DNA from: Myxococcota bacterium | Lineage (GTDB): Bacteria; Myxococcota_A; Polyangia; Polyangiales; Sandaracinaceae | Assembly: GCA_036149055.1 (NCBI GenBank) | Contig: JAYZQJ010000097.1 | Location: 17,456-81,455, forward strand | Length of the DNA: 64,000 bases | Direction: 5' to 3' | In this document: piece by piece, positions 1 to 64,000 of the stretch | Position numbering within the stretch: the first letter of the stretch is position 1 | Layout of the letters: the number at the start of each line of letters is the position of its first letter | The notes under the pieces: generated by a model | The model's input: only the letters and a program-made list of their open reading frames with translations | What the model was told of the DNA's origin: nothing | Databases searched by the model: none | Made by a program: the position numbers and the translations under genes

Positions 1-216
1 AGGGTGTGTGCCAAGCCGATGATGCTCGAAAACGATCCGGATGTCCTGATGAACCCGCGCCCGGTGGGGTGCCCGGACGCGACGCAGCCTCGGGGGATGG
101 TCCGTCGACGTGGACCGTGCGGGAGGTATTCACCGGGGGCGCGGCGAAAAGCGCCCGACGCGCGGGGTTCACGAAATCGCGACGGAACGCGCCGCGCCTG
201 ATACGATCGGCCCTCG

Positions 217-1308
217 ATGACCGAGACGCCCTCAGACGTGGCGGGGCGGTGCGGGCCCTACACGCTCGTGCGGCGCATCGGCGCGGGCGGCATGGGGGAG
301 ATCTTCCTCGCCCGGGGGCCGGACGGCGCCGAGGTCGCGATCAAGCGCCTGCTCGCGGAGTGCGCCAAGGATCCGGTCTTCATCGGCATGTTCCTCGACG
401 AGGCGCGGCTGGTGAAGCGGATCCACCACCCGAACGTCTGCGAGGTCTTCGAGCACGGTCAGGAGGGGCCGCACTACTACCTCGTGATGGAGCACATCGA
501 CGGGGTGAGCCTGCGCGACCTGCTCGAGCAGCGCGCCTTCCGTGGCCTCCCCTTCCCGCTCGCCGCGCGCATCATGGCCGAGGTGGCGGCGGGCCTCGAC
601 CACGCGCACCGCCTCGAGGACGAGCTCGGCGTGCCGCTCGGCATCGTGCATCGCGACGTCAGCCCGGCGAACATCATGATCCGCAAGGACGGCCAGGTGA
701 AGCTGGTCGACTTCGGGCTCGCCAAGGCGCGCACCCAGCTGATGAAGACTCAGCCCGGGCTGGTGAAGGGCAAGTTCGGCTACCTCGCGCCGGAGCAGCT
801 CGGCGGCCGGGTGGACTGGCGCACCGATCTGTTCGCGCTCGGGCTCTGCTTCTACGAGGCGATGACCGGGCAGCAGCTCTTCGGCCAGCGCACCGCGGCG
901 GAGACGGTGCAGGCCATCCAGCGCTTCTCCGGCCCGCCGCCGATGGCCGAGAGCGTCGGCGCGCCCCCGGCCCTCGACGAGGTGCTGCGGCGCGCGCTCG
1001 CGCCGAGCGTGAACGAGCGCTTCCAGTCGGCGGCGGAGCTCCGCGGCGCGCTCGGCAAGCTGGTCCGGCAGGTCCCGGCCGAGAAGATCAGCGCTGCCGC
1101 GCTCGCCGCCGAGCTGAAGAAGGGCGTTCCTGGGGGACGCTCCCCTTCGGCGCCGCCCCCCGCGCTCGGCCGCGACAAGCTCGACAGCGTCCCGGTGGCC
1201 GACCAGGGGAGCCGCGGCAGCCAGGGGGTCTCCCCGCTGCTCCTCGCCGGCGTGGCCCTCGTCGTTCTGGTCCTCGCCGTCGCCGTGGGCGCTGCCCTGC
1301 TGATGTGA
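217..1308 (+). CDS. Hanks-type Ser/Thr protein kinase with C-terminal transmembrane helix
   Basis: IGAGGMG, VAIKRL, HRDVSPANI, DFGLAK and GKFGYLAPE motifs; hydrophobic C-terminus LLLAGVALVVLVLAVAVGAALLM. Confidence 0.95.
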   Translation: MTETPSDVAGRCGPYTLVRRIGAGGMGEIFLARGPDGAEVAIKRLLAECAKDPVFIGMFLDEARLVKRIHHPNVCEVFEHGQEGPHYYLVMEHIDGVSLRDLLEQRAFRGLPFPLAARIMAEVAAGLDHAHRLEDELGVPLGIVHRDVSPANIMIRKDGQVKLVDFGLAKARTQLMKTQPGLVKGKFGYLAPEQLGGRVDWRTDLFALGLCFYEAMTGQQLFGQRTAAETVQAIQRFSGPPPMAESVGAPPALDEVLRRALAPSVNERFQSAAELRGALGKLVRQVPAEKISAAALAAELKKGVPGGRSPSAPPPALGRDKLDSVPVADQGSRGSQGVSPLLLAGVALVVLVLAVAVGAALLM

Positions 1309-1392
1309 GCCGCTCCGTCGTCGAAGCCTCCTGGCTGCGGACGCGGACTCGTGGCTGAATCGTCCCGCATCGGAGTCCCGCGACCCGACTCC

Positions 1393-1512
1393 GGGTCCGA
1401 CGCCGAGTCCGAGTTCGACGCCGAGTCCGAGTCCGAGTCCGAGTCCGACACCGAGTCCGACACCGAGTCCGACACCGAGTCCGACACCGAGTCCGACGCC
1501 GAGTCCGAGTCC
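1393..1512. repeat. Intergenic hexamer-based tandem array (GAGTCC/GACACC/GACGCC)
   Basis: Four exact GAGTCCGACACC copies at 1441-1488 with degenerate flanking units. Confidence 0.9.
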
Positions 1513-1658
1513 GCACCGGGTCCGATCGTGGCGGCAAACCGAGACCCGCCTCTTCGGGGACGATCCTATTCGTTCATCGAGCTCGGCCGAGACCGTGCCG
1601 AGGCCGGCGCTTCGGGAAGCCGATGCTTCGGGGACGATCCTATTCGTTCATCGAGCTC

Positions 1659-1853
1659 GGCAGCGGCAGCGAGACCGGCAGCGGCAGCGAGACGGGCAGC
1701 GGCAGCGAGACCGGCAGCGGGGCCGGCAGCGAGACCGGCAGCGAGACCGGCAGCGAGACCGGCAGCGAGACCGGCAGCGGGGTCGGTGGCGAGACCCGGC
1801 GCGGGCCGGTGGCGAGACCGGCGGCGGGCCGGTGGCGAGACCGGCAGCGGGCC
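1659..1853. repeat. Tandem array of GGCAGCGAGACC-type units
   Basis: Repeated GGCAGC/GAGACC hexamers, degenerating toward 1850. Confidence 0.85.
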
Positions 1854-1958
1854 GGAAGTGTGAGCGGCGCCAGGCTCACTCGCCTGAGCGCCAGCGATTC
1901 TTCCTCGCCTCCCGCCTCCCTTCTCCCCTCAGATGCGTCGCCAACGAGACTTTCGTAT

Positions 1959-2160
1959 GCGGACTCGGCTGCGGACTCGGCTGCGGACTCGGCTGCGGAC
2001 TCGCCTGCGGACTCGGCTGCGGACTCGGCTGCGGACTTGGCTGCGGACTCGGCTGCGGGCTCGGCTGCGGGCTCGGCAGCGGTCTCGGGCTCGGCACCGG
2101 TCTCGGGCTCGGCACCGGTCTCGGTCTCGGGCTCGGGCTCGGAGTCGGCGGCGGACTCGG
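1959..2160. repeat. Tandem array of GCGGACTCGGCT-type 12-mers grading into GGTCTC/GGGCTC hexamers
   Basis: Direct inspection. Confidence 0.85.
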
Positions 2161-2529
2161 ACGGAGTTCGATGAACGAATGGGATCGTCCCCGGTTCCGG
2201 CAGAGGCTCGGGGCGGGTGGCGAGCTCCTCGGCTGGTCCGCGGTAGCTGTTCCTCCTCGCCTCCCTTCTCCCTCCTCCCCGATGTGCGTCGACAACGAGC
2301 GCCCCGGATATCGAAGGTGCCGGCGTCCTCGGGCGGAGTCCGATGTTGGGAGGCCCCCTTCCGTGGTCACTCCTCCATGGACTTGTCGCCCCCCTCCGCG
2401 CTCCTCATGCTGCTCGTCTTCTCGTGAGCGTCCGGGGGGGCGCAAGGGGGCAGCGAATGGGATGGGCGTTCCGTCTTTGGGGACTGGCGAGGGCCGTGTG
2501 GACGACCGCGGATGATGTGCGGTGGTCCG

Positions 2530-4794
2530 TCAGGGGGTGGGAGGAGCCGTAGCGACGTCGATCCGCACGCGCGCGGGCGCGCTGCGTCGGTCGCCGAGGA
2601 TGGCCACCAGCTCGTGATCACCGGGGGCGGGGGACCAGTGGGGCGATGCGTGGGGCGCGCCGTCGATCTCCCAGACCACCTCGGTGGTCGCGCCGCGCAC
2701 GGTGGCGCGGAGGGGGATGGCCCCGGCGCGAACGAGCAGGCGCGCGCCGTCTTCGGGGTGCGCGACCCGCGGTGTGCCCGCCGCGTGCGGATCTTCGCGT
2801 AGCGAGAAGCCAGCCGGATGCGCGTCCTCCAGCCAGCGGGCGTAGCGTGAGGAGAGCGCGACCGTGCCGTCCTCCCGGTGCGCCTCGCAGCGCTCCAGCG
2901 GGAGCTGGCCGGGCGCGAAGCGCTCCTCGAGGGTGTGCGTGCAGCCCGGGCCCGCCAGCCGGCCGGTGACGGCGCAGACCCGCGCGTGGGCGAGCGACGG
3001 TCGCTCGAGCTCATCCCCCACCAGGTCGAGCGCCTCGAGGCGCGCGTGGGCCGCGGCGAGGAGCCGCACCGCCGAGGGCGCCGCGCCGCGGAAGCCGCTG
3101 AGCCCGCCGAGCGGACGGCCCGACGGGTCGCCCACCCAGACGACGACCGTGACCTCGTCGGTGAACGCGGCCGTCCACGCGTCGCGCCAGCCGCTCGACG
3201 TGCCGGTCTTGAGCCCGAAGCGCGCGAGGGGGAAGAGCCTCGCCAGGTCGTCGCCGAACGCCTCGCGCCGCGCGCGCGCGTCCATGAGGATGTCTCGGGT
3301 GAGCGCCGCCGCCGCGGGGTCGATCACCGGCTGGGCCACCGGCGCCGCGCGGACCGGGCCGAGCGAGAGCGGGACGTGGGTGCCGCCGCGGGCGAGCGCC
3401 ACGTAGGCCTCGGCGAGCTCGAAGCCGGTCACGTCGGCGCCGCCGAGCACGATGGCCGCGCCGTACCGGGGGGCCTCGTCGAGCTCCCGCATCCCGAGCG
3501 CGCGCAGCCGGTCCACGATGCGGTCGGCCCCGACCCGGCGCGCCGCGTCGAGGGCGGCGAGGTTCAACGACGCGCTCAGCGCCTCGCGCGCCCGCACCGG
3601 CCCTCGCTCCCGGCCGTCGTAGTCGCGCGCGGTGAAGAGCGCGCCGCCGGCCCCGACCATCGGCCGCGAGAGGTCGTCGAGCAGGCTGGCCGGCGTGCCG
3701 CCGCGCTCGAAGAAGAGCGCGTAGACGAACGGCTTGAGCGTCGATCCCGGCTGCCGCCGCGCCCGCGCCAGGTCCAGCCAGCCGCCCGGCGCGTCGCCCT
3801 GGCGCGCGGCCCCCACGTGCGCGAGCACCTCGCCGGTGGCGTTCGAGACCACCACCGCCGCCGCGTTCGTGACCCCGCGGTCTCCGTGCGCCTGCACCGC
3901 CCGCTCCAGGACGCGCTCGGCCTCTCGCTGGAGCGGCAGATCGAGGCTGGTCTCCAGGGCCCGGCCGCGCCGGCTCAGCCTCCCCTCGCGCCACGCGTCC
4001 AGCGCCGCGTCGGCGAAGCGGGGCGCGCGCCAGGGTCGGACGGGGACCGGTCGGATCGAGACCGCCTCCCGCGTCGCCGCGTCGTGGGTCTCGGCGTCGA
4101 TCCGACCGCTGTCCCGCATGCGCCGGAGCACGATGGCCCGGCGCCGGAGCGCGCGCGGCAGGTGACGCCGTGGATCGAGCGCGGTGGGCGCCTGCGGGAT
4201 GCCGGCGAGCAGCGCGGCCTCGCCGACCGTCAGCGCCGAGACCGGCTTGCCGAAGTAGAGCTCGCTGGCCCGCGCGACGCCGACCACCCGGTCGCCGAAC
4301 GGGAGCCGGTTGAGGTACTGCTCGAGGATCCAGTCCTTGTCGCGCTCGCGCTCGAGCTGGATCGCCCGCGCGATCTCGCGCGGCTTGTCCCAGAGCCCGT
4401 CCGGGCGCCCGTGGGTCAGCTTGATCAGCTGCTGCGTGATCGTCGACGCGCCGCTCGTCCGCTGCCCCGGGAGCGCCGCGCTCAGGGCCGCCCGCGCCGT
4501 CGCCCGCACGTCGACGCCCGCGTGCTCGCGGAAGCGCTGGTCCTCCACCGCGAGGACCGCGTCCACGAGGTGCGGCGACACCTCCGAGAGCGCGACCCAG
4601 CGCCGGTCCCGCCCGTCCGAGCGCGCGTGACGCAGCGGGGTCCCGTGCCGGTCGGTGACCGTGACCGCGTCGGGCGGCCGCTCGAAGCGCGCCCGGTCGA
4701 CCTCGGTCGTCAGCAGCAGCCAGGCGACGCCCGCCGCGCCCAGCCCCGTGAGCGCGAGCGTCGCCTTCACCGCCCGTCGGAGCGTGCGCCTCAT
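2530..4794 (-). CDS. pbpC: Penicillin-binding protein 1C (transglycosylase + transpeptidase), 754 aa
   Basis: Start MRRTLRRAVK at 4794 overlaps the A2M stop (ATGA); N-terminal TM; GASTITQQ, ILEQYLN, PGSTLKPF (SxxK), SLN and KTGTS motifs; adjacent to A2M. Confidence 0.92.
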   Translation of the reverse strand: MRRTLRRAVKATLALTGLGAAGVAWLLLTTEVDRARFERPPDAVTVTDRHGTPLRHARSDGRDRRWVALSEVSPHLVDAVLAVEDQRFREHAGVDVRATARAALSAALPGQRTSGASTITQQLIKLTHGRPDGLWDKPREIARAIQLERERDKDWILEQYLNRLPFGDRVVGVARASELYFGKPVSALTVGEAALLAGIPQAPTALDPRRHLPRALRRRAIVLRRMRDSGRIDAETHDAATREAVSIRPVPVRPWRAPRFADAALDAWREGRLSRRGRALETSLDLPLQREAERVLERAVQAHGDRGVTNAAAVVVSNATGEVLAHVGAARQGDAPGGWLDLARARRQPGSTLKPFVYALFFERGGTPASLLDDLSRPMVGAGGALFTARDYDGRERGPVRAREALSASLNLAALDAARRVGADRIVDRLRALGMRELDEAPRYGAAIVLGGADVTGFELAEAYVALARGGTHVPLSLGPVRAAPVAQPVIDPAAAALTRDILMDARARREAFGDDLARLFPLARFGLKTGTSSGWRDAWTAAFTDEVTVVVWVGDPSGRPLGGLSGFRGAAPSAVRLLAAAHARLEALDLVGDELERPSLAHARVCAVTGRLAGPGCTHTLEERFAPGQLPLERCEAHREDGTVALSSRYARWLEDAHPAGFSLREDPHAAGTPRVAHPEDGARLLVRAGAIPLRATVRGATTEVVWEIDGAPHASPHWSPAPGDHELVAILGDRRSAPARVRIDVATAPPTP

Positions 4795-7700
4795 TCGCCC
4801 TCGTCCACCACCCGGAGCACGTTCACGCGCGACCGCGCCACGAAGCCGTGGTCGTAGAGCGCCTCGATCTGCGCCGGCGGGACGGTGAAGATGCCCACGC
4901 TGGTGGCCCGGATCGCGTAGGTGTACTCCTGCAAACCACCCGGCATGCGATCGAAGTAGAAGCTCGCCCCGTGGCTCGGGAATGCGCGGTGGGCGATGTG
5001 CCCGAGCGAGCGCATCGCGTGGTGGGCGCGCGCGTCGACCACGTCGTCGTCCGGCCCCATGCCGAGCAGCGCGGCCAGCGACGCGCGAGGCGTCGTCTCG
5101 AGGCCCGCGTCGACCGCCTCGAAGCCGGCCGCGACCGGGTCGAAGACGCCGACGATCTCCGGGCCGCCGCCCTCGGTGTAGACGAAGAGCCGGACGCGGA
5201 TCATCTCGCCGAGCGGCACCGTCGCGCCGTCCTCGAGGGGCCGTCCGTCCTGGGTCTCGAAGACGCGATGCAGCGCGGTGCGTCGGCCGCGCGGGGTCTC
5301 GTCGGCCTCGGTCAACGGGACCGCCCAGCGGCCGTCGAGGCTGAAGAACACCGCGCCGTCGTCCGCGCCGCGCACGTGGAGGGTGTGGGCCCCGCGCAGC
5401 GCCGGCACCTCGATCCGGTAGGTCGCCGCGCTGTCCGAGCGGGTGATCGCGGGGAGCGCCTGTCCGTCCAGCAGGACCTGCGCCGCTCCGCCCTCGCCCC
5501 ACGCCCAGAGCGACGCGTAGGCCGAGAGCCCGAGGAGCGCGCGCGCCGTCTCGAGCGAGCTCGACCAGGGGTGACCGGGCCGGCCTCCCCGCACCACGAG
5601 CAGCTGTCCGGCCAGCTCGCCCGCGCGCGGGTGGCCGACCTCGTAGCGGCTCGCGGCCTCGAGCACCGCGCCGAAGGTCCGCGCGCTCCGCTCCACCCAG
5701 CGCAGGCGCGACGGGTCGCGGGCCTCGTCGTCCCGGTCGGCGAGCACCTGGCGGCTCGCGGAGAGCACCAGCGTGTCGGTGCGCGGGTCGTCCGGCCCGA
5801 AGGCCAGCGCGAGCTGCGCGAGGCCGAAGGGCGACAGGCGCTCCCGCTGCTCGTAGATCGCGGTGGCCCGTGCGCCCTGCGGCTGCCCCGCCTCCGCGAG
5901 GACCCGGAGCGCGTAGGCGATCCGGTCGAGCCCGCTCTCGCCGTACTGGTCCTGGAACGACGCCCCGTTCACCAGCGGCGCGAGCACCTCCGCCGCGCGT
6001 CGGGTCACGTCGGGGTCCACCCAGCCGTGTCGCTGCGCCGCCGCGAGCGCGTGGGTCGCCACCGCGGTCTCGTGGAGCAAGGTCCAGCCGGCGCTCGTCC
6101 AGCGAGAGAAGCCGCCCTCCCCGTTCTGCAGCGCGGTGAGCCGGCGGACGAGGCGCTCGGCCCGGGCCCGGAGCTCCGCCGGCGAGAGCCCACCCGACGG
6201 CGCGGCGACGCCGAGGTCGGCCCACGCGGCGAGCGCGAGCAGGGTCGCGGCGACCGACTCGGTGTCGCCCCACGGCGAGGCCTCGAGGCTCTCGACCGCG
6301 CCCTCGAAGCCGATGAAGGGGTGAGAGGCGACGGTGACCCGGAGCCCGCCGCCGGTGCGCGGCGTCGCCTCGGGCAAGCCGACCTGCACGTCGCGCGATC
6401 CCTCGGCGGCGCCGAAGACCTGGCTGCGCACGTAGCGTCCGCGCGGGGCGACCGCGATCTCGTCTCGCACCGCGACCGCCTCGTCCCCCGCGCGGGCGTC
6501 GAAGCGGAGCGCGAGGGGCCCCTCGGCCGGCGCGGTGACGGGCTCGGAGATCCGGAGCTCGCCGCCCGCCGGCAGGGTGACGGTGTGGCCCGGGCGCCGC
6601 GCGTCGCCGACCGTCAGCGACCAGGTCACCTCGAGGGGCGCCTCGGTCGCGTTGTGGAGGAACGCCGCCGCCTCCACCGCGTCGCCGGCGGTGAGGAAGC
6701 GCGGGAACGCGGGGCGCAGCACGAGCGGCTGCTCGGCCACCAGCTGGGTCGACGCGCGACCGGCCCGCGCGCCCTCGTCGACCGCCACCGCCATCACGCG
6801 GTACTCGGTCGCGCGCTCCGGGAGCGTGAGCGTGGCGGTCGCCCGGCCGCGCGCGTCGGTCTCGAGCGCGGGCGCCCAGAGCGGGGTCGGCTCGAAGCGC
6901 TCGCGGTCGTCCATCATGCGGCGGGTCGCCTCGCCGTCGCCCCCGTCCCCGCTGGCCTCCGGCATCGGCGGGGGCTGGATGCGAGAGACGAGGTCGCGGC
7001 GGGTGTCTTCCCAGGCGAAGGCCGGCGGCCGCGGCCGGAACAGGTTGCCGATCGGGTTGGGCGTCGCGTAGCCGGTCAGCCGCAGCGTGCCCTCGTCGAC
7101 GGCCCAGAGCGTCACCTCGCCCCGCACCGGCCGGCCCGCGTCGTCGCGCACCTGCACCGCGACCGGGACGGTGGCGCCGGGGCGCGCGTCCTCGGGCGCC
7201 TCGAGCGTGACGTGCAGGCGCGAGGACTCGGGCGCGACCCGCAGCTCGGCCACGCCGAAGCGGAGATCCGGCGCGTGCAGATCGATGGCCTCGCCGGGGG
7301 GGCCGGTGCGCGGGCGCACCAGGGTCACCGAGACGAAGACGTTCGGCACCATGCCCGCGTCGAGCCGCACCCGGACGACGTTGCCGCCGGGCTGCACCGG
7401 GCGCCGCTCGAGGGCGCGGGCGCCGTCCTCCGACTCGAGCGTGATCAGCGCGGTGGCCACGTCGAACGGGGACTCGAAGGCGAGCTCGGCCGTCTCGCCG
7501 ACCGTCCAGCGCTGCCGGGTCGGGGTCACCGCGATCGGCGCGCCGGGCGGATCCCGGTCGGGCTGCTCGTCCGGGCCGGCGACGTAAACGCGGCGGCTGG
7601 CGACCGAGCGGCGCCCCGCGTCGTCGGTGGTCTCGACCTCGACGAGGTAGGTCCCGGAGCGCGTCGGCGCGTAGGCGCACGCGGTGGGCTCGGCCGCGCT

Positions 7701-10532
7701 CTCCAGCCGGCAGCGGTGCACGGGCGCGCGCCGCTGGTCGCGCCGGAGCTGGTAGCCGCCGCGCGCGTGGCTCCGCTCGGACCACTCCCACCAGGAGTGC
7801 CAGCCCTCGCGGAAGAAGCGGGCCTCGATCGCGCGCCCCTCCGCCGGCTCGCCCTCGTGGTCGACGACGATCGCGCGGGCCTCGAGCGGCTCCCCGAGCG
7901 CGACCCAGTCGTCGCCGCGGGCGAGGCCGACCTCGAGCGCGGCCGGGTAGCCGACGAAGCTGCGCCGGGCGGCGTGGGTGTGGCCGGCGGCGTCGGTGAT
8001 CTCCGCCTCGAGCTCGAAGCGGGTCCGCGCGCTCGCGGCGAGCTGCACGCTCATGGCCAGCGCCGCCCGGCCGGCGGCCCCGAGCTCCTCCTCGCCTCCG
8101 GCCACCGTCCCGCTGCCCGCGCTCGCGCCCGCCGGCGTGAAGCGGAAGCGCGACCAGCGTTCGGGGTAGGAGGCGGCGCCGGCGCGCACGAGCGACCAGC
8201 GCAGCCGCCCGTTCGTGACCGGCGCGCCGAAGAGGTAGGTGCCCGCCGCGTCGACGGTCAGCGCGTCGCCCGCGTGCACCGGCCCCTCGACCGGCGAGAG
8301 ATCCACCCGGAAGGTGGGCTGCCTGAACTCGGCCACGCGGAACGTCGTGCTCCCGAGGAGGCGCTCCTCGTCGAGCACCTCGACCCGCCAGGTCCCGAGC
8401 GGCGCCCCGGCCGGCAGATCGAGCGCGACCGCCGCGGTGCCGAAGCGCGAGGGCGTCACGACCAGCTCGCGGAGCGGGGCGTCTCGCTCGGGCGCGAGCA
8501 CCCGCACCCGGTGCGTCCCGCCGGAGACCGCGCGGACCCGCGTCCCGTCGACCTCCCGGATCACGAGCTTGGCGCGCAGCGACTCGCCCGGTCGGTAGGC
8601 GCCGCGATCGGTGAAGACGGTGGCGATCGGCCCGGGCGACGGAGCGGCGCCCGGCGAGAGCCCCATCTGCGCCGGGCCGACCGCGGTGCGCGGGTCGAGG
8701 AGCAGGGCCGCGCGGTCCTCGCCGTGGGTGACCAGCACCGCGTGGCTCACCACGAGCGGGCTCGCCTCCATGCGCACGTGAGCGACGCCCTGCGCGTCGG
8801 TGCTCGCCCGCGCGCGCTCGCGCCCCTCGGCGTCGGCGACCACGATGGTGGCGCCCTCCACCGGCTCGGCGGTGGCGATCGAGGTGACCCAGAGGAGCAG
8901 CTCGCGAGGATGCGCGCGCACGGTCACGCCGAGGTCGGTGGCCTGCACGAAGGCGGTGTGGGCCGCGTTCGGGCGCCGGGAGGGATCGGGCCGGAACGAC
9001 ACCACGCTCATCGCGCTCTCGTCGTCGCGCCAGGCGTAGTCGCCCGGGCCCCAGCGGTTGGGGCGCGCGCGGGGCGCGAGGGGCGCGAGCGGTGACGAGG
9101 CGCCGCCGTTCTGGACGAAGCGGGTCGGGGAGACCAGCGCGGCGAGCTCCTGCCCGGGCGCGACCGGCCGCCGCAGCACGTCGGCGGGCGCCGGGTTCAC
9201 GATGGCGAAGGGGATCGTGCCCGCGGCGTCCCGCTCGTAGGTCAGCTCACCCTCCGCGACGCGGATGGACGGCGCGTGGCCCGCGCTCCGGATCGCGAGC
9301 GGCGGCAGCGGTCGCAGCGGCTCGCCGGTCTCGGTGCGCAGCCCGCTGACCCGCACCTCGTAGACCTGGTCCGCCTCCCACTCCCCGCTCAGCTCGATCA
9401 GCCGGCTCTGCGGCGGCCCGTGAGGCGCGAGGCGCACGCGCAGATCGGCGACCGCGGGGCGCACCCGGAAGTTGGCGACGCTCGCGCCGTCGAGCCGCGC
9501 GCTCGAGAGCAGGCGGAGGCTCGGTCCGATGCCGATGATCTCCCCGGGCGAGCCGCGGTGATCGCACTGCCCCGGGTAGGCCGCGCCCTCCTGACAGCCG
9601 ACGCCCTCGAGGTGCGGCCGCGGGGCCAGCTCGTAGGTCATCACCGCCGGGCTGCTGCCGCCCCAGGGCAGATATCGCGGGGCGAGCGCGAGCGCGATCC
9701 GCGCGCCCGGCTCGAGCGCCCGGCGGAGGCGCACGTCCACCCGGTAGCCGCTCTCGGGCTGGGTGCGCGAGGCGGTGAGCGCGACCGGGACCGAGCGGTG
9801 GCCTCCGCCGATCTCGTAGGCGAGCAGCTCCTGGCGCAGGCTCGAGGGGCGCACCGGGGCGTCGAAGATCAGCGGCAGCGCCGCGCCCGCCTCCACCCTC
9901 CCCTGCGAGCGGTACGGATTCACGCGGGGCGCGCCGTCCAGCACCAGCACCCGCTCGAGGTCGTCGACGAGCGCCTCCCCCGACAGCGACGCGAGCCCCT
10001 CGGCGAACCCGATGCGCACCTCGCGCACGCCTGGCGTCCACGCGGTCGGCGCGGGCGCGAACACCACCGTCGAGCGCGAGACCCAGCGCGCCTCTCCCGA
10101 GAGCGACGGTCGGAAGCGCAGCGGCGAGCGCTCCGCCGGGCGGCCCACGCGCCAGCCCTCCACCATCGGCCGGTTGAAGCGGACGGTCAGCGACGCCCCG
10201 CGCCGCAGGCTCGTCGCGCCCTCCCGCGGCGCGATCACCGCCAGCGCCTCCGGCTGATCGGCCACCAGGAGCGGCGCGAGGGGCGCGCTCGGCGGCAGCG
10301 TCTCCTCCGCCGGCGGCCACGCCCGGACGTCCTCGAAGAGCCCGGGCGGCACGGTCCCGATCGCCGGTCGATCCGCCTCCTCCTCACCCTGGAACAGGAG
10401 CCCCGCCACCAGCGCGACCAGCGCCGTCGCGCCGCCCACCGCCCAGGGGATCCATCGTCGCCGCGGGCGCCGCCCCCGCGCCGAGGTTCGATAGGGTCCG
10501 TCGCCGGGCGTGGAGGGATCGCGGGTGGTCAT
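4791..10532 (-). CDS. Bacterial alpha-2-macroglobulin family protein (~1913 aa), thioester motif absent
   Basis: FVQATDLGV, VFTDRGAYRPGE, FRVAEFRQP, LWAVDEG and YAIRAT...PPAQIEALY motifs; N-terminal TM; start could be 10532 or 10550. Confidence 0.93.
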   Translation of the reverse strand: MTTRDPSTPGDGPYRTSARGRRPRRRWIPWAVGGATALVALVAGLLFQGEEEADRPAIGTVPPGLFEDVRAWPPAEETLPPSAPLAPLLVADQPEALAVIAPREGATSLRRGASLTVRFNRPMVEGWRVGRPAERSPLRFRPSLSGEARWVSRSTVVFAPAPTAWTPGVREVRIGFAEGLASLSGEALVDDLERVLVLDGAPRVNPYRSQGRVEAGAALPLIFDAPVRPSSLRQELLAYEIGGGHRSVPVALTASRTQPESGYRVDVRLRRALEPGARIALALAPRYLPWGGSSPAVMTYELAPRPHLEGVGCQEGAAYPGQCDHRGSPGEIIGIGPSLRLLSSARLDGASVANFRVRPAVADLRVRLAPHGPPQSRLIELSGEWEADQVYEVRVSGLRTETGEPLRPLPPLAIRSAGHAPSIRVAEGELTYERDAAGTIPFAIVNPAPADVLRRPVAPGQELAALVSPTRFVQNGGASSPLAPLAPRARPNRWGPGDYAWRDDESAMSVVSFRPDPSRRPNAAHTAFVQATDLGVTVRAHPRELLLWVTSIATAEPVEGATIVVADAEGRERARASTDAQGVAHVRMEASPLVVSHAVLVTHGEDRAALLLDPRTAVGPAQMGLSPGAAPSPGPIATVFTDRGAYRPGESLRAKLVIREVDGTRVRAVSGGTHRVRVLAPERDAPLRELVVTPSRFGTAAVALDLPAGAPLGTWRVEVLDEERLLGSTTFRVAEFRQPTFRVDLSPVEGPVHAGDALTVDAAGTYLFGAPVTNGRLRWSLVRAGAASYPERWSRFRFTPAGASAGSGTVAGGEEELGAAGRAALAMSVQLAASARTRFELEAEITDAAGHTHAARRSFVGYPAALEVGLARGDDWVALGEPLEARAIVVDHEGEPAEGRAIEARFFREGWHSWWEWSERSHARGGYQLRRDQRRAPVHRCRLESAAEPTACAYAPTRSGTYLVEVETTDDAGRRSVASRRVYVAGPDEQPDRDPPGAPIAVTPTRQRWTVGETAELAFESPFDVATALITLESEDGARALERRPVQPGGNVVRVRLDAGMVPNVFVSVTLVRPRTGPPGEAIDLHAPDLRFGVAELRVAPESSRLHVTLEAPEDARPGATVPVAVQVRDDAGRPVRGEVTLWAVDEGTLRLTGYATPNPIGNLFRPRPPAFAWEDTRRDLVSRIQPPPMPEASGDGGDGEATRRMMDDRERFEPTPLWAPALETDARGRATATLTLPERATEYRVMAVAVDEGARAGRASTQLVAEQPLVLRPAFPRFLTAGDAVEAAAFLHNATEAPLEVTWSLTVGDARRPGHTVTLPAGGELRISEPVTAPAEGPLALRFDARAGDEAVAVRDEIAVAPRGRYVRSQVFGAAEGSRDVQVGLPEATPRTGGGLRVTVASHPFIGFEGAVESLEASPWGDTESVAATLLALAAWADLGVAAPSGGLSPAELRARAERLVRRLTALQNGEGGFSRWTSAGWTLLHETAVATHALAAAQRHGWVDPDVTRRAAEVLAPLVNGASFQDQYGESGLDRIAYALRVLAEAGQPQGARATAIYEQRERLSPFGLAQLALAFGPDDPRTDTLVLSASRQVLADRDDEARDPSRLRWVERSARTFGAVLEAASRYEVGHPRAGELAGQLLVVRGGRPGHPWSSSLETARALLGLSAYASLWAWGEGGAAQVLLDGQALPAITRSDSAATYRIEVPALRGAHTLHVRGADDGAVFFSLDGRWAVPLTEADETPRGRRTALHRVFETQDGRPLEDGATVPLGEMIRVRLFVYTEGGGPEIVGVFDPVAAGFEAVDAGLETTPRASLAALLGMGPDDDVVDARAHHAMRSLGHIAHRAFPSHGASFYFDRMPGGLQEYTYAIRATSVGIFTVPPAQIEALYDHGFVARSRVNVLRVVDEGE

Positions 10533-10645
10533 GCCGCATGCGCGCAGCAAACCTCGCGCCGCCGCGTCTCACCCCGCGCTCTGCGGCTCCGGCTCGCCTC
10601 CGCGTGTCCGCACGCCCACGCCGTGTCGGCGCGACGACACGATCT

Positions 10646-11269
10646 TCAACTGACGAGGAGCGCGACGGCGAGGCTCGGGCGGAGGGCCCAGCCGCGCGGC
10701 GGGAAGGGGCCGTCCGCGAGCGGGTTCATCGGCGGGCCGGTGAGGCCGTCGGCGGACCAGGCGCCGAGCCCGAAGCGCCCCTGCACGCGCAGCCCGGGGA
10801 GCGCTTCCACCTCGAACCCGGCGAACCCGCCGAGCGCCATGCCGGCCACGAAGTAGTCCTCGAGCCCGTAGAGCAGCCGGGTGATGCCCACGCCGACGGA
10901 AGCGCCGAGCGAGACCGCGAGCCCTCCCTCGAGGCGCAGCACGAGCGACGGCTCGACGCTCGGCAGGAAGTAGGGCTGCGTGTGGCCCAGCGGCTCGAAG
11001 AGCGCGCCCGCCTCGAGCCGGCCCTCGAGCCGGAACCAGCGCACATCGAAGCCGGCCCCGGCGGAGGCGCCGAGACCGAGCACCAGGCGCTGACCGTGCC
11101 CCGGGATCTCGCTCTCGTCCGTGCCCGAGATCCGGCTGCCCGCCATGACCGGCGCGTCGACCGAGAAGCGGCCGAACCCCCGGACGTCGTCGACCTGCGC
11201 GCGGGCCACGCCCACGCTGGAGAGCACGAGCGCGACCACCCCCACACCGGCGACCCTCATGCCCCCCAT
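10646..11269 (-). CDS. Secreted hypothetical protein, probable small outer-membrane beta-barrel
   Basis: Signal peptide ending VARA-Q; alternating hydrophobic/Gly strands; host-like codon usage. Confidence 0.6.
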   Translation of the reverse strand: MGGMRVAGVGVVALVLSSVGVARAQVDDVRGFGRFSVDAPVMAGSRISGTDESEIPGHGQRLVLGLGASAGAGFDVRWFRLEGRLEAGALFEPLGHTQPYFLPSVEPSLVLRLEGGLAVSLGASVGVGITRLLYGLEDYFVAGMALGGFAGFEVEALPGLRVQGRFGLGAWSADGLTGPPMNPLADGPFPPRGWALRPSLAVALLVS

Positions 11270-11299
11270 GGTGCGCGCCCCGCCCCCCGACGTTGCAGG

Positions 11300-12064
11300 T
11301 CAGTCCTCGACGATGGACGCCGAGCGGATGTAGTCCATCTCGGGGAAGTCGGCGCGGAGGTAGGTGTTGCCCTCGTTCTGGATGCGGCCCTGGATGGGTC
11401 CGCGGCCGCGCGGGGCACCCTCGCCGTAGCCGGCGTAGAGACGGTCGACGACGCTCATGTCGCGGACCCGGCCGAAGGGCGCGAAGCCCATCGAGTCGAG
11501 GCGCGAGTTGTCGACGAGGTTGATGAAGAACTGGGTGGTCCGGGTGCCCGGGCCCGCCATCGCGTAGCTCACCATGCCGCGCGTGTTCGACTGCTCGACC
11601 GGGTCGTCGGGGATGTTCCGGTCGCGCCACTGGCGGCTCACCGCCGGGTCACCGTGAATGCCGGCCTGGGCCATGAAGCCCTCGATCACGCGGAAGAACG
11701 CGATGTCCTGGAAGTAGCCCTCGCGCACGAGCGTGTAGAAGCGGTCCGCGCCGTGCGGGGCCCAGGCGCGCGTCACGTCGATGAGCACCGCCCCCTTGGT
11801 GGTCTCGAGGCGCACGGTGAAGGTGTCCGGCGCGCGCTGGTCCCCCTCGGCGACCTCCTGGGCCGGCGGCTGCGGGCGCGGCGGCTCGACGCGCACCGGC
11901 TCGGTGCGCTCGCGCGGGGTCGCCTCGGCGGGCGCGCCCCCGGCGCCTTCGTCCGCCGCGGTCCTCAGGCGGGGCAGGTCCTCGGGATCGGTCGCGGGCT
12001 CGGCCGAGCGCGAGCAGCCGACGGCGGTGCAGGAGAGCGCGAGAAGCAAGGCGAGACGACGCAA
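11300..12064 (-). CDS. Cyclophilin-type peptidyl-prolyl cis-trans isomerase, lipoprotein
   Basis: WAPHGADRF, FFRVIEGFMAQAG, NTRGMVSYAM, TTQFFINL and FAPFGRV motifs; lipobox AVGC; TTG start. Confidence 0.93.
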   Translation of the reverse strand: MRRLALLLALSCTAVGCSRSAEPATDPEDLPRLRTAADEGAGGAPAEATPRERTEPVRVEPPRPQPPAQEVAEGDQRAPDTFTVRLETTKGAVLIDVTRAWAPHGADRFYTLVREGYFQDIAFFRVIEGFMAQAGIHGDPAVSRQWRDRNIPDDPVEQSNTRGMVSYAMAGPGTRTTQFFINLVDNSRLDSMGFAPFGRVRDMSVVDRLYAGYGEGAPRGRGPIQGRIQNEGNTYLRADFPEMDYIRSASIVED

Positions 12065-12134
12065 GGGGTTCCTCCGTTCCAGGGTCCGTTCGTGCGGCGG
12101 TATAGCGTCTCTCCCTGGTACTGTCTCGCCGTCG

Positions 12135-12923
12135 ATGAAGACCTGGATCGTGCGCGCGCTCGTGGTGATCGGCCTGCTGTTCTTCGGCTGGGTCGCTCAC
12201 TTCTTCCTCGCGCCGCGCGGGCTGGCCTGGATCGTCTGGACGCTCGCCGGGATCGTGGTCGCGTTCGTGGCCCTCGAGCTCGTGCTCCGCACCCGCAAGC
12301 GTCGGGGCGAGCGCTCGGACTGGGCGCGCTGGCAGGCCGCGGTGACCGAGCCGGCGCGCCGCCGGGACGCCATCCGGGAGCTGAAGCGGGAGATCGATCG
12401 GGCGCGGCGCTTCGGCCCGCGCGGCCGGGTGAAGCACGCGCGCCTCGCCACCCGCCTCGCGGAGCTGCAGCTCGCGCTCGGGGACGCGGAGGCGGCCATC
12501 GCGACGCTCGCCAAGGCCCCGGTCCAGGACCTCGAGCCGCTCCCCGCCGCCGTGATCCGGTGCGCCCGCGCGCAGGCCTACCTTCACGCCGGGGACGCCG
12601 ACGGAGCGCACGCCACGCTGTCGCCGGTGGACGCCGAGACCGGCGACGCCGTCGTCGACGCGAGCCTGCGCCTCGCCCGGGGCGGCATCGCGCTCGAGCG
12701 GGGCGACGCGGACGCGGCGCTCGAGGCGGCCCGGGCCATCGCCGCCATCGCCGAGCCCTACGACGAGCTCTGGGACGAGGCCCGCGCGCTCGAGGCGGCG
12801 GCGCTCGACGCCCTGGGCGCGAGCGAGGCGGCGGCGGAGGCGTTAGGGTCGATCGAGGCGCCCGGGCGCGCCCGGCTCGAGGCGGTCGGCAGCGCGCGCG
12901 TACGGCGCCTGCTCGAACGATGA
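12135..12923 (+). CDS. Membrane protein with two N-terminal TM helices and a TPR-like helical domain
   Basis: Start MKTWIVRALVV; Ala-rich helical repeats; ATGA overlap with the next gene. Confidence 0.7.
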   Translation: MKTWIVRALVVIGLLFFGWVAHFFLAPRGLAWIVWTLAGIVVAFVALELVLRTRKRRGERSDWARWQAAVTEPARRRDAIRELKREIDRARRFGPRGRVKHARLATRLAELQLALGDAEAAIATLAKAPVQDLEPLPAAVIRCARAQAYLHAGDADGAHATLSPVDAETGDAVVDASLRLARGGIALERGDADAALEAARAIAAIAEPYDELWDEARALEAAALDALGASEAAAEALGSIEAPGRARLEAVGSARVRRLLER

Positions 12924-13711
12924 TGGACGCAGGCTGGCTCGAGATCGACGAGGACCGCTTCGAGGCGGAGGCGGCGCGCATCGGCGGCTGGCTGGTGCGC
13001 GACGCGGTGCTGATCGCCGGCGAGACCCGGCTCCGGCCGGTCGAGATCGAGCTCTACTACTTCGGGGCGCGGCACCGCGATCCCTTCGCCCACCGCGATC
13101 CCGAGCAGCTCGAGCCCGGCCGCTGGTACTTCCACAAGACCGGCGGGACCTACCGGGGCGGCAGCTTCAAGGGCCTGGACCTGAGCCTCGGGCGGAGCGG
13201 GACCTGGGGCGGCGCGCTGATCCGGAGCGTGCGCGGCCCCGAGGGCGACCTGGTGAGCGGCCCGTCGCTGGTGGTCGATCTCCTGCTCCGGCTGACGCAC
13301 GAGGCCGACGTCTCCGCGCTCGCGCCGAAGGCGGGCGAGCTGCTGCGCCTCGAGCGGAGCGCGCCCGACCCGGCCACCGTGCTCCGGACCGCGCGCGTGG
13401 GGCTGACCCTCAAGCGCTTCGAGGCGGACAAGCCCGCGTTCCTGATGCGCCCCTACCGCTTCCTCAACGCGCCGGCCGAGGTGAAGAAGGGGCGCGTGCA
13501 CACGGTGATCGCGCTGCACCAGGGCGGCCTCGACGCGCGCGAGATCAAGCGGCGCACCGGCAGCCCGGCGCACGCCATCGAGCGCTACCTGGACCGCTAC
13601 GCGCTCGGCCTCGACCGGGGCGCGTTCGAGCCCTTCGTCGACAAGGCGCTCTCGCCGCTCGACCTCGCGGAGCTGCACGGGGTCTGGGAGGCGCGCTTCG
13701 GCGGTTCGTGA
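12920..13711 (+). CDS. Divergent AAG/MPG (methylpurine-DNA glycosylase)-like protein
   Basis: VEIELYY...DPFAH, GRWYFH, GALIRS, SGPSLV, RVGL and PYRF occur in AAG-family order; ATGA-coupled start. Confidence 0.6.
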   Translation: MMDAGWLEIDEDRFEAEAARIGGWLVRDAVLIAGETRLRPVEIELYYFGARHRDPFAHRDPEQLEPGRWYFHKTGGTYRGGSFKGLDLSLGRSGTWGGALIRSVRGPEGDLVSGPSLVVDLLLRLTHEADVSALAPKAGELLRLERSAPDPATVLRTARVGLTLKRFEADKPAFLMRPYRFLNAPAEVKKGRVHTVIALHQGGLDAREIKRRTGSPAHAIERYLDRYALGLDRGAFEPFVDKALSPLDLAELHGVWEARFGGS

Positions 13712-13723
13712 GAAGATCGGGCC

Positions 13724-14479
13724 GTGACCTACCGCTCGCCGCTCGAAGCCGCCCGGGCGCGCATCGCCGCCCTCGAGGAGCTCCTCGACGCGCAGGACCG
13801 GGTGGTCACCGGCGAAGGGGACGCCGGCAAGGACGCCCTGCGCGAGGTGCGGGCCCTGCTCGCGGAGGAGCGGGCCGAGCACGAGGGCCAGCTCTCGAGC
13901 CTGCGCCAGGAGCGCGCGTCGCTCGAGACCCGGCTCGCCGAGCAGGAGACGGAGCTGGTGGCCGAGCGCGCGCGGCGGCAGGCGGAGGTCTCGCTCCTGC
14001 GGAGCAAGCTCGAGGAGGCGGAGCGGGCGATCGCGCACAACACCTCGCTGTTCGAGGCGGAGCAGACGATGCAGCGCGCGGCGGCGGAGGCGGAGCGGGC
14101 GCGGCTCGAGCAGCGGCTGGTGCAGCGCGACACCCAGCTCCGCGAGCTGCGCGAGGAGATCCGCGTGCACCTCGGCGGCGGCGCCCGCGAGATCCGCGCG
14201 TTCTACGAGGCCCGGGTGCGCACCGTCGGCACCGAGCTCGCCGAGCAGGGCTCGCTGGCACGGCGCCTCGAGCAGAGCCTCCGCGACGCGAAGGAGGCGG
14301 TCGAGAAGCTGCCGCCGGCGGACGAGCGAGACCGCGAGGGCATGGTCGAGCGCGAGATGGCCCGCCGGAAGCTCGCGGTCGGGGAGGCGGAGCTGAGCCG
14401 CGCCCGCGCCCGCATCGAGCGCCTCGAGGCCGAGCTCGAGCGGATCACCGCGGCCGAAGCGCAGCTCGCCTCTCGCTGA
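13724..14479 (+). CDS. Coiled-coil hypothetical protein
   Basis: E/R/A/L-rich heptad pattern throughout; host-like GC3. Confidence 0.75.
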   Translation: MTYRSPLEAARARIAALEELLDAQDRVVTGEGDAGKDALREVRALLAEERAEHEGQLSSLRQERASLETRLAEQETELVAERARRQAEVSLLRSKLEEAERAIAHNTSLFEAEQTMQRAAAEAERARLEQRLVQRDTQLRELREEIRVHLGGGAREIRAFYEARVRTVGTELAEQGSLARRLEQSLRDAKEAVEKLPPADERDREGMVEREMARRKLAVGEAELSRARARIERLEAELERITAAEAQLASR

Positions 14480-14482
14480 CGA

Positions 14483-15163
14483 TCACAGGCCGGCGGTGAA
14501 GCGGCGGATCTCGCGGGCCGCCTCCGGGGCGGCGCGCTGGAGCACGAGGTGGGGCGCGTCGAGGCGAGCGAGCGGCAGATCGGGGCGCGCCCAGCCGACC
14601 GAGCGGCGGCGAGACACGAGCCGATCGCCGGTGCCCTCGAGGACGAGGACCGGCACCCGCGCCCGCCGCAGCTCCGCGCGCACGTCGACCTCGAGCACCT
14701 GCTGCACGCGGTGGGCGAGCACCTCGGGGGGCAGCGCCCGCACGGCGTCGCGCACCGCGTCCACCAGCGCGTCGCTCGCGTCCTCGCCGGTCAGGTAGCG
14801 CCGGATCGCGAACGCGGGCAGCGCCCTCGGCAGCCAGCTCGGCCGGGCGAAGAGGAGGCGCAGGGAGCGGGGCGCCGGCGCCTCGGCGAAGGTGGCCGCG
14901 AGCACGACCGCGCGCAGCCGAGGCGGCGGATCGGCCGCGAGGCGGATGGCGACCGGGCCCGAGAACGACTGCGCGACGACGACGAAGCCGCCCCCGTCGC
15001 CCGACAGCGCCGCCCGGACCCGGGCCTCCAGGCGCCCGTAGTCGAGGGGCTCGTCGGACGGGAAGTCGAGCGCCTCCACGTCGAGGTCTCCGTCCAGGTG
15101 CGCGCAGAGCTCGCTCGAGAGGGACGAGCTGCCGTCCAACCCCGGAAGGACGATTGCGCGCAT
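14483..15163 (-). CDS. Alpha/beta hydrolase
   Basis: VLPGLDG, nucleophile elbow AQSFSG, GTGDRLV and APHLVL. Confidence 0.85.
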   Translation of the reverse strand: MRAIVLPGLDGSSSLSSELCAHLDGDLDVEALDFPSDEPLDYGRLEARVRAALSGDGGGFVVVAQSFSGPVAIRLAADPPPRLRAVVLAATFAEAPAPRSLRLLFARPSWLPRALPAFAIRRYLTGEDASDALVDAVRDAVRALPPEVLAHRVQQVLEVDVRAELRRARVPVLVLEGTGDRLVSRRRSVGWARPDLPLARLDAPHLVLQRAAPEAAREIRRFTAGL

Positions 15164-15229
15164 GCGTCCGATGTAGCACCCCGCGCGCGGGGGGCCACGT
15201 CAACCCGACCTGTTCTCGCCCTGCGGCGG

Positions 15230-16537
15230 TCAGACCTCTTCGTGGAAAGGCCCGGTGACTTCGTAGGTGAGGCCGCCGCTGCCGCCGCGCTGCGAGCTGA
15301 AGTAGAGGCGGGTGCCGCTCGGGTCGAACGCGGGCCCCGTGATCTCGGAGTCGTCCTGGCCGACGATCTGGAGCAGCGGCTTGGGCTCGCCGCTGGGGAG
15401 GATGGCGACGATCTGCATCGCGCCGCCGTCCTCGGCGACGAGCACGTCGCCGCAACACGAGACGGTCAGGTTGTCGACGCCGCTGAGCGGCACCGGGGTG
15501 TAGTCGTCGTCGTCGTAGAGCACGGTCATCGTCGACGACGCCACGTCGTAGGCCCAGATCCGGTCGTCCCCCTTGGTGCTCAGGTAGACGGTGCCGGCGT
15601 GGTACCAGATGCCCTCGCCGCCATCGAAGGCGGTGCTCTCGGGCACCTGGTTGCGGGTGCTGGTGGGCCCGGTGCGGAGCGGGTCCGGGACCTCGTGCCA
15701 GGTGACCTCGCCGCCCGGCGCCAGCTCGGCGATCTCGAGCAGGCCGTCGTCGAGATCGGGGAAGCCGTACTCGGTCATGCCGGCGGGCGTGTAGCGGTAG
15801 AAGCCGCCCCCGGACGCGTCCTCGGAGAGGTAGAGCTTCCACTCGGTGGGGTCGACGGTGACCGCCTCGTGCTTGAAGGTGCCGAGCGCGGCGCGGAGCT
15901 GCGGGTCGTGCTCGCCCCACGGATCGGTCTCGTAGACCTGCCCCGCCTCGAGCTCCTCGCAGGACAGCCAGCTGCCCCACGGGGTGGGCCCGCCCGCGCA
16001 GTTGATCTGGGTGCGGGTGAGCGTGGAGTAGGCGTCGACGATGGCCCCGGACGCGTCGAAGCGCAGGGCGCCGACCCCGCCCACCACCGGCAGCTCGCTG
16101 TTCGACACGTAGATCCAGCCGCCGTCCATCGTGGCGAAGGTGGCGCCGCCGTCGGGCGCCCGGTGCCACTCGTGCTCGGTCCCCTCCACGTTCTCGCCCG
16201 AGCGCGCGACGATCCGCGAGGTGAAGCCCTCCGGGAGCCGCACCCCGTTCTCGTCCGGGTCGCCGAGCGGCCCGATGTCGGCGATGAGCGAGCGCAGCGT
16301 CGGCGCCGCCGGCATCTCGCGGGGCGGGAACGCGGTCGAGCCCACGCCCGAGTCCGGCGGGGTCACCCCGGAGTCCGCGGCCGCGTCGCTCGGCGCGCCC
16401 GCGTCCCCCTCGCCCGGGCCGTCGTCGCAGCCCTTCAGGGCGGGCGACATCAGGGCGGCGGCGAGCCCGGCGAGGCCTCCGTGGAGGACGCGGCGGCGCG
16501 GGATCTCGAGGTCGGTGGCGCGGGTCTTCTTCTTCAT
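15230..16537 (-). CDS. phoX: PhoX-family alkaline phosphatase (DUF839), Tat-exported
   Basis: Twin-Arg signal RRRVLHGG; PDGGATF, NCAGGPTPWGSWLSCEE, FKHEA, LYLSED, GVDN, AEDGG and EITGPAF motifs. Confidence 0.88.
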   Translation of the reverse strand: MKKKTRATDLEIPRRRVLHGGLAGLAAALMSPALKGCDDGPGEGDAGAPSDAAADSGVTPPDSGVGSTAFPPREMPAAPTLRSLIADIGPLGDPDENGVRLPEGFTSRIVARSGENVEGTEHEWHRAPDGGATFATMDGGWIYVSNSELPVVGGVGALRFDASGAIVDAYSTLTRTQINCAGGPTPWGSWLSCEELEAGQVYETDPWGEHDPQLRAALGTFKHEAVTVDPTEWKLYLSEDASGGGFYRYTPAGMTEYGFPDLDDGLLEIAELAPGGEVTWHEVPDPLRTGPTSTRNQVPESTAFDGGEGIWYHAGTVYLSTKGDDRIWAYDVASSTMTVLYDDDDYTPVPLSGVDNLTVSCCGDVLVAEDGGAMQIVAILPSGEPKPLLQIVGQDDSEITGPAFDPSGTRLYFSSQRGGSGGLTYEVTGPFHEEV

Positions 16538-16576
16538 CGCGCAGAAGGATAAGAGAGGGTCCCCGGATGGCAAAGG

Positions 16577-17239
16577 TCAGCGCGTGATCTCGAGATCGTG
16601 GGCGCGAGATTCGAGCCAGGCGCGGGTGTCTTCCGTGAGCGCGTCGAAGGCCGCGGCGTCGAGGCCGTGGGTGGTCAGCGTGAGCGCGACGCGGGCGTCG
16701 CCCGAGCCGCCGAACGGCCGCCGCGCGACCAGGTTCGTCAGCCCTCCCCCGAGCGCCTCGATCGCGCGGCTCTCCTGGAAGGCCGACGCGTGGAAGAGCT
16801 CACCGCCGAAGCGCTCGCGGGTGGCCGCGAGGAGGGCGTCCGGGTCTCCATCGGCCGCGACGCGGAGCGTGCGCCGGGCGTCGCCGTCCTTGCGCTCCAG
16901 CCAGTGCTTGAGCTGCACGAAGAACTGCCTCCAGCCCTCGCGCTCGTCGTCGTAGATCTCGTCCCACTCGGCCTCGGTGAGCGAGCCGGGCGAGACCGCG
17001 CGCACGATCGTGCCCGCGCCCGAGGCGTGCAGCGAGAGGCCGGAGCCGCCCTCGGCGGTCAGGGTCATCGCCTCGGCGTCCGGCTTGGCGTGCTCGACGA
17101 AGATGAAGCGCACCTCGGCGTCCAGCCCCTCGTAGTCCCAGCCGAACCAGCGCTTCAGCTCCTCGACCTCGCGCAGCGCCTGCCACACCCGCTCCGGCGG
17201 CGCCGCGATCTCGACCTCGACCCTGTATCCCTTGCTCAT
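16577..17239 (-). CDS. SRPBCC/AHSA1-domain protein
   Basis: VEVEIAAPPERVWQAL...LKRWFG and EGWRQFFVQLKHWLE; ATGA-coupled to the upstream regulator. Confidence 0.85.
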   Translation of the reverse strand: MSKGYRVEVEIAAPPERVWQALREVEELKRWFGWDYEGLDAEVRFIFVEHAKPDAEAMTLTAEGGSGLSLHASGAGTIVRAVSPGSLTEAEWDEIYDDEREGWRQFFVQLKHWLERKDGDARRTLRVAADGDPDALLAATRERFGGELFHASAFQESRAIEALGGGLTNLVARRPFGGSGDARVALTLTTHGLDAAAFDALTEDTRAWLESRAHDLEITR

Positions 17240-17817
17240 CGCTTCTCCTTCGGCTTGGGGTGGCACCCGAGCACCACGCGGTAGCTCCGCTCGCGCCGCG
17301 GGTAGCGGGCGGCGACGGCGGCGACGGCCTCGGCGAGCTCCTCGGCGAAGCGCTCGATCTCCGCCGGCCGCGCGAAGCCGACCTCGGCCTCGATGGCGAA
17401 GGTCACCAGCCGCTTGCCCTGGGCGTCCGCCTCCTCGCGCATGCGCGCCACCTCGGAGGCGGTGCGCGCGCTCATCGCGACCAGGGTGTCGGCCGCGAAG
17501 GCGTCCTGCGCCCGGGTGGGCAGCTCGCCGATCACCTCGGGGTCGACCACCACCGCCTTGGCGGTCGCGCGCATGACCCGCTCGACGCACCCTCGCCGCG
17601 GCCGCTCCTCGACGAGCTCGACGAGCCCGCCCTTCTCCAGCTCGCGCACGTGGTAGTTCACGCGCTGCCGGCTCTCGCCCAGCTTCGCCGCCAGGCCCGC
17701 CGCCGAGCACGGCTCCTGGAGCGCGCGCAGCAGGCGGCGCCGGAGCGGGCTCATCCCGCCCCGCAGCCGCTCGGCCCGCACGACGTCGATCGCCCTGGTG
17801 TCCACCGCCTCGGTCAC
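17236..17817 (-). CDS. ArsR-like winged-helix transcriptional regulator
   Basis: PLRRRLLRAL...SAAGLAAKLGESRQRVNYHVRELEKGGLVELVEER; typical pairing with SRPBCC. Confidence 0.88.
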   Translation of the reverse strand: MTEAVDTRAIDVVRAERLRGGMSPLRRRLLRALQEPCSAAGLAAKLGESRQRVNYHVRELEKGGLVELVEERPRRGCVERVMRATAKAVVVDPEVIGELPTRAQDAFAADTLVAMSARTASEVARMREEADAQGKRLVTFAIEAEVGFARPAEIERFAEELAEAVAAVAARYPRRERSYRVVLGCHPKPKEKR

Positions 17818-17823
17818 CGGGCC

Positions 17824-17851
17824 ATCATGATTGGAAAAACGAATCTGTCAA
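17824..17851 (-). promoter_or_regulatory. Sigma70-type promoter for the ArsR-SRPBCC operon, leaderless geometry
   Basis: On minus strand: TTGACA (17851-17846), 16 nt, CATGAT (17829-17824), 6 nt, GTG start; AT-rich island. Confidence 0.65.
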
Positions 17852-17903
17852 ATGAGCCACGACGCTCGCGAGGGCGCGGCCGGCCCTCCGATCGACGCTC
17901 CGG

Positions 17904-18779
17904 CTACGCCGCGTTCGAGAGGCTGTCGAAGCAGGCGTCGAGGGCCTGCGCGAAGGCGTCCGGCGCCTCGAACTGCAGCAGGTGTCCGGCGTCGGGCGCG
18001 AAGAAGAGGCGCGCGTCGCGGATGCGCCGGGCCCCGCTCTCGGCGAGCTTCCGCGGCGAGAGGTGCGGGTGCAGCAGCGGGTTGGGGATCAGCCGATCCC
18101 GCAGCCCGAAGACGATCGACGTCGGCACCTCGAGCCGCTCGAGCTCCACCGGCTCCGACAGCATGCCGCGCACCCCGTTGACGACGGCGGCGGCGTAGCC
18201 CTCGAGCTCCTCGCCCTCGAACGCGAGCCGCGCCCGCACGAGCAGCTCCGCCTCGGGCGGCATGTCGTGGAACGCCATCGCCAGGTTGCGCCGCACCGCC
18301 GGCTCGGAGTGCGTGTTGAGCACCCAGTCCCGGGTCACCGCGTTCTGCAGCATGCTGCGCGCGTAGACGCTGAAGCGCTCGAACCCCGCGGGGGCGACGA
18401 GCGTCAGGGCGGCGACCTCGCGTGGCGCCTCGATGGCGCGGTGGAGCGCGATCTGGCCGCCCATCGAGTGGCCCACCCAGACCGCGCGGCGGATACCGAG
18501 GTGGCGCAGCAGCGCCCCGACGATGGCGCCCTTCTCCCGCAGCGAGAGCGGCTCGTGCGCCTTGTCGCTCGCGCCGTAGCCCGGCAGATCGACCACCACC
18601 GCGCGCCCGCGCCGGGCGAGGGCCTCGGCGTTTCGCGCCCAGCAGAGGCTCGAGCTCCCCAGGCCGTGGACGGCGACCACCGGCAGCACGCCCGGCCGCG
18701 CCTCGCCGAGATCACGGTACGCGATCCGTCGTCCCCGGACCTCGGCGAACGACGGCGCCGGCCACTGCTCCAGCACCAT
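17904..18779 (-). CDS. Alpha/beta fold hydrolase
   Basis: VHGLGSS, VDLPGYGAS, GHSMGG, FGLRDRLI and AGHLLQFE. Confidence 0.92.
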   Translation of the reverse strand: MVLEQWPAPSFAEVRGRRIAYRDLGEARPGVLPVVAVHGLGSSSLCWARNAEALARRGRAVVVDLPGYGASDKAHEPLSLREKGAIVGALLRHLGIRRAVWVGHSMGGQIALHRAIEAPREVAALTLVAPAGFERFSVYARSMLQNAVTRDWVLNTHSEPAVRRNLAMAFHDMPPEAELLVRARLAFEGEELEGYAAAVVNGVRGMLSEPVELERLEVPTSIVFGLRDRLIPNPLLHPHLSPRKLAESGARRIRDARLFFAPDAGHLLQFEAPDAFAQALDACFDSLSNAA

Positions 18780-18949
18780 GCCGGGATGCTAGTGCAGAGA
18801 TCCGACCGGTAGAAGGGGAGATGGCGCCGGACCGGCGTTTCAGGGCAAGGCGCGACGACGAGTCGATGCCCCGCATCGGCGAGGAGGAGCAACGCCGCCC
18901 TGGAGCGTCGGGACAAGCCAGGTCCCCTTCTACCGGGATGGATCTCGCA

Positions 18950-20308
18950 CTAGGTCCAGGCGGTCGGGAACTCGCTCTCGAGGTGGTCGCCGCGGTCGAG
19001 GGCCATGCCGAGGGCGTGGGGGCCGTGGCGCACGATGACGTAGCCGCCGCCGGCGAGGTGCTCTCGGTCGGAGGGACGCAGGGGGATCGGCTCGCGGGCC
19101 TGGTAGGCGCGCACGCGCTCGAGGTCGAGGTCGACGATCTGCTTCGTGGCGAGGCGGCCGTAGCGCAGGGCGGCGCCGGTCGCGATCTTGCCCCGCTCGC
19201 GGCGACGGCAGAAGACGAGGCCGGTGGCGACGTGGGCGTCCCAGCCGGGCATGCGGTGCTCGTCGGGGACGACCCGAGCGTAGCGGCCGCGCTCGAAGAG
19301 GCGGTGTCCCTCGAACGCCTCCTCGGGCACGCCGTAGCGCTCGGCGAAGGCGCGCAGGCGCGGGGAGGCGAGCGCGGGCTCCGCGACCTCCCGCATCGGC
19401 TCGCCGCCCTCGGCGCGTCCGTCGCCCGCCTTGCGGAGGAGCGCGGCGAAGAAGCCGCCGGTGCCGCTGAGGTGAGGCCAGAGGCGCATCGCGCGCGTGA
19501 CCCTCGGGTCGTAGACGGCGCCCTCGAACCGATCGACGCCCGGCGACGTGCGCAGGCCCTCGATCGTCACCGCCTCGACGTCGACGTCCTCGCGCTCGCG
19601 CAGCGCGGCGTCGATCACCGCCTCGTTCTCCTCGGGCGCGAGCGTGCACGTCGAGTAGACCACGCGCCCGCCCGGGCGGCAGAGCTCGAGCCCGCGACGC
19701 AAGAGCGCCCGCTGCACGCCGGCGATGAAGCCGCGGTAGCGCCCCGTCTCGCGTCGGCCGCGGCCGACGTTGCCCTCGGCAGTGCAGGGCGCGTCCACCA
19801 GCACCGCGTCCCACCGACCGGCCGCGTCGGGCAGGGCCGCGCCGTCGGCGGCGGTGAGGGTGACGTTGGTGAGCCCGAGCCGCACGACCGCGGCGGTGGT
19901 CGCGGTGTGGCGCTCGGTCTTGCGGTCGTTGGCCACCACCGTGCCCCGGTTGCCGAGCGCGAACGCGATGCGCGCGGTCTTGCCGCCGGGCGCGGCGCAG
20001 AGATCGAGGACCCGCTCGCCGGGGCGGGGATCGAGCATGCGCACCGGCAGGAGCGAGGCCTCCTCCTGCACGTGGTACAGGCCGGCCCGATACGCCCAGT
20101 GCTTGCCCGGCCGCTCGACGCCCGGGAGGCGCAGCGCGTCGGCACTCCAGCCGACCGGCAACGGCGCCGTCTCGAAGAGCGCGCGCAGCCCGTCCCGGTC
20201 GATGCGCTCGGGCTGGGGCCAGATCACCGGCGGCAGCGGGGCGCGCAGACTCTCGGCCAGCGCGTCGCCATCGGAGACGAGCGCGCGGTAGCGTTCGGCG
20301 AGGCTCAT
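18950..20308 (-). CDS. RsmB/RsmF (NOL1/NOP2/Sun) RNA m5C methyltransferase
   Basis: VQEEAS, LDLCAAPGGKT, LVDAPC and YSTCTLAPEENE; C-terminal extension as in RsmF. Confidence 0.92.
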   Translation of the reverse strand: MSLAERYRALVSDGDALAESLRAPLPPVIWPQPERIDRDGLRALFETAPLPVGWSADALRLPGVERPGKHWAYRAGLYHVQEEASLLPVRMLDPRPGERVLDLCAAPGGKTARIAFALGNRGTVVANDRKTERHTATTAAVVRLGLTNVTLTAADGAALPDAAGRWDAVLVDAPCTAEGNVGRGRRETGRYRGFIAGVQRALLRRGLELCRPGGRVVYSTCTLAPEENEAVIDAALREREDVDVEAVTIEGLRTSPGVDRFEGAVYDPRVTRAMRLWPHLSGTGGFFAALLRKAGDGRAEGGEPMREVAEPALASPRLRAFAERYGVPEEAFEGHRLFERGRYARVVPDEHRMPGWDAHVATGLVFCRRRERGKIATGAALRYGRLATKQIVDLDLERVRAYQAREPIPLRPSDREHLAGGGYVIVRHGPHALGMALDRGDHLESEFPTAWT

Positions 20309-20330
20309 GCCCCGCCGATATAGCGTGACC

Positions 20331-20654
20331 TCAGCGCTTCTTCTCGCCGCGCTGCTCGCGCAACAGCTCCACGTGGAGCGGGCCCTCGTCCCAGCGCTCC
20401 ACCGCGTCGAAGTGATCGCCGTCCTGCGTCATCTGCGCGAGTGACTGGCGATACATCTCCGCGAGGGAGTCGCTGGCCGAGGGACCGTCCTCCTCGTCCC
20501 TGACGTAGCGGCGTAGCTGCGGCGCGTGGAGCGGCTGGAGCCCGCCACCGGTAGCGCTGTATTCGCTCATCCCGGCCAGCCAGCTCGCGTCGAGGCCATC
20601 GTCCTCCAGAGCCAGATCCACCGACTCCGGAACCTCGTCCGTCTCGTGTGCCAT
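20331..20654 (-). CDS. Small acidic hypothetical protein (107 aa)
   Basis: Strong SD GAGGAGGT before MAHETDEV; directly downstream of the PG-binding gene. Confidence 0.6.
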   Translation of the reverse strand: MAHETDEVPESVDLALEDDGLDASWLAGMSEYSATGGGLQPLHAPQLRRYVRDEEDGPSASDSLAEMYRQSLAQMTQDGDHFDAVERWDEGPLHVELLREQRGEKKR

Positions 20655-20716
20655 GACTACCTCCTCACACCCATCAGGGTAGGCCCATCCGGGCCGGGTG
20701 CGAAGGGTTTCGCCTC

Positions 20717-21286
20717 TCACGCCTTCGCGGCAGGCTGCTCCTTCGCGCCGCCGGACTTGGCGTTCCAGCCGTATCCGATCTGCGCGTTGATGAGCTTGTG
20801 GGTGCCGGGCCCGACGATGCCGTCGATCGTGTAGCCGAACGCGCTCTGGAGCTTCTTGACCGCCTGGTCGGTGGCCTCGCCGAACTTGCCGTCCACGCCC
20901 ACGTCGAAGCCGAGCGCCTGGAGCCGGCGCTGCAGGTACTTCACGTCGGCTCCGTCGGCGCCCTGCTTCAGGTTGCGCTTCAGCTCGGCGCCCGCGAGCG
21001 AGCCCTTGTCGGTCTGCTTGCCCTGCGCCTCGAGCGCGGACTTGATCGCGCCGGCGCTCTTCACGTTCCAGCCGTAGCCGACCTGCGCGTCGATGAGCCC
21101 GTGCGTGCCCTTGCCGACGATCCCGTCGACGTCGTAGCCGAACGCGCTCTGCAGCTCCTCGACCGCCTCGGCCGTGTTCGGCCCGAAGATGCCGTCCGTC
21201 TTCACGTCGAAGCCCAGCTGCTGCAGCTTGCCCTGCAGCGCCTCGACCGCGTCCCCCTTCGAACCCTTCTTCAGCGTGTCGCTCAT
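20717..21286 (-). CDS. Protein with two tandem peptidoglycan-binding (PG_binding_1) domains
   Basis: LKKGSKGDAVEALQ..L...GF...DGIFG..T..AV..LQ...G..VDGIVG pattern occurs twice; SD GGAG. Confidence 0.9.
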   Translation of the reverse strand: MSDTLKKGSKGDAVEALQGKLQQLGFDVKTDGIFGPNTAEAVEELQSAFGYDVDGIVGKGTHGLIDAQVGYGWNVKSAGAIKSALEAQGKQTDKGSLAGAELKRNLKQGADGADVKYLQRRLQALGFDVGVDGKFGEATDQAVKKLQSAFGYTIDGIVGPGTHKLINAQIGYGWNAKSGGAKEQPAAKA

Positions 21287-21469
21287 GATCTGATGTCTCC
21301 CTGGTCGGTGCGGCGTGTGTTCGCGGGAGAGCCATCGCAACCGTCGTGCCGACGCGCCCCTCCCCGCTGGCGCGCCAGGTAGTCCCCCGGGGCGTGGGTT
21401 CCACCCCACGGACTGTCGCCGAAACCCACGATCGCGAGCGCGACCCATCCGGGCTACTGTATCCACGGC

Positions 21470-23432
<1,963 letters not shown>

Positions 23433-23455
<23 letters not shown>

Positions 23456-24806
23456 GCAGCCCCCCCAGGGCCTCGAGGAAGGGGTCGTGCGCTTCGAGGA
23501 AGTGGGCGCGCTCGTAGCGGACCTCGACGTCGGGGACGACGCCGCGGCCGGGCTCACAGCCGGAGAAGGGCACGAGGGTGATCTCGAAGAGCGAGGCGAG
23601 GACGCTCACGCCCGCGCCGACGTCGTAGAGCACGGGGAGCTGCCCGGTGTGACGGCCGCACTCGCCCTGGGTCTCCGTGCCCACCACGAGGACGCCCTCT
23701 CGATGAGCGAGCAGGCCGGCCACCAGCTCGACCGCGGCCGAGCTCGTCGCGTCGTCGACCAGCACGGCGACGGCGCCCTCGTGCGGCGCGCCGGTGGGGA
23801 TCATGCGGTCCGCCATGGGGTCGCCCTCGAAGACCCAGCGATCGCCCACCCGCGCGCCCGGGAAGCCGGTCAGCGCCTCTCGCGGAGCGATGGGGAACCC
23901 CACCCGGGCGGCGTGCGCGCCCGGGATCGCCCGCACTCTCGTCTCGACCCGCGTCCATTGCGTGAAGGGCTCGGCCAACAGGTGTCGGAGCACCGCGACT
24001 CCGTGGGCGCGGATCCCCCCTTCGTTCCCGCGGAGGTCGAGCGCCAGCGGCGCGTCGGGCGCCAGCTCGGCGAAGATCGCGTCGACGCGCGCGGCGTACC
24101 CCTCCTCGTCGAGCACGCCGAAGCCGGGCAGCCGGAGGATCGTCCAGGCGTCGTGCGCGTGGACGCTGGGCCAAGGGGCCGCGTCGGAACGCCCCCAGCG
24201 AGGCGCCGACGCGCGCCGAGCGTCGAGGTCGACGCTCGAGGCAATCAGGGTCAGCGCGGTGACGCCTTCGCCGGGCCGCCGCACCTCGACGGCGTAGCGC
24301 TCTCGACGGCCGAGCTCGAGAGTGGCGAAGCCGGCGAAGCGCCGCTCGGCCTCGGCCAGGCGCACCGCGGGCCGGTCGCCGTCGATCGACGCGTAGCGGG
24401 ACAGATCGCGCAAGAAGGCGTCCGCCGGGCGCCCCTCGACCGAGACGAGCTCGGTGCCCAGCGGGAGCGCCGGCTCGGAGGCGTCGACGAAGATCGTGTC
24501 TCCCGCGCGCACCGCCTGGAGCGGGAATCCCTCTCGCCGGGAGCCGTCCGCCGCGAGGCCGGCGACCAGGTGCGCATCTCCGAGCGCGGCCACGACTCGC
24601 TGGGTGGCGGCGGCGAGGGCGAGCGCGTCGGGCGCGTCCCCGAGCCCGCTCTGCTCGCCGGCCACCAGGGCGTCCAGCTCGGCCGCGGCGACATGACGGT
24701 GCGGCTCGGGGTGCACGTCACGGAGGAACGCGACCAGCGAGTCGAGCTGACCCACCGGCGCCTGGCCGCAGCCGACGAGGAGCAGCGCCGCGAGGACCAC
24801 GCGCAT
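23433..24806 (-). CDS. S41-family peptidase, lipoprotein
   Basis: Lipobox LVGC; LGDAH, LDLRGNEGG, VLVDDATSSAAV, VGTETQG and GVVPDVEV. Confidence 0.82.
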
Positions 24807-24811
24807 GGAGG

Positions 24812-24994
24812 TCAACGGTCGGACAGGGTGCGGCGGAGCTGGAGGTACTCCTCGCGGAGCGCCTCGGCGCGCTCGAGGTCGCCGGCCTCCTGCGCGGCGC
24901 GGTGCGCGTCGGCCAGCGCGTGCAGTCGGCCCCACGGCCCGACGTCGTCCTCGGCCGTGTGGGTCACCTCAGGCTGCCGTCGTCGCTCGCCCAT
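24812..24994 (-). CDS. Small helical hypothetical protein (60 aa)
   Basis: Fills the gap between same-strand genes; preceded by CATGCT-N6-ATG. Confidence 0.5.
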   Translation of the reverse strand: MGERRRQPEVTHTAEDDVGPWGRLHALADAHRAAQEAGDLERAEALREEYLQLRRTLSDR

Positions 24995-25050
24995 GGGCGC
25001 AGCATGGACGAAGTCTCACGGGTGATCAACGTTCGTTGGCAGGGGCGTCG

Positions 25051-25707
25051 TCAACGTGGCGCGACCTCGATGGAGGCGCTCGCCTCCGCGCTGCGGACGG
25101 TGACGGTGCGCGCACCGGCGGTCACATCCGCCTCGCCCTCGTAGCGCCCGACGTCGACCTGCCGGACTCGCTCGAGCCCCTCGACCCGCGAGAGATCGAG
25201 CGCGATCGGCTGCCCGCGCCAGGTGGGCTCGACCGCGATCCGGGCCCACCGCTCGCCCGAGGTCGAGTCGCGCACGTCGCACTCGCCGTCGACGTCGGTC
25301 ACGCACGAGAGCGCCAGCGCGTCCGCGTAGGCGGCGTCGAAGGCGAGCGCCTCGGTGTGGACCTCGCCGGTGTCGAGCCGGGTCACGCGCGCCTCGATCC
25401 CGACCGCGCCGACGTCCCGGACCGCCACCGAGAGCACCTCGAAGGGCGGCGCGCTCGGTCGGATCACGTCGCAGCCGGCGTCACAGAGGAGCTCGCGGTC
25501 CACGTCGATCGGGGTGCAGTAGCGGACGAGCGGGCCGGCGACGCGGCTCTCCACGTCGCAGGGCTCGTCGAACCACTCCATGCGCACCTCGAGCGCCGCG
25601 CCGGGCTCGATCGCCGCCGGGCAATCGACGCACTCCACCCGTGGGCCCACCTCGTTCACCTGGCAGCCGGTCGCCACCAGCAGCGCCAGCGCGGTCATCA
25701 CTCGCAT
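25051..25707 (-). CDS. Hypothetical lipoprotein
   Basis: MRVMTALALLVATGC lipobox; GGAG SD upstream; several Cys. Confidence 0.7.
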   Translation of the reverse strand: MRVMTALALLVATGCQVNEVGPRVECVDCPAAIEPGAALEVRMEWFDEPCDVESRVAGPLVRYCTPIDVDRELLCDAGCDVIRPSAPPFEVLSVAVRDVGAVGIEARVTRLDTGEVHTEALAFDAAYADALALSCVTDVDGECDVRDSTSGERWARIAVEPTWRGQPIALDLSRVEGLERVRQVDVGRYEGEADVTAGARTVTVRSAEASASIEVAPR

Positions 25708-25872
25708 CGCGTCTCCGTCACCTCCGCACCGACCGAGGTGGGTAGCACACCACGCGCCAGCTCCGTCAGCGGAGCGCGGGCGCGCCTCCGTCACCACGGG
25801 TTCACGGTCCGCGGCTTTGGACGTGTCCGAGATTCACATGGATCCGTCGGAGGCGATCTCGTATCGCCCCGC

Positions 25873-27558
25873 ATGTCTACCTCGCGGCGCGCCGCCCTGG
25901 CGCTCTCCTGTCTCGCTGCGCTGCACGCCTCGATCGCGAGCGCGCAATTCGACCCGGCGGTACACGGGTTCTCGTTCCAGAACTACACGAACGCCGGCGA
26001 CCCGGTGAACCTCACCGGCGCGGAGCTGCACCGCATGTTCGGAGACGCGGTCTGCGCGGGCGGCTCGGGGCCGAGCTGCCGGCTCACCCCGCAGGCGGCG
26101 CAGTGGGCCGAGCAGATCAGCAACGCGATGGGCGGCGGTCACTGCGAGGGCATGGCGGTGCTCAGCCTCCGCTTCTTCCTCGGCGCGCAGCAGGCCAGCG
26201 ACTTCGGCGCCGACACGCCCTACGGGCTGAGCCTCGAGGGCAACACCGACCTCCAGCGCGAGATCGGCTACTGGTGGGCGCTCCAGGCGGTGCCGCCGGT
26301 CAGCACGACCCGGGTGGCCGGCGACGGCTTCGACATCCTCGACCAGCTCGAGCCCTCGCTCTGGGGCGAGGTCGAGGAGTCCTACACCGTGGCGTTCTTC
26401 AAGCGGAACATGAGCGGCGGCCACGCGGTGACGCCCTACGACGTGGTCGAGTACGACGACGGCACGCTCGCGATCCTCGTCTACGACAACAACTTCCCGG
26501 GCGAGGAGCGCGAGATCCTGATCGACCCGATGACCGGCGCGTGGACCTACGTGGCCGCCGCCAACCCCGACGACGTCGCGTCGCGTTACGAGGGCGACGC
26601 GAGCTCGAACACCCTGATGCTCATCCCGATGTCGGTGCGCGAGGGCGCGCTGCAGTGCCCCTTCTGCGGCAGCTACCGCGCGGGCGCGAGCGGGCGGCGC
26701 ACGGTCTCGGTGACCGGCGACGCGACCCTGCTGCTCATGGACGAGACCGGCGCGCGCCTCGGGCATCTGCCCGACGGATCGTTCGTGGACGAGATCGAGG
26801 GCGCCGACTTCGTGGCCCCGACCTCGGATGATCTCTGGCGCGATCAGAGCGAGCCGCAGTACCTCGTGTCGAGCAGCGCGCCGATCGAGATCGCCATCGG
26901 CGACGCGGGCTACGGCGGCGGCGACAGCGACCTCGGCGTGCTCGGGCCGGGCTACTACCTCGGCGTCGAGAACCTGCTGCTCGACCCGGGCCAGCTCGAC
27001 GTCGCGACGCTCCTGCCCGATCGCGCCGGCCTCGTCTACGAGACCGAGGGGATGGAGACGCCCGACATCGTGCTCGCCGCCGAGACCGACGCCGCGGACT
27101 GGCTGGCCATCGTGCGCTCGCGCGGCGACTCGGGCGGGCAGGTCATCGCGGCCGAGATCGACTTCGCCGACGGCGGCTCGCTCACCCTCGCCTTCGACGG
27201 CGCCGACGCGGAGAGCGAGATGGATCTCTACCTCACGCGGATCGACGGAGACTCCGTCCTGGAGTTCGGCCACGAGAACATCGTCGTGCCGAACGGCGCC
27301 GAGCTGACCGTCCTCTTCGCCGACTTCGACGAGGACGGCGAGGGGCTCTCGATCGACGTCGACATGGACCGCGACGGAAGCGCGGACATGTCGATCCCGA
27401 TCAGCGACGAGGGCGGCGCGGGCCCCGGCCCCGGGCCCGGCGGGAGCGACGACGGCGGCGGCTGCGCCGTCCGCTCCGGATCGAGCGGGAGCGCCCCCGC
27501 GCTGCTCGGCTTCGCGCTCGTCGCCCTCGCCCTGTCGAGGCGGCGCCGAGCCCGATAG
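25873..27558 (+). CDS. Secreted MYXO-CTERM-type protein with a putative papain-like Cys-His-Asp domain
   Basis: Signal peptide ASA-Q; GGHCEGM, GGHAVTPY and LVYDNN; C-terminus GGGCAV + TM + RRRR. Confidence 0.78.
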   Translation: MSTSRRAALALSCLAALHASIASAQFDPAVHGFSFQNYTNAGDPVNLTGAELHRMFGDAVCAGGSGPSCRLTPQAAQWAEQISNAMGGGHCEGMAVLSLRFFLGAQQASDFGADTPYGLSLEGNTDLQREIGYWWALQAVPPVSTTRVAGDGFDILDQLEPSLWGEVEESYTVAFFKRNMSGGHAVTPYDVVEYDDGTLAILVYDNNFPGEEREILIDPMTGAWTYVAAANPDDVASRYEGDASSNTLMLIPMSVREGALQCPFCGSYRAGASGRRTVSVTGDATLLLMDETGARLGHLPDGSFVDEIEGADFVAPTSDDLWRDQSEPQYLVSSSAPIEIAIGDAGYGGGDSDLGVLGPGYYLGVENLLLDPGQLDVATLLPDRAGLVYETEGMETPDIVLAAETDAADWLAIVRSRGDSGGQVIAAEIDFADGGSLTLAFDGADAESEMDLYLTRIDGDSVLEFGHENIVVPNGAELTVLFADFDEDGEGLSIDVDMDRDGSADMSIPISDEGGAGPGPGPGGSDDGGGCAVRSGSSGSAPALLGFALVALALSRRRRAR

Positions 27559-27568
27559 TCCCCCGAGC

Positions 27569-29455
27569 TCAGCGGCGGCGACGGAGCCCGAGGAGCGCGA
27601 GGGCCGCGAGCGCGAGCCAGGGCGGCGCCCCGGACCCGGCGGCGCGGCAGCCGCAGCCGCCCTCGAGCTCTTCTCCGTCCGGGGGCGAGCCGCCGTCGGG
27701 CGTGGGGGACGCGGCGTCGACCCCGGGGGCGGCGGCGTCGGAGCCCACGGGGGGCGCGCCCGCGTCCGGGTCGGTGGTCACCGGCGGGTCGCAGAGCCCC
27801 TCCATGCCCGCGCACGAGCAGTCGGACGCGCAGGCGCGGAAGCGGGACCAGACCTCGGTGGTGAACGCGGTCTTGTAGGCGCTGCCCCCGTCGGCGTTGG
27901 TGCAGTGACGGTCGGCGTAGCGCCCGCTGCCCGGCCGACACACGCAGGTGCCGGGCGGCCCCGAGGTGCAGTCGTCGGGGCTCGACGGATCGAGCGGATC
28001 GGCGGCGTCGCAGGGATCGGGCGCCGTCCACGCGCCGCACTCGACCCAGCGATCGGTGTACTCGATCATCAGCGGGTGGCCGTCGTCGCGGGGCCAGGCG
28101 GCGAGCAGATCCGGCACGAGGTGCGCGGTGAGCACGAAGGCGCGCGCGGCCGGGGAGAAGATCTCCTGGTAGCTGCCGCCGGGGCTTCCGCCGTCGATGA
28201 AGCCGAAGGGGTCGCCGCACACCCGGTTGCAGCTGCCCGGCCAGTCCGGGTAGCAGCGGCCGAGGTACTCGCCGACCGTGCACATCGAGATCCCGCCGGC
28301 GCCGGGGTAGGCGCCGTAGAGCACCTCGCCGACGCCGCCGCGCGCGCCGTCGGGATCGGCCACCGGGCTCCAGTAGACCTGCGAGCGCTCCGCGAAGCGC
28401 CCAGGGGACATCGCGTCCATCGCCGCGCGCCAGTCGTCGCGGCCGAGGAGCGCCGCCGCGAGGTACGGCCAGGTGGTCCGGCCCTGCCCGTGGCCGCCGT
28501 TCGCGCCCCAGGAGGTCGCCACCGGCTCGAGCAGCATGTGGTGCAGGTCGATGCCGCGCTGCACGAGGCAAGCCGCCATGCGGTCGGTGCGGTCCTCGAA
28601 GAGCGCCCGCAGCAGCCAGTCGCCCAGCTCGCGCGAGACGTAGCCGTGGTAGCCGCGCGCCTCGCCGACGTTGAGGTAGCCCTTGAAGTACTGCTGCCGA
28701 TAGGTGCCCATGTGCTCCACCGGGAGCTGGCAGAGCGCCTGCTCGGCCACGTCGCGATCGGGCAGCCCGGTGACGCCCTCGAGCGGCAGGCGCGGGAGCC
28801 GATCGAGGCGCGCGTCGGACACCGGGATGAGCGGCCGCTCGGTGCCCACGTACGGCGGGCGGAAGTAGCCGGCGCCGGTGCCGTCGGGCGGCGGATCGCG
28901 GAGCACGGTGAGCGCGCCCACGAAGTAGAGGCAGTGCCGCGGCTCGGAGCCGAGCACGTCGCGCGCGCTGCAGTTGGCGCCGACCACCTCGTCCTGGAAC
29001 GAGACCGCCTTCACCACCGCGTTGCCCGGCGCGAGCGCGAACGGCTCGGCGTCGCTCGGGTTGCGGATCGCGGGCGCCTCTCCGGCGGCGAAGCTGCTCC
29101 GCGCGTCGAACGCCTGGTTGCGCGAGGCGATGTCCACCATCCACCCGTTGCAGGTCCCGGCGCCGCAGTCGTCGGTCACCTGCGGCGTGAGCCCGACCAG
29201 GTTCGCCCCGTCGCCCACCGCGACCCACGGCGAGCCGTCGACGAACCGGCCACAGGGCACCTCGCGGTCGAGCCGGTAGGTGATGGTGGCCCGCCCCTCG
29301 TCGTCGCAGCCGGTGCAGGATCGCGCCGCGCGCGCCGCCTCCCGTCGTGGGGTGGGCGAGACGATCGAGATCTCGGTGCAGCGCTCTTGCGCGGCCGCGA
29401 GCGCCGGGATGGAGGGGCTCGACGCGAGGACCAGGAGGAGGGCGAGAGCGCGCAT
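27569..29455 (-). CDS. Secreted Cys-rich MYXO-CTERM-type protein of unknown function
   Basis: Signal peptide; C-terminus GGCGCRAAG-PWLALAALALLGL-RRRR. Confidence 0.8.
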   Translation of the reverse strand: MRALALLLVLASSPSIPALAAAQERCTEISIVSPTPRREAARAARSCTGCDDEGRATITYRLDREVPCGRFVDGSPWVAVGDGANLVGLTPQVTDDCGAGTCNGWMVDIASRNQAFDARSSFAAGEAPAIRNPSDAEPFALAPGNAVVKAVSFQDEVVGANCSARDVLGSEPRHCLYFVGALTVLRDPPPDGTGAGYFRPPYVGTERPLIPVSDARLDRLPRLPLEGVTGLPDRDVAEQALCQLPVEHMGTYRQQYFKGYLNVGEARGYHGYVSRELGDWLLRALFEDRTDRMAACLVQRGIDLHHMLLEPVATSWGANGGHGQGRTTWPYLAAALLGRDDWRAAMDAMSPGRFAERSQVYWSPVADPDGARGGVGEVLYGAYPGAGGISMCTVGEYLGRCYPDWPGSCNRVCGDPFGFIDGGSPGGSYQEIFSPAARAFVLTAHLVPDLLAAWPRDDGHPLMIEYTDRWVECGAWTAPDPCDAADPLDPSSPDDCTSGPPGTCVCRPGSGRYADRHCTNADGGSAYKTAFTTEVWSRFRACASDCSCAGMEGLCDPPVTTDPDAGAPPVGSDAAAPGVDAASPTPDGGSPPDGEELEGGCGCRAAGSGAPPWLALAALALLGLRRRR

Positions 29456-29525
29456 GTCGTCATCCTACACCTGGACGGCCGCACGCGAACACGACTCGAG
29501 AGCGCGAAGCGCCCCGCCCGACGGG

Positions 29526-30443
29526 TCAGGGCAGCGCCGACAGGAAGCCCCAGAACGCGGGGGCCGTGAAGCCGTCCTGGCGCGCGTGGCCCATGCCCGA
29601 CGTCTCGCACCAGACGACCGGGTCGCCGCAACCCTCGTAGGCGACGCAGGGCGCGGGCTCGGTCGGGGTCGTCCCGTCGCCGCAGCCGTTGCGGGCGAGG
29701 TGCGCGTCGCGGGCGCCCTCGCTGGCGGCGATGCCGACCGTGCCGTCGTCCCGGTCGTGCACGAGCATCGCGCCGACGGTGCCCGCGCAGTCCCGGCCGC
29801 CCTGCGCGCCGCCGATGGTGGCCACGCCGCGGAGCACGTCGCCTCGCGTGCAGGCGAGGCGGTGCGACATGAAGCCGCCGCTCGAGTAGCCGGTGGCGAA
29901 GCGGCGCTCGGGGTCGGCGCAGAAGCGCGCCTCGACCTCGGCCACCATCGCGTCGAAGAACGCGACGTCCGGCCCATCGGCGCTCGTGTCCCAGCAGCGG
30001 TTCACCGCGCGGCCGCGGACGTGGATGGCGTCGCCGCCGCTCTCTCGCTCGACCGGGACGTTGTTGCGCTCCCGCTCGGCGCGGTCGGAGCAGCCGTGGA
30101 ACTGGTAGACGACCGGGTAGGCGCGCGCCGGGTCGTAGCCCTCCGGGAGCCAGATGAACCAGTCCCGGGTCGCGCCGCCCACGTCGAGGGTCTGCGCGGC
30201 CCACTCTCCCGCGGCGAGCTCCGGCGCGCGCCCGCAGCCCCCGCTCGGCGGCCCGGCGTCCGGCAACACGCCCCCGTCCTCCGGCGGGGCAGCGTCGGGC
30301 GCGCCTCCGTCCTCGGGCGGCGCGGCGTCGGGACGGAAGCCACCGTCATCGACCACCGCGGCGTCGTCGCTCGGCGCGTCGGCGTCGCAGCCGACGACCA
30401 GCCAGAGGGCGAAGAGCAGTGACGTCGGTCGAAGCGCGCGCAC
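29526..30443 (-). CDS. PHB depolymerase/CE1-like serine esterase, lipoprotein
   Basis: Lipobox VVGC; LPEGYDP..AYPVV..FHG, DVAFFDAM, ATGYSSGG, HDRDDGTV and GMGH. Confidence 0.85.
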   Translation of the reverse strand: MRALRPTSLLFALWLVVGCDADAPSDDAAVVDDGGFRPDAAPPEDGGAPDAAPPEDGGVLPDAGPPSGGCGRAPELAAGEWAAQTLDVGGATRDWFIWLPEGYDPARAYPVVYQFHGCSDRAERERNNVPVERESGGDAIHVRGRAVNRCWDTSADGPDVAFFDAMVAEVEARFCADPERRFATGYSSGGFMSHRLACTRGDVLRGVATIGGAQGGRDCAGTVGAMLVHDRDDGTVGIAASEGARDAHLARNGCGDGTTPTEPAPCVAYEGCGDPVVWCETSGMGHARQDGFTAPAFWGFLSALP

Positions 30444-30531
30444 GACCTACTCTCTCACGGATCGGCGGGGCCGGTCGATCGAACGCGAGGGCTCGACAGG
30501 CGGGGGGCTCGGGGCCTAGGTCCGAGCGGAG

Positions 30532-31503
30532 ATGGATTGGGTCTTCGTCGTGTTCGGGCTCGGGCTGCTCGCGCTGGGAGGCGAGGGGCTCGTCCGCGGA
30601 GCCTCGGGCATCGCGCTCGCCGCCCGGGTGACGCCCGCGGTGGTCGGGCTGACCATCGTGGCCGGCGGCACGTCGATGCCCGAGCTGGTCGTCTCGGTGC
30701 AGTCGGCGCTCGGCGGCAACAGCGGCCTGGCGGTCGGGAACGTGGTTGGCTCCAACCTCTTCAACGTCGGCGCGATCCTCGGGATCGCGGCGCTGGTGCG
30801 CCCGCTGGGCGTGACCGGGAGCACGGTGCGGATGGAGTGGCCGGTGATGTTCCTGGCCACCCTGCAGCTCTATCTGCTCGCCCGGGACGGCACGGTGGAC
30901 CGGGTCGAGGGGGCGTTCCTCCTGGCGGCGCTGGTCACCTTCACCGCCTACGCCATCTGGCTGGGACGCGCGACCAGCGCGACCGAGGAGGGAGAGGGCT
31001 TCGCCGAGACCGTCACCGCCTCCTTCGGCACGACCGGCGCGCGCGCGCTCGCGCTCAACCTGCTGGCGGTCGCCGTCGGGGTTGGGCTGCTCGCGGGAGG
31101 CTCGACGCTCCTGGTGAGCGGGGCGGTGGGCATCGCCTCCTCCCTGGGCGTGTCCGACACGGTGATCGGCCTGACGGTGGTGGCCGCGGGGACGAGCACG
31201 CCGGAGCTCGTGACCTCGCTGGTCGCGGCCCGGCGCGGCCAGGACGACATCGCGGTCGCCAACGTCATCGGCTCGTGCATCTTCAATATCCTCGGCATCG
31301 CGAGCCTCACCGCGCTCGCGCAGCCGCTCACCGTCGCCGCCGAGATCCTGTCGAGGGACATCTGGTGGATGATCGGCGGAGCGGCGGTGCTCTTCCCCAT
31401 GATCTTCACCGACCGACGGGTCACCCGGCTGGAGGGCGCCGTGCTCCTGGCGGGGTTCGCGGTCTACCTGGCGCTGGTCGTGCTCGACGCAGTCAGACCT
31501 TGA
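30532..31503 (+). CDS. yrbG: Calcium/sodium antiporter (CaCA family)
   Basis: Two alpha repeats: GLTIVAGGTSMPE...GNVVGSN and GLTVVAAGTSTPE...ANVIGS. Confidence 0.95.
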   Translation: MDWVFVVFGLGLLALGGEGLVRGASGIALAARVTPAVVGLTIVAGGTSMPELVVSVQSALGGNSGLAVGNVVGSNLFNVGAILGIAALVRPLGVTGSTVRMEWPVMFLATLQLYLLARDGTVDRVEGAFLLAALVTFTAYAIWLGRATSATEEGEGFAETVTASFGTTGARALALNLLAVAVGVGLLAGGSTLLVSGAVGIASSLGVSDTVIGLTVVAAGTSTPELVTSLVAARRGQDDIAVANVIGSCIFNILGIASLTALAQPLTVAAEILSRDIWWMIGGAAVLFPMIFTDRRVTRLEGAVLLAGFAVYLALVVLDAVRP

Positions 31504-31939
31504 GCAGGCCCGCGCCGTCGAGCGCGGCCAGCACGTCGGCCTTGGCGTGGGCGGGGTCCGACTCGAGGTCGAGGACCTCCTCCACCGAGGTCCACACCTT
31601 GATCCGGTCGGTGTGGTCGACGCGCAGCGTGCGCCCGAGGGTGACGATCGAGCGGAGCGCGGTGCGCTGCAGGCTCGTGGTGACGCCATCTCCGAGCACC
31701 ACCACATGCACGTTCGTCGCGAGCTCGGTCACCGCGAGGAACGTCTCCCGCAGCGACCGCAGCGTCCCGGCGCTCGGCTCCCGATAGTCCGGCCCCTGGA
31801 GCGCCACGTAGACCACCGGGCGCCCGACCTCGTCACGCAGCTTGCGGACCTCTTTCACCACGCGCGGACCGTCCTCCACCTCCATCCGGGTCCAGCGGAT
31901 GAAGTAGTACGGCCCGACGGTCAGCGTTCGTCCCGGCAT
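31493..31939 (-). CDS. Hypothetical protein, possibly STAS/SEC14-like fold
   Basis: Alpha/beta pattern ending IKVWTSVEEVL; host-like GC3. Confidence 0.6.
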   Translation of the reverse strand: MPGRTLTVGPYYFIRWTRMEVEDGPRVVKEVRKLRDEVGRPVVYVALQGPDYREPSAGTLRSLRETFLAVTELATNVHVVVLGDGVTTSLQRTALRSIVTLGRTLRVDHTDRIKVWTSVEEVLDLESDPAHAKADVLAALDGAGLLKV

Positions 31940-32119
31940 GCCCCTCCGCGCGGAGGGTACTACGCGGCGCCGTGACGCGTCGGGCGCTGGTGAAGATTGT
32001 CGCGAAACCCTGCATCGGGGCGAGACGGATCGCCTCGGCCGTGACGTTCGCCCTCGCGTGGATCACCCCCGAGACGGGCCGCCGGCCGCGGCACGTCCGT
32101 TGCTGTCCTCACGTCCTCG

Positions 32120-33303
32120 ATGCTGAGATGTCTGCCGAACGGAACGAGGTTGGCGCAGTACGAGGTGAACGAGATGCTCGGTCAGGGGGGGATGGGTCAC
32201 GTGTACGCGGCGACCGACACGCTCCTCGACCGACCGGTGGCGCTGAAGGTCCTCCGAGGCGGTGACCGGCAGACGCTGCTGGACGAGGGGCGCGCCCTGG
32301 CCGCGATCGAGCACGCCGGGGTCGTGCGGGTCTACGGCATCGACGTGTCCGGCGACCAGCCCTTCGTGGTCATGGAGCGCATCCGCGGCGAGTCGCTCGC
32401 CGACCGGCTCGAGCGCGAGGGCGCCCTGCCGCACGACGAGACGCTCCGGATCCTCGAGGGCGTCGCCGCGGGGCTCGACGCGATCCACCGCGCGGGGCGG
32501 ATTCACGGGGACGTGAAGCCGGCCAACATCCTGCTCGAGGAGGGCACCGGCCGCGTCGTGCTCACCGACCTCGGGCTCTCGCGGGTCATCGCCCACACCG
32601 AGCGCCTGCGCGGCGGCACGCCGGAGTACCTGGCCCCCGAGCGCGCGCGCCGCGCCCCGATGCGGCCCGCGCTCCTGCCGCGCGAGGACGTCTACTCGCT
32701 GGCGGTGGTCGCCTACGAGATGCTCACCGGCGACGTGCCCTTCGACGCGCAGGACAGCCAGGAGGTGCTGCGGCTCCAGGCGGTCGCGCGCCCTCCCCGG
32801 CCGAGCCGGGCCCGCCCGAGCCTCACCTGGCGCATCGACCGCGCGGTGCTGCACGGGCTCGAGAAGTCGCCCGTCGATCGTCCGGCCACCGCGCCCGGCT
32901 TCGTCGACGCGCTGCGGCGCGCGGTGCGCGACGCCGACCAGCCGGCCGATCTGCTCGTGGCCGACGACGACCGCGGCCTGCTCGAGCTGATGGCGAGGCA
33001 GCTCGCCCGGCGCCTCCGGTGCACCGTGCGCACCGCGGCGTGCGGGGAGACCGCCTTCGAGTCCGCCGCCCGCCGGACGCCGTGGTCGTGGACCTCGAGA
33101 TGCCCGGCATGAACGGCGTCGAGGTGGTGGCGGCGCTCCGGGAGCGTCCGGGCCTCGAGGGCGTGCCGTTCGTGGTCGTCAGCGGGCGGGCGACGGCCGC
33201 GGACTGGAAGCTCCTCCGCCGCCTCGGCGCGGTGCGCTTCTTCCAGAAGCCGCTCGACGTCGAGGGCCTCTCCGCGTTCCTCCGCGGCGCGCTCTACTTG
33301 TGA
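32120..33303 (+). pseudogene. Ser/Thr kinase fused to a response-regulator receiver domain, frameshifted at ~33073-33080 (pseudogene or assembly error)
   Basis: Kinase motifs LGQGGMG, VALK, HGDVKPAN, TDLG and GTPEYLAPE; receiver starts LLVADDD in one frame and continues PDAVVVDLEMPGMNG...FQKP in another. Confidence 0.8.
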
Positions 33304-33307
33304 GGCG

Positions 33308-35041
33308 TCAGGCGCGGGCGAGCGCGCGCCTCAGGTCGCGGGGGCTCACCGGCTTCACGAGGTGACCGTCGAAGCCGGCCTCCAGGGCGCGGCGTCGGTC
33401 GCTCTCCTGCCCCCAGCCGGTCACCGCGATGAGGGTCGGGCAGCGTGGGCCCAGCGCGGCGCGCACGCGGCGGGCGAGCTCGTAGCCCTCCATGTCGGGG
33501 AGGCCGATGTCGACCAGCGCGACGTCGCAGCGCCAGTCGGTGAGCAGCGCCACGCCGCCCGCCCCGTCCTCGGCGTCCTCGACCTCGTGACCCCAGCGCG
33601 CGAGCAGGAGCGCCACCATCTCGCGGAGGTCCTCCTGGTCTTCGACCACCGCGACCCGCAGCGGACCCGACGAGGGCTCGGCGGCCTCGGGGACGGGCTC
33701 CGGTGACGCCGCCGCGGAGGCTTCGATCGGCAGCTCGAGCCGGAAGGTCGAGCCCCGCCCCGCGCCCTCGCTGTGCGCGGCGACCCGGCCTCCGTGCAGC
33801 TCGATCAGCTGCCGAGCGAGGTGCAGCCCGAGGCCGAGGCCGCCCTGGCCGACGCGCTCCTGCACGAACGCGTCGAAGATCGTGCCCAGCATCTTCGGCT
33901 CGATGCCGCGCCCGTCGTCCTCGACGACGACCTCGGCGGTCTCGCCGTCGGCCTTCACCGTCAGCGTCACGTGGCCGCCCGGCGCGGTGTAGCGGGCCGC
34001 GTTGTTGAGCAGGTTCGAGATCACCTGCGCGAGCCGCACCGCGTCGCCGCGGAGGGGGACCGGCGCCTCGGGCAGGTCCACCTTCAGGGTGTGCTCGCGC
34101 TCGTCGATCCGGGCGCGGCTGAGCTCGATGGCCCGCGCCACCGCCTCGCGCAGGTCGAAGTCGGCGCGCCGGAGCTCGATCTTGCCGGACGTGACCCGCG
34201 AGACGTCGAGCAGGTCGTCGACCAGCCGCTGCACGTGCGCGAGCTGCCGCTCGATGCGCTGCCAGATCTCGGTCAGCTCCGGATCGTCGCGGTCCTGCAG
34301 CAGCCCGACCGCGTAGGACAGCGGGGCCAGCGGGTTGCGGAGCTCGTGGGCGAGCGTGGCCAGGAACTGGTCCTTGCGCCGGTCCGACTCGGCGAGCCGG
34401 GCGTGGGTCCGCTTGAGCTCGCGCTGGGCGGCCGAGCGCTCGGCGATGGTGCAGGCGAGCTCGGTGGCGCGCGCGGCCATCGCCCGGGCGAGCTCGCGCT
34501 GCTCGGCCATCTGCCCCTCGAGCCGCTCGCGCTCCCACCGCGCGCGCTCCTCGGCCAGGTGGCGCTCGGCGGCGGCGCGCTCGTGCGCCTGGATGGCGGC
34601 CGCCTGCCGCTTCATGGCCTCGGTCCGCTCGAAGAGCTCGACGAAGACCCGCACCTTCGACCGCAGCACCGACGGCTGCAGCGGCTTGAACAGGAAGTCG
34701 ACCGCGCCGAGCGCGTAGCCCCGCAGCACCCGCTCGTCGCTCTGGTCGTAGGCGGTGGCGAAGATGATCGGCAGGTGCGCGGTGCGCGGGCGCTGCCGGA
34801 TCAGCCGCGCCGTCTCGAAGCCGTCGAGCCCCGGCATCTGCACGTCGAGGATCACGACCGCGAACTGCCCGCTCAGCAGCTGCTTCAGCGCCTCCTCCCC
34901 CGAGCCCACCTTCAGGAGCCGGTGACCGAGGTCGCCGAGGGCCGCCTCGATGGCGAGGAGGTTCGCCGGCTCGTCGTCCACCACGAGGATGGACGACGCC
35001 GGAGCACCGTCGCCGGGCGCTTCGTGGGTGGGGGAGATCAC
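33308..35041 (-). CDS. Hybrid sensor histidine kinase (REC-HisKA-HATPase-REC)
   Basis: ILVVDDE..LDVQMPGLDG; LAHELRNPL; NLLNNA, DDGRGI and GLGLGL; VVEDQ..VDIGLP..KP; start uncertain (ORF open to 35131). Confidence 0.92.
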   Translation of the reverse strand: MISPTHEAPGDGAPASSILVVDDEPANLLAIEAALGDLGHRLLKVGSGEEALKQLLSGQFAVVILDVQMPGLDGFETARLIRQRPRTAHLPIIFATAYDQSDERVLRGYALGAVDFLFKPLQPSVLRSKVRVFVELFERTEAMKRQAAAIQAHERAAAERHLAEERARWERERLEGQMAEQRELARAMAARATELACTIAERSAAQRELKRTHARLAESDRRKDQFLATLAHELRNPLAPLSYAVGLLQDRDDPELTEIWQRIERQLAHVQRLVDDLLDVSRVTSGKIELRRADFDLREAVARAIELSRARIDEREHTLKVDLPEAPVPLRGDAVRLAQVISNLLNNAARYTAPGGHVTLTVKADGETAEVVVEDDGRGIEPKMLGTIFDAFVQERVGQGGLGLGLHLARQLIELHGGRVAAHSEGAGRGSTFRLELPIEASAAASPEPVPEAAEPSSGPLRVAVVEDQEDLREMVALLLARWGHEVEDAEDGAGGVALLTDWRCDVALVDIGLPDMEGYELARRVRAALGPRCPTLIAVTGWGQESDRRRALEAGFDGHLVKPVSPRDLRRALARA

Positions 35042-35169
35042 GCGGGGGCAGAGGGGTTCGATAGGCGCCCACGGCGGCCACCACAAGACCGTCGAGTGGC
35101 GCGGGAGGCCTCCACCGAGTAAGGAGCCCACCTCACTCCGGACACGAAACGGCCGCGCCTGGACCCTCG

Positions 35170-36243
35170 ATGAAGTCGTCGGACGAGCCTCTGGAGCTGA
35201 CGCCCGGAGCGACCCTCGAAGGTCGCTACCGGGTCCACGGGCTGCTCGGGCAAGGCGGCATGGGCCGGGTCTGGGACGCGACCCACCTGAGCCTCGATCG
35301 GCCGGTCGTCGTCAAGACGCTGCGCGGCCAGGCGGCCCGGAGCGAGGTCGCGGTGAAGCGGTTCCTGCGCGAGGCGCGGTCGGCGGCGGAGCTCGACCAC
35401 GAGGGCGTCGTGCGCGTCCTCGACGTCGGCCGACTGCCGGACGCGTCGCCCTACTTCGTGATGGAGAAGCTCGAGGGGCAGACGCTCGCCGAGGCGCTCG
35501 CGCGGCGCGGCCCGTTCTCGCTGGAGGAGGCGTGCGAGTGGCTCACCCCGGTGGCCAGCGCGCTCGACGTGGCCCACGCGGCGGGCGTCATCCATCGCGA
35601 CGTGAAGCCGGCCAACGTGTTCCGGGCGCAGACCGCCGGGGGCGCGACCTCCAAGCTCCTCGACTTCGGCGTCGCCGCGCTCCGGGACGACGCCGGGGGC
35701 GACCGTGCCACTCGCCTCACCGCGCTCGGCGCGCTGGTGGGCACGCCGCACTACATGGCGCCGGAGTGCGCGGAGGGCGACCGAGGCGGCCCGGGCAGCG
35801 ACGTCTACGGGCTGGCCTGCGTGGCGTTCAAGATGCTCACCGGCCGCGTCCCCCACCAGGCGGACACGACGATGGGCGTGCTCATGGCGAAGATCTACGA
35901 GTCCGCGCCGAGCCTCTCCGAGCGCGGCCGCGACCAGGCGTTCCCGGCCTCGGTGGAGGCGCTCTTCGCCGACGCGCTCGCCCGCGACCCGGCGCGCCGC
36001 CCGCGGACCGCGACCGAATTCGTCGAGCGCCTCCGCGAGGCGTCGAAGGATCCGAAGGCGGGCACCGTCACCGTGCCCCCCGCGCGCCGCGTCCCGAGCA
36101 CCGACGAGCTCCCCTCGGTGCGCCCGCCGCCCCTCGCCCCCGCTCCGTCCGCGCCCTCCCCGCGCCGCGGCGACCTCCTCTGGTTCGCCCTCGCCAGCCT
36201 CGCCCTCACCGCCCTCCTCGCGGCCGGCTGCCTCTGGCTCTAG
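35170..36243 (+). CDS. Ser/Thr protein kinase with C-terminal TM helix
   Basis: LGQGGMG, VVVK, HRDVKPAN, DFG and GTPHYMAPE. Confidence 0.94.
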   Translation: MKSSDEPLELTPGATLEGRYRVHGLLGQGGMGRVWDATHLSLDRPVVVKTLRGQAARSEVAVKRFLREARSAAELDHEGVVRVLDVGRLPDASPYFVMEKLEGQTLAEALARRGPFSLEEACEWLTPVASALDVAHAAGVIHRDVKPANVFRAQTAGGATSKLLDFGVAALRDDAGGDRATRLTALGALVGTPHYMAPECAEGDRGGPGSDVYGLACVAFKMLTGRVPHQADTTMGVLMAKIYESAPSLSERGRDQAFPASVEALFADALARDPARRPRTATEFVERLREASKDPKAGTVTVPPARRVPSTDELPSVRPPPLAPAPSAPSPRRGDLLWFALASLALTALLAAGCLWL

Positions 36244-36304
36244 AGGTCTCGAATGAGCAGGAGTGCTCATGGTCCAGCCCGGCGCGCTCTCCTAGGGTCG
36301 ACGC

Positions 36305-37282
36305 ATGGGGACGAATCGACGAGCTGGGGGGCTGGCGCTGGCGGCGGCGCTCCTCGTGGGCTGCGACGGCGGGGTCGTCGTGAGCGAGGGGGAGCGGCAG
36401 GCGCTCGCCGACTACGAGGAGGCCGCCGCCGACGGCGCGCGCGCGTTCGAGAGCCTGGGCGCGGCCACGGACGCGCTCGACGCGCAGCTCGAGGCCGACG
36501 CCGACGACGCGGCGATCGACGCGGCGATCGACGCGCTGGCGACCGAGGTGGCGGCCCTCGAGCGCGCGGTGCAGGACCTCGAAGAGGCGGAGCTGGAGCT
36601 GCGGCGGGCGAGCTACGGCGACGCGCCCGGGGTGCGGCGAGACGCGCTCGCGGGGGCGGTGCTCTACGTGGTCGGCGTCGCCGCGTTCGCGGTGACGATG
36701 CGCGCGCTCAGCGACCGAATGAGTCAGGCGCGGACGCGGCGGGATCAGGCGCTCGCGCGCGAGGACTTCACCGCCTACGAGCGCGAGCGCGCCGAGATGC
36801 GATCGCTCGGCGCGCAGGCGACCCAGCAGCTGGTGACCAAGGTCCTGCCCAACCCGGTCCGGCGCGCGGCGAGCCTGGTGCCCGGCGCCGAGCTGGTGAT
36901 CACCGCCCAGAGCGCGATCAGCGACGTGACGACCCTCGCCGCGACCGACGCGTGCCGCGTGGCCCCCGACGCGGACGAGTGTCGCTTCGGGGCGTCGACC
37001 GCCGACTCGGGCGCGGTGGTGGTGATCCCCGCCGGTGAGCTCCAGATCACGGTGACCGCCCCCGGCCTCGCCCGCACCGTGGTCGACGGAGTCGTGGTCG
37101 CGGAGGGGGAGCGCGTGACCCTCGAGGTCGACCTCCCGGCCCACGCCGATCTCCCCGGAGAGAACGACGGCGACATCCAGCACTGCTACGGCCACTTCGG
37201 CTGCTTCGACGGCACCTCCGACTGGCTGCCCACCGAGTGCGCGAGCGAGGGCGGCACCCCGATGCCAGGCCCCTGCCCTTAG
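36305..37282 (+). CDS. Hypothetical lipoprotein (helical N-domain, beta-rich C-domain, Cys-rich tail)
   Basis: Lipobox LVGC; TAGGGT-N6-ATG upstream. Confidence 0.72.
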   Translation: MGTNRRAGGLALAAALLVGCDGGVVVSEGERQALADYEEAAADGARAFESLGAATDALDAQLEADADDAAIDAAIDALATEVAALERAVQDLEEAELELRRASYGDAPGVRRDALAGAVLYVVGVAAFAVTMRALSDRMSQARTRRDQALAREDFTAYERERAEMRSLGAQATQQLVTKVLPNPVRRAASLVPGAELVITAQSAISDVTTLAATDACRVAPDADECRFGASTADSGAVVVIPAGELQITVTAPGLARTVVDGVVVAEGERVTLEVDLPAHADLPGENDGDIQHCYGHFGCFDGTSDWLPTECASEGGTPMPGPCP

Positions 37283-37285
37283 CGG

Positions 37286-37897
37286 CTAGAGCGGATCGAG
37301 GGCGCTTCGGTGGGCGAGCGCGAAGGCGAGCAGCGCTTGGGAGCCGCGCAGCCCGAGCTTGCGACACATGTTCGCGCGGTGGTTCTGGACGGTGCGAGTG
37401 CTGACGTGGAGCAGCTCGGCGATCTCCCGGCTGGTCCTGTGCTGCGAGACGAGCCGCAGCACCCGGCGCTCCGCGGGGGAGAGCGTCTCGACGGTCGGCG
37501 ACGCGCCGGCGTCCCCGAGCCCTGGGCTCGCGAAGGGGCGCCCGCTCGCGACCCGCTCCACGCACGCGACGATCTGCGTCGCCGCGTCCTCCTTGAGCAC
37601 GTAGCCGAGCGCGCCCAGCTCCCGCGCCCGGGCGGCGTACGCGTCGTGCATCGTCAGCACCACGAACGCGGGCGCCGACGGCCAGGTCCGAGCCTGCGCC
37701 AGCACCTCCAGCCCGTCGATCCCCGGCATCGACAGATCGATCACCGCCACGTCCGGCGCCCGCGCCTGGATCACCGCGATGGCCTCGTGGCCGTCGGTCG
37801 CCTCGCCGATCACCGCGAGGCCGCGGCCCTCGAGCGCGGCGCGCAGCCCCTGCCGAAACAGCGGGTGATCGTCGGCGATGACCACGCGCAGCGTCAT
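37286..37897 (-). CDS. NarL/LuxR-family response regulator
   Basis: VVIADDHPLFRQGL, IDLSMPGIDG and LSPAERRVL...TVQNHRANMCRKL; ATGA-coupled to the kinase. Confidence 0.95.
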   Translation of the reverse strand: MTLRVVIADDHPLFRQGLRAALEGRGLAVIGEATDGHEAIAVIQARAPDVAVIDLSMPGIDGLEVLAQARTWPSAPAFVVLTMHDAYAARARELGALGYVLKEDAATQIVACVERVASGRPFASPGLGDAGASPTVETLSPAERRVLRLVSQHRTSREIAELLHVSTRTVQNHRANMCRKLGLRGSQALLAFALAHRSALDPL

Positions 37898-39669
37898 CCT
37901 GCTTCCGAGTCTACTCGATCGGTTGGGCTGCTCGCGTGGAGCGCGAGCCGCACCCGCGTCCCGCCGCCTACGGACGCCTCGATTGTCAGCGTCGCGTCGA
38001 TGAGCCGCGCGCGCTCCCGCATGCTCACCCAGCCCAGGCCCTCCTCGACCTCCGCGGGATCGAAGCCACCTCCGTCGTCCTCGACACGCAGGACCACGCG
38101 CTCCTCCTCGCGCCTGAGCACGACCGTGATCCCGCTCGCCTCGGCGTGCCGCAGCGCGTTGCTGAGGGCCTCCTGCAGCACGCGGAAGATCGGCAGCCAG
38201 CCCTCCCGTGGCACCTGCGCGTCGACGTCCTGCACGACGACTTCCGGCTCGAGGCCCGCCGCCTCGATCGCGCGCTGCGCCGCGTTCCGGACCGCCTCGG
38301 CGAGCCCGAGGCGCTCGAGCTCGTGGGGGTGAAGGGCGTGGGACACGCGCCGCAGCTCGGCCACGCTGTCCCGGGCGAGGGCGCCGAGCGCCGGCTGCTC
38401 CCGGAGTCGACCGACCAGCACCTGAAGCACCTGACCGACCCCGTCGTGCAGATCGGCTGCGATGCGACGCCGCTCCTCCTCCTGGGCGCGCGCAGCCCGA
38501 CGCCGCTCGGCGAGCGCCGCTCGCTCGGCCCGCTCCTTGGCCGCGCGCAGCACCCGGATCCGCTCCGCGAGCGCGAACGAGAGGAACAACGCGTCGAGCG
38601 CGACGCCGACCTCGACCCCGTGCTCCGTCCACCAGCTCCGCCCGACCACGTCGTTGGCGCGGAGCGCGAGCGCCACGGTGCCCGGCCCCATCGACAGCAT
38701 GCCGAGCAGCAGATAGCGCGACGGCGTCCAGCCGCGGAGCGCGGTGAGGATCACCGGGACGGGCGCGAAGAGGATGACCGGGGGAGCGGCGACCGCGAGG
38801 ACGGTGACCACCGGCTCGTAGGCGAGCCAGCTGAGCGGCGCCATCGCGAGGTAGGCGAAGCCGATCGCGGCCACGACCCGGGCGAGGCGGGGAGCGGCCG
38901 TCCGCACCTCGGTCATCTCGTGCAGGAAGAGATAGGAGAAGCCGTAGGAGAGGGAGAGGAACGTCGGTCCGGCCACGTGCGCCCAGCCGGGGCCGTCCGG
39001 CCAGAGATACATCGGCCCGTGCCCCTCGAACGCGACGAAGAACCCCACGATCGACAGCTGGAAGGCGACGTAGAGCAGGTAGGCGCGCGACCGGACGAGG
39101 AAGAAGAGGAAGAGGTTGTAGAGCGCGAGCGCTAGCAGGACGCCGTAGAACAGCCCGAGCCAGAGCTGGCTGTCCGCGCGGTGGCGCTCGAACGCCGCCG
39201 CGCTCCACCAACGCAACGAGACCTGCACGCCTCCGGTGGAGCGCAGCCGCACGAAGACCGTGCGCTCGGCGTCGCTCGGGATGGGAAACGCGAACGTCGG
39301 GTGCCGGATCGGACGGGACGCGAAGGGCGCGCGGTCCCCGGTGCGGTGCGTGATCCATCGCCCGGCCCGGCGAACGTGAACGGACACCTCGTCGGTCTCG
39401 GGGAACGCGTGCTCGAGCACCAGCGCGCCCTCGGGCGACGGCTCGAGAGACGCCCTCAACCAGAACGCCGAGTCCGTCCGCCCCAGCGACCGGTGCCCCG
39501 CGGGCAGCGGCGCGAGCTGCGCCTCCGCCACCTCCTCGACCGTGAGCGCGCCCGACGGATCCTCGAGCACCCAGAGCCGCCCATCGAGGTCCCGCGGCCA
39601 CCCCTGCGCCTCCGCGCTCGCCGGCGCGACGACGAGCAAGAGCAGCCAAACGCCCCCTCGCACCCCCAT
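37894..39669 (-). CDS. 7TMR-DISM sensor histidine kinase (HisKA_3)
   Basis: LEDPSGALT..LGRTDSAFWLR extracellular domain; GLFYG...LYNLFLF 7TM region; ERRRIAADLHD, QEALSNALRH and DDGGGF. Confidence 0.92.
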   Translation of the reverse strand: MGVRGGVWLLLLVVAPASAEAQGWPRDLDGRLWVLEDPSGALTVEEVAEAQLAPLPAGHRSLGRTDSAFWLRASLEPSPEGALVLEHAFPETDEVSVHVRRAGRWITHRTGDRAPFASRPIRHPTFAFPIPSDAERTVFVRLRSTGGVQVSLRWWSAAAFERHRADSQLWLGLFYGVLLALALYNLFLFFLVRSRAYLLYVAFQLSIVGFFVAFEGHGPMYLWPDGPGWAHVAGPTFLSLSYGFSYLFLHEMTEVRTAAPRLARVVAAIGFAYLAMAPLSWLAYEPVVTVLAVAAPPVILFAPVPVILTALRGWTPSRYLLLGMLSMGPGTVALALRANDVVGRSWWTEHGVEVGVALDALFLSFALAERIRVLRAAKERAERAALAERRRAARAQEEERRRIAADLHDGVGQVLQVLVGRLREQPALGALARDSVAELRRVSHALHPHELERLGLAEAVRNAAQRAIEAAGLEPEVVVQDVDAQVPREGWLPIFRVLQEALSNALRHAEASGITVVLRREEERVVLRVEDDGGGFDPAEVEEGLGWVSMRERARLIDATLTIEASVGGGTRVRLALHASSPTDRVDSEAG

Positions 39670-39853
39670 GCGCCAGCTCTACCACGGCAGCCGCCGCGCC
39701 ACGCGCGAGTGTCCTGAACGCGCCCTCCAGGCGAGCCGCTAGCACCTGGCAATCACACGAGAAAAGCACGGCTGCGGTCGCGAGTGACGCGGACCGCCGC
39801 GAGCGCCCAAGCTGAGCGCGTCTCCGTGACGGAGAGGGAAGCGAGGCTGGACG

Positions 39854-40399
39854 ATGACGATTCGATACCAGGTGGGGTTGGACGCCGCCTTGGACGCCCC
39901 AGCGGACGAGAGGCCCGGGGGCTTCTGTCGAGACGAGGTGCTCGCACACATCGCGGACGCGCTCTCGTCCTTCGACGACCTGGAGGTGCGCGAGCTCCTC
40001 TCGGCGGAGCTGCCGATGGCGTGCGGTCGCGAGGAGCACGAGGGAGAGCTGCTGGTGATGGGGGCGCCCGGAGTGGGGGGCGCGCTCCCGACCCCGCAGG
40101 CGGCTCGGGTCATCGACGGGCTGGCGACCCTCGGCCGGTCGGGCGAGATCTCCGATTCGCTTTTCCCGGACACCGGGGAGCGCGGCGTGCTGGTGCCGCC
40201 CTGGGTCCCTCCGGCGGGGCGCTTCGGCTTCCCGCACCCGCACCCGCTCGCGGGCGTCGCCTGGTCGAACATGGTCTCCGTCGCCAAACACGTGCGCTCC
40301 GTCGCCGAAGGCGACCCGGAGGCGTCGAAGCTCGTGAGCCTGCTCGACTTCTGCGTTCGCGAGAAGCTCGTGGTCAGCTGGTCCCGGAGCAACCGATGA
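39854..40399 (+). CDS. Hypothetical protein (181 aa)
   Basis: Globular-looking ORF; first of a chain of 4-bp-overlapping ORFs. Confidence 0.6.
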   Translation: MTIRYQVGLDAALDAPADERPGGFCRDEVLAHIADALSSFDDLEVRELLSAELPMACGREEHEGELLVMGAPGVGGALPTPQAARVIDGLATLGRSGEISDSLFPDTGERGVLVPPWVPPAGRFGFPHPHPLAGVAWSNMVSVAKHVRSVAEGDPEASKLVSLLDFCVREKLVVSWSRSNR

Positions 40400-40521
40400 C
40401 GCGGAGCGAGGCGAAACGACGTCAGGACGTCGTCGACGACATCGGTGCGGCGGTGCGGGGCTCGAACGAAGCGCAGCGGGTCGAGGAGCGCGTGGACGGC
40501 GAGCCACGGGGCCAGTCGTGA
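40396..40521 (+). CDS. Possible 41-aa coupling peptide MTRSEAKRRQ...
   Basis: ATGA overlap with the upstream stop and GTGA overlap with the downstream start. Confidence 0.35.
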   Translation: MTRSEAKRRQDVVDDIGAAVRGSNEAQRVEERVDGEPRGQS

Positions 40522-41725
40522 ACGGCCCCGAGCTGACACGAGAGGGGGTGTTGGCCCGGCTGATCGCCACTGGCGAGGTCTCGGTTCCGGGCTTCGGTCG
40601 CTTCGTCATCCGCGACCGTGGTGACGATCGGCAGCTGCCCTCGTTCCAGGCGGAGCCGGCGCTGATGGACGCGCGCGAAGGCGCGCCCCACAGGCTGCCC
40701 GCGCCCTGGTCTGAGGTGGTGAGCGCCCTTCGTGATGGACAGCAGCGTGAGGTTCCGGCCTCGGCACCTTCGCGGTCCGCGAGCAGAGGGGCTATCGAAC
40801 GCGAGATCCGCGGACGGGCGAGCCAGTCCAGGTCGCGCCGACCAAGACCGTGAGGATGACGCTCTCCCGGGCGTGGCGGGATGGGGCGCGTCGACGGATC
40901 CCCCCGTGTGAGCACTGGCTAGGCCCGGCCGCGGCCGCCCCGCCCCCGCCAAGCGCCTCCGCCCAGGAGCGGACGCCCGCCGACGTCGTGGGCGAGATCG
41001 CCGCCGGCCTCTCGTACCTCGTGCCGGAGGGCCCGCGCCGCGCCTCCGTGGTGGCCGAGCTGCAGATGCTCGAGCCCGACCTGGACGTCGCCAGCCTCGA
41101 GGCGCAGCTCGACGGAATCCTGGCGCGCACCGGCTCGGACCGGCGGACGCGCCCGCTCGCAGGAGCGATCGAGGCTCGGCCCGAGGAGCTCGCCTCGATG
41201 CGGGCTCAGCTGGATCACCTGAGGCGGGCCGCCGTACGTCACTACGGCCACCCTAGGGAGCATCATCGCGTCGTCGCGGCGACCCTCGAGGTTCACCGGC
41301 AGACCACCGGAGTGCTGGGGGTGACGGATCCGCTGGCCTACACACACATCGCGCTGCAGGACACCCTCGGCTCGTCGCCCGAGGTGGCCGCCGCGCTTCC
41401 GAGGATCGGCGACTTTCACAACGCTCGGATCCTCACGCTGTTCGGCAACGACCTCGTGGGGCTCCCCATCCCGACGGCGCGGCTGAGCGAGCTGCGCGCG
41501 CTGCATCTCGCTCAGAACCAGCTGGTCACCCTCCCCGAGGCGCTCTACGCCTGCGAGGCGCTCGAGTGGCTCGACCTCTCCGACAACCCCCTGAGGAGCG
41601 TCCCCGACGGGATCGAGCGCTGGAGGTCACTCCGCTATCTGGGCCTGCGACGGACCGAGCTCTCCGCCCCGGTCGTGAACGAGCTCCGCGCGCGCCTGCC
41701 CGACCGATGCATGGTCGAGAGCTGA
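40518..41725 (+). pseudogene. Tandem HU/IHF-like domains fused to C-terminal leucine-rich repeats, 1-nt frameshift at ~40757
   Basis: GEVSVPGFGRFVIRDR; then EVP/GLGTFAVREQRGYRTRDPRTGEPVQVAPTKTVR across the shift; LRRs LRALHLAQNQLVTLP and LEWLDLSDNPLRSVP. Confidence 0.72.
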
Positions 41726-41844
41726 ACACCCCGTCTCTCGAACGGCACGACGACAGCAATCTCGATGACTTGCGTGCAGTCATCCCGCGAGCTGAAGCGG
41801 CCGAGATCGGCCCTCACCCTCTCACCCACGGGAAGGAGATCGCG

Positions 41845-43353
41845 ATGCGGTGGATGATGTGCGTGGCAATGGCCGTAGGCCTCGGTGGGTGTGCCCTCGG
41901 CGGCGGTCGGGCCGGGCATCCCGACGGCGGCCGGGGACCACGACCAGACGCGGGACGTGAAGGGCCCATCGACGCCGGGGCTGGCGCCGACCGGGACGCG
42001 AGCGCCCCGGCGGACGCGGCCGACGCGAGCGCCCCGGTCGACGCGACCGCGGGCAGCGCGACGTGCGACCATCACGATTGCGGCGGAGACTGCGCCGACC
42101 TCCGTCGCGATCCCAGGCACTGCGGAGCCTGCGACGTGGCCTGTGGCGTCGACGAGGTCTGCGACGAGGGGGCCTGTCAGGCGACGCCGGTGGAGGCGTG
42201 GCGGGTGGACTATGGCCTCGGGCGCCCCGCCACGCCTGGCGCCGACCGCCTGCAGGATCTCGCGATCGACCCGAGCGGCCGCCCGTACGTGGTCGGCTGG
42301 GGTCGTGCCGCGCGCTACCTGGCGCACGACGCGGTGGCCGGCGGATTCGTGGAGGGCCTCGACCTCGCGGGACGCTCGCGCTTCTTGCACGTCACCCCGA
42401 TCTTCGAGCACACCGGCGCGCTGCCGCTCGGGGTCGCGGTCGCGGCCGACGGCCGCTACTACGTCGTGGGCTCGGTCACGGGGCCCTACGCGTTCGACGC
42501 CACGCACCACGCGCCCTCGGAGGCCCACTCGTTCGTCGCGGGGTACGACCCCGACGGGTCGATGGGGTGGCTGCTGGCGTCGAGCATGACCGCCGCGCCG
42601 CAGATCGACCTCCGCGACGGCGAGCTGTACGCGGCTCTGCGTCATCAAGACCGGCCCTATGTGCTCGGCGGGGTCACGCTGATCAGCGATGACCACTCGG
42701 GTTACGACATCTACACCGTCTCGATGACGACCGACGGCGCGGTTCGCTGGGGTCGCGGGGCGCTCGGCGGTCGCGCGAACGGGCTCGCCGCCGCGCCAGG
42801 CCACGTGGTGCGAGCGGGCTCCGAGTCGATCGCGACCGGCGGGGGGTTCTCCACCCAGCGCCACGCGCTCGAGGTCTTCGACACCGACGGAGAACCGCTC
42901 CCCGGCTATCGCGCGCTGAACGACCACGGCGGCGTCCTCGGCACGGCCGTGGCCGAGGGTGGAGGCGTCGTCTACGTGGCCGCGCTGGGCACCGACGACG
43001 CCGGCTGGGTGATCCAGCGCTACGTCGACCGCAACTTCGAGTGGGAGCGACAACTCGGCGCCGCCATCACGCTCGGCGACCTCGCGGTGGACGAGGCGGG
43101 TCGCGTCTACGCGTCGGGCGTGGTCAGGGACGGGGTGAGCTTCGACGGGGTGACGCGCGGCGCCGCCGACGAGGGCTTCGTCGTCGCCCTCGACGAGATG
43201 GGCGACACCCGCTGGTCGTGGTTCCACGCGGCCCCCGCCGACGCGTTCAACACGCGGGTCCGGGAGATCGAGGTCTCCGGCGAGCGGGTCTACGTCCGGC
43301 TCGAGTATGCGGGGTACGGAGGCGCGAGGGTGCTGGCGTTGCGACAGCGCTGA
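41845..43353 (+). CDS. Lipoprotein with myxobacterial Cys-rich repeat and beta-propeller-like domain
   Basis: SD AAGGAG; lipobox LGGC; CADLRRDPRHCGACDVAC repeat; LAIDPSGRPYVVG and LAVDEAGRVYASG blades. Confidence 0.8.
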   Translation: MRWMMCVAMAVGLGGCALGGGRAGHPDGGRGPRPDAGREGPIDAGAGADRDASAPADAADASAPVDATAGSATCDHHDCGGDCADLRRDPRHCGACDVACGVDEVCDEGACQATPVEAWRVDYGLGRPATPGADRLQDLAIDPSGRPYVVGWGRAARYLAHDAVAGGFVEGLDLAGRSRFLHVTPIFEHTGALPLGVAVAADGRYYVVGSVTGPYAFDATHHAPSEAHSFVAGYDPDGSMGWLLASSMTAAPQIDLRDGELYAALRHQDRPYVLGGVTLISDDHSGYDIYTVSMTTDGAVRWGRGALGGRANGLAAAPGHVVRAGSESIATGGGFSTQRHALEVFDTDGEPLPGYRALNDHGGVLGTAVAEGGGVVYVAALGTDDAGWVIQRYVDRNFEWERQLGAAITLGDLAVDEAGRVYASGVVRDGVSFDGVTRGAADEGFVVALDEMGDTRWSWFHAAPADAFNTRVREIEVSGERVYVRLEYAGYGGARVLALRQR

Positions 43354-43367
43354 CCCGCGCGCGAGGC

Positions 43368-44693
43368 TCACCAGGCGGCGCGGCGGAGCAGGTAGCGCGC
43401 GCCCAGCGACACGAGCTCCTCGATGAAGCGCGGGTCGTCGAGGAGCTCGGGGCGCAGCACCACCGCCGACTCCAGGCAGTGCCGGAGCGCGGCGCCGAAC
43501 ACCGCCGCGAGCCGCGCGGGGTCGCCGCCTCGCACCTCTCCTCGCGCCTCGAGCTGCCGCCGACCGATGGACTCGATCGCGCTCGAGACCTCGCCACGGA
43601 CCTCGTGGACCCAGGCCTGCGGCACCTCGGCCAGCAGCGCGCGCCGCGCCCGACGGTCCGGCCGCGCCCGCTCGACGAGGGGCTCGATCAGGCCCCGGAG
43701 GAGCGCGGCGAGGCTCCCTTCGCCCGGGGCGCCGAGCGGCGCGGAGAGCAGCTGCAGGGTGGCCGCCTCGCGCCGGCGCGCCAGCTCCGCGACCATCGCG
43801 CGCAGATCGGGGAAGTAGCGATACAGCGTCGCGGGGCTGACCCCCGCCCGGCGCGCGACCGCTCGCGCGGAGGTGGCCGCCCAGCCTCCTTCGGTGAGCA
43901 GCTCCAGCATGGCGCCGAGGATGGCCTCCACCGAGGCGCGCCCCCGCGCCGTGCTCGGGGTCTCGCGGACGGCGACCTCCGCCCCGCGCTCGGGCGACTC
44001 CTCTCGCAGCCGGGCGGCCACGTCGGCGAGCGGCTCGGGCCAGGGCGCCGGGGGCGGCGACTCGGGGGCCTCGAGCGTGGCGCCGTCGGGCGCCGCGTAT
44101 CGCCACGCGAGCGCGAACAGCTCCGCCCGGAGCGCGGGGTCGCCCAGGGTCTCGGGGCGCCGGAGGATCGCGTCCTCGACCGCGCCCTCCACGGCGTGGA
44201 AGACCACGAACGACATGACGTCGCGGGGGCCGTCGCGCAGCGCGAGCTGATCCATCACCTGCGCGAGCAGGCGCTCCGTGCTCGAGTCGGTGGGTCCGGA
44301 GGCGGGGAGCACCCAGGCGGCCGGGACCTGCAGGAGGAGCGCGCGCCGGGTGGCGAGGTTCGCGAGCCGAGGGTCGAGCAGCACGTCGACCAGGCTCGAC
44401 GTGACCGCGCGCGGATCCCCGACGTCGATCGCCGCCGCCCGCTCCATGGCGGACTCGAGCGCGTTCTGCTCCAGTCGCCGCGCGAGCTCGACGACGATGG
44501 CGTGCTTGTCGGGGAAGTACTGGTAGAGCGAGCCGATGCTCACCCCCGCCACTCGCGCGATCGCGTTCGTGTTCAGCGCCTCGTAGCCGTCCCGGTCGAG
44601 GAGCAGGGCGGTGGCGTCCCGGACGGCGGCCACGATGGCCCGCCCCTCCGACGTGGTGGGGTCGCGTCGTCGCTCGGGGACCTCGGCGCTCAC
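43368..44693 (-). CDS. Tandem double TetR-family transcriptional regulator
   Basis: Two TetR HTHs: TNAIARVAGVSIGSLYQYFPDK and ARAVARRAGVSPATLYRYFPD. Confidence 0.9.
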   Translation of the reverse strand: MSAEVPERRRDPTTSEGRAIVAAVRDATALLLDRDGYEALNTNAIARVAGVSIGSLYQYFPDKHAIVVELARRLEQNALESAMERAAAIDVGDPRAVTSSLVDVLLDPRLANLATRRALLLQVPAAWVLPASGPTDSSTERLLAQVMDQLALRDGPRDVMSFVVFHAVEGAVEDAILRRPETLGDPALRAELFALAWRYAAPDGATLEAPESPPPAPWPEPLADVAARLREESPERGAEVAVRETPSTARGRASVEAILGAMLELLTEGGWAATSARAVARRAGVSPATLYRYFPDLRAMVAELARRREAATLQLLSAPLGAPGEGSLAALLRGLIEPLVERARPDRRARRALLAEVPQAWVHEVRGEVSSAIESIGRRQLEARGEVRGGDPARLAAVFGAALRHCLESAVVLRPELLDDPRFIEELVSLGARYLLRRAAW

Positions 44694-44834
44694 GCCCCGG
44701 TTCTAACACGCCCCCGCACCTCGACGGAGCTGAACGCGCCCGGGTGTCTCGGTCGATCGTGAACGATCCCCAGGAGTTGCGGTCGCTGGTCTCGCGAGCT
44801 GCGGCGCCCCGCGCGGCCCCTCACCTTGAACGCC

Positions 44835-45977
44835 ATGAACCGACCCGAGCACTGGTGGCGCGATCGACCGAGCTGGCTGGACGCGCTGTACGATACCGAG
44901 AGCGAGCTGCGCTGGCTGTCCGAGGCGGAGTCGCGCGGGAGGCTGCACGATCTGGCGAGCGCGTCGACCGATCCGCGCTCCGGTGGCTGGGCCATGCTCC
45001 TCCGCGAGGGCGCCGCCGCCCCGACGACCGCGGTGGCGGTGGCGGAGCTCCCAGCGCGCTCCGATCGGACGGGACAGACGCCGTACCACCCCACGCTCTG
45101 GGTGGACACGAGGCAGCCCGACCGGTGGTGGCTCGCGCTCGACGCGATGGCGCCTCCTCCGGCCTGGATCGACGCCGGCGCGAGCGAGGGCGCGCTGCGC
45201 GAGGCCTACGCGCCTTACCGCCCCGAGGGCCTGCTCCCCGAGCCCAGCCTCTACCGTGAGCACTCGTTCTTCGTGTGCTTCGCCGACGAGGCCCCGCTCG
45301 ACCGGCTCGCGCAGATGGTCGCGTCCTGCCCCCTGATGGACGGGGCGCTCGTCTGGGGCAGCGCGTGCGCCCACGACCCCTGGAAGGCGTCGGTTCGGAT
45401 GCCCGCGATCGAGCTGCAGCGGGCCGTCGCCGAGGATCTCCGGCAGCACGGCGGCAAGCAAGCGAGCTTCACGTGGCGCAGCGCCTTCAGCCAGAGCGTG
45501 ATCCGGCTGCGAGAGCACCGCCTGCGGGTGACCGTGTGTGACGTCCGCTACCGGCCTGCGAGCTCCGGCTCCACCGTCGCCGCGCTCGCGGCCCTGCGCG
45601 GGGTCGACTACCCGGCCGATCTGCCCGTCGACGTGGCGGCGGGGCTGCTCGCGCTCCCGCAGGAGACGTCGGCCGCCCTCGAGGCGCGCCTCCGCGACGC
45701 GGCGCCACCGGACCTCGAGGCCGAGGAGGCCGGCATGCCGTCGCCGGTGGTCGTCGACGCGCTCGCCTACGCGGTGCTCCACGCGCACGACCTGCCGCGG
45801 GCCCAGTGGGTGGTGAAGGAAGCGCTCGGCCGCTCGCCCTACGAGCGGCAGGCAGGCCGGCTCATCGCCAAGCACCTCGGCCTCTACGCCGACCTCGCCG
45901 AGCTCGTCGCGCGTGAGCCCGACCCGTCGCGGCTCGGGCGCGAGAGCTGGCTCCTCGACCTCGGAGATCCGTCATGA
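44835..45977 (+). CDS. Hypothetical protein
   Basis: Host-like ORF; ATGA-coupled to the next gene. Confidence 0.65.
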   Translation: MNRPEHWWRDRPSWLDALYDTESELRWLSEAESRGRLHDLASASTDPRSGGWAMLLREGAAAPTTAVAVAELPARSDRTGQTPYHPTLWVDTRQPDRWWLALDAMAPPPAWIDAGASEGALREAYAPYRPEGLLPEPSLYREHSFFVCFADEAPLDRLAQMVASCPLMDGALVWGSACAHDPWKASVRMPAIELQRAVAEDLRQHGGKQASFTWRSAFSQSVIRLREHRLRVTVCDVRYRPASSGSTVAALAALRGVDYPADLPVDVAAGLLALPQETSAALEARLRDAAPPDLEAEEAGMPSPVVVDALAYAVLHAHDLPRAQWVVKEALGRSPYERQAGRLIAKHLGLYADLAELVAREPDPSRLGRESWLLDLGDPS

Positions 45978-47935
45978 AGATGTTCCTGATCACCCGCCGC
46001 GACGCCGACCGCGTCGCCCTGCACGAGCGGCTCGAGGGCGCCGGATGGCGCGCCTTCGAGGCCGAGGAGTACCCGGTGTTCCGCGAGTGGCGCGACCCCG
46101 AGGGCGCGCCCCTCACCTACGAGGAGGTGGGGCCGCTCGGGGTGCGGGTGCTCGGTTGTCGCGGCGCGCTCCCCGACTGTCTCTCGGACTGGGGCGGGCT
46201 CGTCGCGCTCGATTCGGTAGGGCCCGACGGCGGGCCGCTCGGCGCCGGCTGGAAGCTCGAGGCGCTGCGCGCGAGGATGGACCTCGGGTTCGACGAGGCG
46301 CGCCTCGCGCCGCTGATCGAGGTGGCGTGCGGGGACGATCCGCGCGCCGCGGGGGTGGTGCTGCGGACCGTCTCGACGGTGGCGTACATGGAGCCGCTCC
46401 TCCGCGCCGTCGCCGCCCGCTTCGACGCGGAGACCGAGCGCGGCCGCTACGCGCGGGCGATGCTCGACCACGTCGCGCCGGACGATCCGGTCGTGATCGC
46501 GCGGCGCCGCGCCGCGGCCGTGCCGGGCCTCGAGCGCCTGCGCGCGCTGCGCGAGGCGTTCCACGCCGGCGACGGGCTCCTCACCGAGGCGCTCGCCACC
46601 CTGCTCGTGGACGACGGCCACATGACGGCGGAGGTGATGGCGATGCGCGGCGAGGCGCGCCGACACGCGGGCGAGACCTGGCGCGCGGCGATCGATCTGC
46701 TCTTCGCGCGACACGAGGCGGCGCAGGAGATCGATCCCACGCCCGAGCCGGCGTGGGTCGGCCCGGCCCTCGACGCGCTGCACCCCGTGCTCGCGTCCGG
46801 CGAGGCCGGCCCGCTCCCGGTCGACGCGCTCGACCCGCTCCTGCGGCGCACGTTCGTCGGCCTGCCGTGTCTCCGCGATCTGCTCCCGGTCGCCGGCGAC
46901 GCGACCCACGCGGTGGCCAGCCGGCTCGCGCTGCTCGCGCTGAGGAGCTCGGATCGCCCCGTCGCGCGGGAGGCCGCCGAGCGCGCGCTGGCCGAGCGGC
47001 CCGACGAGATGACGACCTACGTGATCGCGACCCTCGCGCTGGGCCGCGACCGCGCGGCGAGCGAGCCCGAGGCGCTCGACCGGCTCGAGGAGGCGTGGCG
47101 GCGCCTGCTGCACGGACCGATCGACGACGTGGACCTCGCGCTGTACGCCCTGGCCGAAGGCGACCGGCGGCCGATGAGGCTCGAGGAGCGGCTCGCCGAG
47201 CTGCGCCTGCACGCGCTGAAGCGGCAAGGCCACGCAATGGATCAGGTCGCGTTCGCGCGGGAGGCGGTCGAGCGCATGCCGCGGTCGCTGAGCCTCGGCG
47301 CCGAGCTGGGGATCGCGCTCACGGGGCTGGAGCGGCACGACGCCGCGATCGAGGCGTACTCGCGCGTGATCGAGCAGGCCGTCGAGTCACGCCTCGAGGA
47401 CGCGCCGCCGGTCACCCTCAGCTACTTCAACCGCGCGTGCGAGCGCGCGATCACCGGCGACCACGACGCCGCGCTGGACGATCTCGAGGAGGCGATCCGC
47501 GGGGACGAGAGCTGGGCAGAGGCGGCCGCCACCGACGACTACTTCGCCTCGCTGCGGGGCGATCGGAGGTTCGAGAAGCTCTGCCGCGGCGAGGTCGAGA
47601 AGGCGCCCGTCGTGGTCGAGGGGGTGCTCGCGCCGATCGCCCGGGTGCTGTGCGCGGTCGAGGCGTCGGGGGTGTCCCGCGAGGAGCTCGGCGACGCCAT
47701 CCGAGACGCCGTGCGCGGTCAGCCGCCCTCGCCCCGCCTGGCTCGCATGCCCGACGTGCCCGAGGCGCTCGCGAGCCTCGGCCGGCTGCTCGCCCACCGG
47801 GAGGTGATGGTGGCCGGGATGATGGCGATGGAGCTCTACGCGGCCGGAGAGAACGAGCTCGACGAGACGCTCGCGATGATCGCCCCGATGGCCGACCACG
47901 CGGTCCGCGCACCCATGGCGCCGGGGCGAGGATGA
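45974..47935 (+). CDS. TPR-containing hypothetical protein
   Basis: ELGIALTGLERHDAAIEAYSRVIE and YFNRACERAITGDHDAALDDLEEAI...DDYFASLRGDRRF. Confidence 0.8.
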   Translation: MKMFLITRRDADRVALHERLEGAGWRAFEAEEYPVFREWRDPEGAPLTYEEVGPLGVRVLGCRGALPDCLSDWGGLVALDSVGPDGGPLGAGWKLEALRARMDLGFDEARLAPLIEVACGDDPRAAGVVLRTVSTVAYMEPLLRAVAARFDAETERGRYARAMLDHVAPDDPVVIARRRAAAVPGLERLRALREAFHAGDGLLTEALATLLVDDGHMTAEVMAMRGEARRHAGETWRAAIDLLFARHEAAQEIDPTPEPAWVGPALDALHPVLASGEAGPLPVDALDPLLRRTFVGLPCLRDLLPVAGDATHAVASRLALLALRSSDRPVAREAAERALAERPDEMTTYVIATLALGRDRAASEPEALDRLEEAWRRLLHGPIDDVDLALYALAEGDRRPMRLEERLAELRLHALKRQGHAMDQVAFAREAVERMPRSLSLGAELGIALTGLERHDAAIEAYSRVIEQAVESRLEDAPPVTLSYFNRACERAITGDHDAALDDLEEAIRGDESWAEAAATDDYFASLRGDRRFEKLCRGEVEKAPVVVEGVLAPIARVLCAVEASGVSREELGDAIRDAVRGQPPSPRLARMPDVPEALASLGRLLAHREVMVAGMMAMELYAAGENELDETLAMIAPMADHAVRAPMAPGRG

Positions 47936-48975
47936 AGATCCCGGCCGACTTCGACGCCGAGCCGGGCAGTCACGACTGGGACCTCCTCGTCCCGGTCGCC
48001 ATGGCGCACCGGCTGGGGGTCTTCGCGCGGCCGCCCGGGCTGCGCTGGATCCACGACCAGGGCTTGCGCGACGCGCTGCGGAGACAGCTCGACGTGGAGC
48101 TCGCCTCGGGGACCGAGCTCGTTCGCGCCTACCCGCAGATCTTCGAGCTCGCGGCGGCGGCGCGGGTGCTCGGCGAGGACAACCCCTGGGCGCCGCTCCT
48201 CGACGTGGAGGTGCCCTACGAGCGCTCGCCTCACGGGACGTTCGGCTGGTTGCCCGTCACGCGCCTCGCGGCGGAGCGGTGCGGCTGGGCGCGGCCCCAG
48301 GGCATCGACGCGCGCGACTACCTGGAGCTGGACCGCGGGTGGGCGCCCGAGCGCCTGGACATCGTGCGCTGGTCGCTCCGCGACGATCCCACGCCGACCG
48401 ACGACGACGTCGCCTACGCCGCGCACGCTGCGCTGGGCGCCGGCGAGGTGCTCCCGGGGACCTTCGGGCGCACCGCGTTCGCCCTCTTCGTCGCGGGCCT
48501 CGGGGACGACGCGAGGTGGACGGACGGCGTGGTCGAAGCCGAATGGCTCGCGGCGCATCGGACTCGCGACGGGTTGGCCGAGCACGCGTGGAAGACGGCG
48601 CGGAGACAGCGGCGCCTGGTCACCCGCGTCGACGGGCCCACTCCGCGCGCGGCGCTGACGGCGCCGGTGGCGGAGCTGTGGCCGCGCCTCGCGCACGAGC
48701 TGAGCTACGTCATGGCGGACCTCGGCCGCGCGAAGTCGTGGGGCGCGGTCTTCACGGCCGAGGACGGCGCGCTCGAGCTGGTGTGCGAGGTCGGCGCGCT
48801 GCCGGACGCCGACCACGCGTGGCTGCGCCCGTACGTGTCGGTCTGGGAGGAGCGCGCCCGGCTCCTGCGCCAGATGCTGCGCCCTCGGTTCCAGAGCGAG
48901 ATCCGCTGCGCCATCCGCTGGGTCGCGAAGGCGGGTCGCCGCCGTCACGTCCTCGCCGAGTCGCGCCCCGCGTGA
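47932..48975 (+). CDS. Hypothetical protein (347 aa)
   Basis: Start MKIPADF with ATGA overlap; host-like GC3. Confidence 0.65.
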   Translation: MKIPADFDAEPGSHDWDLLVPVAMAHRLGVFARPPGLRWIHDQGLRDALRRQLDVELASGTELVRAYPQIFELAAAARVLGEDNPWAPLLDVEVPYERSPHGTFGWLPVTRLAAERCGWARPQGIDARDYLELDRGWAPERLDIVRWSLRDDPTPTDDDVAYAAHAALGAGEVLPGTFGRTAFALFVAGLGDDARWTDGVVEAEWLAAHRTRDGLAEHAWKTARRQRRLVTRVDGPTPRAALTAPVAELWPRLAHELSYVMADLGRAKSWGAVFTAEDGALELVCEVGALPDADHAWLRPYVSVWEERARLLRQMLRPRFQSEIRCAIRWVAKAGRRRHVLAESRPA

Positions 48976-49027
48976 CGCGGAGCTCGCGATGGCCGACCGC
49001 GCCGTCCGCGCGCTCGGAGCGGGTCGA

Positions 49028-49732
49028 CTACGGAACGCAGACGTCGAAGCCGGTGCGGGTGGAGACGCAGCGCCAGCCCGGGATGGAGCAGTCGGCGGCG
49101 GTGGAGCACGCCTCGAGGCAGGTCGGGGTCTCGTTCATCTGCGGCCCGCCGTTCACGGCGGCCCGGATGCGCACGCAGTGGCCTCCGGCGCAGCTCCGCG
49201 TGTCGTCCGGCCCGGCGCAGGCGCGCGAGCAGACGGAGCCGGTGCTCTCGAGGGTGATCGTGTAGCAGTCCTCGGCCACGCCACAGGCGGCGCCCGCCGC
49301 GCACGACTGGTAGAGGCGGGAGGGATCGCCCGCGTCGATCGGCGCGGCGTCCGGCTCGGACCCGGCGTCACGCGGGACCACGGTCCCCGCGTCCTCGGCC
49401 GGCGGCGGCGGCACGTCGATGGCGGTCCGGCAGGCCTCGCTCTCGAGCGGGCGCGTGTCGCAGGTCGCGCCGCGCACGGTCGCGAGGCAGGTGTCGAAGC
49501 GGTCGGCGTCGACGATCACCTCCTCCTCGCACGTGCCGTCGCGCTCGCAGCACTCGAAGTTGGCGACGTTCTCGCAGTCCTCCTGCGTCCCCGCCCAGTC
49601 GTCGCAGCGGATCGCGTACATGCACGTGGCCGGCGCCGTCTCCGCGCACACGCTCTGCCGCGTGCGCGTGTCCCCGTTCGAGCAGCCGCCGATGCACGCC
49701 AGCGTCATCATCACCGAGATCCACCGGACCAT
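49028..49732 (-). CDS. Cys-rich lipoprotein
   Basis: Lipobox IGGC; two Cys-rich modules joined by a DAG/Pro linker; SD GGAGG. Confidence 0.78.
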   Translation of the reverse strand: MVRWISVMMTLACIGGCSNGDTRTRQSVCAETAPATCMYAIRCDDWAGTQEDCENVANFECCERDGTCEEEVIVDADRFDTCLATVRGATCDTRPLESEACRTAIDVPPPPAEDAGTVVPRDAGSEPDAAPIDAGDPSRLYQSCAAGAACGVAEDCYTITLESTGSVCSRACAGPDDTRSCAGGHCVRIRAAVNGGPQMNETPTCLEACSTAADCSIPGWRCVSTRTGFDVCVP

Positions 49733-49823
49733 GTCGTCCTCCCTCCAACCGCGAAGGCGGGACGATGCGAGCGGCGTGCGCCCCGGTCAAGCCGCGGGGG
49801 CGGACCCGCCCCTGCCCGACAAG

Positions 49824-51152
49824 TCACAGCGTCGCTTGGAGCTGGAGACGCACGCGGTCTTCGCCGCGCTCGATCGCGTCGAAGTCGTCCCAGAGATGGA
49901 AGTAGTCGAGCTGGAGCTTGAAGGGGTGGCCCTCGAAGTAGAGGCTGATGGCGCCGCCGAGCTCGCCGCGGTCCTCGAGGCTGGTCGCGTCGCCGAGGCC
50001 GAGCACCATCGCGTAGCGCGCGCTCAGCTCGACGAAGGTGTCGGGCAGCAGGTAGCTCAGCTGCGCGAGGCCGCCGGCGCCGTTCTGGGCCGGGGTGATC
50101 GGGCCGTCGGTCCCGGGGTGGCGCTCGCCCCAGCGCAGGAGCGCGTCGATCTCCGCGCTGAAGCCCGCCCAGAGGAACATCACGTCGAGCGCCGCCTGGT
50201 GGGTGTCGGTGGTCCCGCCGTCCTCGGGGCGCGTGCCGGCGAGCCCGTCGATCCACGGGCTCTCGTGCAGGAACACGTAGCTCGCGCCGATCGCGAGCCG
50301 CGGAGAGGCGCGCCGTCGCAAGTCGCCCTGCGTGTAGCTGTCGAAGAGGCCGAGCGGCAGCACCTCCACGCGCGCCGAGTAGGCGAGGTTCGCGTCGTCG
50401 CCGACCAGCCCGTCGCGGCCCTCCCCCGCGCTCACGCCGGCGAAGTAGCGGAAGAAGCCCGCGCCGAAGAGGTCGTCCGAGCGCAGCCAGACGCCGAGGT
50501 CGCGGTCGAGCCGGAGCGCGCTGTCGACCACCGAGCGCTCGACCATCGCCAGCGCGCCGCTCGAGACGAGCCGCTCTCGCGCGTACGGCATCTTGCGCTG
50601 GCCGACCACCAGGGTGAGGTCGCGCAGGTAGTCGAAGATCAAGACGTAGTCGAGCAGCGGAGAGCGCTGCACGCCGGTCTCGGGCGTCCAGCCGAGGTCG
50701 TCGGGGGAGAAGGCGAGCTCGAGCTCGAAGCGGTTGTGCTCGCCGAAGAAGTGGCCGCTGAGGTCGAGGCGCGCTCGGCGGATGAGCACGTCGACGCTCG
50801 CGTCGGCGTCGGCGGGCGCCCGCACCTGCCCCCGGAACTGACCGCGCGCGCTGATGACCAGCCGGAAGCGCTCGTCGTCGCTCGCGACGCTCACCCCCTG
50901 GCCGGCCTGGAAGATCACGCCCCACCCGACCGGCGGGTCCTCGGTCGGGTCGGCGGTCACCGGGGCGACCGGGCTCTCCGCGGGCTCGGGCTCCTCGCCC
51001 TCGACCGGCTCGTCCGCGGCCGCGCCCGGGGCCGTCTCCCCGTCGGCGGACGCCGGCTCCGGGTCGGTCTCCGGACCCTGGGCGCGCGCCACCGAGGCCA
51101 CCCCCACGGCCACGGCCAGCGCGAGCCCGATCGTCGATGGCAGGCGCGTCAC
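49824..51152 (-). CDS. Outer-membrane porin, OprO/OprP-like
   Basis: Signal peptide ARA-Q; IRRARLDLSG, VGQRKMPY..ERL.S, DRDLGV; terminal strand RVRLQLQATL. Confidence 0.85.
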   Translation of the reverse strand: MTRLPSTIGLALAVAVGVASVARAQGPETDPEPASADGETAPGAAADEPVEGEEPEPAESPVAPVTADPTEDPPVGWGVIFQAGQGVSVASDDERFRLVISARGQFRGQVRAPADADASVDVLIRRARLDLSGHFFGEHNRFELELAFSPDDLGWTPETGVQRSPLLDYVLIFDYLRDLTLVVGQRKMPYARERLVSSGALAMVERSVVDSALRLDRDLGVWLRSDDLFGAGFFRYFAGVSAGEGRDGLVGDDANLAYSARVEVLPLGLFDSYTQGDLRRRASPRLAIGASYVFLHESPWIDGLAGTRPEDGGTTDTHQAALDVMFLWAGFSAEIDALLRWGERHPGTDGPITPAQNGAGGLAQLSYLLPDTFVELSARYAMVLGLGDATSLEDRGELGGAISLYFEGHPFKLQLDYFHLWDDFDAIERGEDRVRLQLQATL

Positions 51153-51198
51153 GTGCGGGTGACACGTAGGCGTGCCCGCCCCTCAGTCAAGGTGAGGC

Positions 51199-51627
51199 TC
51201 ACCCGATCAGCGGTCCCTGGCCGACGATCGTCCAGGTCTCGTCGCGCCCGTCGAGGATGCCGACCTGGACCTCGGCCCGCGGGACCTCGTCGAGGGCGTC
51301 GAGGTTCACGGTCACGAAGTCGCCGCCGAGCATCTCCATGTGCCCGGTCCCGTAGACGTGCACGCCGCACACGGCGCAGAACACGAAGGCGCCGACCTCG
51401 GGCTTCGGCACGTAGCGCGCCTCGGTCCGGGCCTCGATCACGCGGAACGCGGAGGGCGGGATCAGCATCGTCACCGCGCCCCGCCTCCGGCAGAAGGTGC
51501 AGTTGCACCGGCAGGCCGCGTGGTACGGGGACGCCGGCTCGAGGACGTTCAGGTCCGCCTCCACCCGGAGGCCGCCGCAGTGGCAGCCCCCGCGGTAGGT
51601 GCGGGGCTCGCTCTTGGTCTGGGTCAT
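51199..51627 (-). CDS. GFA/CENP-V family Zn-binding protein
   Basis: YRGGCHCG, CNCTFC and FCAVCG. Confidence 0.9.
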   Translation of the reverse strand: MTQTKSEPRTYRGGCHCGGLRVEADLNVLEPASPYHAACRCNCTFCRRRGAVTMLIPPSAFRVIEARTEARYVPKPEVGAFVFCAVCGVHVYGTGHMEMLGGDFVTVNLDALDEVPRAEVQVGILDGRDETWTIVGQGPLIG

Positions 51628-51650
51628 GCCGAGACCCTGCCGGGCATCGC

Positions 51651-51665
51651 GGACAGTTTCGGTCC
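51651..51665. promoter_or_regulatory. Inverted repeat GGAC-N7-GTCC, candidate operator of the WYL regulator
   Basis: GGACAGTTTCGGTCC lies within the 61-bp divergent gap. Confidence 0.5.
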
Positions 51666-51688
51666 TCGACCTTCGCTATGCTCGCCGA

Positions 51689-52648
51689 ATGCTCGAGACC
51701 TCGGCCCGGCTGCTCCAGCTCCTGGCGCTGCTCCCCGAGCGCCGCGCGTGGACGGGCGCCGAGCTCGTCGCGCGGCTCGAGGTCACCCCGCGCACGCTCC
51801 GGCGCGACGTCGATCGGCTGCGGCGGCTGGGCTACCCGATCGAGAGCACGTCCGGACCGGCGGGCGGCTACGCGCTGGCCGCCGGGCGCGCGGTGCCGCC
51901 GCTCTCGTTCGAGCCGGGCGAAGTGGTCGCGGTGGCGCTCGGGCTGAGCCTGGTCGGCCTCGAGGCGGGCACGCGCTCGGTGCGGGAGGCGGCGGAGAGC
52001 GCGGTCTCGAAGGTCGAGCAGGTGCTGCCGACCCGGCTGCGCGATCGCCTCCGCCGGCTGCGCGCCGCGGTGCACGGATCGGGCGCGCGCGCGGCCCTCG
52101 CCCCGGTCGCGGAGCTCGCCGCGGCCTGCGCCGATCGGCGGGTCGCGCGCTTCGTCTACGCGCGCGCCGACGGCGTGGAGTCCGACCGCGAGGTGGAGCC
52201 CCACGGCGTCACCCTGTCGGGCGGGCGCTGGTACCTCGTCGCCCACGACCGCGGCCGCGGCGACTGGCGCACCTTCCGCGTCGACCGCGTCGCCTCCCCG
52301 ATCACGCTCGGCGGCGGCTTCGTGCCGCGGCAGGCGCCGGCCGACGATCTCGGCGAGTGGGTCGTCGCCGGCCACGCCGCGCACCGCTGGCCGCTCGAGG
52401 GTCGCGTCGTCTACGCCGTCCCCGCCGAGGCGCTGCGCGCCCGCGTGCCCGAGCGCTACGCGACCGTCGAGGCGATCGACCCGGACACCAGCCGCCTGGT
52501 GGTCACCGGCTCCTCCTGGGAGTCGATGGCCGCCTGGCTCGCCGTGCTCGGCGCCCCGCTCGCGGTCGAGGGCCCGGAGGCGCTGCGCGACGCGGTGACC
52601 GCGCTCGCCGCGCGGCTCGAGGCGGCGACCCGGCGCGGCGTCGTATAG
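51689..52648 (+). CDS. HTH_11-WYL (YafY-like) transcriptional regulator
   Basis: MLETSARLLQLL; LEVTPRTLRRDVDRLRRLGYPI; REVEPH..GRWYLVAHD...DWRTFRVDR. Confidence 0.93.
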   Translation: MLETSARLLQLLALLPERRAWTGAELVARLEVTPRTLRRDVDRLRRLGYPIESTSGPAGGYALAAGRAVPPLSFEPGEVVAVALGLSLVGLEAGTRSVREAAESAVSKVEQVLPTRLRDRLRRLRAAVHGSGARAALAPVAELAAACADRRVARFVYARADGVESDREVEPHGVTLSGGRWYLVAHDRGRGDWRTFRVDRVASPITLGGGFVPRQAPADDLGEWVVAGHAAHRWPLEGRVVYAVPAEALRARVPERYATVEAIDPDTSRLVVTGSSWESMAAWLAVLGAPLAVEGPEALRDAVTALAARLEAATRRGVV

Positions 52649-52765
52649 ACGCGTCGAAGCGAACGGCTCTCACACGAAGAGGCAGGCAGGTCATCGACAC
52701 GCGACGCGTGCGACTCCGAGTCTGGCTCCTCGCCTCGGGGCAGGCTCACGCCGAAGGAGCGTAGG

Positions 52766-54346
52766 ATGCGCCGCATGCACAGGGTTGGAGAGCTGGTCCT
52801 CGCGCTGACGGCGCTGAGCGCGGGGTGCGGAGGCGCCCCCTCGGCGCCCGAGCCTCCGCGCGGCGAGGCGCTCGCGCCGCGGGAGAGTCCGCGCGCGGAG
52901 ATCGATCCGTCGAGCGGGGCCACGTGGACGCGCGCGCTCTCGACCTGGTTGCCGGTCCGCCCCGAGGACGCGGACGCGGTCGAGTGGATCTACGTCGAGG
53001 GCCGCAACACGGGGTCCGCGCAGCTCCGCGGCCGTCTCGTGCTCGTCAGCCTGCGCTCGGGACGTGGGCGCGAGCGTCTGGCGCAGGTCGACGGCCCGGT
53101 CACCGTCGCGGTCGACGCCGACGCGCTGGGAGACCCGGACGTCGTGCGGGAGCTGCGCGCGCTGGCGGAGCGGGCGCCGCTCGGCCTCGCCACCGATCGG
53201 GACTGCGACACACGGGACGTCGCGTGGCCCGGCGTCCGGATGCTCGACGCCGAGCACCTCCACGACGCGCCGTCGCTGGCGCCGCTGCGGTCGCTCCACA
53301 CCCTGCACCTCCGAGACGGCGGAGCCCTCGCGGGGCTGCCCGCGCTCCCCGCGCTGCGGCGCGTCGTCGCCTCCGGCCCGATCACCGACGCGCGCGCCCT
53401 CGCGAGCCTCCCCGCGCTGCGAGAGCTGCGGCTGAGCGAGCTGGACGACGGCGCGCTCGAGGCGATCGGCGCGCTCGACGGGCTCGAGGTCCTCCACGCG
53501 CTCGGCCCCTCGATCACCGACCGGGGCGTCGCCGCGCTCGGCGCGCTCCGTGCCCTGCGCGAGCTCCGGCTCGGCGGCACCATCGGAGACCCCGGTCTGG
53601 CGGTCATCGCCGGGCTCGAGCGGCTCGAGCGGCTGAGCCTTCACCGCCCCGCGGTGACCGACGAGGGGCTGGCCGCGCTCGGCGCGCTGAGGCGCCTGCG
53701 TGCGCTCGAGCTCGCCGGCGCGAGCGTCAGCGACGAGGGGGTGGCGCACCTGGAGGGGCTGGAGGCGCTGCGCGAGCTCGATCTCTCCCGGAGCCGCGTC
53801 CGAGGGCGAGGCCTCGGGCGGCTCGGCGGCGGGCACGGGCTCACGCACCTGTCGATGAGCCTCACGCCCCTGGACGACGCGGGGCTCGCCACGCTCGCGG
53901 GCGCGCCGCTCGAGCAGCTCGACGTGTCGGAGACCCGGGTCACCGCGACCGGGCTCACCGCCCTGGACCTGACGCGGCTCGTCGCGCTCGACGCCCACTC
54001 CATCTCCCTCGACTCGGAGGGGCTCGCCGCCATCGTCGCCCGCACCCCCGCGCTCCGGGAGCTCGACGTGGGCGGCACGCGCATCCGGGAGCTGGACGCC
54101 CTGGCGGGCCTCGACTCGCTGCGCGCGCTCGACCTGACCCACACCGCCGTCGACGACGCCTCGATCGGCGCGCTGAGCCAGCTCCCCGCGCTCCGAGAGC
54201 TGGTGGTGGCGTTCACCGCCGTGGGGGATCCCGGCCTCTCCACCATGGCACGCTTCCCTGCGCTGCGTCGCGCGAACACGACCGGGAGCCGCGCCTCGGA
54301 CGCCGCGAGGTCGGAGCTGCGTCGCGCGCTCGACGCGCGGCGCTGA
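52766..54346 (+). CDS. Leucine-rich repeat lipoprotein
   Basis: Lipobox SAGC; many 24-aa LRELxLxxTxVTDxGLxxL repeats. Confidence 0.88.
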   Translation: MRRMHRVGELVLALTALSAGCGGAPSAPEPPRGEALAPRESPRAEIDPSSGATWTRALSTWLPVRPEDADAVEWIYVEGRNTGSAQLRGRLVLVSLRSGRGRERLAQVDGPVTVAVDADALGDPDVVRELRALAERAPLGLATDRDCDTRDVAWPGVRMLDAEHLHDAPSLAPLRSLHTLHLRDGGALAGLPALPALRRVVASGPITDARALASLPALRELRLSELDDGALEAIGALDGLEVLHALGPSITDRGVAALGALRALRELRLGGTIGDPGLAVIAGLERLERLSLHRPAVTDEGLAALGALRRLRALELAGASVSDEGVAHLEGLEALRELDLSRSRVRGRGLGRLGGGHGLTHLSMSLTPLDDAGLATLAGAPLEQLDVSETRVTATGLTALDLTRLVALDAHSISLDSEGLAAIVARTPALRELDVGGTRIRELDALAGLDSLRALDLTHTAVDDASIGALSQLPALRELVVAFTAVGDPGLSTMARFPALRRANTTGSRASDAARSELRRALDARR

Positions 54347-54404
54347 CGAGGCGCGCGGGGTTCGCCGACGAGGACCTCGACGCCCGCCCCCGAGCGCGTC
54401 GACG

Positions 54405-55625
54405 TCAGGGAACGATGACGTAGAAGCGCGGGTCATGGCGCAGGCCCTCGCCCAGCATGTAGTGGAATCCGTCCTGACCGGTCACCGCGCCCCGCCCGCG
54501 GAGGTCGAGCGGGATCCCGTTCCGGTTCCAGTGGACGTCGAGCGTGTGCGCGTGGAGCGCCAGAGAGCTCGGACCCCCGGCCAGCCAGCCGCCGTGCACG
54601 GGGCTCAGCCACGTCGCGCCCGGGACCCAGCCGACCTCCGTGACGCCGACCGGCGTCACCTCGGCCACCTGGAGCCCGCTCACCGTGCCACGCTGGCTGC
54701 CCCCCACGGCCCAGAGAGTGCGCTCGGCCTCCTCGAAACGCAGCCGAGTCCACGGGCCCCGTGGCCTCAGCGCGCCGATGTCCGAGCTCTCCAGGGTGCT
54801 CGCGTTCACCCCGAACAGGCGCGCCTCCCCGGTGGCCGACTCGTCGGACAGCCCGTACACGCGACCGCTGACCGCGCCGATGTCGCGCAGCACCTCCGCG
54901 CCCTCCTCTCGCGCCGCGACGACCCTCCCATCCTCGAGATCGAGTCGGACCAGGACCGCGCGGTCCGCGCCCGCCCGGATCAGCGCGACGACGGTGCCGT
55001 CGCCGAGGAGCGTCGCGGCGAAAGCGGTCGAGCTCCCGTCCTGCACGAGCTCCGACACCCGGGTGGTCCAGCGGACCTCCCCCTCCACGGTGACCGCCGA
55101 GACGGCCAGGCCGGCCGTCGGGCCCCTCACGCCCGCCTGGCCCAGTCCCACGAGGAGCTCGGACCCTCGCTCGATGAGCGAGCTGACCCCGAGGATCTGC
55201 CCGCCCTCCCAGAGCTCGTCCGCGGTGACGACCACCCGCCCGTCGGCGCCGTCCTCGGGGGTCGCCACGATGAAGCCGGTGCAGGCCGTCAGGAGGTCTC
55301 CTCCCGCCGCGCCGACCAGCCAGGTCCCGCATTCCTCGACGGGGTATCGAACCGTGAAGACGTTCCCCGTGCTGACGCACAGCGCGCAACCATCGAGGAG
55401 ATCGTCGTTGCCGTCGTCGCACGTCTCGTCGGAGGCGCGCTGGAGCAGGCCGTCGCCGCACGCGCTCGGCACGCAGGCGGTCGTGCAGCTCCCGGTGTCG
55501 GCGTTGGCCGCGCCTTCGTCGCACGACTCTCCGGGGTCGAGGCGCCCGTCGCCGCAGCGCGGTGGGGCGCACCCGGCCAGGAGGGAGATACAGAGAAGAC
55601 AGGTCAGTTCACGTAAGCAAGGCAT
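54405..55625 (-). CDS. Lipoprotein with myxobacterial disulfide repeats (CGDG...ExCDDG) and a beta-rich domain
   Basis: Lipobox LAGC; CGDGRLDPGESCDEG and CGDGLL...ETCDDGN. Confidence 0.8.
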   Translation of the reverse strand: MPCLRELTCLLCISLLAGCAPPRCGDGRLDPGESCDEGAANADTGSCTTACVPSACGDGLLQRASDETCDDGNDDLLDGCALCVSTGNVFTVRYPVEECGTWLVGAAGGDLLTACTGFIVATPEDGADGRVVVTADELWEGGQILGVSSLIERGSELLVGLGQAGVRGPTAGLAVSAVTVEGEVRWTTRVSELVQDGSSTAFAATLLGDGTVVALIRAGADRAVLVRLDLEDGRVVAAREEGAEVLRDIGAVSGRVYGLSDESATGEARLFGVNASTLESSDIGALRPRGPWTRLRFEEAERTLWAVGGSQRGTVSGLQVAEVTPVGVTEVGWVPGATWLSPVHGGWLAGGPSSLALHAHTLDVHWNRNGIPLDLRGRGAVTGQDGFHYMLGEGLRHDPRFYVIVP

Positions 55626-55842
55626 GCCTCCAAGGTGCCACTCGGCGTCGAGCCGTGCAGCCCCGGGCGACCCACGTCCGCGCAGCAGCGACGCGTCAGG
55701 CCGCTACCGCTCGCGCCTACGCACGACTACGAGGCCCAGCAGCGTCGCCGTCGCGCGGACGGCTACGAGCGCGCGGGCGGCGACATGCTCCTCGTGAACG
55801 GCCACGGAGTGGGCGCTGGGGTGGACGCCGCCGGCGGTGCCC

Positions 55843-56541
55843 TCAGAGCTCGATCCCTTCGTGCGCGACGAGGCGGGCCAGCGCCTCCTCCATGAGCGCG
55901 CGCGCCCGTCCGGTCTCGCGGTGCAGCATGCCGTGGACCTCGGCGTCGGCGTCGCCGCGGTCCTCGCACTGGGCCGAGTAGCGCTCGAAGGCGGCCAGCG
56001 AGCTGACGAGCTGCGAGAGGTGGTTCGGGCACTCGCAGTCGACGGCGCTCTGGATCTCCATCAGGCGACCGAGCTGCGCGGGGGTGAAGCGTCGCGGCGG
56101 GTTCGTCCCTCGAGGCGCCGCCGGCGGCGCCGCGGAGGCGGCCGCCGCCAGGGTCGCCCGAGAGGCGCTCGCCCCGCCGAACAGCTGCTTCACGACGACG
56201 CTCATCATCTGGGAGCGCAGCCGCTCGGGAGACACCGGCGCCTTCACGACCCGGCGACGCCCGCCCTCGTAGCTCGACAGCTCCTCTCGCCTCGCGAACT
56301 CGTACAGCAAGATGACGAGCTCCAGGCTCTCGAGGCGCTCGAGCCGCTGGAGCATCTCGGTGGGATGAGGCTCCAGCAGCGACAGCGAGCAGACCAGGAC
56401 GTGGGGGGCGACCTCGGGCGCCCGTCCGAGCAGGTCGTGGACGTCGGTCCCCGCCCAGACCACCTCGATCCCTTCGAAGGCGCCAGGGTTCTCGGCCACC
56501 TGCGCGGGGAGCGTCTCGTCGAGGATGGCGATGCGGGTCAT
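55843..56541 (-). CDS. Hypothetical protein with degenerate receiver-like N-domain and CECP-H..AFExYS..C C-terminal domain
   Basis: Start MTRIAILDE; motif VDCECPNHL...LAAFERYSAQC; host-like GC3. Confidence 0.72.
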   Translation of the reverse strand: MTRIAILDETLPAQVAENPGAFEGIEVVWAGTDVHDLLGRAPEVAPHVLVCSLSLLEPHPTEMLQRLERLESLELVILLYEFARREELSSYEGGRRRVVKAPVSPERLRSQMMSVVVKQLFGGASASRATLAAAASAAPPAAPRGTNPPRRFTPAQLGRLMEIQSAVDCECPNHLSQLVSSLAAFERYSAQCEDRGDADAEVHGMLHRETGRARALMEEALARLVAHEGIEL

Positions 56542-56715
56542 GCGCCGAGAGCTAGGTTCGGTTCCGGCCCGCGCCCAAGCGAAACCGACGCCGCTCCGAC
56601 CCACCAGCCGCGCGTCCCCATTCGGGAACCCCCTCGGATCGGCGCTGGCTCCACGGTGTGAGAAGACCGGGACGGCAGCTTGACATCCGCCAGCGACTCT
56701 TGCAGACACGCGTCC

Positions 56716-56931
56716 ATGAGTCGTCCCGCGCGCGCCCGCAACGCTCCGTCCGAGTGGTGTCACCACCGCGCGCTGCGGTGCGAGGCCTGCGGCGCGGAGG
56801 GCTGCGGTCAAGCCGACTGCCTCGCCCACGCGTTCGACGCGGTCCGCGAGGGCGACCAGCTGACCCTCATCTGCCGCGGCTGCCAGGCCGAGCGCAGCGA
56901 GCCCGCGCGCCTCCGCGGCGTCGACGGCTGA
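56716..56931 (+). CDS. Small Cys/His-rich putative Zn-finger protein (71 aa)
   Basis: CHH, CEAC, C-x4-C-xx-H and CRGC; TTGACA at 56680-56685 upstream. Confidence 0.55.
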   Translation: MSRPARARNAPSEWCHHRALRCEACGAEGCGQADCLAHAFDAVREGDQLTLICRGCQAERSEPARLRGVDG

Positions 56932-57072
56932 GGTCGGAGTCGGGCTGGCGAGGCACGGGACCGCGGTCGCAGGACCGTCCGGGGGCGGGAGCACGGACGA
57001 CGTCGACCTATCCTCGATCGCGGGCGCGCAGTACCCTTTGTGCCCCCACGGTACGGGCGGAAGGGAAGAGAC

Positions 57073-60000
57073 GTGCGCGCGAAGATGGCGTTGAGGAGGT
57101 TCACCCTGGAGGCGGCCGGCGGCTTCCGGGGCAAGGACGCGGGCGAGCAGTTCGCGCGCGGGCTGATCGGCTGCTTCGGCGCCCTCGAAGACGGCGCGCC
57201 CGAAGGGCTGACGTTCGGGCACCAGCTCGAGGTGGTCGACCAGGGCAAGCGCGGCACCCGAACCTTGAGCGCCTGGTGGGCGCCCCGGCGCGTGGTGGTC
57301 GACGTGACCGACCGAGACGCGGTGCTGGACGCCGCCTGGAGCGAGCTGCTCCGGGCCTGCCTCCAGATGGACAGCGAGCCGCAGTACGTGGTGCTGACCA
57401 ACCAGCGGGACGTGCGGCTCTACGACCTGGCGCGAGATCGCGGCGCGCCTCGGCTCAGCGTCGCCCTGGACGAGCTGCCGAAGTACAGCGAGGCGTTCCC
57501 GTTCTTCGAGCCCGACTGGGTGCCGGGCACGACGCCGAAGATCATCAACGTCGACAAGGTGAGCAAGGAGGTCGCGGACCTGGTGGCCAAGGTGTACCGC
57601 GCCCTCGCCGCGTCGAACCCCGGCCGCACCGAGGACGTCACCCGGTTCACGCTCCAGTGCATCGTGGCGATGTTCTCCGAGGACATCGGCCTGCTGCCCA
57701 AGGAGTACTTCACCACGCTGCTCTACCGCGCGGCCGAGGAGGGCGACGCGGCGGAGCGGCTGGCCGAGCTGTTCCGCGACATGGCCACCGAGGGCAGCGA
57801 CTCGGGGGTCCCCTACTTCAACGGCGGGCTGTTCACCGACCCGGTGAGCATCGAGATCGGTGAGGCGCCGCTGAGAGCCCTGACCAAAGCGAGCGAGGCG
57901 AACTGGACCTTCGTCGACCCGCACATCTTCGGCAGCGTCTTCCAGGGCATCATGGACGACGACGAGCGCCACGCGAGCGGGGCCCACTACACCGCGCGCG
58001 AGGACATCATGAGCGTCGTGGGGCCGACCATCGTCGAGCCGTGGCGCGAGCGCATCGGCGCCGCGTCGACGCTCTCCGACCTGCAGGAGCTCTTGAGGGA
58101 GCTGAGCCAGTTCAGGGTGCTCGACCCCGCGTGCGGCAGCGGCAACTTCCTCTACGTGGCCTTCCGCGAGCTCTACAAACTGGAGACGGAGATCCTCTGC
58201 CGCGCCTACGAGTTCGCCTCGGTGAAGAAGGGCGGCAAGGTCAGCTGGGCCAGCGGCATCCGCACCACTAACTTCTACGGCATCGACATCAACCCCTTCG
58301 CGGTCGAGCTGGCGAAGACCACCCTGAACATCGCGAAGAAGATCGCCCACGAGGAGCGCAAGGCGACCGTGATCGAGCTGTTCGAGCAGAACCTGCTCGA
58401 CACCGATCCGTCGCTCCCGCTCGACAACCTCGACGAGAACATCCTGTGTGCGGACGCGCTGTTCACCGAGTGGCCGGAGGTGGACGCGATCGTGGGAAAC
58501 CCGCCGTTCTTGGGTGGCAAGAAGGTTCGACGAGAGCTCGGGACCGCGTACGGCAAACGTCTCCGCGACCGCTATCCGGAGGTGCACGGTGGCGCCGACT
58601 TCTGTGTCTACTGGTTCCGGCGGGCTCACACTCGCCTGCCGGACGTCGGACGGGCCGGACTTATCGGAACGAGCGGAATCCGGGTGGGCAACTCCCACAA
58701 AGCTAGCTTGGCCTTCATCACAGCCACCGACGGTACGATCTGCCACGCCATTTCAGAGCGAGAGTGGCCAGGCGATGCCGTGGTCCATGTGTCGATCGTT
58801 AACTGGACCAAGGGCCCACACCGCGGCCCCCATCGCCTCATTGTGGGCGACCGGGTTGTATCTCTGCAGGCAATACCTTCGCATCTACAGCTACACACTG
58901 ATACCGGCAGTGCAGTTAAACTGTCCGCCAACTCCGGCGGATGTTCGACCGGAGTCGACTTCGGCACCAAGAGCTTCTATCTGAGCACCGACGACATCGG
59001 AAGGCTTGCGGACGACAGCCCGAACCTCACGTCCTTCGTCAAGGTCGTAGCCACAGGCGACTCGCTCTTGGCTGGCCGCATCGCTGATCTCGCCTTGGAC
59101 TTCAGCACCAGCTCCACCGAGGCGGAAGCCCGGGCTCTCGGTCCGAAATCAGTTTGGAAGTTGCTCCGCGAGAGGGTCTACCCCGTCGTGCAGGCGAAGG
59201 GCAGCGGCGACAACGGCTGGAAGAAGCGGTGGTGGCAGCCGAGAAGACCGTATCGGAAGTTCTTCGACGAAGCAGATCGTCTGGACAGGTACATCGCATG
59301 CGGGAGACCCCAGGCTCGCCCGATCTTCATGTTTATCTCTGCGGCATTCCTACCGAGTTCGACGCTTCAGCTGTTCGCACTGCACGACGACTACTCATTT
59401 GGCATACTTCAGTCTCGGTTGCACTGGGCCTGGACACGAGCAAAGGGCACCCGGCTGAAGGCCGACGTTCGGCACACCGCGCAGGTCTGGGAGACGTTTC
59501 CATGGCCTCAGCAACCCGGTGAGGACGAAGTAGAAGCCGTTGGGCAGGCAGCTCAGCGGCTACGTGCCGTCCGGCATCAACTGATGGAAGAAAACGGTTG
59601 GTCCCTACGCGACCTCCACCGCTCGGCTGAGGTCGAAGGGCCGCACCCTCTCAAGGAGGCGCAGGCCGCGCTCGACGCCGCGGTCGAGGCGGCGTACGGC
59701 AAGCCGGCCGATCAGGAGGCGACCGAGTTCTTGCTCGAGCTGAACCAGATCCTCGCCGAGGACGAGGCGGCGGGCGAGACCATCCAGGGCCCGGGGCTGC
59801 CAGCCGGCCTCGACCCGAAGGACCCGCGCTGGTTCTCCACCGACTGCATCGAGCCGCCGCCCCTCCCGGACGCCGGGGAACAGGTCTGGCAGGGCTTCGC
59901 GCTTGGGGAGCAGGTGGCCGCTGAGTTCGAAGGAGAAGAGTGGGTTGGAGAGGTAGTCGATCCAGCCGACTACGAGGAGCCCCTCGAGCGCGGATGCATC

Positions 60001-60087
60001 CGCGTGTACTTCCCCCGCGACGACACCTGGCTCGACATGACACCGGACGAGCTGACGCGAAAGAAGAAGGGCCGCGCCCGTGCCTGA
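57073..60087 (+). CDS. MmeI-like (type IIL/IIG) DNA adenine methyltransferase with specificity region
   Basis: PYFNGGLF, IFGSVFQ, GAHYT, VLDPACGSGNFL, YGIDINPFA, IVGNPPF, FGILQSRLH and ETFPWP; start GTG 57073 or ATG 57085. Confidence 0.9.
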   Translation: MRAKMALRRFTLEAAGGFRGKDAGEQFARGLIGCFGALEDGAPEGLTFGHQLEVVDQGKRGTRTLSAWWAPRRVVVDVTDRDAVLDAAWSELLRACLQMDSEPQYVVLTNQRDVRLYDLARDRGAPRLSVALDELPKYSEAFPFFEPDWVPGTTPKIINVDKVSKEVADLVAKVYRALAASNPGRTEDVTRFTLQCIVAMFSEDIGLLPKEYFTTLLYRAAEEGDAAERLAELFRDMATEGSDSGVPYFNGGLFTDPVSIEIGEAPLRALTKASEANWTFVDPHIFGSVFQGIMDDDERHASGAHYTAREDIMSVVGPTIVEPWRERIGAASTLSDLQELLRELSQFRVLDPACGSGNFLYVAFRELYKLETEILCRAYEFASVKKGGKVSWASGIRTTNFYGIDINPFAVELAKTTLNIAKKIAHEERKATVIELFEQNLLDTDPSLPLDNLDENILCADALFTEWPEVDAIVGNPPFLGGKKVRRELGTAYGKRLRDRYPEVHGGADFCVYWFRRAHTRLPDVGRAGLIGTSGIRVGNSHKASLAFITATDGTICHAISEREWPGDAVVHVSIVNWTKGPHRGPHRLIVGDRVVSLQAIPSHLQLHTDTGSAVKLSANSGGCSTGVDFGTKSFYLSTDDIGRLADDSPNLTSFVKVVATGDSLLAGRIADLALDFSTSSTEAEARALGPKSVWKLLRERVYPVVQAKGSGDNGWKKRWWQPRRPYRKFFDEADRLDRYIACGRPQARPIFMFISAAFLPSSTLQLFALHDDYSFGILQSRLHWAWTRAKGTRLKADVRHTAQVWETFPWPQQPGEDEVEAVGQAAQRLRAVRHQLMEENGWSLRDLHRSAEVEGPHPLKEAQAALDAAVEAAYGKPADQEATEFLLELNQILAEDEAAGETIQGPGLPAGLDPKDPRWFSTDCIEPPPLPDAGEQVWQGFALGEQVAAEFEGEEWVGEVVDPADYEEPLERGCIRVYFPRDDTWLDMTPDELTRKKKGRARA

Positions 60088-63000
60088 GACCGTGGCCGAC
60101 GTACCCGCCCTCGCCGCGCTCTGGGACGCCGAGAAGAACGGCGAGCCAGCCGAGCGCGCGCTGTCCCGCAGCCACCGCTCCGCGTGGTGGAGGTGCGAGA
60201 AGGGCCACTCCTTCCAGCGCAGCCCGCGCGCGCTGTCGCGCAAGACCGAGTGCCCGACCTGCGCGGTCAGCGGCTCGAGCTTCGCCGATGAGCACCCCGC
60301 GCTCGCCAAGCGCTGGCACCCGAGCAAGAACGGCGTGAAGCCGAACGCGGTCTCTGCGGCGCACACCGGAGCCGTGTGGTGGGTGTGCGAGGAGGGGCAC
60401 ACCTTCGAGCGCTCGCCGCTCCAGATGGCGGCCGACCAGAGCTGCCCGCACTGCGCCCTGCACCGCGACTCGCTCGCGGCGCGCTTCCCCGAGATCGCGG
60501 CCGAGTGGCACCCGCACGACAACGGCGCGCTCACCCCCGACCAGATCGAGCCGGACCACAAGATGACCGCGCGCTGGCTGTGCGCGAAGGGACACGCCTT
60601 CTCGGCCACGGTGCGCTCGCGGACCCGCAGCCACGGCCGCTGCCCGCTCTGCTACGGCGCGTGGACGATGGACTCGATCCGGAGCTTCGTGAAGTCGCTC
60701 CTCGGCCACGTCGACGTGCTGAACGAGAGCGAGCTCTTCGCGCTGGCGATGCAGGCGGGCGCGCTGCGGGGCGCCGCCTCGCGCGCCTTCGTGATGGCGC
60801 TCTGCACCGGCCGCTTCCCCGAGTCGGAGCTGGAGAAGTTCGCCAACGACCAGCCTTCGCTCGTCGACGACTTCGCCGAGACGCCCGAGCTGACCCTGGA
60901 GCTGGTCGAGGTCAAGCAGCGCAAGGAGGCGGCCGACAAGCCCGACGACCCGTTCGCGCTGCCTGCGGCGCCGGATGCGGACTACGAGCCGGACGACGGC
61001 GAGATCGACGTCTCGGCGACGCTGACCGCCCAGCAGGAGGAGAGCGCGGACGACGAAGAGGCGTCGGAGGACGCGCTGCCGGTCGTGCAGACCCGGGACG
61101 CGCTCGCCGCGCTCGACAGCCCGCTGATCGCCAGCGCCGACGCCGAGACCGTGCGCTTCCTGCTCGACAGCGCCAAGGCCAAGCTCTGGCGCCACGCCTA
61201 CAAGGACCCCGAGCACGCCGAGGCCCAGGCCCGCGCCTTCGAGGGCGACGCCTACTCCTCGCTCGTGCGGAATCGGTTCCTCGAGGAGTTCGACGCGGCC
61301 AGGTCGATGGAGCTCCCGGCCGGCTACGCGTTCCGGCCCACGCCGGAGAGCGACATCGCCGAGCCGAACCTGATGCAGCGGCACGTCGCGGTCAGCGTGG
61401 CCAAGGAGCGCCGCTTCGGTAACTGGTCGGGCATGGGCGCGGGCAAGACGCTGAGCGCCATCGTGGCCACCCGGCTGGTCGAGGCGGATCTCAGCGTCAT
61501 CTGCTGCCCGAACGCGGTGGTGGGCAACTGGGAGAAGGAGGTGAAGAACGCCTTCCCCGACGCCCAGGTGCAGTGCAAGACCTGGACGCCGGAGTGGGAC
61601 GAGCTTCAGCGGGGCCCGCGCTACCTCGTGATGAACTTCGAGCAGTTCCAGCAGCCGGACTCGGAGGCGAGCCTCGTCGGCTTCCTGGATCGCTACGTCG
61701 TGGACTTCGTCGTCGTCGACGAGATCCACTTCGCCAAGCAGCGCAACCCGACCGAGATGTCCAAGCGGAAGCGGCTCGTTCAGGGCCTCATCCTGGAGGC
61801 GGGCAAGCGCAACGCCGATCTCTGCGTGCTCGGCATGTCCGGCACCCCCGTCATCAACGAGCTCCAGGAGGGCAAGAGCCTGGTCGAGATGATCACCGGC
61901 CACCGGCACGACGAGCTGGAGACCAAGGCCACGGTCCAGAACTGCATGCGCCTGTACCAGCGCCTCGTCACCCTCGGCACCCGCTGGCGCCCCGCCTACA
62001 AGACGCAGCTCGACGAGCAGAAGGTCGAGGTCGACTGCGTCGAGCACCTCGAGGCCATCCGCGCGGTCGCCCGCGGCACCGTGCTCGAAATGGAGCAGGT
62101 GCTGACCCAGGTCCGGCTGGAGGTCATCCGCGAGCACCTCGAGCCCGGCAAGAAGATCCTGATCTACACCCACTACGTCGACGGCATCGTCGAGCAGCTG
62201 CGCGAGGCGGTCATCGAGGCGGGGCTCCGGCCCGGCCTCTTCACGGGCAGCAGCGACGACACGGACCTCGACGAGTTCAAGAAGCCGGGCGGCACGGTCG
62301 ACGTGCTCATCGCGTCCAGTCGGGTCAGCACCGGCGTCGACGGCCTCCAGCGGGTCTGCAACCGGCTGATCCTCAACTCGCTGCCGTGGACCAACGCCGA
62401 GTACGAGCAGCTGCGCGCCCGCCTCTGGCGCCAGGGCAGCCGCTTCGACCGGGTCGAGGTCATCATCCCCGTCACCTACGCCTACGTGAACGGCGAGCGC
62501 TGGTCCTACTGCGAGTCGAAGCTCCACCGGCTGGAGTACAAGAAGAGCATCGCCGACGCCGCCGTGGACGGAGTGGTCCCGGAGGGCAACCTGCGCACGC
62601 CGGCCCAGGCCCAGCAGGACATCATGGGCTGGCTCGAGCGGCTGGAGACCGGCGTCGTCGAGACGATCGCGCGCCACCAGATCGAGGTGCCGCTCTCGCG
62701 CGAGCCGGGCGACGTGCAGCGCCGCACCCGCCAGTACGGCGACTTCTCGAAGCTGAACAACCGCTGGTACGCGTCGAACAGCCAGAAGACGCACGCGCGG
62801 CTGGAGGCCAACCCCGAGGAGTGGGCCCACTACCACACGATGTATCAGGAGCTCCGCAAGAGCTGGAGCGTCGTGCCCTTCCAGGAGGAGATCCGCTGGC
62901 TCGAGAAGCGCGAGGGCCTGACGGTCGCCGACCTCGGCTGCGGCGAAGCCAAGATCGCGGAGGCGGTGGGCGAGCGCCACCGCATCCACAGCTTCGACCA

Positions 63001-63358
63001 CGTGGCCATCGACGAGCGCGTCCTCGCCTGCGACATCGCGGCCGTCCCCCTCGACGACGCCAGCGTCGAGGTGGCGATCCTCTGCCTCGCGCTGATGGGC
63101 GCCAACTCCACCGACTACATCCGCGAGGCGCACCGCCTCCTGGAGATCGACGGCCAGCTCCACATCTGGGAGCCGGCCAGCTACTTCGACGACGTCTCCG
63201 CCTTCTGCGGCGCCCTCGCGCGCCTCGGCTTCGAGGTCGTACCCGCCAGCAAGCAAGGCGACTTCATGCGCATCTACGCCTACAAGAACGCGAGCGCTCC
63301 GGACCCGAACCTGACGCTCCCGTTCCGCGGCAGAGGCGACTCCCAGAGCGACCGATAG
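60080..63358 (+). CDS. Triple Zn-ribbon + SF2 (SNF2-like) helicase + Rrp8-like SAM methyltransferase fusion (1092 aa)
   Basis: Three WxCxxGH...CPxC units; GMGAGKT, VVVDEIH, MSGTP, TGVDGLQ, PWT and QLRARLWRQG; C-terminal VADLGCGEA, IHSFD, CDIAAVPL and CLALMG; 8-bp overlap with the MTase gene. Confidence 0.9.
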   Translation: MPETVADVPALAALWDAEKNGEPAERALSRSHRSAWWRCEKGHSFQRSPRALSRKTECPTCAVSGSSFADEHPALAKRWHPSKNGVKPNAVSAAHTGAVWWVCEEGHTFERSPLQMAADQSCPHCALHRDSLAARFPEIAAEWHPHDNGALTPDQIEPDHKMTARWLCAKGHAFSATVRSRTRSHGRCPLCYGAWTMDSIRSFVKSLLGHVDVLNESELFALAMQAGALRGAASRAFVMALCTGRFPESELEKFANDQPSLVDDFAETPELTLELVEVKQRKEAADKPDDPFALPAAPDADYEPDDGEIDVSATLTAQQEESADDEEASEDALPVVQTRDALAALDSPLIASADAETVRFLLDSAKAKLWRHAYKDPEHAEAQARAFEGDAYSSLVRNRFLEEFDAARSMELPAGYAFRPTPESDIAEPNLMQRHVAVSVAKERRFGNWSGMGAGKTLSAIVATRLVEADLSVICCPNAVVGNWEKEVKNAFPDAQVQCKTWTPEWDELQRGPRYLVMNFEQFQQPDSEASLVGFLDRYVVDFVVVDEIHFAKQRNPTEMSKRKRLVQGLILEAGKRNADLCVLGMSGTPVINELQEGKSLVEMITGHRHDELETKATVQNCMRLYQRLVTLGTRWRPAYKTQLDEQKVEVDCVEHLEAIRAVARGTVLEMEQVLTQVRLEVIREHLEPGKKILIYTHYVDGIVEQLREAVIEAGLRPGLFTGSSDDTDLDEFKKPGGTVDVLIASSRVSTGVDGLQRVCNRLILNSLPWTNAEYEQLRARLWRQGSRFDRVEVIIPVTYAYVNGERWSYCESKLHRLEYKKSIADAAVDGVVPEGNLRTPAQAQQDIMGWLERLETGVVETIARHQIEVPLSREPGDVQRRTRQYGDFSKLNNRWYASNSQKTHARLEANPEEWAHYHTMYQELRKSWSVVPFQEEIRWLEKREGLTVADLGCGEAKIAEAVGERHRIHSFDHVAIDERVLACDIAAVPLDDASVEVAILCLALMGANSTDYIREAHRLLEIDGQLHIWEPASYFDDVSAFCGALARLGFEVVPASKQGDFMRIYAYKNASAPDPNLTLPFRGRGDSQSDR

Positions 63359-63379
63359 CGCTGGTCGAAGCGTTGTAGC

Positions 63380-63405
63380 CCCTCCGCCTCGCGTGAGGCG
63401 GAGGG
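63380..63405. terminator. GC-rich hairpin between convergent genes
   Basis: Perfect 11-bp stem CCCTCCGCCTC-GCGT-GAGGCGGAGGG; no U-tract. Confidence 0.55.
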
Positions 63406-63415
63406 CCGGAGAGGC

Positions 63416-64000
63416 TCACGCCTCGTCGGTCACCGGCTCGTCGACGACCGGGATCGGGGGGACGGGGTCCTCGGGGCTCGGCGCGTCCGGGTCGTCCTCG
63501 ACCACCGGCTCCTCGGGCTCGTCCTCGCGGCCGCCGTTGGCGAAGCTGCGGCGGTGGCGGTCGAGGGGCGCCATCGCGCGCTGGAAGGCGGCGAGGCTCT
63601 CCTCGTCGTCGGGGTCGACCCAGCCGACCATCGCGCGGCCGTAGGCGGCGATCGCCTCGGCGAGGACGGTGATCTGGGCGGCGACCGCGCGACCGTCGGG
63701 CACGTCGACGGCGGTCTCGCCGACCCCGAGCGCCTCGCCGAAGGCCGCGTGCTGCGCGCGCACGAAGGGGAGGAAGTCGGGGCCGATGAGGGCCTCGATC
63801 TCGGGCTCGAGGCCGAGCTCCTCGACGCGGCGGAGGATGTGGTCGCTCGTGGTGTAGAGCTCGCTGTACTCCGCGGTCACGAACTTGGTGCCCTGCGGGA
63901 GCATGCGGAGGCGAAGCGTGGTGACGCGCTCCTGCTTCTCACCGGTGGTGACGCGCGCGAGGCCGTCGAGGATCATGCGACCCCCGACGTACGCCCCGCC
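63416..64000 (-). CDS. Helical hypothetical protein with acidic Pro-rich tail, probably 5'-truncated by the window edge
   Basis: Frame stays open past ATG 63976 to base 64000. Confidence 0.7.
   Translation of the reverse strand, partial: GGAYVGGRMILDGLARVTTGEKQERVTTLRLRMLPQGTKFVTAEYSELYTTSDHILRRVEELGLEPEIEALIGPDFLPFVRAQHAAFGEALGVGETAVDVPDGRAVAAQITVLAEAIAAYGRAMVGWVDPDDEESLAAFQRAMAPLDRHRRSFANGGREDEPEEPVVEDDPDAPSPEDPVPPIPVVDEPVTDEA

Follow-up and report, generated by a model that had tools for sequence, protein, structure and literature searches.

The eukaryotic enzymes Rrp8 and nucleomethylin (NML) produce N1-methyladenine (m1A) (PMC3553958, bioRxiv 313874). The glycine of motif I is required for SAM binding in yeast Rrp8. 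The other family of interest here is that of MmeI, a type IIL enzyme whose nuclease domain is of the PD-(D/E)xK type. In the YeeABC system, a nuclease-less MmeI homologue (YeeA, or DnmA) is combined with a helicase (YeeB) and a GIY-YIG protein (YeeC) (PMC2731913, PMC7261158). YeeABC does not restrict transformation.

The window analysed here is a stretch of 64,000 nucleotides from a Myxococcota bacterium of the Sandaracinaceae (contig JAYZQJ010000097.1, positions 17,456 to 81,455). It contains two overlapping genes in which relatives of both families meet (Table 1). It is proposed here, tentatively, that together these two genes constitute a nuclease-free cassette resembling a restriction-modification system. 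Literature searches listed no study of a prokaryotic Rrp8 or an Rrp8-Snf2 fusion, and the main texts of PMC12839542 and PMC5512222 contain no occurrence of Rrp8. In the NCBI naming, one bacterial fragment (P0468) is called "RRP8 family".

Table 1. Features of the two genes, in coordinates of the window
Feature	Position	Strand	Basis or remark
MmeI-like (type IIL) adenine methyltransferase with degenerate nuclease domain	57040-60087	+	Pfam MmeI_N/hel/Mtase/TRD/C
Dead PD-(D/E)xK-fold domain	57085-57549	+	MmeI D70/E80/K82 align to A78/D88/T90
N6-adenine methyltransferase core of partner	58072-58809	+	Motif I DPACGSG and motif IV NPPF intact
Target-recognition region (TRD) of partner, hypervariable, lower GC	58840-59529	+	Identity and GC3
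Fusion ORF, 1092 aa	60080-63358	+	Three zinc modules, helical domain, Snf2-type ATPase, Rrp8-family methyltransferase
Three DUF4379 modules (probable treble-clef zinc)	60080-60658	+	Pfam E 3.1e-37, three stretches
Conserved short motif in acidic linker, residues 290-298	60947-60973	+	Candidate docking site for MmeI-like partner
Snf2-type SF2 ATPase	61307-62674	+	Pfam SNF2-rel_dom, Helicase_C; Foldseek
Walker A, residues 450-457	61427-61450	+	Within Snf2-type ATPase
DEIH, residues 547-550	61718-61729	+	Within Snf2-type ATPase
Rrp8/nucleomethylin (Methyltransf_8) domain	62738-63298	+	Pfam; 2zfu sequence and structure match
SAM motif I of Rrp8-family domain	62930-62944	+	Sequence motif

The Rrp8-Family Domain and Its Motor

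The first-pass annotation assigned 62735-63300, which corresponds to residues 886-1074 of the fusion protein, to a eukaryote-type Rrp8/NML domain on a helicase, and claimed that the Rrp8/NML pattern extends along the whole domain. It does. Pfam Methyltransf_8 (PF05148) covers residues 887-1073 (profile positions 13-200 of 219) with an E-value of 1.3e-49 and 169 bits against a cut-off of 27. The sole PDB sequence match is human nucleomethylin, 2zfu (E 1.5e-35, or 1.2e-64 with a profile). The AlphaFold model of the domain (pLDDT 92.6) fits 2zfu with Z 27.7 and an rmsd of 1.9 Å over 198 residues at 35% identity. As the match spans model residues 9-208, it includes the N-terminal helices. The next structures are SAMTOR (Z 15.1) and RlmA(I) (Z 13.1), and the generic profiles Methyltransf_11/25/31 reach just 13-18 bits. 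These Pfam scores and the structural ranking rule out a generic small-molecule methyltransferase, the identity that the annotation had set against its own. A BFVD fold search with the domain returned generic methylases alone. Of the six motif strings quoted in the annotation, four are exact, and two have a dot spacing that is off by one.

The full-length profile match, the NML fold with its N-terminal helical part, and the intact SAM motif I place the domain in the PF05148 family. In 101 of 101 close relatives, the residues N893, H919, W929, P933, D951, G953, C954, G955, D973, D985, L1003, M1006, G1007, E1016, and R1019 are invariant, and they are common to eukaryotic Rrp8. Two signatures derived within this analysis separate the groups. 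The eukaryotic basic signature RFR..N is seen in 18 of 19 eukaryote-like rows versus 0 of 62 fused domains. The C-terminal C.YK tail is seen in 17 of 19 versus 0 of 62, a count that is partly circular because the eukaryote-like rows were selected by the tail motif. The domain of the window is net acidic (-8; median -5 versus +3 for eukaryotes).

The "helicase" of the annotation is indeed a motor, but the Walker A motif, the DExH motif (here DEIH), and the Snf2-like fold make Snf2-type ATPase the better name. Besides 2zfu, nearly all the Foldseek matches listed for the fusion are Snf2-family enzymes (Mot1, BRG1, Chd1, and ISWI). The ATPase residues G455, K456, D547, E548, and H550 are invariant in the 101 close relatives. 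Mean identity among these relatives is 74% for the ATPase, 69% for the Rrp8-family domain, and 56% for the zinc array. The DUF4379 modules of this array are of a kind present in phage endonucleases (PHROG 559, HNH endonuclease, 4.5e-8; PHROG 681, endonuclease, 4.2e-6). Residues 190-430 have no usable match in the ESM Atlas, and the linker has a pLDDT below 50 at residues 269-333. The short motif within this linker is found in 21 of 22 paired motor ORFs versus 0 of 75 unpaired ones, a distribution consistent with binding of the MmeI-like partner there.

The MmeI-Like Partner

The partner gene starts at GTG 57040 or ATG 57085, and its stop overlaps the fusion gene by 8 bp. The product matches PADLOC IIG (7.9e-229) and MmeI, 5hr4 (4.3e-38). 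It has the gamma-type adenine methyltransferase motifs and the fused TRD of type IIL enzymes, but not the PD-ExK residues D70/E80/K82 that define a type IIL restriction enzyme (catalytic residues of MmeI as given in PMC2731913). D70 or K82 is kept in 0 of 16 and 0 of 40 relatives. Motif IV is NPPF in 12 of 15 relatives and NPPI in the other three. The recognition region is 37-47% identical to 15 relatives, compared with 60-69% for the methyltransferase region, and its GC3 is 0.72 versus 0.91-0.98 elsewhere in the cassette. Because this relative of a restriction enzyme has no cutting site, the cassette may methylate foreign DNA instead of cutting it.

Pairing and Locus Context

An MmeI-like gene lies beside the motor gene in 24 of 29 loci at an identity of at least 57% and in 0 of 84 below it, a threshold set after the data were seen. 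In 84 of the 113 loci examined, there is no MmeI-like partner within the flank covered. Reciprocally, 30 metagenome loci extend far enough beyond the MmeI-like gene, and the motor gene comes next in 26 of them. The paired genes form one clade, so these counts are not independent. The paired clade, to which the genes of the window belong, is mostly myxobacterial.

Neighbours of the paired loci include McrB-like AAA_5, Mrr, Schlafen, AAA+subtilase, ABC-3C, reverse transcriptase, and integrase genes. Among the genes tested in the window's own flanks, no further defence gene was recognised. Neighbour clustering of ORFs of at least 90 aa gave no conserved third gene, no conserved nuclease gene, and no conserved glycosylase-like neighbour, and no GIY-YIG gene is present among 87 scanned neighbours (picked from 159). 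In four loci, a YhcG PD-(D/E)xK gene is inserted between the motor and partner genes, and a nuclease may thus belong to some versions of the cassette. The annotation had proposed a modification-based effector. The overlapping upstream methylase with a dead nuclease, the conservation of the pair, and its frequent placement amid defence genes speak for this idea at the paired loci.

AlkB-family enzymes could reverse m1A. A linked AlkB gene as an immunity gene was sought among 203 scanned neighbours and rejected, as none was found; the host genome has four AlkB-family genes, all unlinked to the cassette. One Ogt-family gene is located near the paired locus of Sorangium So ce1000. A scan for promoters and terminators gave nothing beyond chance. 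One RNA run matched 9% of the words, through short contig pieces of both genes, many of them with strain differences; transcription cannot be shown by contigs.

Distribution and Phylogeny

The fusion family is large and patchy, being seen in bacteria, archaea, plasmids, and large phage contigs, with related domains in giant viruses. The full-length domain is present in 2 of 60 relatives. It occurs in about 1% of the genomes of the phylum (3/400; 4/401) and is absent from 14 control genomes at E 1e-15. The motor gene has no match in a genome of the same genus, and is shared with genomes from two other families at 72-79% DNA identity. The phage contigs carrying the family include ones of 229-501 kb, and three plasmids carry it as well. 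These copies are usually alone and adjoin repeat-rich endonuclease-type genes. A single-sequence viral scan gave no match.

Elsewhere, the domain is joined in a different order to a second, ResIII-like helicase. In a sister clade (relatives of a Prochlorococcus member), 96 of 120 proteins end directly after the ATPase with intact Walker motifs, which means that the motor persists without the Rrp8-family domain. Stand-alone prokaryotic Rrp8 proteins were considered and rejected: among 120 short matches, 91 have an ATPase tail, 28 have fewer than 25 residues before the domain, and one has another N-terminus, so none can be taken as a stand-alone Rrp8.

The domain of the window is a median 40% (up to 57%) identical to other prokaryotic and viral fusions versus a median 33% to eukaryotes. 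The label "eukaryote-type" is right as to the family, while a recent capture from a eukaryote is not borne out. The eukaryote-like rows, and with them eukaryotic Rrp8, form one separate side of a branch (SH-aLRT 99-100), and the domain of the window falls outside. In an AU test on 45 of 92 rows, without an outgroup and without four long rows, a clade of the window, one further locus (L044), and the eukaryotes was not rejected (p 0.88), and the constrained tree outscored the quick free tree.

Possible Functions

The architecture, the pairing, the dead nuclease site, and the intact motifs of both methyltransferases and the ATPase are the observations to be explained. The favoured, still tentative, explanation is a YeeAB-like restriction-type system in which a putative base methyltransferase, in the place of a nuclease, damages unmarked DNA. 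The MmeI-like protein would read a short asymmetric site through its variable TRD and mark host DNA with m6A on one strand. At unmarked sites, it would bring in the Snf2 motor, for which the linker motif is a possible contact, and the motor would travel along double-stranded DNA. The Rrp8 domain would then methylate bases on their pairing face, most likely at N1 of adenine, and block replication or transcription of the incoming DNA. In this scheme, it would stand where systems of the YeeABC type have the GIY-YIG nuclease YeeC. Snf2 motors are described as leaving the two strands together (PMC5512222), which means that access to N1 would require base flipping. Unpaired family members might be targeted by their variable array of DNA-binding repeats.

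The Snf2 motor, the zinc repeats common to phage endonucleases, and the second fusion to a ResIII-like helicase speak for a role on DNA. Against the proposal, the sister clade keeps the motor without the domain, and most family members have no partner. The net acidic charge of the domain, the YhcG gene at four loci, the AlkB-family genes of the host, and window flanks without another recognised defence gene are further points against it. The copies on large phage contigs and plasmids and the related domain in giant viruses are not accounted for by a role in host defence. Together with the sister clade, the phage-borne copies also weigh against a simple anti-phage writer as the function of the whole family. 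It can be speculated further that restriction proceeds by alkylation and not cleavage, with a sequence-specific, nuclease-dead MmeI subunit loading a Snf2 motor that writes m1A lesions on unmarked foreign DNA, and that nucleolar Rrp8 of eukaryotes might descend from the motor-fused prokaryotic and viral family or be its sister. This combined proposal is doubtful.

Alternatively, the partner and the motor might sense unmarked DNA while the Rrp8 domain methylates N1 of adenine in host or phage rRNA, tRNA, or mRNA, stopping translation and resulting in abortive infection. All characterised family members act on RNA, the domain has the fold and the presumed pocket residues of NML, single-stranded RNA leaves N1 accessible, and no DPPY-type motif of DNA amino-methylases was found in the fusion protein. 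However, the fused parts are all of DNA type (Snf2 motor, zinc and endonuclease-associated repeats), and the domain lacks the basic patches that eukaryotic Rrp8 has. Moreover, two other carriers and one genome of the same family have C at the presumed place of the target adenine in 23S rRNA. In the two carriers, it follows UUG in the hairpin taken as helix 25.1, a position presumed to be equivalent to yeast A645. The 23S rRNA of the host is not assembled in its genome. An effector acting on RNA is unlikely.

The loss of the domain from the sister clade, which kept the ATPase, would also suit a motor that is itself the effector, with the Rrp8 domain as a SAM/SAH sensor or switch that might protect the methylase when phages deplete SAM, or license translocation. 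SAMTOR, titled a SAM sensor, ranks second among the structural matches, and the domain is acidic. Yet residues beyond the canonical SAM motifs (N893, Y918, H919, W929, P933, and M1006-G1007) are, as judged from the alignment, those of catalytic Rrp8, and such a sensor appears improbable.

The phage and plasmid copies might instead point to protective methylation as in DarB, by which the motor-methylase would mark the DNA of its own element so that host nucleases fail; the myxobacterial cassette would then be a mobile passenger. Coupling of Snf2 motors with methylases is an established anti-restriction theme (PMC5512222). DarB-type methylases are, however, described there as N6-adenine enzymes of a different family. 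N1 methylation breaks pairing and would be damaging to the DNA of the carrier itself, no match was found among 50,697 cultured phage records, and the dead-nuclease partner is left unexplained. Protection of this kind is quite unlikely. A housekeeping role in m1A methylation of rRNA, in which the motor would only be carried along, would agree with the family identity by profile and fold and with the archaeal 23S m1A628 on record, but is extremely improbable given the scarcity of the domain in the phylum and its absence from the control genomes, its fusion wherever this can be judged, and the normal absence of m1A from bacterial rRNA.

If the favoured restriction-type system is real, restriction is possible through chemical damage and not cutting. 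In DNA, m1A is not known other than as a lesion; it would gain a dedicated writer, AlkB-type enzymes would gain a role in phage conflicts, and a motor-driven base-methylation tool would be on offer. Regardless of this reading, the large family of Rrp8 relatives in prokaryotes and viruses is relevant to where the nucleolar enzyme came from. For experiments, the paired clade offers the easiest start, with two genes and a cultured carrier, Sorangium So ce1000 (L050).

Comparison with Known Systems

The domain resembles Rrp8/NML (PF05148, 2zfu) over its whole length, including the N-terminal helices, and shares its invariant residues. It differs from Rrp8, the eukaryotic 25S/28S rRNA m1A enzyme, in being fused to a Snf2 motor and zinc repeats, in being net acidic without RFR..N and C.YK, and in being patchy and mobile, not housekeeping.

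HmaA, DISARM DrmD, BREX BrxHII, and MANTIS MtsD likewise combine a motor that has a slot for an effector with a methylase that marks self DNA, and insertions within the operon, seen in cassette loci, are described for hma. Unlike the fusion, HmaA and MtsD carry nucleases. The fusion has weak matches to these four proteins in the C-lobe of the ATPase (PADLOC E 1e-6 to 1e-3), and DrmD gives 33 bits against a cut-off of 610. For the core gene set of DISARM, BREX, and Hma, scores are far below the cut-offs, and conserved core genes were not found nearby. The DarB-type dyad of phages and conjugative elements (PMC5512222) also combines a methylase and a Snf2 ATPase in a single chain on mobile DNA. 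Its methylase is N-terminal and belongs to the EcoKI/TaqI N6-adenine family, whereas that of the fusion is C-terminal and of Rrp8 type.

The partner is similar to type IIL MmeI in the methyltransferase, helical spacer, TRD, and C-terminal domain, but the catalytic D70 and K82 are absent in every partner relative checked. In contrast to YeeA, its nuclease fold still aligns to MmeI, with the catalytic residues gone. As in YeeA-YeeB, a methylase related to MmeI but devoid of PD-ExK precedes a gene for an SF2 motor. Unlike YeeABC, the cassette has no conserved GIY-YIG protein (YeeC), and its motor is of Snf2 type and carries an Rrp8 domain.

Identity and origin of the Rrp8 domain

The first-pass annotation placed a eukaryote-type Rrp8/nucleomethylin (NML) methyltransferase domain (MTase), with its N-terminal helical part, on the motor protein, and this identification stands. 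The Pfam Methyltransf_8 profile matches residues 887–1073 (E 1.3e-49), and the sole PDB sequence match of the motor protein is human nucleomethylin (2zfu). The same structure also ranks first in a structural comparison with the predicted domain (Z 27.7, rmsd 1.9 Å over 198 residues) and covers the N-terminal helices; the runners-up among the 48,161 chains searched are SAMTOR (Z 15.1) and RlmA(I) (Z 13.1). The top three ESM Atlas clusters for the domain are all Methyltransf_8. The Rrp8/NML match, N-terminal helices included, is far beyond chance. The fused domains have the Rrp8 core residues in common with 19 eukaryote-like rows, but RFR..N and the C.YK tail are seen in 0 of 62 fused domains.

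In the tree, the eukaryote-like rows are one branch, and the nearest rows to the window are other myxobacterial fusions. The window's domain is 32–39% identical to eukaryotes and 34–57% to more distant fused relatives. Grouping its clade with eukaryotes is not rejected by the AU test (p 0.88), the tree being unrooted and the outgroup rows very long. No description of a prokaryotic Rrp8 or of this fusion was found in the literature searched; supplements of comparative papers might list the family. Neither PADLOC nor NCBIfam includes a model of the family.

Across 101 close full-length relatives there is little or no variation at the Walker residues or at the residues of the Rrp8 motifs, and identity averages 74% for the ATPase, 69% for the MTase (a figure favoured by retrieval of these relatives with the MTase region), 59% for the middle and 56% for the zinc part.

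Features of the MmeI-like/motor cassette and its flanks in the window
Feature	Position	Strand	Remarks
Small Cys-rich ORF	56680–56931	+	two CxxC-type pairs; just 5′ of the cassette; no Pfam match
MmeI-like gene	57040–60087	+	8 bp overlap with motor gene
Target-recognition region (TRD)	58840–59529		GC3 0.72, below 0.91–0.98 in the rest of the cassette
Tail of MmeI-like protein	59872–60084		additional 70 aa; no Pfam match
Motor gene	60080–63358	+	single intact ORF, 1092 aa
Three DUF4379 zinc modules	residues 1–193 of motor protein		
Helical region with low-confidence acidic linker	linker, residues 269–333		predicted model
Linker motif	residues 290–298		
Snf2-type ATPase	residues about 410–865		
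Rrp8 domain	62735–63300 (residues 886–1074)		
Gene cut by contig end	63416–64000	−	no Pfam match; G001, a genome of the same genus, has many paralogues

Pairing with the MmeI-like gene

Of the 29 loci at 57% identity or above, 24 have an MmeI-like gene. The other five are two loci with no upstream DNA, two on one contig of the long-N-terminus type, and one truncated gene. It is seen at none of the 84 loci of lower identity, a set that may include duplicates and in which 64 have 3 kb of upstream DNA. The reciprocal search from the partner finds a motor gene in 26 of 30 loci with at least 500 bp downstream, and 16 further loci have no room. Neighbour clustering revealed no conserved third gene.

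All 22 paired motors have three zinc modules, and 21 have the linker motif, the remaining one having a near match. In 75 unpaired ORFs the motif is absent (0/75), zinc modules of that pattern number 0–9, and the N-termini span 1–682 aa, some cut by contig ends. With a relaxed pattern, 19 of the 26 metagenome loci have the motif, and four of those without it end before the linker. We infer that targeting moved from the repeat array to the TRD of the partner; as the paired loci form a single clade, this would be one event.

The MmeI catalytic residues, given as D70, E80 and K82 in PMC2731913, align to A78, D88 and T90 of the window's partner. D70 or K82 is kept in 0/16 genome sequences and 0/40 metagenome matches. 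The methylase motifs are intact (NPPF 12/15, NPPI 3/15). TRD identity is 37–47%, against 60–69% for the methyltransferase region, and the lower GC of the TRD is what a recent exchange of this domain would be expected to leave. The tail of the window's partner looks Tudor/PWWP-like by eye. This partner lacks the N-terminal helical extension (~120 aa) of most relatives.

The junction of the two genes is an insertion site. The insertions belong to the YhcG nuclease family (4 loci), RhuM, a PIN toxin-antitoxin pair and ABC-3C, and are distributed over L040, L043, L045, L155, L160, L164 and L189, often with 4-bp overlaps. Downstream of the partner at another locus, L159, lies an AlbA_2-ATPase gene that runs up to the contig end.

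Distribution and architectures of the family

Proteins of similar length to the motor protein number 374. When the 50%-identity representatives are ranked, 68 of the top 150 have at least 750 aa, and 67 of these 68 contain SF2 motifs; 40 of the 68 were scanned, and all 40 have the SF2 ATPase joined to a C-terminal Methyltransf_8, with N-terminal modules varying among DUF4379, INT_rpt, CapR, DUF723 and sigma-70 region 4. At 80 genome loci, ATPase and MTase share one ORF in 65 and occupy separate ORFs in 2; the MTase is missing in 13, of which 7 stop at the contig edge.

Hosts include Myxococcota, cyanobacteria, planctomycetes, verrucomicrobia, chlamydiae, Dependentiae, acidobacteria and archaea, and members are also found on three plasmids and on viral contigs up to 501 kb. 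Giant viruses likewise carry Methyltransf_8 members (ESM Atlas), one Atlas cluster from them combining Methyltransf_8 with HA repeats. Within groups the family is rare, with full-length matches in 2 of 60 relatives (G023 is counted there only as a genome without one) and 3 of 400 phylum genomes. INT_rpt repeats also occur as runs of separate small genes flanking the fusion gene in an archaeon and large phage contigs (L105:5279–9496, L129:4031–9645, L027:10586–11863).

Four AT-rich proteins (P0214, P0221, P0249, P0257) show a second architecture: a ResIII-like helicase, then repeats, and the Rrp8 domain last. It is also seen at L029 and L030, which look like giant-virus contigs. The three ResIII-type proteins included in the tree all nest among phage-type rows, which indicates that the domain was joined to motors twice.

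Of 120 relatives of a Prochlorococcus member, 96 have no MTase, and 95 of these stop no more than 20 residues after the ATPase. They argue against the indispensability of the Rrp8 domain. This Snf2 ATPase without methylase characterizes a large picocyanobacterial clade (L108:7949–11992, L109, L111, L104; P0273–P0366), whose N-termini are usually RNA polymerase alpha-CTD-like modules, sometimes sigma region 4; these are possible DNA-binding or decoy modules. One MTase-less member is followed by another helicase gene (L104:2660–5899), which by eye resembles DISARM DrmA.

Genomic context

Frequent neighbours of paired loci are McrB-like, Mrr, Schlafen, AAA+subtilase, reverse transcriptase, Fic, HipA, integrase and recombinase genes (87 neighbours scanned, chosen out of 159; two of the 87 are from the window). 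Several paired loci, the window included, are without such neighbours, and unpaired loci have no common neighbour found except repeat-module genes. The GC content of the cassette is 64–70%, against about 75% in its surroundings. The motor gene has no match in G001. In G050, of the same order, there are at least two cassette copies (contigs C597, C141 and C56). A DarTG pair lies immediately 5′ of an unpaired member (L064:322–2008), and an O6-methylguanine methyltransferase gene lies 2 kb 3′ of the Sorangium cassette (L050:15435–15992).

Possible function and comparison with known systems

The best reading, a tentative one, is that the cassette acts by methylation damage to unmarked DNA, which the Rrp8 domain would inflict while carried on the motor. 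m1A blocks replication, and AlkB repairs it. Rrp8 and NML are reported to make m1A, disrupting base pairing (PMC3553958, bioRxiv 313874). The acidity of the fused-type Rrp8 domain, the YhcG insertions at the junction and four AlkB-family genes in the host speak against such damage to DNA. The MTase-less clade, and the unpaired, phage-borne majority of the family, also weigh against methylation damage. Finally, Snf2 motors are described as not opening DNA (PMC5512222), a further point against methylation damage. Among the rivals, an RNA-directed effector seems unlikely, and just as doubtful is that the domain is a SAM sensor and the motor itself the effector; protective methylation like that of DarB (cf. 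PMC5512222) is less probable still. A housekeeping rRNA methylase is very improbable.

PMC7261158 shows m6A formation by YeeA/DnmA and reports no restriction of transformation. In the proposal of PMC2731913, MmeI homologues without a nuclease provide the specificity and the self-marking for a helicase and a GIY-YIG nuclease that are separate from them. In contrast to that scheme, the window's cassette has no nuclease, and the motor carries an Rrp8 domain instead. The novel points are the reciprocal test of pairing, the linker motif together with the frozen zinc array, the sister clade that lacks the MTase, and the insertion site. The cassette would count as a new category only if the methylase turned out to be the weapon; it is a real, undescribed variant of the theme of nuclease-less MmeI plus motor.
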